DNA from: Candidatus Micrarchaeota archaeon
GTDB lineage: Archaea > Micrarchaeota > Micrarchaeia > Anstonellales > Anstonellaceae
Direction of reading: 5' to 3'
Assembly: GCA_013331805.1 (NCBI GenBank)
Contig: DUFS01000053.1
Coordinates: forward strand, 1 to 12,593
Length of the DNA stretch: 12,593 bases
The notes beneath the pieces are model-generated. The model made no database searches, was not told the DNA's origin, and worked only from the letters and a program-made list of their open reading frames with translations. Positions 1-12,593 of this stretch are shown one piece after another. A program made the translations under genes and the position numbers. How positions within the stretch are numbered: the stretch's first letter is position 1; every line of letters begins with the position of its first letter.

Positions 1-145
1 TCAAGGCAGAAGTTGGGCTGAAGGTGCATTACTTCAACCAACTGCATGGATTTTGAGAAGATTCTTGTTTTGGATTAAGTAGAGCTGCTCCTTGCTGCTG
101 AATTGTGCAACAAGGCAGATGAAACGGCACCGGCAAGCAGGTCAA

Positions 146-170
146 GAAATATTTATAAAGCACACGAGGT
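146..170 (+). promoter_or_regulatory. Archaeal TATA box (TTTATAAA, 152-159) with purine-rich BRE-like upstream bases; GAGGT SD-like motif at 166-170
   Basis: GAAATATTTATAAAG lies at -31..-24 relative to ATG 183 (leaderless spacing); GAGGT lies 6 nt before the alternative ATG 177. Confidence 0.6.
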
Positions 171-1331
171 AAATATATGACCATGAAGATGTACCGCTTC
201 AGAATCTATCCTTCGAAAGCGCAGGAAAAGCAGCTGGGCCAACATCTCTGGCTTGCTAAGAACCTGTGGAACGACCTTCTTGAGCACAGCAAAAACACCT
301 ACAGGAACTTTGACAAATTTCCTTCGAGAGATGCCTTGCAACTGATGTCAAAGGATTCTGGGATGTATTCTCAGACATCACAGGAAATAGCCCACCGTGT
401 GGAGAACGGCATCTGGCGCTATGTCAAGCTGAGGAAGGCAGGGAACAGGAAAGCCGGCTTCCCACGCTTCAGATCCATTGACAGGATGAGAAGCCTGCAC
501 TATCCACAGTCCGGTTTCTGGCTTGGCAATGAGCTCAAGGTGACTCCATTCGCTGAAATCCCAATAGTCCAGCACAGGCGGATAAAGGGAAAGATAAAGA
601 CGCTGACGCTCAAGAGAGAAGCTTCTGGAAAATGGTTTGCCTGCTTCGCTGTTGAGGAAACGCCGGTAATCAAGGCATCAAATGGCAAGTCAAGAATAGG
701 CGTAGACCTTGGCCTGAAGACGCTGGCGACCCTGTCAAACGGCTCAAAGATAAGCAATCCAAGACACATTAGAAAGCATCAGGACAAGATAGCCTTTCTG
801 CAGAGGGTAAGTGACAGGAAGAAGAAGGGGAGCAAAAACAGAAAGAAAGCCAAGAGGAATGTTGCCATTGAGTTTGAGAAGCTGAAGAACACCAGAAAGG
901 ATTTCCTGCACAGGCTTTCACATAATCTAGTCAATTCATATTCCTTCATCGCCCTGGAAGACCTGGCATCGCAGGAACTTGCTGAAATGAACTTCGGCAA
1001 GCAGATAAACGATGCAGGCTGGGGTGAGTTGGCGAACATGCTGCGCTACAAGGCTGAGAGTGCCGGTTGTGAGGTCGTGTTTGTCAATCCTGAGGGTACT
1101 ACAAAGATATGCTGCATCTGTGAAAACAAGATGGACATGCCGCTGGCAGTCAGGGGATATGACTGCCCAATGTGTGGCAACCATATGGACAGGGACTTGA
1201 ACGCGGCATACAACATACTCAAAAGAGCTACTGCCGGATCGGCAGGAAGTAATGCTTGTGGAGATGGGCTGCATGTCCGTCTTTGAAACAAGAAGCCACG
1301 GCTTGGGCGAAGCCAAGCCGGGGAGGATCAC
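157..1331 (+). mobile_element. IS200/IS605-family element, tnpB only (IS1341-like); right end well defined, left end uncertain
   Basis: tnpB followed by GAAG, a subterminal hairpin (CGGCTTGG 1299-1306 / CCAAGCCG 1313-1320) and GGGAGGATCAC ending at 1331. No tnpA in the window. Left boundary placed tentatively after TTTAT (152-156); it may lie further upstream. Confidence 0.7.
177..1286 (+). CDS. tnpB: TnpB RNA-guided endonuclease (IS200/IS605 OrfB), 369 aa; start may be ATG 183
   Basis: N-terminal YRFRIYPSKAQ, GFPRFRS, RuvC-I IGVDLGLK, RuvC-II IALEDL, zinc ribbon CCIC...CPMC, RuvC-III DRDLNAAYNI; D-E-D triad intact. Confidence 0.96.
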   Translation: MTMKMYRFRIYPSKAQEKQLGQHLWLAKNLWNDLLEHSKNTYRNFDKFPSRDALQLMSKDSGMYSQTSQEIAHRVENGIWRYVKLRKAGNRKAGFPRFRSIDRMRSLHYPQSGFWLGNELKVTPFAEIPIVQHRRIKGKIKTLTLKREASGKWFACFAVEETPVIKASNGKSRIGVDLGLKTLATLSNGSKISNPRHIRKHQDKIAFLQRVSDRKKKGSKNRKKAKRNVAIEFEKLKNTRKDFLHRLSHNLVNSYSFIALEDLASQELAEMNFGKQINDAGWGELANMLRYKAESAGCEVVFVNPEGTTKICCICENKMDMPLAVRGYDCPMCGNHMDRDLNAAYNILKRATAGSAGSNACGDGLHVRL

Positions 1332-1351
1332 TATTACCAGCACAAGAACGG
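1228..1351 (+). ncRNA. Putative TnpB omegaRNA/reRNA: scaffold overlapping the tnpB 3' end up to TCAC (1331) plus flank-derived guide (about 1332-1351, TATTACCAGCACAAGAACGG)
   Basis: Stems CTGCCG 1231-1236 / CGGCAG 1240-1245; CTTGT 1255-1259 / ACAAG 1288-1292 enclosing AGATGG 1262-1267 / CCGTCT 1278-1283 (one G-U); right-end hairpin 1299-1320. The 5' end and guide length are estimates. Confidence 0.7.
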
Positions 1352-1356
1352 AAGAC

Positions 1357-2028
1357 ATGGACCCTGCAAAGTACGCCTCGGCGCACGAAGCGCTCCGTTT
1401 TGTAAAGAAAGGCATGTCAGTCGGCCTTGGGACAGGAAGCACTGCCGAAATATTCATCGACCTTTTAGGGAAAAAGAACGCAAGCGAGTACTTGGAGCTT
1501 TGCTGCATAGCCACCTCCAAAGCCTCAGAGGCGCAGGCGCTCAGGCTGGGCATGCGCCTGTGCGGCTTTGACGAAATAAAAAAGCTGGACGCGGCATTCG
1601 ACGGGGCTGACCAGGTGGACTGGGACCTAAACCTAATCAAAGGCCTGGGCGGGGCGCTGGTGCGGGAGAAAATCGTGGACTACCGGGCCGAAAAATTCTA
1701 CGTCATGGCAGGGGAAAGCAAGCTGGTGGAGCGCCTCTCGGGCGCCATACCCGTGGAAGTGATCCCCATGGCGGAGGAGGCGGTCAAGCGCGACCTTATG
1801 GAGCTTGGCGCGACCAAGTTCGAGACCCGCAAGGACGGCAGGCGCAAGTTCATATCCGACAACTCCAACCTCATAGTTCACGCGCACTTCCAGAGCGTGG
1901 AGAAACCCGAAAAGCTCGAGGATGAGATAAACGGAATAGCTGGCGTAGTTGACAACGGGATTTTCGCGCATAAAAAGCCCGTCGTCATAGTTGGAAGGGC
2001 CGATGGCGGAACGAGGATATTGAGATGA
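1357..2028 (+). CDS. rpiA: Ribose-5-phosphate isomerase A, 223 aa
   Basis: VGLGTGST, AFDGADQVD, LIKGLGGALVREK, IPVEV, SDNSNLI, GVVDNGIF motifs. Start moved from 1252 (inside the IS end) to MDPAKYASA at 1357, which fits the usual RpiA N-terminus. Confidence 0.95.
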   Translation: MDPAKYASAHEALRFVKKGMSVGLGTGSTAEIFIDLLGKKNASEYLELCCIATSKASEAQALRLGMRLCGFDEIKKLDAAFDGADQVDWDLNLIKGLGGALVREKIVDYRAEKFYVMAGESKLVERLSGAIPVEVIPMAEEAVKRDLMELGATKFETRKDGRRKFISDNSNLIVHAHFQSVEKPEKLEDEINGIAGVVDNGIFAHKKPVVIVGRADGGTRILR

Positions 2029-2032
2029 GCAA

Positions 2033-2536
2033 ATGCTGATATTGCCAGAAAGCCTGCGTGAGGAAGTGAGAAAGCCCTTTGGCGCCCTTGTTACCCGCGA
2101 GGGCTTCCAAAAGGCGCTTCAAGGCGCTGCCCGCCCGTTAATTACCGTGGGCGACCAGTGCGCATTCGACATTATCTCAGCGGGTTCGCCTCCTGAAATG
2201 CTGATTTTCGACTTCAAGATTAAGCGGGTGGAAATTCACGTTGACATGAAAAAGGCGCTCGCACCGCACGCGAAAAACGCATTCGTTGTGCTTTCCGGGG
2301 CAGGGCAGATTTCGGACAGCCTGGTTGAGGCAGTGGAAAAGATGCTCGGGGAAGGAAAGGGCGCAGTATTCGTGGTTGGCGAGGATGATTTGTCCTCCCT
2401 TCTTGTCATGGCAAAATCAGGCAGGGGAACGCTCATCTACGGCCAGCCAGACCAGGGCGCGGTTTTCGTGCCTCTTGGGGGCGGGGAAATAAGGAAAAAG
2501 GCGCAGGGGTTCCTGGACAGGATGGAAAAAGCATGA
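2033..2536 (+). CDS. GTP-dependent dephospho-CoA kinase (DUF359/COG1909 family), 167 aa
   Basis: LPESLREEVRKPFG, ITVGD, IFDFKIKR, VGEDDL, LIYGQPDQG match archaeal DUF359 motifs; 4 nt after the rpiA stop, so probably co-transcribed. Confidence 0.88.
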   Translation: MLILPESLREEVRKPFGALVTREGFQKALQGAARPLITVGDQCAFDIISAGSPPEMLIFDFKIKRVEIHVDMKKALAPHAKNAFVVLSGAGQISDSLVEAVEKMLGEGKGAVFVVGEDDLSSLLVMAKSGRGTLIYGQPDQGAVFVPLGGGEIRKKAQGFLDRMEKA

Positions 2537-2589
2537 GGCTGCTTTTGGAAATGGGGAATCGCAGCCAAGCCCAATCAGATGGAAAAAAT
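2537..2589. terminator. Convergent intergenic region with possible terminators
   Basis: GGCTGC 2537-2542 / GCAGCC 2561-2566 inverted repeat; T6 tract on the minus strand (2583-2588) right after the nadE stop. Confidence 0.3.
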
Positions 2590-3333
2590 CTAAATCTTGC
2601 AGACTGGCGCAGGAAGGAGCTTGTGCCTGTTCGCTTTCATGCGCAGCAATATTTTCTCAACCGTTTTCTTGTCGAACTTTTTCACCAAAGCTGATCTTTT
2701 GGCGCCTTTCCCGATTGCCTTCAGTATGGCGTCCGCCTCCTGGTAGGAAAAGCCAAGCTCCTCCTCCGCGGTCTGCCCCAGCCATAGCGCGGGCGAGGGC
2801 GGCTTGCGGAGAATCGCCTGCGGCAATCCCAGGAGCCTGCCCAGTTCCCTTACTTCAGTCTTGTAAAGGCCGCCGATCGGGAAAAGGTCAGCTCCGCCAT
2901 CCCCGTGTTTCGTGAAGTAGCCAAGCAGAAATTCGCTTTTGTCGCCAGTGCCTGCCACCAGGCCGTTTTTCCTCTGGGCAAGTGAGTAGAGGATTGCCAT
3001 TCTCACGCGCGCGGACAGGTTGGCCCTAAGGAGGTTGCTTGAAGACAATTCCCTGAAAGCGGAAATGATTGGCTCAATCTCGAACTTCACCATCCTAATG
3101 CCCAATTTGGAGCAGAGGTCCTCGGCGTCGGCCAGGTCGTCGGCCGGCGTGGAGGCAGAGGGAAGCAGCACGGCAAGCGTGTTTTTCCTCCCAAGAGCCC
3201 GCACGCAGAGGGAGAGCGTGGCGGCTGAGTCCAGGCCCCCGGACAGCCCCACAACCGCCGTTTTTTTTCCAGAGGACCTGAAGCAATCCCTTATGAACCT
3301 GAGGATTTTCCCCCTGGCTTTTTTCGGCTTCAT
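2590..3333 (-). CDS. nadE: NH3-dependent NAD+ synthetase, 247 aa
   Basis: VVGLSGGLDSA PP-loop, ANLSARVRM, GTGDKSE, GYFTKHGDGGAD, LYKTEV, KPPSPALW..QTAEEELG. True start MKPKK at 3333, 8 nt after the ATPase stop; the longer 418-aa ORF call overlaps the ATPase. No glutaminase domain. Confidence 0.95.
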   Translation of the reverse strand: MKPKKARGKILRFIRDCFRSSGKKTAVVGLSGGLDSAATLSLCVRALGRKNTLAVLLPSASTPADDLADAEDLCSKLGIRMVKFEIEPIISAFRELSSSNLLRANLSARVRMAILYSLAQRKNGLVAGTGDKSEFLLGYFTKHGDGGADLFPIGGLYKTEVRELGRLLGLPQAILRKPPSPALWLGQTAEEELGFSYQEADAILKAIGKGAKRSALVKKFDKKTVEKILLRMKANRHKLLPAPVCKI

Positions 3334-3341
3334 AGCGACCA

Positions 3342-6005
3342 CTAATATGCCGTGGTGAACGGCAGGAACTTCTTCTTGGATTCCTCCAGCACCATGATGA
3401 GCGCAGACGCGCCTGCGACAAGGAGCAGGTCCTCCACTGAAAGAGGCACAGTCTTGAACACCTCTTGAAGCGGGGCAGCGTACACGATCGCCAGATGCAG
3501 CGCAAGCGAGGCTGTTATGGCAAGGTAAATGTAGCGGTTGGAGAAGAACCTCCTGAAAATTGACTCGTGCCCGGAGCGGCAGTTGAGCGCGTTCATAAGC
3601 TGCAGGAAGACGAAGAGCGTGAACACGACAGTGGTTGCCTTTTCGGGCGAGTAGTAGCGGTAGTAGCCGAACACCGCAAGCGAAATCGAGGCCATGACCA
3701 GCCCGAGCACCAGTATGGAGATCACCAGGTTCCTGCTCATGAAGCCTGCCTTCGGGTTCCTGGGCGGGCGGTTCATCTCGTCCTTGGAGGGCGGCTCGGC
3801 GCCAAGGGCAAGCGCGGGCGGGCCGTCTATCATGATGTTTATCCACAGTATCTGGACAGGAATCAGCGGGAGCTGGCCAGTGAAGACCGGACCTGCGAAC
3901 ATGAGCGAAAGCGCTGCCACGTTGGTGGAAAGCTGGTAGCGCACGAACGACTTGATGTTGTTGAAGATCGTCCTGCCGTACTTCACCGCGCTCACGATCG
4001 AGGCGAAATTGTCGTCCGTGAGCACTATGTCCGAAACCTCCTTTGTGACATCTGTGCCTGCAAGCCCCATTGCAACGCCGATGTCCGCCTTCTTTATTGC
4101 AGGGGAGTCGTTCACGCCATCCCCGGTCACTGCGACTATTTCGTCCCTCTTCATGTATGTCTGAACAATCTTGTATTTCTGCTCAGGAGTGACCCGTGAA
4201 AATAGCGATATGGAAGGGACAATTCTTTCGAATTCCTGCTCTGAGAGGTCCGAGAGAGCGGAGCCGTCCATCACCTGCCCGCCCTCCTCAAGCAGCCCCA
4301 CTTTCGCGGCAATCGCCCGCGCAGTGGAAAGCGAGTCGCCAGTTATCATCACGACTTTTATTCCCGCAGAACGGCAAAGGGCAATCGCCTCGGCAGCCTC
4401 GGGCCTGGGCGGGTCCTCCATTGCCACCAGGCCCACCAGCACCAGGCCGCTTTCTGTGTTCGCAGATGAGTAGGATGACTTCTTTTCCACCTTTCTGTAA
4501 GCAAGCGCAAGCACCCTCATGCCCATGTTTCCAAGCGACTGCGAATCAGTAGCGAACTTCCTCTGTGTGTCGCCTGTCAATTTCTTTTCTCCGTTGTGCA
4601 TTAACACAAACTTGCAGCGGGGGAGGACCTTTTCAGGCGCCCCCTTCACAAGTGCAATCCTCTCCCTTCCCCACATTCTGACGGAGCTCATCATCTTGCG
4701 GTCAGAGTCAAAGGGGATCTCGCCCACTTCCTTGTGCTCGCTCCGCAGCCCCTTTTCGCTTGCCCCGCAGGCCTCCACTGCGGAGAGGAGCGCGGTTTCA
4801 GTGGGATCGCCGGTGAATTTGTCCACCCCTGCCTCGCTCACCTTGATGGCGTTGTTGCAAAGCGCCATCACCTCAACAGCGCGCGCAAGGACAGCGTCGC
4901 GGCGCGTGGCTCCCTCGTCCATGCCCGCCTTTCCAATGGTGTACGCGTTTTCGGAAAGGATTATTTCCTGCACCTCCATCCTGTTCTGCGTTATGGTGCC
5001 TGTCTTGTCAGTGCAAATCACCGTAGCCGAGCCCAATGCCTCAACTGCTGACATCTTTCGCACAATGGCGTTCCTTTTCGCCATTTTCTGCACGCCAAGC
5101 GCAAGGGTGATCGCAAGCACAGTGGGCAAACCCTCGGGTATTACAGCAACTGCAAGAGTTACTGCCACCACGAACATGCTGGAAGCCGATTCACCCCTCA
5201 GCAGCCCGATTCCGAAGAACAGTATGGCTGCCGTGATTCCAGCATAGCCAAGGTAGCGCGAAAGCTGCGATATGTTCCTCTGAAGCGGAGCCTCACCCTT
5301 TTCCTTTTCAGTGACATACCCCACGATTTTCCCGAACTCGGTCTGCATGCCCGTGGTTACCACCACTCCCTTGCAGTGGCCCCGCACAATCACAGTGCCT
5401 GAGAAAAGCATGTTCCTCTGGTCGGACAGCACGGATTTTGCAGGTACAGTGCAAGCCTCCTTGCTTGCCGGCCTGGACTCGCCTGTGAGCATGGACTGGT
5501 CGGAAGCCAGGTTGATCGCCTCCACCAGCCGCAGGTCAGCAGGAACCGCAGAGCCCTCTTCCAGAATAACCATGTCCCCGACAACAAGCTCGCGGGAGTT
5601 TATGGATAGCTGCCTGCCCCCCCTTACCACTATGGAGTGCAGCACCACCATTTTCTTGAGCGCCTCAAGCGCGCGCTCTGCCTTGTACTCCTGCCAAAAG
5701 CCAAAGGAAACCGCAATGAACACCGCTACCAGTATTGCTGCGGCATCTATGAGCTTGTCCCTGTCCAAAGTGAGCCCAAGAGCAAGCGAAATCGCCGCTG
5801 CTGCAAGAAGCATGAGTATGGGCAGGCTCCTGAACTGGGAAAGAAACTTTGCGTACCAGGGCTCCTTCTTCACCTCCTGGATGGAATTGGGGCCGAGCTT
5901 TTCCAGAAGCTCCCATGCTTTTTTCTCGCTCAATCCCTTTTCAGAAGTGCCAAGCTCGGAAAAAACGGACAATAGCGAAACCGAATGCCACCTTCCTCCC
6001 GTCAT
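3342..6005 (-). CDS. P-type (P2A) cation-transporting ATPase, PMR1/SPCA-like Ca2+/Mn2+ pump, 887 aa
   Basis: TGES, IPEGL, DKTGT phosphorylation site, KGAPE, MITGD, TGDGVND; about ten hydrophobic segments; M5 YQLSTNVAALSL, M6 QILWINIMIDGPPAL. Confidence 0.93.
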   Translation of the reverse strand: MTGGRWHSVSLLSVFSELGTSEKGLSEKKAWELLEKLGPNSIQEVKKEPWYAKFLSQFRSLPILMLLAAAAISLALGLTLDRDKLIDAAAILVAVFIAVSFGFWQEYKAERALEALKKMVVLHSIVVRGGRQLSINSRELVVGDMVILEEGSAVPADLRLVEAINLASDQSMLTGESRPASKEACTVPAKSVLSDQRNMLFSGTVIVRGHCKGVVVTTGMQTEFGKIVGYVTEKEKGEAPLQRNISQLSRYLGYAGITAAILFFGIGLLRGESASSMFVVAVTLAVAVIPEGLPTVLAITLALGVQKMAKRNAIVRKMSAVEALGSATVICTDKTGTITQNRMEVQEIILSENAYTIGKAGMDEGATRRDAVLARAVEVMALCNNAIKVSEAGVDKFTGDPTETALLSAVEACGASEKGLRSEHKEVGEIPFDSDRKMMSSVRMWGRERIALVKGAPEKVLPRCKFVLMHNGEKKLTGDTQRKFATDSQSLGNMGMRVLALAYRKVEKKSSYSSANTESGLVLVGLVAMEDPPRPEAAEAIALCRSAGIKVVMITGDSLSTARAIAAKVGLLEEGGQVMDGSALSDLSEQEFERIVPSISLFSRVTPEQKYKIVQTYMKRDEIVAVTGDGVNDSPAIKKADIGVAMGLAGTDVTKEVSDIVLTDDNFASIVSAVKYGRTIFNNIKSFVRYQLSTNVAALSLMFAGPVFTGQLPLIPVQILWINIMIDGPPALALGAEPPSKDEMNRPPRNPKAGFMSRNLVISILVLGLVMASISLAVFGYYRYYSPEKATTVVFTLFVFLQLMNALNCRSGHESIFRRFFSNRYIYLAITASLALHLAIVYAAPLQEVFKTVPLSVEDLLLVAGASALIMVLEESKKKFLPFTTAY

Positions 6006-6028
6006 GGCAGGGAATGGGCGAATTAGGC

Positions 6029-6036
6029 TTAAAAAA
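6029..6036 (-). promoter_or_regulatory. TATA box for the ATPase-nadE unit (probably leaderless)
   Basis: Minus strand reads TTTTTTAA at -31..-24 from ATG 6005. Confidence 0.5.
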
Positions 6037-6064
6037 CGAAGGCTAGACGGGCGAAATGGTCGGG

Positions 6065-9000
6065 CTAAAAGTCGGTTATTTTCTTCTGCTCGGATTTCCT
6101 TCGCCTTTTTGGGGATGCCCTCTTCAATTGCTGCTTATGGGCTTCTTCCCTTTCCTTTTCTTCCCCAGCACCTGTGATTTTCCCTTCGCCTATTTCCTTT
6201 CGTATCTTTTGGCCCGATGAGAATGCCTTCTGCATCCTGCCCACTATCCGCTTCATGTTCTCCTCCTTTTTCCTGGAAGAGTAAAAGTACGCCTCGTCGC
6301 GCGTGGCTGTTGTTATGAGCACCACCACCCTGCCAGCCTTCAGCCTGCCCGCCCTGCCCCGCCTTTGTATGGAGCGGATTTCGGAAGGAATGGGCTCGAA
6401 GAAAACAACCGTGTCCACCGAGGGTATGTCCAAACCCTCCTCCCCTATGCTGTTATGAAGGCAAAACAAGCCCAATCCACCAAGGAATCTTTCAGTATTT
6501 TTGACTGAAATGTCATAAACAAAACCCGGCTGCCTATTAATTGCTTTTATGCTTTTTATAAAGTCAAAGCAATTGCTCTCGCATGGAACCGTTTTTATTC
6601 TGGGCTTAAGACGCCCCGGCAATCTAACATATCTGTTCCCGAACTTTTCAAACGCTTTAATGGATGAAAATGCGCTTGGAATTAAATTATAGTATGCCTG
6701 CTTTCCATCGGTTTCAGCAACCCTTTGGAATTTCAGTGATTCAGAAATGTATAAATCATAGGCACTCTTTTTCTTGGCTTTGACCAGGCTGATTTTTCGA
6801 ATATTCAATTGCCTCAAGAGCACTATTAAACCGAACATCAATTTCTCGCTCACTGACGTGAATATTATTCTTTTATCACAAACACAGCCATCCCCCGCAC
6901 AATATCCCTCTAAAAATTTCCATTTTTGTCCAGAAGGCGCTGAAAACAAATAATCCGGAACTTCTTTGTTATAAGCGCCAACGCCGCCCCTAAAGACATA
7001 TTTAATCAAGTAATGGGCAATCTGTGCCTCGATAGCAACCCCGTGCCAACAAGTCCTTGTTTTCAATCCCAAACCATTTGCAACGCTCTTTCTCATCTTT
7101 TTTTGCATCTGTTTGCCCCTGGCGGCGAGGAATACATCGGAGGTGCTTTTTGTCTTCCTTGTTGAGCCTTCGGAAACATACAGACCTAAAAATTCCGCTA
7201 GCGCTTCGTTTGGTTTTATATATCTCGGTATTTTGGCCTTTCCATAAGATACTTCCACAAATTGTTTGCAAAATTCATTTACGAATGGCGGCGCCTTAAT
7301 TGCTTTTTTTAACGGAATTCGGTATTTCATTTTTCTGTAACAATAGCTATCAAAAAGCCATTCCAAGAATGCCAAATACCGCTTCCCAGATTCAGTTATG
7401 CTCAAAATTTTGTATCTGCCCATGGTTGCTGTTTTTATCAACTTTCTGCTTTCCAATCTTTTAGCGGCATCTGCAACTGTGGATCTGCCGATGCCCGCGT
7501 TTAGGGCCATTCTTTCCATATGCTTGTCTTTCTCCCTTATCGCGAAAAGGAATTTCATGTCTGTGGAATATATTCTAATCTTTGCCTGAGTAATACCTTC
7601 TAGAGACACGTAAATACTATTAATGACATTTTTCGGCGCATTTATTACGAGTTCATTCACTATGTCTATCTCTCTCTCAAGCTCTATATTCGGTGCACTG
7701 ATGGCGAGTTTTACAAATAAGCCATTTTCCGGTTTCGCCGGGATTAGATCTGACTTATCGCTGAAAGAAAAAAGACTGTGGTCCTCAGTCACTTTTGTTC
7801 TAAAACCAGACGCCGTTTTGATCTCGACCACTTTGGATCTTCTTCTGTGTTTGTGAACATGGGTGATCCGGCAGAAATCGACTTTTTCTCCGCCATATGA
7901 AAGCACAGAATATCCGCCTATTTTCTTGGAAGCGGTCATTTTTGAGTTTGATTTAATGAACGAATTAACGAAATTGCCGATTTTCTCTATCTTTATTGTG
8001 TCGTTGATATCGTTGCGGATAAGTATAAATTCATCTGGGTGAACACTGGTGGCGCACATGACGTCGAACTCGCCTGCTGCAAAGCTCGCTATTGTTTTCT
8101 TCTGCTCGTCCGAGGTGACCCCTTCCTTCTTGCCAACGAACCTTTCTGCTGAAAAGCCCTCGTTCCGAAGCGCATTCACCATTGCCTTGACCTGGTCGCG
8201 GTACTGCGCAAAGACCAGCACTTTCTCCCCCTTGCCTTTCCGTTCCTTGAGAATTCTCACGAGCTCGGCAAGCTTGGGGTGCTCGCTTGCCTTTTCGCAG
8301 AGCTTGAGCACCTCCTCAAAGCGCCTGTCCCTCATTATCCTCTGCCTTGCCTTGGTGTCGGGCCTAGCTTTCATCTTCTCAACGTAGGCAAGAAAAGTAG
8401 CAAGCCCCTGGGTTTCAATGAGCTCGAGCATGTGCACAAGGTTGAAGACAGTGGCATAAAGAGAGAGCATCGGGTACCTGATCCGCTCGGAAAAGCGCAT
8501 TATCCTCATCCGAAGCTCGACCAGGCCCTTTTTGGAGCGCAAGGGAACGCTCACATTGTAGTTTTCCAATCGCTTGGAGTAATCGTCCAGCATGGACTGC
8601 AGAAGCTTCCTCACATCAGAAAACTCCTTTCCAAGCGCCACCCGCACGTACTCGATTTCCAATGGCTGAACGTACCTCTTCACGTCCTCGTCCTCGGCAG
8701 TGCGGATCTCGATATTCTCAATTCCCAAGGCTGCGACGATTTCCTCTATCCTCTTCCTGCTTCCGCCTGGAGAGGCAGTGAGCCCGAGTATTTTCCCGCC
8801 TGCCTTCACGCACTGCCCTGCCACGAATGTATAGGCGTAATTGCCCACTGACCGGTGCGCCTCGTCAATCACGCAAAGCGAGCAGTCCGCAGCCGCCCTT
8901 CCTGCCTTAAGGTCGTTTTGAAGCGACTGAGGGGTGGAAAAGCACACCCTTTTTTCCCAAAGCTCCTTTCGCTTCTTGGGCTGCACCTCGCCGCTAATCA

Positions 9001-9253
9001 GTGCCGTGTCACTTTCAGGGAATTCCATTGACTGCAGGAAAGTGCGATGGTGCTGCTGCACCAGCGGCTTTGTTGGGGCAAGGAAAAACACCCTGCCTTT
9101 CTCAGCCTGTTCGGCTATTACAAGGAATGCAATGAGCGTTTTCCCTATGCCTGTGGGAAGCACCACCAGGGTGTTCCCCTTGTGGAGCGCGGAAGCAGCT
9201 ATGGCAAGCTGGTACGCTCGCGGCAGTATGTGCTCCCGAAGACGATAGGCCAT
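6065..9253 (-). CDS. hef: Hef/FANCM/Mph1-family SF2 helicase precursor (1062 aa) containing an intein; spliced product about 530 aa, no XPF/ERCC4 nuclease domain
   Basis: PRAYQ Q-motif, LPTGIGKT, LAPTKPLVQQH, IDEAHR, GLTASPG, EHPKL, VLVFAQYR, motif V CAT|SIGEEGLDIP split by the intein, QRRGRAGR, TRDEAYFY, charged tail ending QKKITDF. Confidence 0.93.
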   Translation of the reverse strand: MAYRLREHILPRAYQLAIAASALHKGNTLVVLPTGIGKTLIAFLVIAEQAEKGRVFFLAPTKPLVQQHHRTFLQSMEFPESDTALISGEVQPKKRKELWEKRVCFSTPQSLQNDLKAGRAAADCSLCVIDEAHRSVGNYAYTFVAGQCVKAGGKILGLTASPGGSRKRIEEIVAALGIENIEIRTAEDEDVKRYVQPLEIEYVRVALGKEFSDVRKLLQSMLDDYSKRLENYNVSVPLRSKKGLVELRMRIMRFSERIRYPMLSLYATVFNLVHMLELIETQGLATFLAYVEKMKARPDTKARQRIMRDRRFEEVLKLCEKASEHPKLAELVRILKERKGKGEKVLVFAQYRDQVKAMVNALRNEGFSAERFVGKKEGVTSDEQKKTIASFAAGEFDVMCATSVHPDEFILIRNDINDTIKIEKIGNFVNSFIKSNSKMTASKKIGGYSVLSYGGEKVDFCRITHVHKHRRRSKVVEIKTASGFRTKVTEDHSLFSFSDKSDLIPAKPENGLFVKLAISAPNIELEREIDIVNELVINAPKNVINSIYVSLEGITQAKIRIYSTDMKFLFAIREKDKHMERMALNAGIGRSTVADAAKRLESRKLIKTATMGRYKILSITESGKRYLAFLEWLFDSYCYRKMKYRIPLKKAIKAPPFVNEFCKQFVEVSYGKAKIPRYIKPNEALAEFLGLYVSEGSTRKTKSTSDVFLAARGKQMQKKMRKSVANGLGLKTRTCWHGVAIEAQIAHYLIKYVFRGGVGAYNKEVPDYLFSAPSGQKWKFLEGYCAGDGCVCDKRIIFTSVSEKLMFGLIVLLRQLNIRKISLVKAKKKSAYDLYISESLKFQRVAETDGKQAYYNLIPSAFSSIKAFEKFGNRYVRLPGRLKPRIKTVPCESNCFDFIKSIKAINRQPGFVYDISVKNTERFLGGLGLFCLHNSIGEEGLDIPSVDTVVFFEPIPSEIRSIQRRGRAGRLKAGRVVVLITTATRDEAYFYSSRKKEENMKRIVGRMQKAFSSGQKIRKEIGEGKITGAGEEKEREEAHKQQLKRASPKRRRKSEQKKITDF
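6452..8047 (-). mobile_element. Intein (532 aa, residues 403-934) with LAGLIDADG homing endonuclease and an additional wHTH-like insert
   Basis: Block A SVHPDEFILI (Ser1), block B VTEDHSLF, block C LAEFLGLYVSEGS, block E FLEGYCAGDG, block H TSVSEKLMFGLIVLL, block F VYDISV, block G LHN followed by +1 Ser. Removal restores ATSIGEEGLDIP. AT-richer than the flanks. Confidence 0.95.
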
Positions 9254-9273
9254 GGGAGAAAGGTGGGGATTGG

Positions 9274-9290
9274 TATTTAATTACTTAATT
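9274..9290. promoter_or_regulatory. Overlapping divergent TATA elements for hef (-) and histone (+)
   Basis: TATTTAATTACTTAATT is the only AT-rich patch in the 73-bp gap; minus strand AATTAAATA sits at -29..-21 from hef ATG 9253; plus strand TTTAATTA precedes SD GAGGTG (9316-9321) and ATG 9327. Confidence 0.55.
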
Positions 9291-9326
9291 GAGGTATGCT
9301 GCCAGTTGAGATTGCGAGGTGCCCCT

Positions 9327-9521
9327 ATGATACTTCCAAAAGCCCCTGTCGAGAAACTCATCCGCGAAGCAGGCGCAGACCGCGTGTCCGACTCGGCCGC
9401 AGCCGAGCTTGCCGAAGTGCTGGAGAAAATCGGGCTGGAGATCTCTCACCGCGCCATAAAGTACGCCAAGCACGCTGGCAGGAAAACCGTCACCGCGGCA
9501 GACATCAAGCTGGCGAGATGA
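9327..9521 (+). CDS. Archaeal histone (HMf/HTk family), 64 aa
   Basis: MILPKAPVEKLIREAGADRVSDSA...AKHAGRKTVTAADIKLA aligns without gaps to HMfB as I recall it; SD GAGGTG 5 nt upstream supports start 9327 over 9252. Confidence 0.96.
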   Translation: MILPKAPVEKLIREAGADRVSDSAAAELAEVLEKIGLEISHRAIKYAKHAGRKTVTAADIKLAR

Positions 9522-9533
9522 TTATGCCTGTTT

Positions 9534-9616
9534 CCCGAACGAAAAGCGATGTGCATTATCGTCGCTACGAAAATGCATCGCTTTTTGCCCGAACAAAAAG
9601 CGAACCATTTAAATGG
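9534..9616. repeat. Direct/inverted repeat array abutting the TATA box of the downstream regulator gene (candidate operator)
   Basis: CCCGAACGAAAAGCGA 9534-9549 and CCCGAACAAAAAGCGA 9588-9603 (15/16 identical, 54 bp apart); perfect IR TCGCTTTTTG 9578-9587 / CAAAAAGCGA 9594-9603; perfect IR AAAAGCGATG 9542-9551 / CATCGCTTTT 9576-9585; palindromic CCATTTAAATGG 9605-9616 containing TTTAAAT at -30..-24 from ATG 9638. Confidence 0.8.
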
Positions 9617-9637
9617 GCGCCAAACCATAGCCTAACC

Positions 9638-10528
9638 ATGAAATGCCTATTCGGTGCCCTTGCATTCGCACTGCTGCTTTCTCTAGCATCTGCGCAGCAG
9701 TTCGAGGCATACTTTTCAGAGAATTCTTCAGCCATGGCGCTTTCCGTTCTCAACCTCACCTACCAGGGGCACTACGGAAACTACACAGTGGACGTGGGCG
9801 TGTTTCCCCCTCCCTCCTATGTGCGCGTTTCGGGCGCAGAGGCAAGCCAGATGGCGCTAGCAAACGAAATAGGCTGGCTGATAAACGAGCGCGCGCTCGA
9901 AACATCCTGCGACCCCTCCAAACTCCTCATGTTCAGCTGGGTTTCATCTTATTGCAATAACATAGGCGAGTGGGCGGACTGCGCTCAGGTTTCTGATTGC
10001 CCGAACCGCACTGCGCCGCCCCAGCCAGAAGCCTTTGAGAACCTGATTGCGCCAACAGGAGCAGCTCAGGACAAGGCACAAGAGGCAAACTTCCCCCAAC
10101 TGCCCTCATTCGGTGTTGCAACAGCAGCGCAAAGAAAGGCAGGCGAGGAGGCAGCAACCGCTCCCCCTTTGCAGCAAGGAATAACGCTCGAGCAGCTGCT
10201 TCCGCTTGTGGGAGCATTCATAGCAGTCATAATAGCGGCTTACCTCCTGCTGCACCAGCGCCAGGCAACTATTGAGCTTGACCCGCAAACAGAAAGGCTG
10301 CTTGAAAACGAGACGCGCGCAGGCATACTCCAGGAGCTTGAGGCGGCTGACAAGATACCAACCGACCTGTCGGTGAAGCTCGGGAAAAGCAAGGCGACCA
10401 TAGTGGAGCACCTGGAAACGTTGCTGCAGGCAGGATTCGTGGAAAAACTCGCCACCCCGGGGAGAAAGTTCGTTTTCTACAGGCTCACCAGGAAGGGCAA
10501 GCAGGCTCTTTTGAGAAGGGCAGGCTGA
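9638..10528 (+). CDS. Membrane-anchored ArsR-like winged-helix protein: signal peptide, extracellular domain, one TM helix, C-terminal wHTH, 296 aa
   Basis: MKCLFGALAFALLLSLASA-Q signal peptide; four N-x-S/T sequons and four Cys in the ectodomain; P/A/Q-rich linker; TM LLPLVGAFIAVIIAAYLLL; ENETRAGILQEL...TDLSVKLGKSKATIVEHLETLLQAGFVEK...GRKFVFYRLTRKG. The ORF-track start 9296 overlaps the histone and is rejected. Confidence 0.85.
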   Translation: MKCLFGALAFALLLSLASAQQFEAYFSENSSAMALSVLNLTYQGHYGNYTVDVGVFPPPSYVRVSGAEASQMALANEIGWLINERALETSCDPSKLLMFSWVSSYCNNIGEWADCAQVSDCPNRTAPPQPEAFENLIAPTGAAQDKAQEANFPQLPSFGVATAAQRKAGEEAATAPPLQQGITLEQLLPLVGAFIAVIIAAYLLLHQRQATIELDPQTERLLENETRAGILQELEAADKIPTDLSVKLGKSKATIVEHLETLLQAGFVEKLATPGRKFVFYRLTRKGKQALLRRAG

Positions 10529-10582
10529 CCTTCCGTTAACATTAAAAACCACCTTACCCATATTTTACAGAGAGGTGGGAGC

Positions 10583-11206
10583 ATGAAACAGGCTTTTTTC
10601 CAGGGACAGACTGCAAAGGGCAAGAACACTGCCGAAATTCACCGAAAAAGGAACCCCCTCTTTTTCAGGTATGCGCTGCCAGCCGTCCTATTGACCTCGT
10701 TTACAGTTGCAATTGCCCCAAAGGCATACCCGCAGGCAAATGACAGCTTGAAAACCTCCCAAAGCACCAACGAGCCGACTGACAAGACTTCTAATTCCCT
10801 TTTTTACAGCCAGGAGATAAACGCTGAGTTTAACGGGAAAAGTGTGACCATCCGCGGTTTCATGCACAAGGGGGGAGGCGTAGTTTCCCTTGCGACCATT
10901 AAGATCAGCAAGGAAATGCTGGAGGCAGCCACAGGGAAGGATACCGCGAACATAGGCCCGGACGACCTGCTTGAAAAGCGAAGCGCCTCAGGAATGCTGG
11001 TCCTGGTTTTCCAAAAAGGCGTGGTGGTGCTGAGGCCGATGGAACGGGCGGATGACCAGGTCGGATTCATCAAATCGGATGAAGACGTCCGGTCGGCAGA
11101 GGTTTCCCCTCACAAAACCAAAAATGGCGGGATCACGGTATTGGTAAACGGGAAACAGGAATTTGACGCCTACCCGAACAGCAAGGACAAGCTGGTCATC
11201 GAATAA
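10583..11206 (+). CDS. Hypothetical exported or membrane-anchored protein, 207 aa
   Basis: SD GAGGTGG at 10572-10578, ATTAAAAA at 10541-10548; long basic N-region, hydrophobic ALPAVLLTSFTVAIA, S/T-rich linker with NDS sequon, then a beta-rich-looking domain I do not recognise. Confidence 0.7.
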   Translation: MKQAFFQGQTAKGKNTAEIHRKRNPLFFRYALPAVLLTSFTVAIAPKAYPQANDSLKTSQSTNEPTDKTSNSLFYSQEINAEFNGKSVTIRGFMHKGGGVVSLATIKISKEMLEAATGKDTANIGPDDLLEKRSASGMLVLVFQKGVVVLRPMERADDQVGFIKSDEDVRSAEVSPHKTKNGGITVLVNGKQEFDAYPNSKDKLVIE

Positions 11207-11381
11207 TGGCTCCTGAAAGCCGGCAGGCTTGCCTTCCTGGACCTCTGCCACAATGACAGGCAATAAGCGCATTTCGGGGAGGCTGTTTTACCTAGAACTG
11301 AGAAATTCAGGCCTAGCGCAAACAAGGCCAAACTCGCAGGGAGGCGCTTCTTTTGATAGCAAATAGCCTTCAGAGATAAAT

Positions 11382-11436
11382 TGTTTTTCTTAGGTAAAAT
11401 ATATTTATACCTAGTAAAAACATATCTTTTTATATT
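11382..11436 (+). promoter_or_regulatory. 41-bp inverted repeat (candidate operator) followed by TATA box of the AbiE-like operon
   Basis: TGTTTTTCTTAGGTA 11382-11396 / TACCTAGTAAAAACA 11408-11422 (13/15 complementary, 11-nt spacer AAATATATTTA); TTTTTATATT 11427-11436 at -29..-20 from ATG 11456. Confidence 0.7.
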
Positions 11437-11455
11437 TTCCCTTCCCAATCCATGC

Positions 11456-12058
11456 ATGAAAGGCAATTTCGCGCTGAAATACGCGCGCATACTTGAAATC
11501 CTGCCCTCCGTAGCAGAGTGCACTGGCGGCAGGCTCGTGCTTGTCGGAGGCACTGCGCTTGCAATTTTCCACCTGAAACACAGGCTCAGCGTTGACCTTG
11601 ACTTCGCCACGCTAGGGAGCGACGACGTTCAAGCAAAGGAGGCGCTGAAGGGCTGCCTTTCGGCAAAGGGCGTGAGGGCATTCCGAAGCAGGTTCTCCAA
11701 CCAGTTCGTAATACATTTTGAGGACACGAGCATCAAGGTGGAGGTGCTCCCGCCTTCCTTCAAGGTAAACAAAGCAGAATGGCATGAGGTGGGCGGATCC
11801 GGGCTCCTTGTCGCCTCCCTTGAAGACATCCTCCGCATGAAAGAAGGAGCCTACGCAGAAAGGAAAGAGGCCCGTGACCTGTTTGACGTGATGCTTATCC
11901 TGAAAAGCACGGGCGAGCCTCTCCTGCGCATGAGGTCGATGATAAAAAAGAACGGTGCCCCAAAGAACATGGAAAGGCTCCAGGCAATGGTCTTCAGCAA
12001 GGCAGATTTTGAGGAATTTGAAGGAGAGGTTTCAGATGCTTCCAAAACAAGCAATTAG
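11456..12058 (+). CDS. AbiEii/DUF1814-family nucleotidyltransferase (type IV TA toxin-like), 200 aa
   Basis: LVGGTALAIFHLKHRLSVDLDF (GG-T...R-x-S-x-D-x-D), KVEV, SLEDILRMK, ERKEARDLFD. Start set at ATG 11456; the extension from 11381 is AT-rich promoter sequence. Confidence 0.9.
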   Translation: MKGNFALKYARILEILPSVAECTGGRLVLVGGTALAIFHLKHRLSVDLDFATLGSDDVQAKEALKGCLSAKGVRAFRSRFSNQFVIHFEDTSIKVEVLPPSFKVNKAEWHEVGGSGLLVASLEDILRMKEGAYAERKEARDLFDVMLILKSTGEPLLRMRSMIKKNGAPKNMERLQAMVFSKADFEEFEGEVSDASKTSN

Positions 12059-12593
12059 CTTTGCACAGCTCCGGAAAGACGGCTTCGGTGACAAGGAGAT
12101 AAAGGGCATGCTAATGTCCCTCCGCCTCTTCCCCACCCCTTTCAAGGGCATCTACTACGTGCCCCTGGAGGAGGAGCGCGGCGGGTGGTTCATAGAAAAG
12201 CCCAAGCTCGCCCTTTACCAGGCCCTTGCCCTCTACCTTGGCACAAAGGGATTCTACTTTTCCTGCGCCACTGCCGAGGAGGAGGCAGGCGTTTCCTGGC
12301 ACCGGTCAGGCGAAATACACGTGGTGAACACTGCGCGCTCGGGAAGGGTTGACCTTGAGGCCCGCTCTGAGCGGAATGCTGCCAAGGGCACATACAGGTC
12401 GAAGAAAGTGGCGCGCCTGATCGCCATGTACGCGCGGAAAATCATCTTCCACAAGGCGCCAAGCGTCAAGGGTGCGAAAGCCAGGCAAACCATATACGGA
12501 AGCTTCGCTCTCCCCTCGCAGATAAAAAAGGACAGGAAACGGTTCCGTGAGCTTGCGGTTCGGCCAGAGTACGAAAAGAAGCTGGAGAGGCTG
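12036..12593 (+). CDS. AbiEi-like antitoxin/regulator, 3'-truncated by the window edge (at least 186 aa); absent from the ORF track
   Basis: SD GGAGAGGT then ATG 12036, overlapping the toxin end by 23 nt; open to the end: MLPKQAISFAQLRKDGFGDKEIKGMLMSLRLFPTPFKGIYYVP...FYFSCATAEEEAG...EIHVVN...KIIFHK...QTIYGSFALP. The KGIYY and Y-x-S-x-x-TA-x4-G patterns resemble AbiEi proteins. Confidence 0.72.
   Translation, partial: MLPKQAISFAQLRKDGFGDKEIKGMLMSLRLFPTPFKGIYYVPLEEERGGWFIEKPKLALYQALALYLGTKGFYFSCATAEEEAGVSWHRSGEIHVVNTARSGRVDLEARSERNAAKGTYRSKKVARLIAMYARKIIFHKAPSVKGAKARQTIYGSFALPSQIKKDRKRFRELAVRPEYEKKLERL

Follow-up and report, generated by a model that had tools for sequence, protein, structure and literature searches.

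A predicted membrane-tethered winged-helix regulator of Micrarchaeota and a conserved promoter element found also before a beta-propeller surface protein gene

What could an archaeal protein control if it starts with a signal peptide and ends with a domain of DNA-binding type? The question is raised by a gene at positions 9638-10528 (forward strand) of a 12,593-nucleotide stretch of Candidatus Micrarchaeota archaeon DNA (assembly GCA_013331805.1, contig DUFS01000053.1), here called the window. Its translation is stop-free and 296 amino acids long. Little is known of the ways in which DPANN archaea perceive partners or surfaces, and recognisable signalling genes are scarce in their genomes. The reading that we favour with some confidence is that of a membrane-tethered one-component regulator controlling its own gene and a beta-propeller surface protein.

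The layout first proposed for this protein, with a signal peptide, an ectodomain, a linker, one transmembrane (TM) helix and a carboxyl-terminal ArsR-type winged helix-turn-helix (wHTH), is real and conserved according to Pfam profiles, an alignment of homologues, an AlphaFold model and hydropathy (Table 1). The predicted signal peptide corresponds to a hydrophobic segment ending in ASA/QQ, and homologues retain both the hydrophobic amino terminus and small residues preceding the same point. The TM helix had been placed at 10196-10252, which coincides with the hydropathy peak (2.71) at residues 187-205; in the AlphaFold model it spans residues 184-210. The mean number of K+R is 0.38 in the 12 amino acids preceding the TM segment versus 1.68 in the 15 following it (n=34 homologues), an excess that fits a predicted N-out/C-in topology. 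The regulator would be a type I membrane protein with this orientation.

Table 1. Features of the regulator gene and of its upstream region (positions in the window).
Feature	Position	Strand	Basis
Archaeal histone gene, directly upstream	9326..9521	+	Pfam CBFD_NFYB_HMF, E 5e-15
Distal partial box element (CCGAACGAAAAGCGA)	9535..9588	+	5' arm of long hairpin ending in T-run
Predicted operator, two direct CCGAAC/GCGAAC boxes 11 bp apart (CCGAACAAAAAGCGAAC)	9589..9605	+	Conservation, PWM
TATA box TTTAAAT, 24 nt before ATG	9608..9614	+	Read from sequence
Signal peptide, residues 1-19 (...ASA/QQ)	9638..9694	+	Hydropathy and alignment; cleavage inferred
Ectodomain, residues 20-125 (106 aa), alpha/beta, four conserved Cys	9695..10012	+	Model, alignment
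Linker, residues 126-183, variable, disordered, A/P/Q-rich	10013..10186	+	pLDDT <50 at residues 127-180 (AlphaFold); mean identity 18%
Single transmembrane helix, residues 184-207	10187..10258	+	Hydropathy, AlphaFold helix, K+R bias
Cytoplasmic ArsR/MarR-type winged helix-turn-helix, residues 220-296, without Cys	10295..10525	+	HTH_5, model

The ectodomain model has a pLDDT of 91 and a pTM of 0.84. The four cysteines that had been pointed out are kept in most of the 34 aligned homologues (C91 and C106 in 33 each, C115 in 28 and C121 in 31). As on first inspection, the domain is not recognised: it has no Pfam family match and no clear fold match, Foldseek finds nothing in the PDB at E <= 0.001, and the ESM Atlas gave no usable feature match. 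The best VIA-align score among 48,161 chains is Z 5.0 (one half of TBP, 71 residues), in a range that the tool calls common. Its structural matches to HMA/ferredoxin-like domains (TM scores 0.43-0.54) come from a poor Atlas model (pLDDT 0.47), and no fold is claimed. The description of the ectodomain as glycosylated is not supported. Its sequons NSS, NLT, NYT and NRT are kept in position in 7, 10, 15 and 1 of 34 homologues, respectively, and two homologues have no outside sequon at all. The best-conserved sequon, N224-E-T (33/34), is located inside the cytoplasmic wHTH. Sequons are thus uninformative on glycosylation, since their positions are not conserved and the best-kept one is cytoplasmic, while the STT3 match in the genome is weak and below threshold (22.3 bits for a cut-off of 24.5).

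The identification of the tail as an ArsR-like wHTH is borne out by a match to Pfam HTH_5 (PF01022) at residues 224-270 (E 1.2e-7; 32 bits for a cut-off of 22). NCBIfam ArsR-type models match residues 220-287, all below their cut-offs; HTH_metalloreg reaches 27.7 bits for a cut-off of 55. Haloarchaeal wHTH models of Pfam are also below cut-off (HVO_A0261_N, 19.1 bits versus 35), and Trans_reg_C is absent from the Pfam matches at E <= 0.01. The AlphaFold model features a helix-turn-helix and a two-strand wing across residues 216-295, with helices predicted at residues 225-236, 244-248, 252-265 and 285-295 and strands at 268-271 and 280-283. The nearest solved sequences are those of the ArsR-family proteins 2oqg and PH1932 (E 3e-4), while the structural neighbours found by Foldseek are MarR/ArsR regulators, some of them solved with DNA (MarR, MepR, MosR-DNA and pI258 CadC, E from 5e-4). 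The plasmid centromere-binding wHTH 4rs8 is also found among these neighbours. Motifs typical of the ArsR/MarR recognition helix and wing are intact and invariant across the alignment, and mean identity is 79% in the wHTH versus 40% in the ectodomain. Cysteines are absent beyond residue 121, so the cytoplasmic part has none of the Cys-based metal sites of ArsR/SmtB proteins.

A fusion or assembly artefact is excluded by matches in 35 of the 42 genomes of the Micrarchaeota family, 34 with one match and one with two. Of the 86 homologues retrieved at E <= 0.001, about 75 are full length, and profile and solved-sequence searches returned no characterised family that matches over the whole length. 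A conserved wHTH combined with varying ectodomains, as envisaged at the outset, is found: the TM+wHTH module aligns between proteins with differing ectodomains with hhalign E values of 1e-40 to 1e-47. Alternative ectodomains include a VIT+VWA type (P0120) and other unnamed types, among which A3, A4 and A5 are mutually related (hhalign 95-98%). The window's ectodomain compares weakly to these three, with hhalign probabilities of 4.5-36%, always along the same strand-helix stretch. In 146 of the best 150 representatives whose wHTH architecture was counted, the TM segment lies just before a carboxyl-terminal wHTH in 94 and follows an amino-terminal wHTH in 42; the subfamily is almost always membrane-tethered. 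The genome has no paralogue at E <= 0.001 with the carboxyl-terminal 117 amino acids as query. In the literature searched, the family, its topology, its ectodomain, the predicted operator and the predicted target are all undescribed, and the available text of the 'dark matter' paper (PMC4158269) has nothing on this family. The 20 public runs listed with the sequence are all DNA metagenomes, mostly from groundwater.

The region upstream of the gene holds the evidence on what the wHTH might recognise. Of 18 orthologous loci, 13 have a histone gene upstream (tblastn, E <= 1e-4). A functional meaning of this adjacency was rejected, because the conserved order takes in four genes without relation to each other (for a P-type ATPase, a Hef-like helicase, the histone and the regulator) and looks like plain synteny. 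The segment 9522-9600 folds with -24.5 kcal/mol (z -4.35), and the hairpin with its T-run is probably the histone terminator; no Rfam family was found within the window. The distal, partial box element scores 14.2 with the PWM at 9533, and a near-identical copy is present in the promoter of a Beta_propel gene on another contig (C46).

In 19/19 orthologous loci the TATA box of the regulator gene is directly adjoined by a 17-bp element, CCGAAC-N5-CCGAAC, whose second box begins 37-39 nt upstream of the ATG in every case. The copy in the window is the highest PWM match in the 1.19-Mb genome. The distance from TATA box to ATG suggests a leaderless mRNA. A generic BRE or promoter element was rejected as explanation: among 101 candidate promoters in the genome, just one has CGAAC at the equivalent position. 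By eye, the element is found in 28 of 29 regulator promoters from six genera (the exception is in genome G024). A pattern scan gave 36 matches in 25 of the 42 genomes versus 6 for the reversed control; by coordinates, 21 precede the regulator gene, 12 Beta_propel, one a DUF4139 gene and one a small lipoprotein-like ORF, while one precedes nothing. Such a gene-specific conserved promoter element may be taken as indirect support for a role in transcription.

Dimers of the ArsR family usually bind inverted repeats. The universally conserved part of the element is a direct repeat, unlike usual sites of this family, which counts against the predicted pairing. Seven of the 19 promoters have an additional inverted copy, 4-7 nt upstream, that co-varies with box 1. 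Box 2 is at the BRE position, which suggests that the regulator competes with TFB, while box 1 is upstream of BRE, the position where activators bind in archaea. Box 2 could also be a strong BRE specific to these genes that TFB, and not the regulator, recognises. The element is absent in four distant relatives (L026, L029, L031 and L032). Two Aenigmatarchaeota proteins of 149 amino acids have the wHTH at their amino terminus followed by two carboxyl-terminal TMs, and the promoters of their genes carry CCGAACAAAAA...TTTTAAAT with PWM scores of 17.1 and 21.5, the 99th percentile of control windows being 7.7. Here wHTH and motif stay paired although the architecture differs.

The same element precedes the gene of a surface lipoprotein, Beta_propel (PF09826), in the 27 regulator-bearing genomes (27/27), counts of this kind overstating the support because related genomes are non-independent samples. 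With a PWM trained on regulator promoters only and 945 control windows, the Beta_propel upstream region ranks in the top 5% of controls in all 27 genomes and attains p <= 0.002 in 22. The other five promoters score weakly (p 0.008-0.048, box 1 only), and in the low-scoring L122, L123 and L125 the best site is away from any obvious TATA box. Three genomes have no regulator gene (G017 and G018, both of genus g7, and G026), and in 3/3 the Beta_propel upstream region scores at background. G026 keeps the syntenic Hef-histone locus, with a different gene after the histone. This co-loss corresponds to two independent events, one in genus g7 and one in G026, and the completeness of the genomes concerned is 84-97%. 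The wHTH is also linked to Beta_propel by gene order and by fusion. In three Aenigmatarchaeota-type loci (L028, L029 and L030; 3/3) a wHTH-TM gene is directly followed by Beta_propel on the same strand, while P0191 is a single protein with HTH_5, TM and Beta_propel. An HTH family and PF09826 occur together in 12 of the 120 homologue clusters listed. Promoter element in common, gene adjacency and gene fusion are three independent kinds of genomic linkage. They would provide the PF09826 family, on whose function no paper was found in the literature searched, with a first regulatory context.

We infer that the wHTH is the factor binding the element. CCGAAC might instead be bound by another soluble regulator or by a special TFB-BRE pair, the receptor being merely co-regulated and its wHTH having targets elsewhere. 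Genes behind the element all code exported or membrane proteins (regulator, Beta_propel, DUF4139 and small lipoprotein), as fits a general 'surface regulon', and the location of box 2 also suits this alternative. It is nevertheless unlikely, since the element accompanies the wHTH gene in different phyla and in reversed architectures that share only the wHTH, since it is missing before Beta_propel in the three genomes that keep this gene without the wHTH gene, and since fusion and adjacency tie the wHTH directly to Beta_propel.

In the membrane-tethered regulator that we favour, a small disulfide-type ectodomain, with no clear fold match in the searches, would face outward and be joined through a flexible stalk and a single TM helix to a wHTH about 10 residues below the membrane. 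The wHTH would bind CCGAAC-N5-CCGAAC beside its own TATA box and a like element at the promoter of the Beta_propel lipoprotein gene. In this genome the DUF4139 membrane-protein gene is a probable further target. The state of the cell surface would in this way be coupled to expression of a small set of surface-protein genes. The wHTH would act while membrane-bound, and the ectodomain would serve as a sensor, possibly of the Beta_propel protein itself.

The same protein and operator could also work by proteolysis, a route that the original prediction had already put forward: a surface cue would lead to cleavage in or near the TM segment and the freed 9-kDa wHTH would bind the CCGAAC boxes in soluble form. 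The genome codes two homologues of M50 site-2 proteases, the alignment shows a retained TM glycine (LLGAF), and the window's protein also has P189. M50 proteases are, however, found in 14 of 14 control genomes, so their presence is unspecific, and a rhomboid was not found in the genome (91.5% complete). No cleavage motif was identified either, and two relatives (P0113 and P0093, which may be fragments) consist of TM and wHTH without an ectodomain for the first cut. Release by cleavage seems improbable on this balance. Very improbable is that the wHTH does not read sequence and that the protein serves within a Beta_propel surface complex, in a structural or anchoring role, or generally tethers chromosome to membrane, its tail binding protein or, non-specifically, DNA: the histone gene adjoining in most relatives and the resemblance to 4rs8 speak for a tether and the higher conservation of the tail also suits a protein-protein interface, but the histone belongs to a plain gene order, the recognition-helix and wing motifs are invariant, and a conserved gene-specific element at the own promoter is as seen for autoregulated regulators.

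Regulation at the membrane could be part of something more specific, a minimal contact-sensing circuit of DPANN archaea in which the new-fold ectodomain reads the state of the beta-propeller lipoprotein, possibly a host-cell adhesin and in some lineages fused to the regulator, and feeds this signal directly into transcription of both genes through the direct-repeat operator. This extension is speculative and, as it stands, rather unlikely. If true, a 1.2-Mb symbiont-type genome would keep one dedicated outside-in path whose sensor, operator and target are all identifiable in the sequence. The analysis gives, from sequence alone, a complete testable hypothesis that consists of a receptor whose wHTH is cytoplasmic, a candidate operator of 17 bp and a target set of two to three surface-protein genes.

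The transmembrane transcription regulator as a kind is already known. Such regulators were reported in 367 of 404 archaeal species, 56% of all being single-pass (Demey et al. 2023, PMC10269533), and the protein studied here combines the two features by which that work defines the class, a predicted DNA-binding domain and one or more TM regions. In its available main text neither 'DPANN' nor 'ArsR' is found, and its supplementary tables may list family members. The present case would extend the class in archaea to a type I layout with carboxyl-terminal wHTH. The layout is not unprecedented, uncharacterised archaeal membrane proteins with a carboxyl-terminal HTH (COG2512-like) being known; in the literature searched, COG2512 is mentioned only in two unrelated papers.

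ArnR has an amino-terminal HTH and carboxyl-terminal TM helices. ArnR and ArnR1 of Sulfolobus acidocaldarius are membrane-bound one-component regulators that bind the flaB, aapF and upsX promoters (PMC6396743). They resemble the regulator of Micrarchaeota as archaeal membrane-bound regulators of surface-structure genes. ArnR differs by its control through phosphorylation and starvation, and the target predicted here is a beta-propeller lipoprotein and not pili; none of the searches showed homology between ArnR and the regulator.

ArsR/SmtB proteins typically regulate their own expression by way of an operator at their promoter. The regulator resembles them by its HTH_5 match above the Pfam cut-off and by its nearest solved sequences. 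It differs by its membrane anchor, by a cytoplasmic part without Cys that is below the HTH_metalloreg cut-off, and by the direct-repeat core of its predicted operator.

ToxR, TcpP and CadC also cross the membrane once, their wHTH lying in the cytoplasm and their small sensor domain outside. The ToxR consensus site is the direct repeat TNAAA-N5-TNAAA (PMC8517210, citing Goss et al. 2013), with the same N5 spacing as CCGAAC-N5-CCGAAC. ToxR partners the membrane protein ToxS, and an analogous partner role is suspected here for Beta_propel. The order of domains is opposite, the sensor of the archaeal protein being amino-terminal behind a signal peptide and its wHTH carboxyl-terminal. Their wHTH is of OmpR type while that of the regulator is of ArsR/MarR type, and there is no sequence relationship between them. 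ToxR, CadC and TcpP are bacterial, whereas the regulator of Micrarchaeota would exert its function in an archaeon, at a TATA/BRE promoter.

The regulator gene encodes a predicted membrane protein of 296 amino acids (Table). [quoted passage not shown] An N-out, C-in type I topology fits this layout because basic residues are commoner after the TM segment than before it (K+R of 1.68 vs 0.38 in 34 homologues); we infer both signal peptide cleavage and membrane orientation from the sequence. The description of the ectodomain as glycosylated is unsupported since the four sequons are kept in only 7, 10, 15 and 1 of the 34 homologues, the best-kept one lying in the cytoplasmic domain, and the STT3 match in the genome is sub-threshold (22.3 bits, cut-off 24.5). 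The weak STT3 match lies within a 1080-aa open frame of contig C70 that could code for a divergent AglB oligosaccharyltransferase.

Features of the regulator locus and of related sites elsewhere in the genome
Feature	Position	Remark
Regulator ORF	window 9638-10528 (+)	translated
Hydrophobic amino terminus	regulator, up to ASA/QQ	hydropathy and translation
A/P/Q-rich stretch	regulator residues 127-180	disordered in AlphaFold model, pLDDT <50
TM segment	regulator residues 187-205	strongly hydrophobic; AlphaFold helix 184-210
wHTH	regulator carboxyl terminus	Pfam HTH_5, 32 bits vs cut-off 22
Box element (predicted operator)	window 9589-9605	read from sequence
TATA box	window 9608-9614	read from sequence
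Promoter module, regulator gene	window 9533-9605	
Promoter module, Beta_propel gene	C46 ~11976-12065 (-)	
DUF4139 membrane-protein gene	C45:15678-17209 (-)	
P-type ATPase and Hef-like helicase	opposite strand to regulator gene; helicase window 6065-9253 (-)	conserved neighbours
Histone gene	just upstream of regulator gene	detected by tblastn in 13/18 loci
207-aa ORF, AbiEii toxin-domain gene (11381-12058), open-ended ORF	window 10583-12593	downstream of regulator
TnpB/IS605 OrfB-type gene	window 177-1286 (+)	OrfB_IS605 and Cas12f1-like TNB domains
418-aa ORF	window 2590-3846 (-)	NAD synthase domain from residue 181 only
Tandem membrane-protein genes	C59:69-1555	very start of contig
STT3 match	C70:3663-4352 (-)	

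A word-indexed search yielded 86 homologues, ~75 of them full length with 37-76% identity. When 1.84 billion representatives were searched with a profile, 1558 matched at E <= 0.001, of which 66 reached E <= 1e-30. The genome carrying the window (1.19 Mb in 83 contigs, estimated 91.5% complete; the window is its contig C66) has relatives labelled Micrarchaeota, Micrarchaeia or Anstonellaceae. Of the 42 family genomes, which are related, hence dependent samples, and in many cases incomplete, 34 give a single match to the carboxyl-terminal 117 amino acids, one gives two and seven give none. Genus g7 has no match in its three genomes, and when five of the seven negative genomes were searched with a profile, a weak match appeared in one only. 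For the relatives, a simple criterion was applied: translation was taken to begin at the earliest start codon with a hydrophobic stretch after it. Gene neighbours are the same in 17 of the 18 loci with a near-full-length orthologue, a synteny read as plain conserved gene order. With a match in 35/42 genomes and such constant surroundings, the regulator is a real, conserved gene and not the fusion or assembly artefact that had been considered.

Mean identity to the window's protein is 79% in the wHTH, 56% in the TM segment, 40% in the ectodomain and 18% in the linker, and the four cysteines are conserved in 33, 33, 28 and 31 of the 34 homologues. Modelled alone with 65 sequences, the ectodomain forms a confident alpha/beta domain (pLDDT 91, pTM 0.84). 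It belongs to no Pfam family, Foldseek finds nothing like it in the PDB at E <= 0.001, and exhaustive comparison with known structures peaks at a Z of 5.0, so that no fold is claimed and the domain stays as unrecognised as originally reported. The expectation of a constant wHTH joined to varying outer domains was borne out: the TM-wHTH module is clearly homologous across the wider family (hhalign E 1e-40 to 1e-47) and the outer domains differ. Three further ectodomain types group together (95-98% in hhalign) and are linked weakly (4.5-36%) to the window's type, while protein P0120 carries VIT and VWA domains in the ectodomain's place.

The solved sequences nearest to the wHTH are the ArsR-family proteins 2oqg and PH1932 (E 3e-4), and the structural neighbours of its predicted model are MarR/ArsR regulators, some solved with DNA. 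It is probably not a classical ArsR metal sensor because the cytoplasmic part has no cysteine and the metalloregulator subfamily model scores under its cut-off. Among 146 proteins from the best 150 representatives, 94 have the TM segment immediately before a carboxyl-terminal wHTH and 42 an amino-terminal wHTH followed by a TM segment; the subfamily is almost without exception membrane-tethered, in both orientations. The amino-terminal type forms one group in a quick unrooted tree (SH-aLRT 96). Other members of this type have large and differing outer parts after the TM segment, among them DUF4382 (P0203), DUF2330 (P0169) and domains without a name (P0163, P0182). Several surface domains have been joined to the tethered wHTH.

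All 19 orthologues compared have the direct repeat CCGAAC-N5-(C/G)CGAAC upstream, followed after 2-3 nt by a TATA box; from the start of box 2 to the ATG there are 37-39 nt, a spacing of the leaderless kind. By eye, the element or a close variant is present in 28 of 29 additional regulator promoters from six genera, genome G024 being the exception. A general promoter signature was discarded, since CGAAC occupies this position in 1 of 101 candidate leaderless promoters of the window's genome, that of the regulator gene itself. In 7/19 promoters box 1 also occurs inverted 4-7 nt upstream, and the two copies co-vary, as in the pairs TTTGTTTGG/CCAAACAAA and TTTATTCGG/CCGAATAAA.

When the 19 promoters are turned into a weight matrix, three sites score highest in the window's genome: the regulator promoter (26.7), a site on C46 (26.0) preceding the gene for a 750-aa protein that has a lipobox and a Beta_propel domain (PF09826, E 1e-154), and a site on C45 (20.4; range 20.4-21.5) at a DUF4139 gene. 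With one mismatch allowed, the pattern has 36 matches in the 42 genomes vs 6 for the reversed control. By coordinates 21 lie before the regulator and 12 before Beta_propel, the operator-like element being specific to these genes; the other three precede DUF4139, a small lipoprotein-like ORF and nothing. The DUF4139 gene occurs in only 6/42 genomes and four of the six have the element (three copies in genus g1 and a weak one in G007; absent in G015 and G006).

Thirty Beta_propel upstream regions were scored against 945 control windows, one further region being dropped because its upstream sequence was lacking and the fragments in G004, G025 and G036 left out. All 27 from regulator-positive genomes fall within the top 5% of controls, 22 at p <= 0.002, several weak scores being matches to box 1 alone; the three from regulator-negative genomes are at background (p 0.05, 0.48 and 0.95). 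Element and regulator are co-distributed, the argument from co-loss having two events behind it. In G026, a regulator-negative genome of the window's genus, the Hef-histone locus is intact and another gene follows the histone gene.

The regulator and Beta_propel promoters of the window's genome are nearly identical over a whole module of distal partial box, long hairpin, T-run and double box, as they are in G037 and G038. The other 12 genomes compared share only the 17-bp element and TATA box between the two promoters. The near-identity suggests that one promoter was copied to the other in the same genome, or that both have an additional site in common.

In loci L028 and L030, both labelled Aenigmatarchaeota, and L029, from an unclassified archaeon, a Beta_propel gene directly follows a wHTH-TM gene on the same strand. 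The L028 and L030 proteins (149 aa) have the opposite layout, an amino-terminal wHTH and two carboxyl-terminal TM segments, and their own promoters carry CCGAACAAAAA adjoining the TATA box (scores 17.1 and 21.5). Protein P0191 joins HTH_5, a TM segment and Beta_propel (E 2e-163) in a single chain; an HTH family and PF09826 occur together in 12 of its 120 listed homologue clusters, one labelled Aenigmarchaeota. Shared predicted operator, adjacency and fusion are three kinds of evidence that point to wHTH and Beta_propel as one functional unit.

The analysis, made throughout on sequences and predicted structures, bears out the original interpretation in kind and gives it a concrete and testable form, glycosylation apart. 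The wHTH would bind the boxes and thereby regulate both the gene that encodes it and that of Beta_propel; the 11-bp direct-repeat spacing suggests two wHTH domains on one DNA face. Release of the wHTH by intramembrane proteolysis is conceivable, two M50 homologues being encoded in the genome, but M50 was matched in all 14 control genomes. In the preferred reading regulation would be exerted from the membrane, and what the ectodomain senses would be a state of the surface, perhaps of the Beta_propel lipoprotein.

The window has further particularities. The Hef-like helicase harbours an intein, LAGLIDADG domain included (Pfam Intein_splicing, LAGLIDADG_3), where G+C falls to 0.40; in 18 related loci with a helicase match the flanks (query residues 1-404 and ~900-1062) abut or overlap, and these helicases appear to lack the intein. 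The 3' end of the TnpB-type gene overlaps the start of a ribose-5-phosphate isomerase ORF, and a 77% identical copy lies between helicase and histone gene in L013. The 418-aa ORF and the P-type ATPase gene overlap at the latter's end; the true NAD synthase start is probably near 3300. Downstream of the regulator, G+C is lower (0.49) up to the contig end and the segment looks like an insertion; in L004, L017 and L018 a conserved single-TM membrane-protein gene without Pfam family lies directly 3' of the regulator. Two tandem copies of this gene, with 26-28% identity to the L015 protein, open contig C59, which may continue the regulator locus.

No description of the regulator family, its predicted operator or PF09826 function was found in the literature searched; the supplementary tables of PMC10269533 may list members. 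That paper presents transmembrane transcription regulators as an established class, found in most archaeal genomes surveyed, and its definition covers the window's family. ArnR and ArnR1 of Sulfolobus, according to PMC6396743, are membrane-bound and regulate surface-structure genes. The 11-bp spacing of the box element recalls the ToxR site TNAAA-N5-TNAAA, as quoted from PMC8517210. The window's family has no sequence relationship with ToxR, CadC or ArnR, its domain order is the reverse of that of ToxR, its wHTH is of the ArsR/MarR type, and to date the family has turned up in DPANN lineages only.
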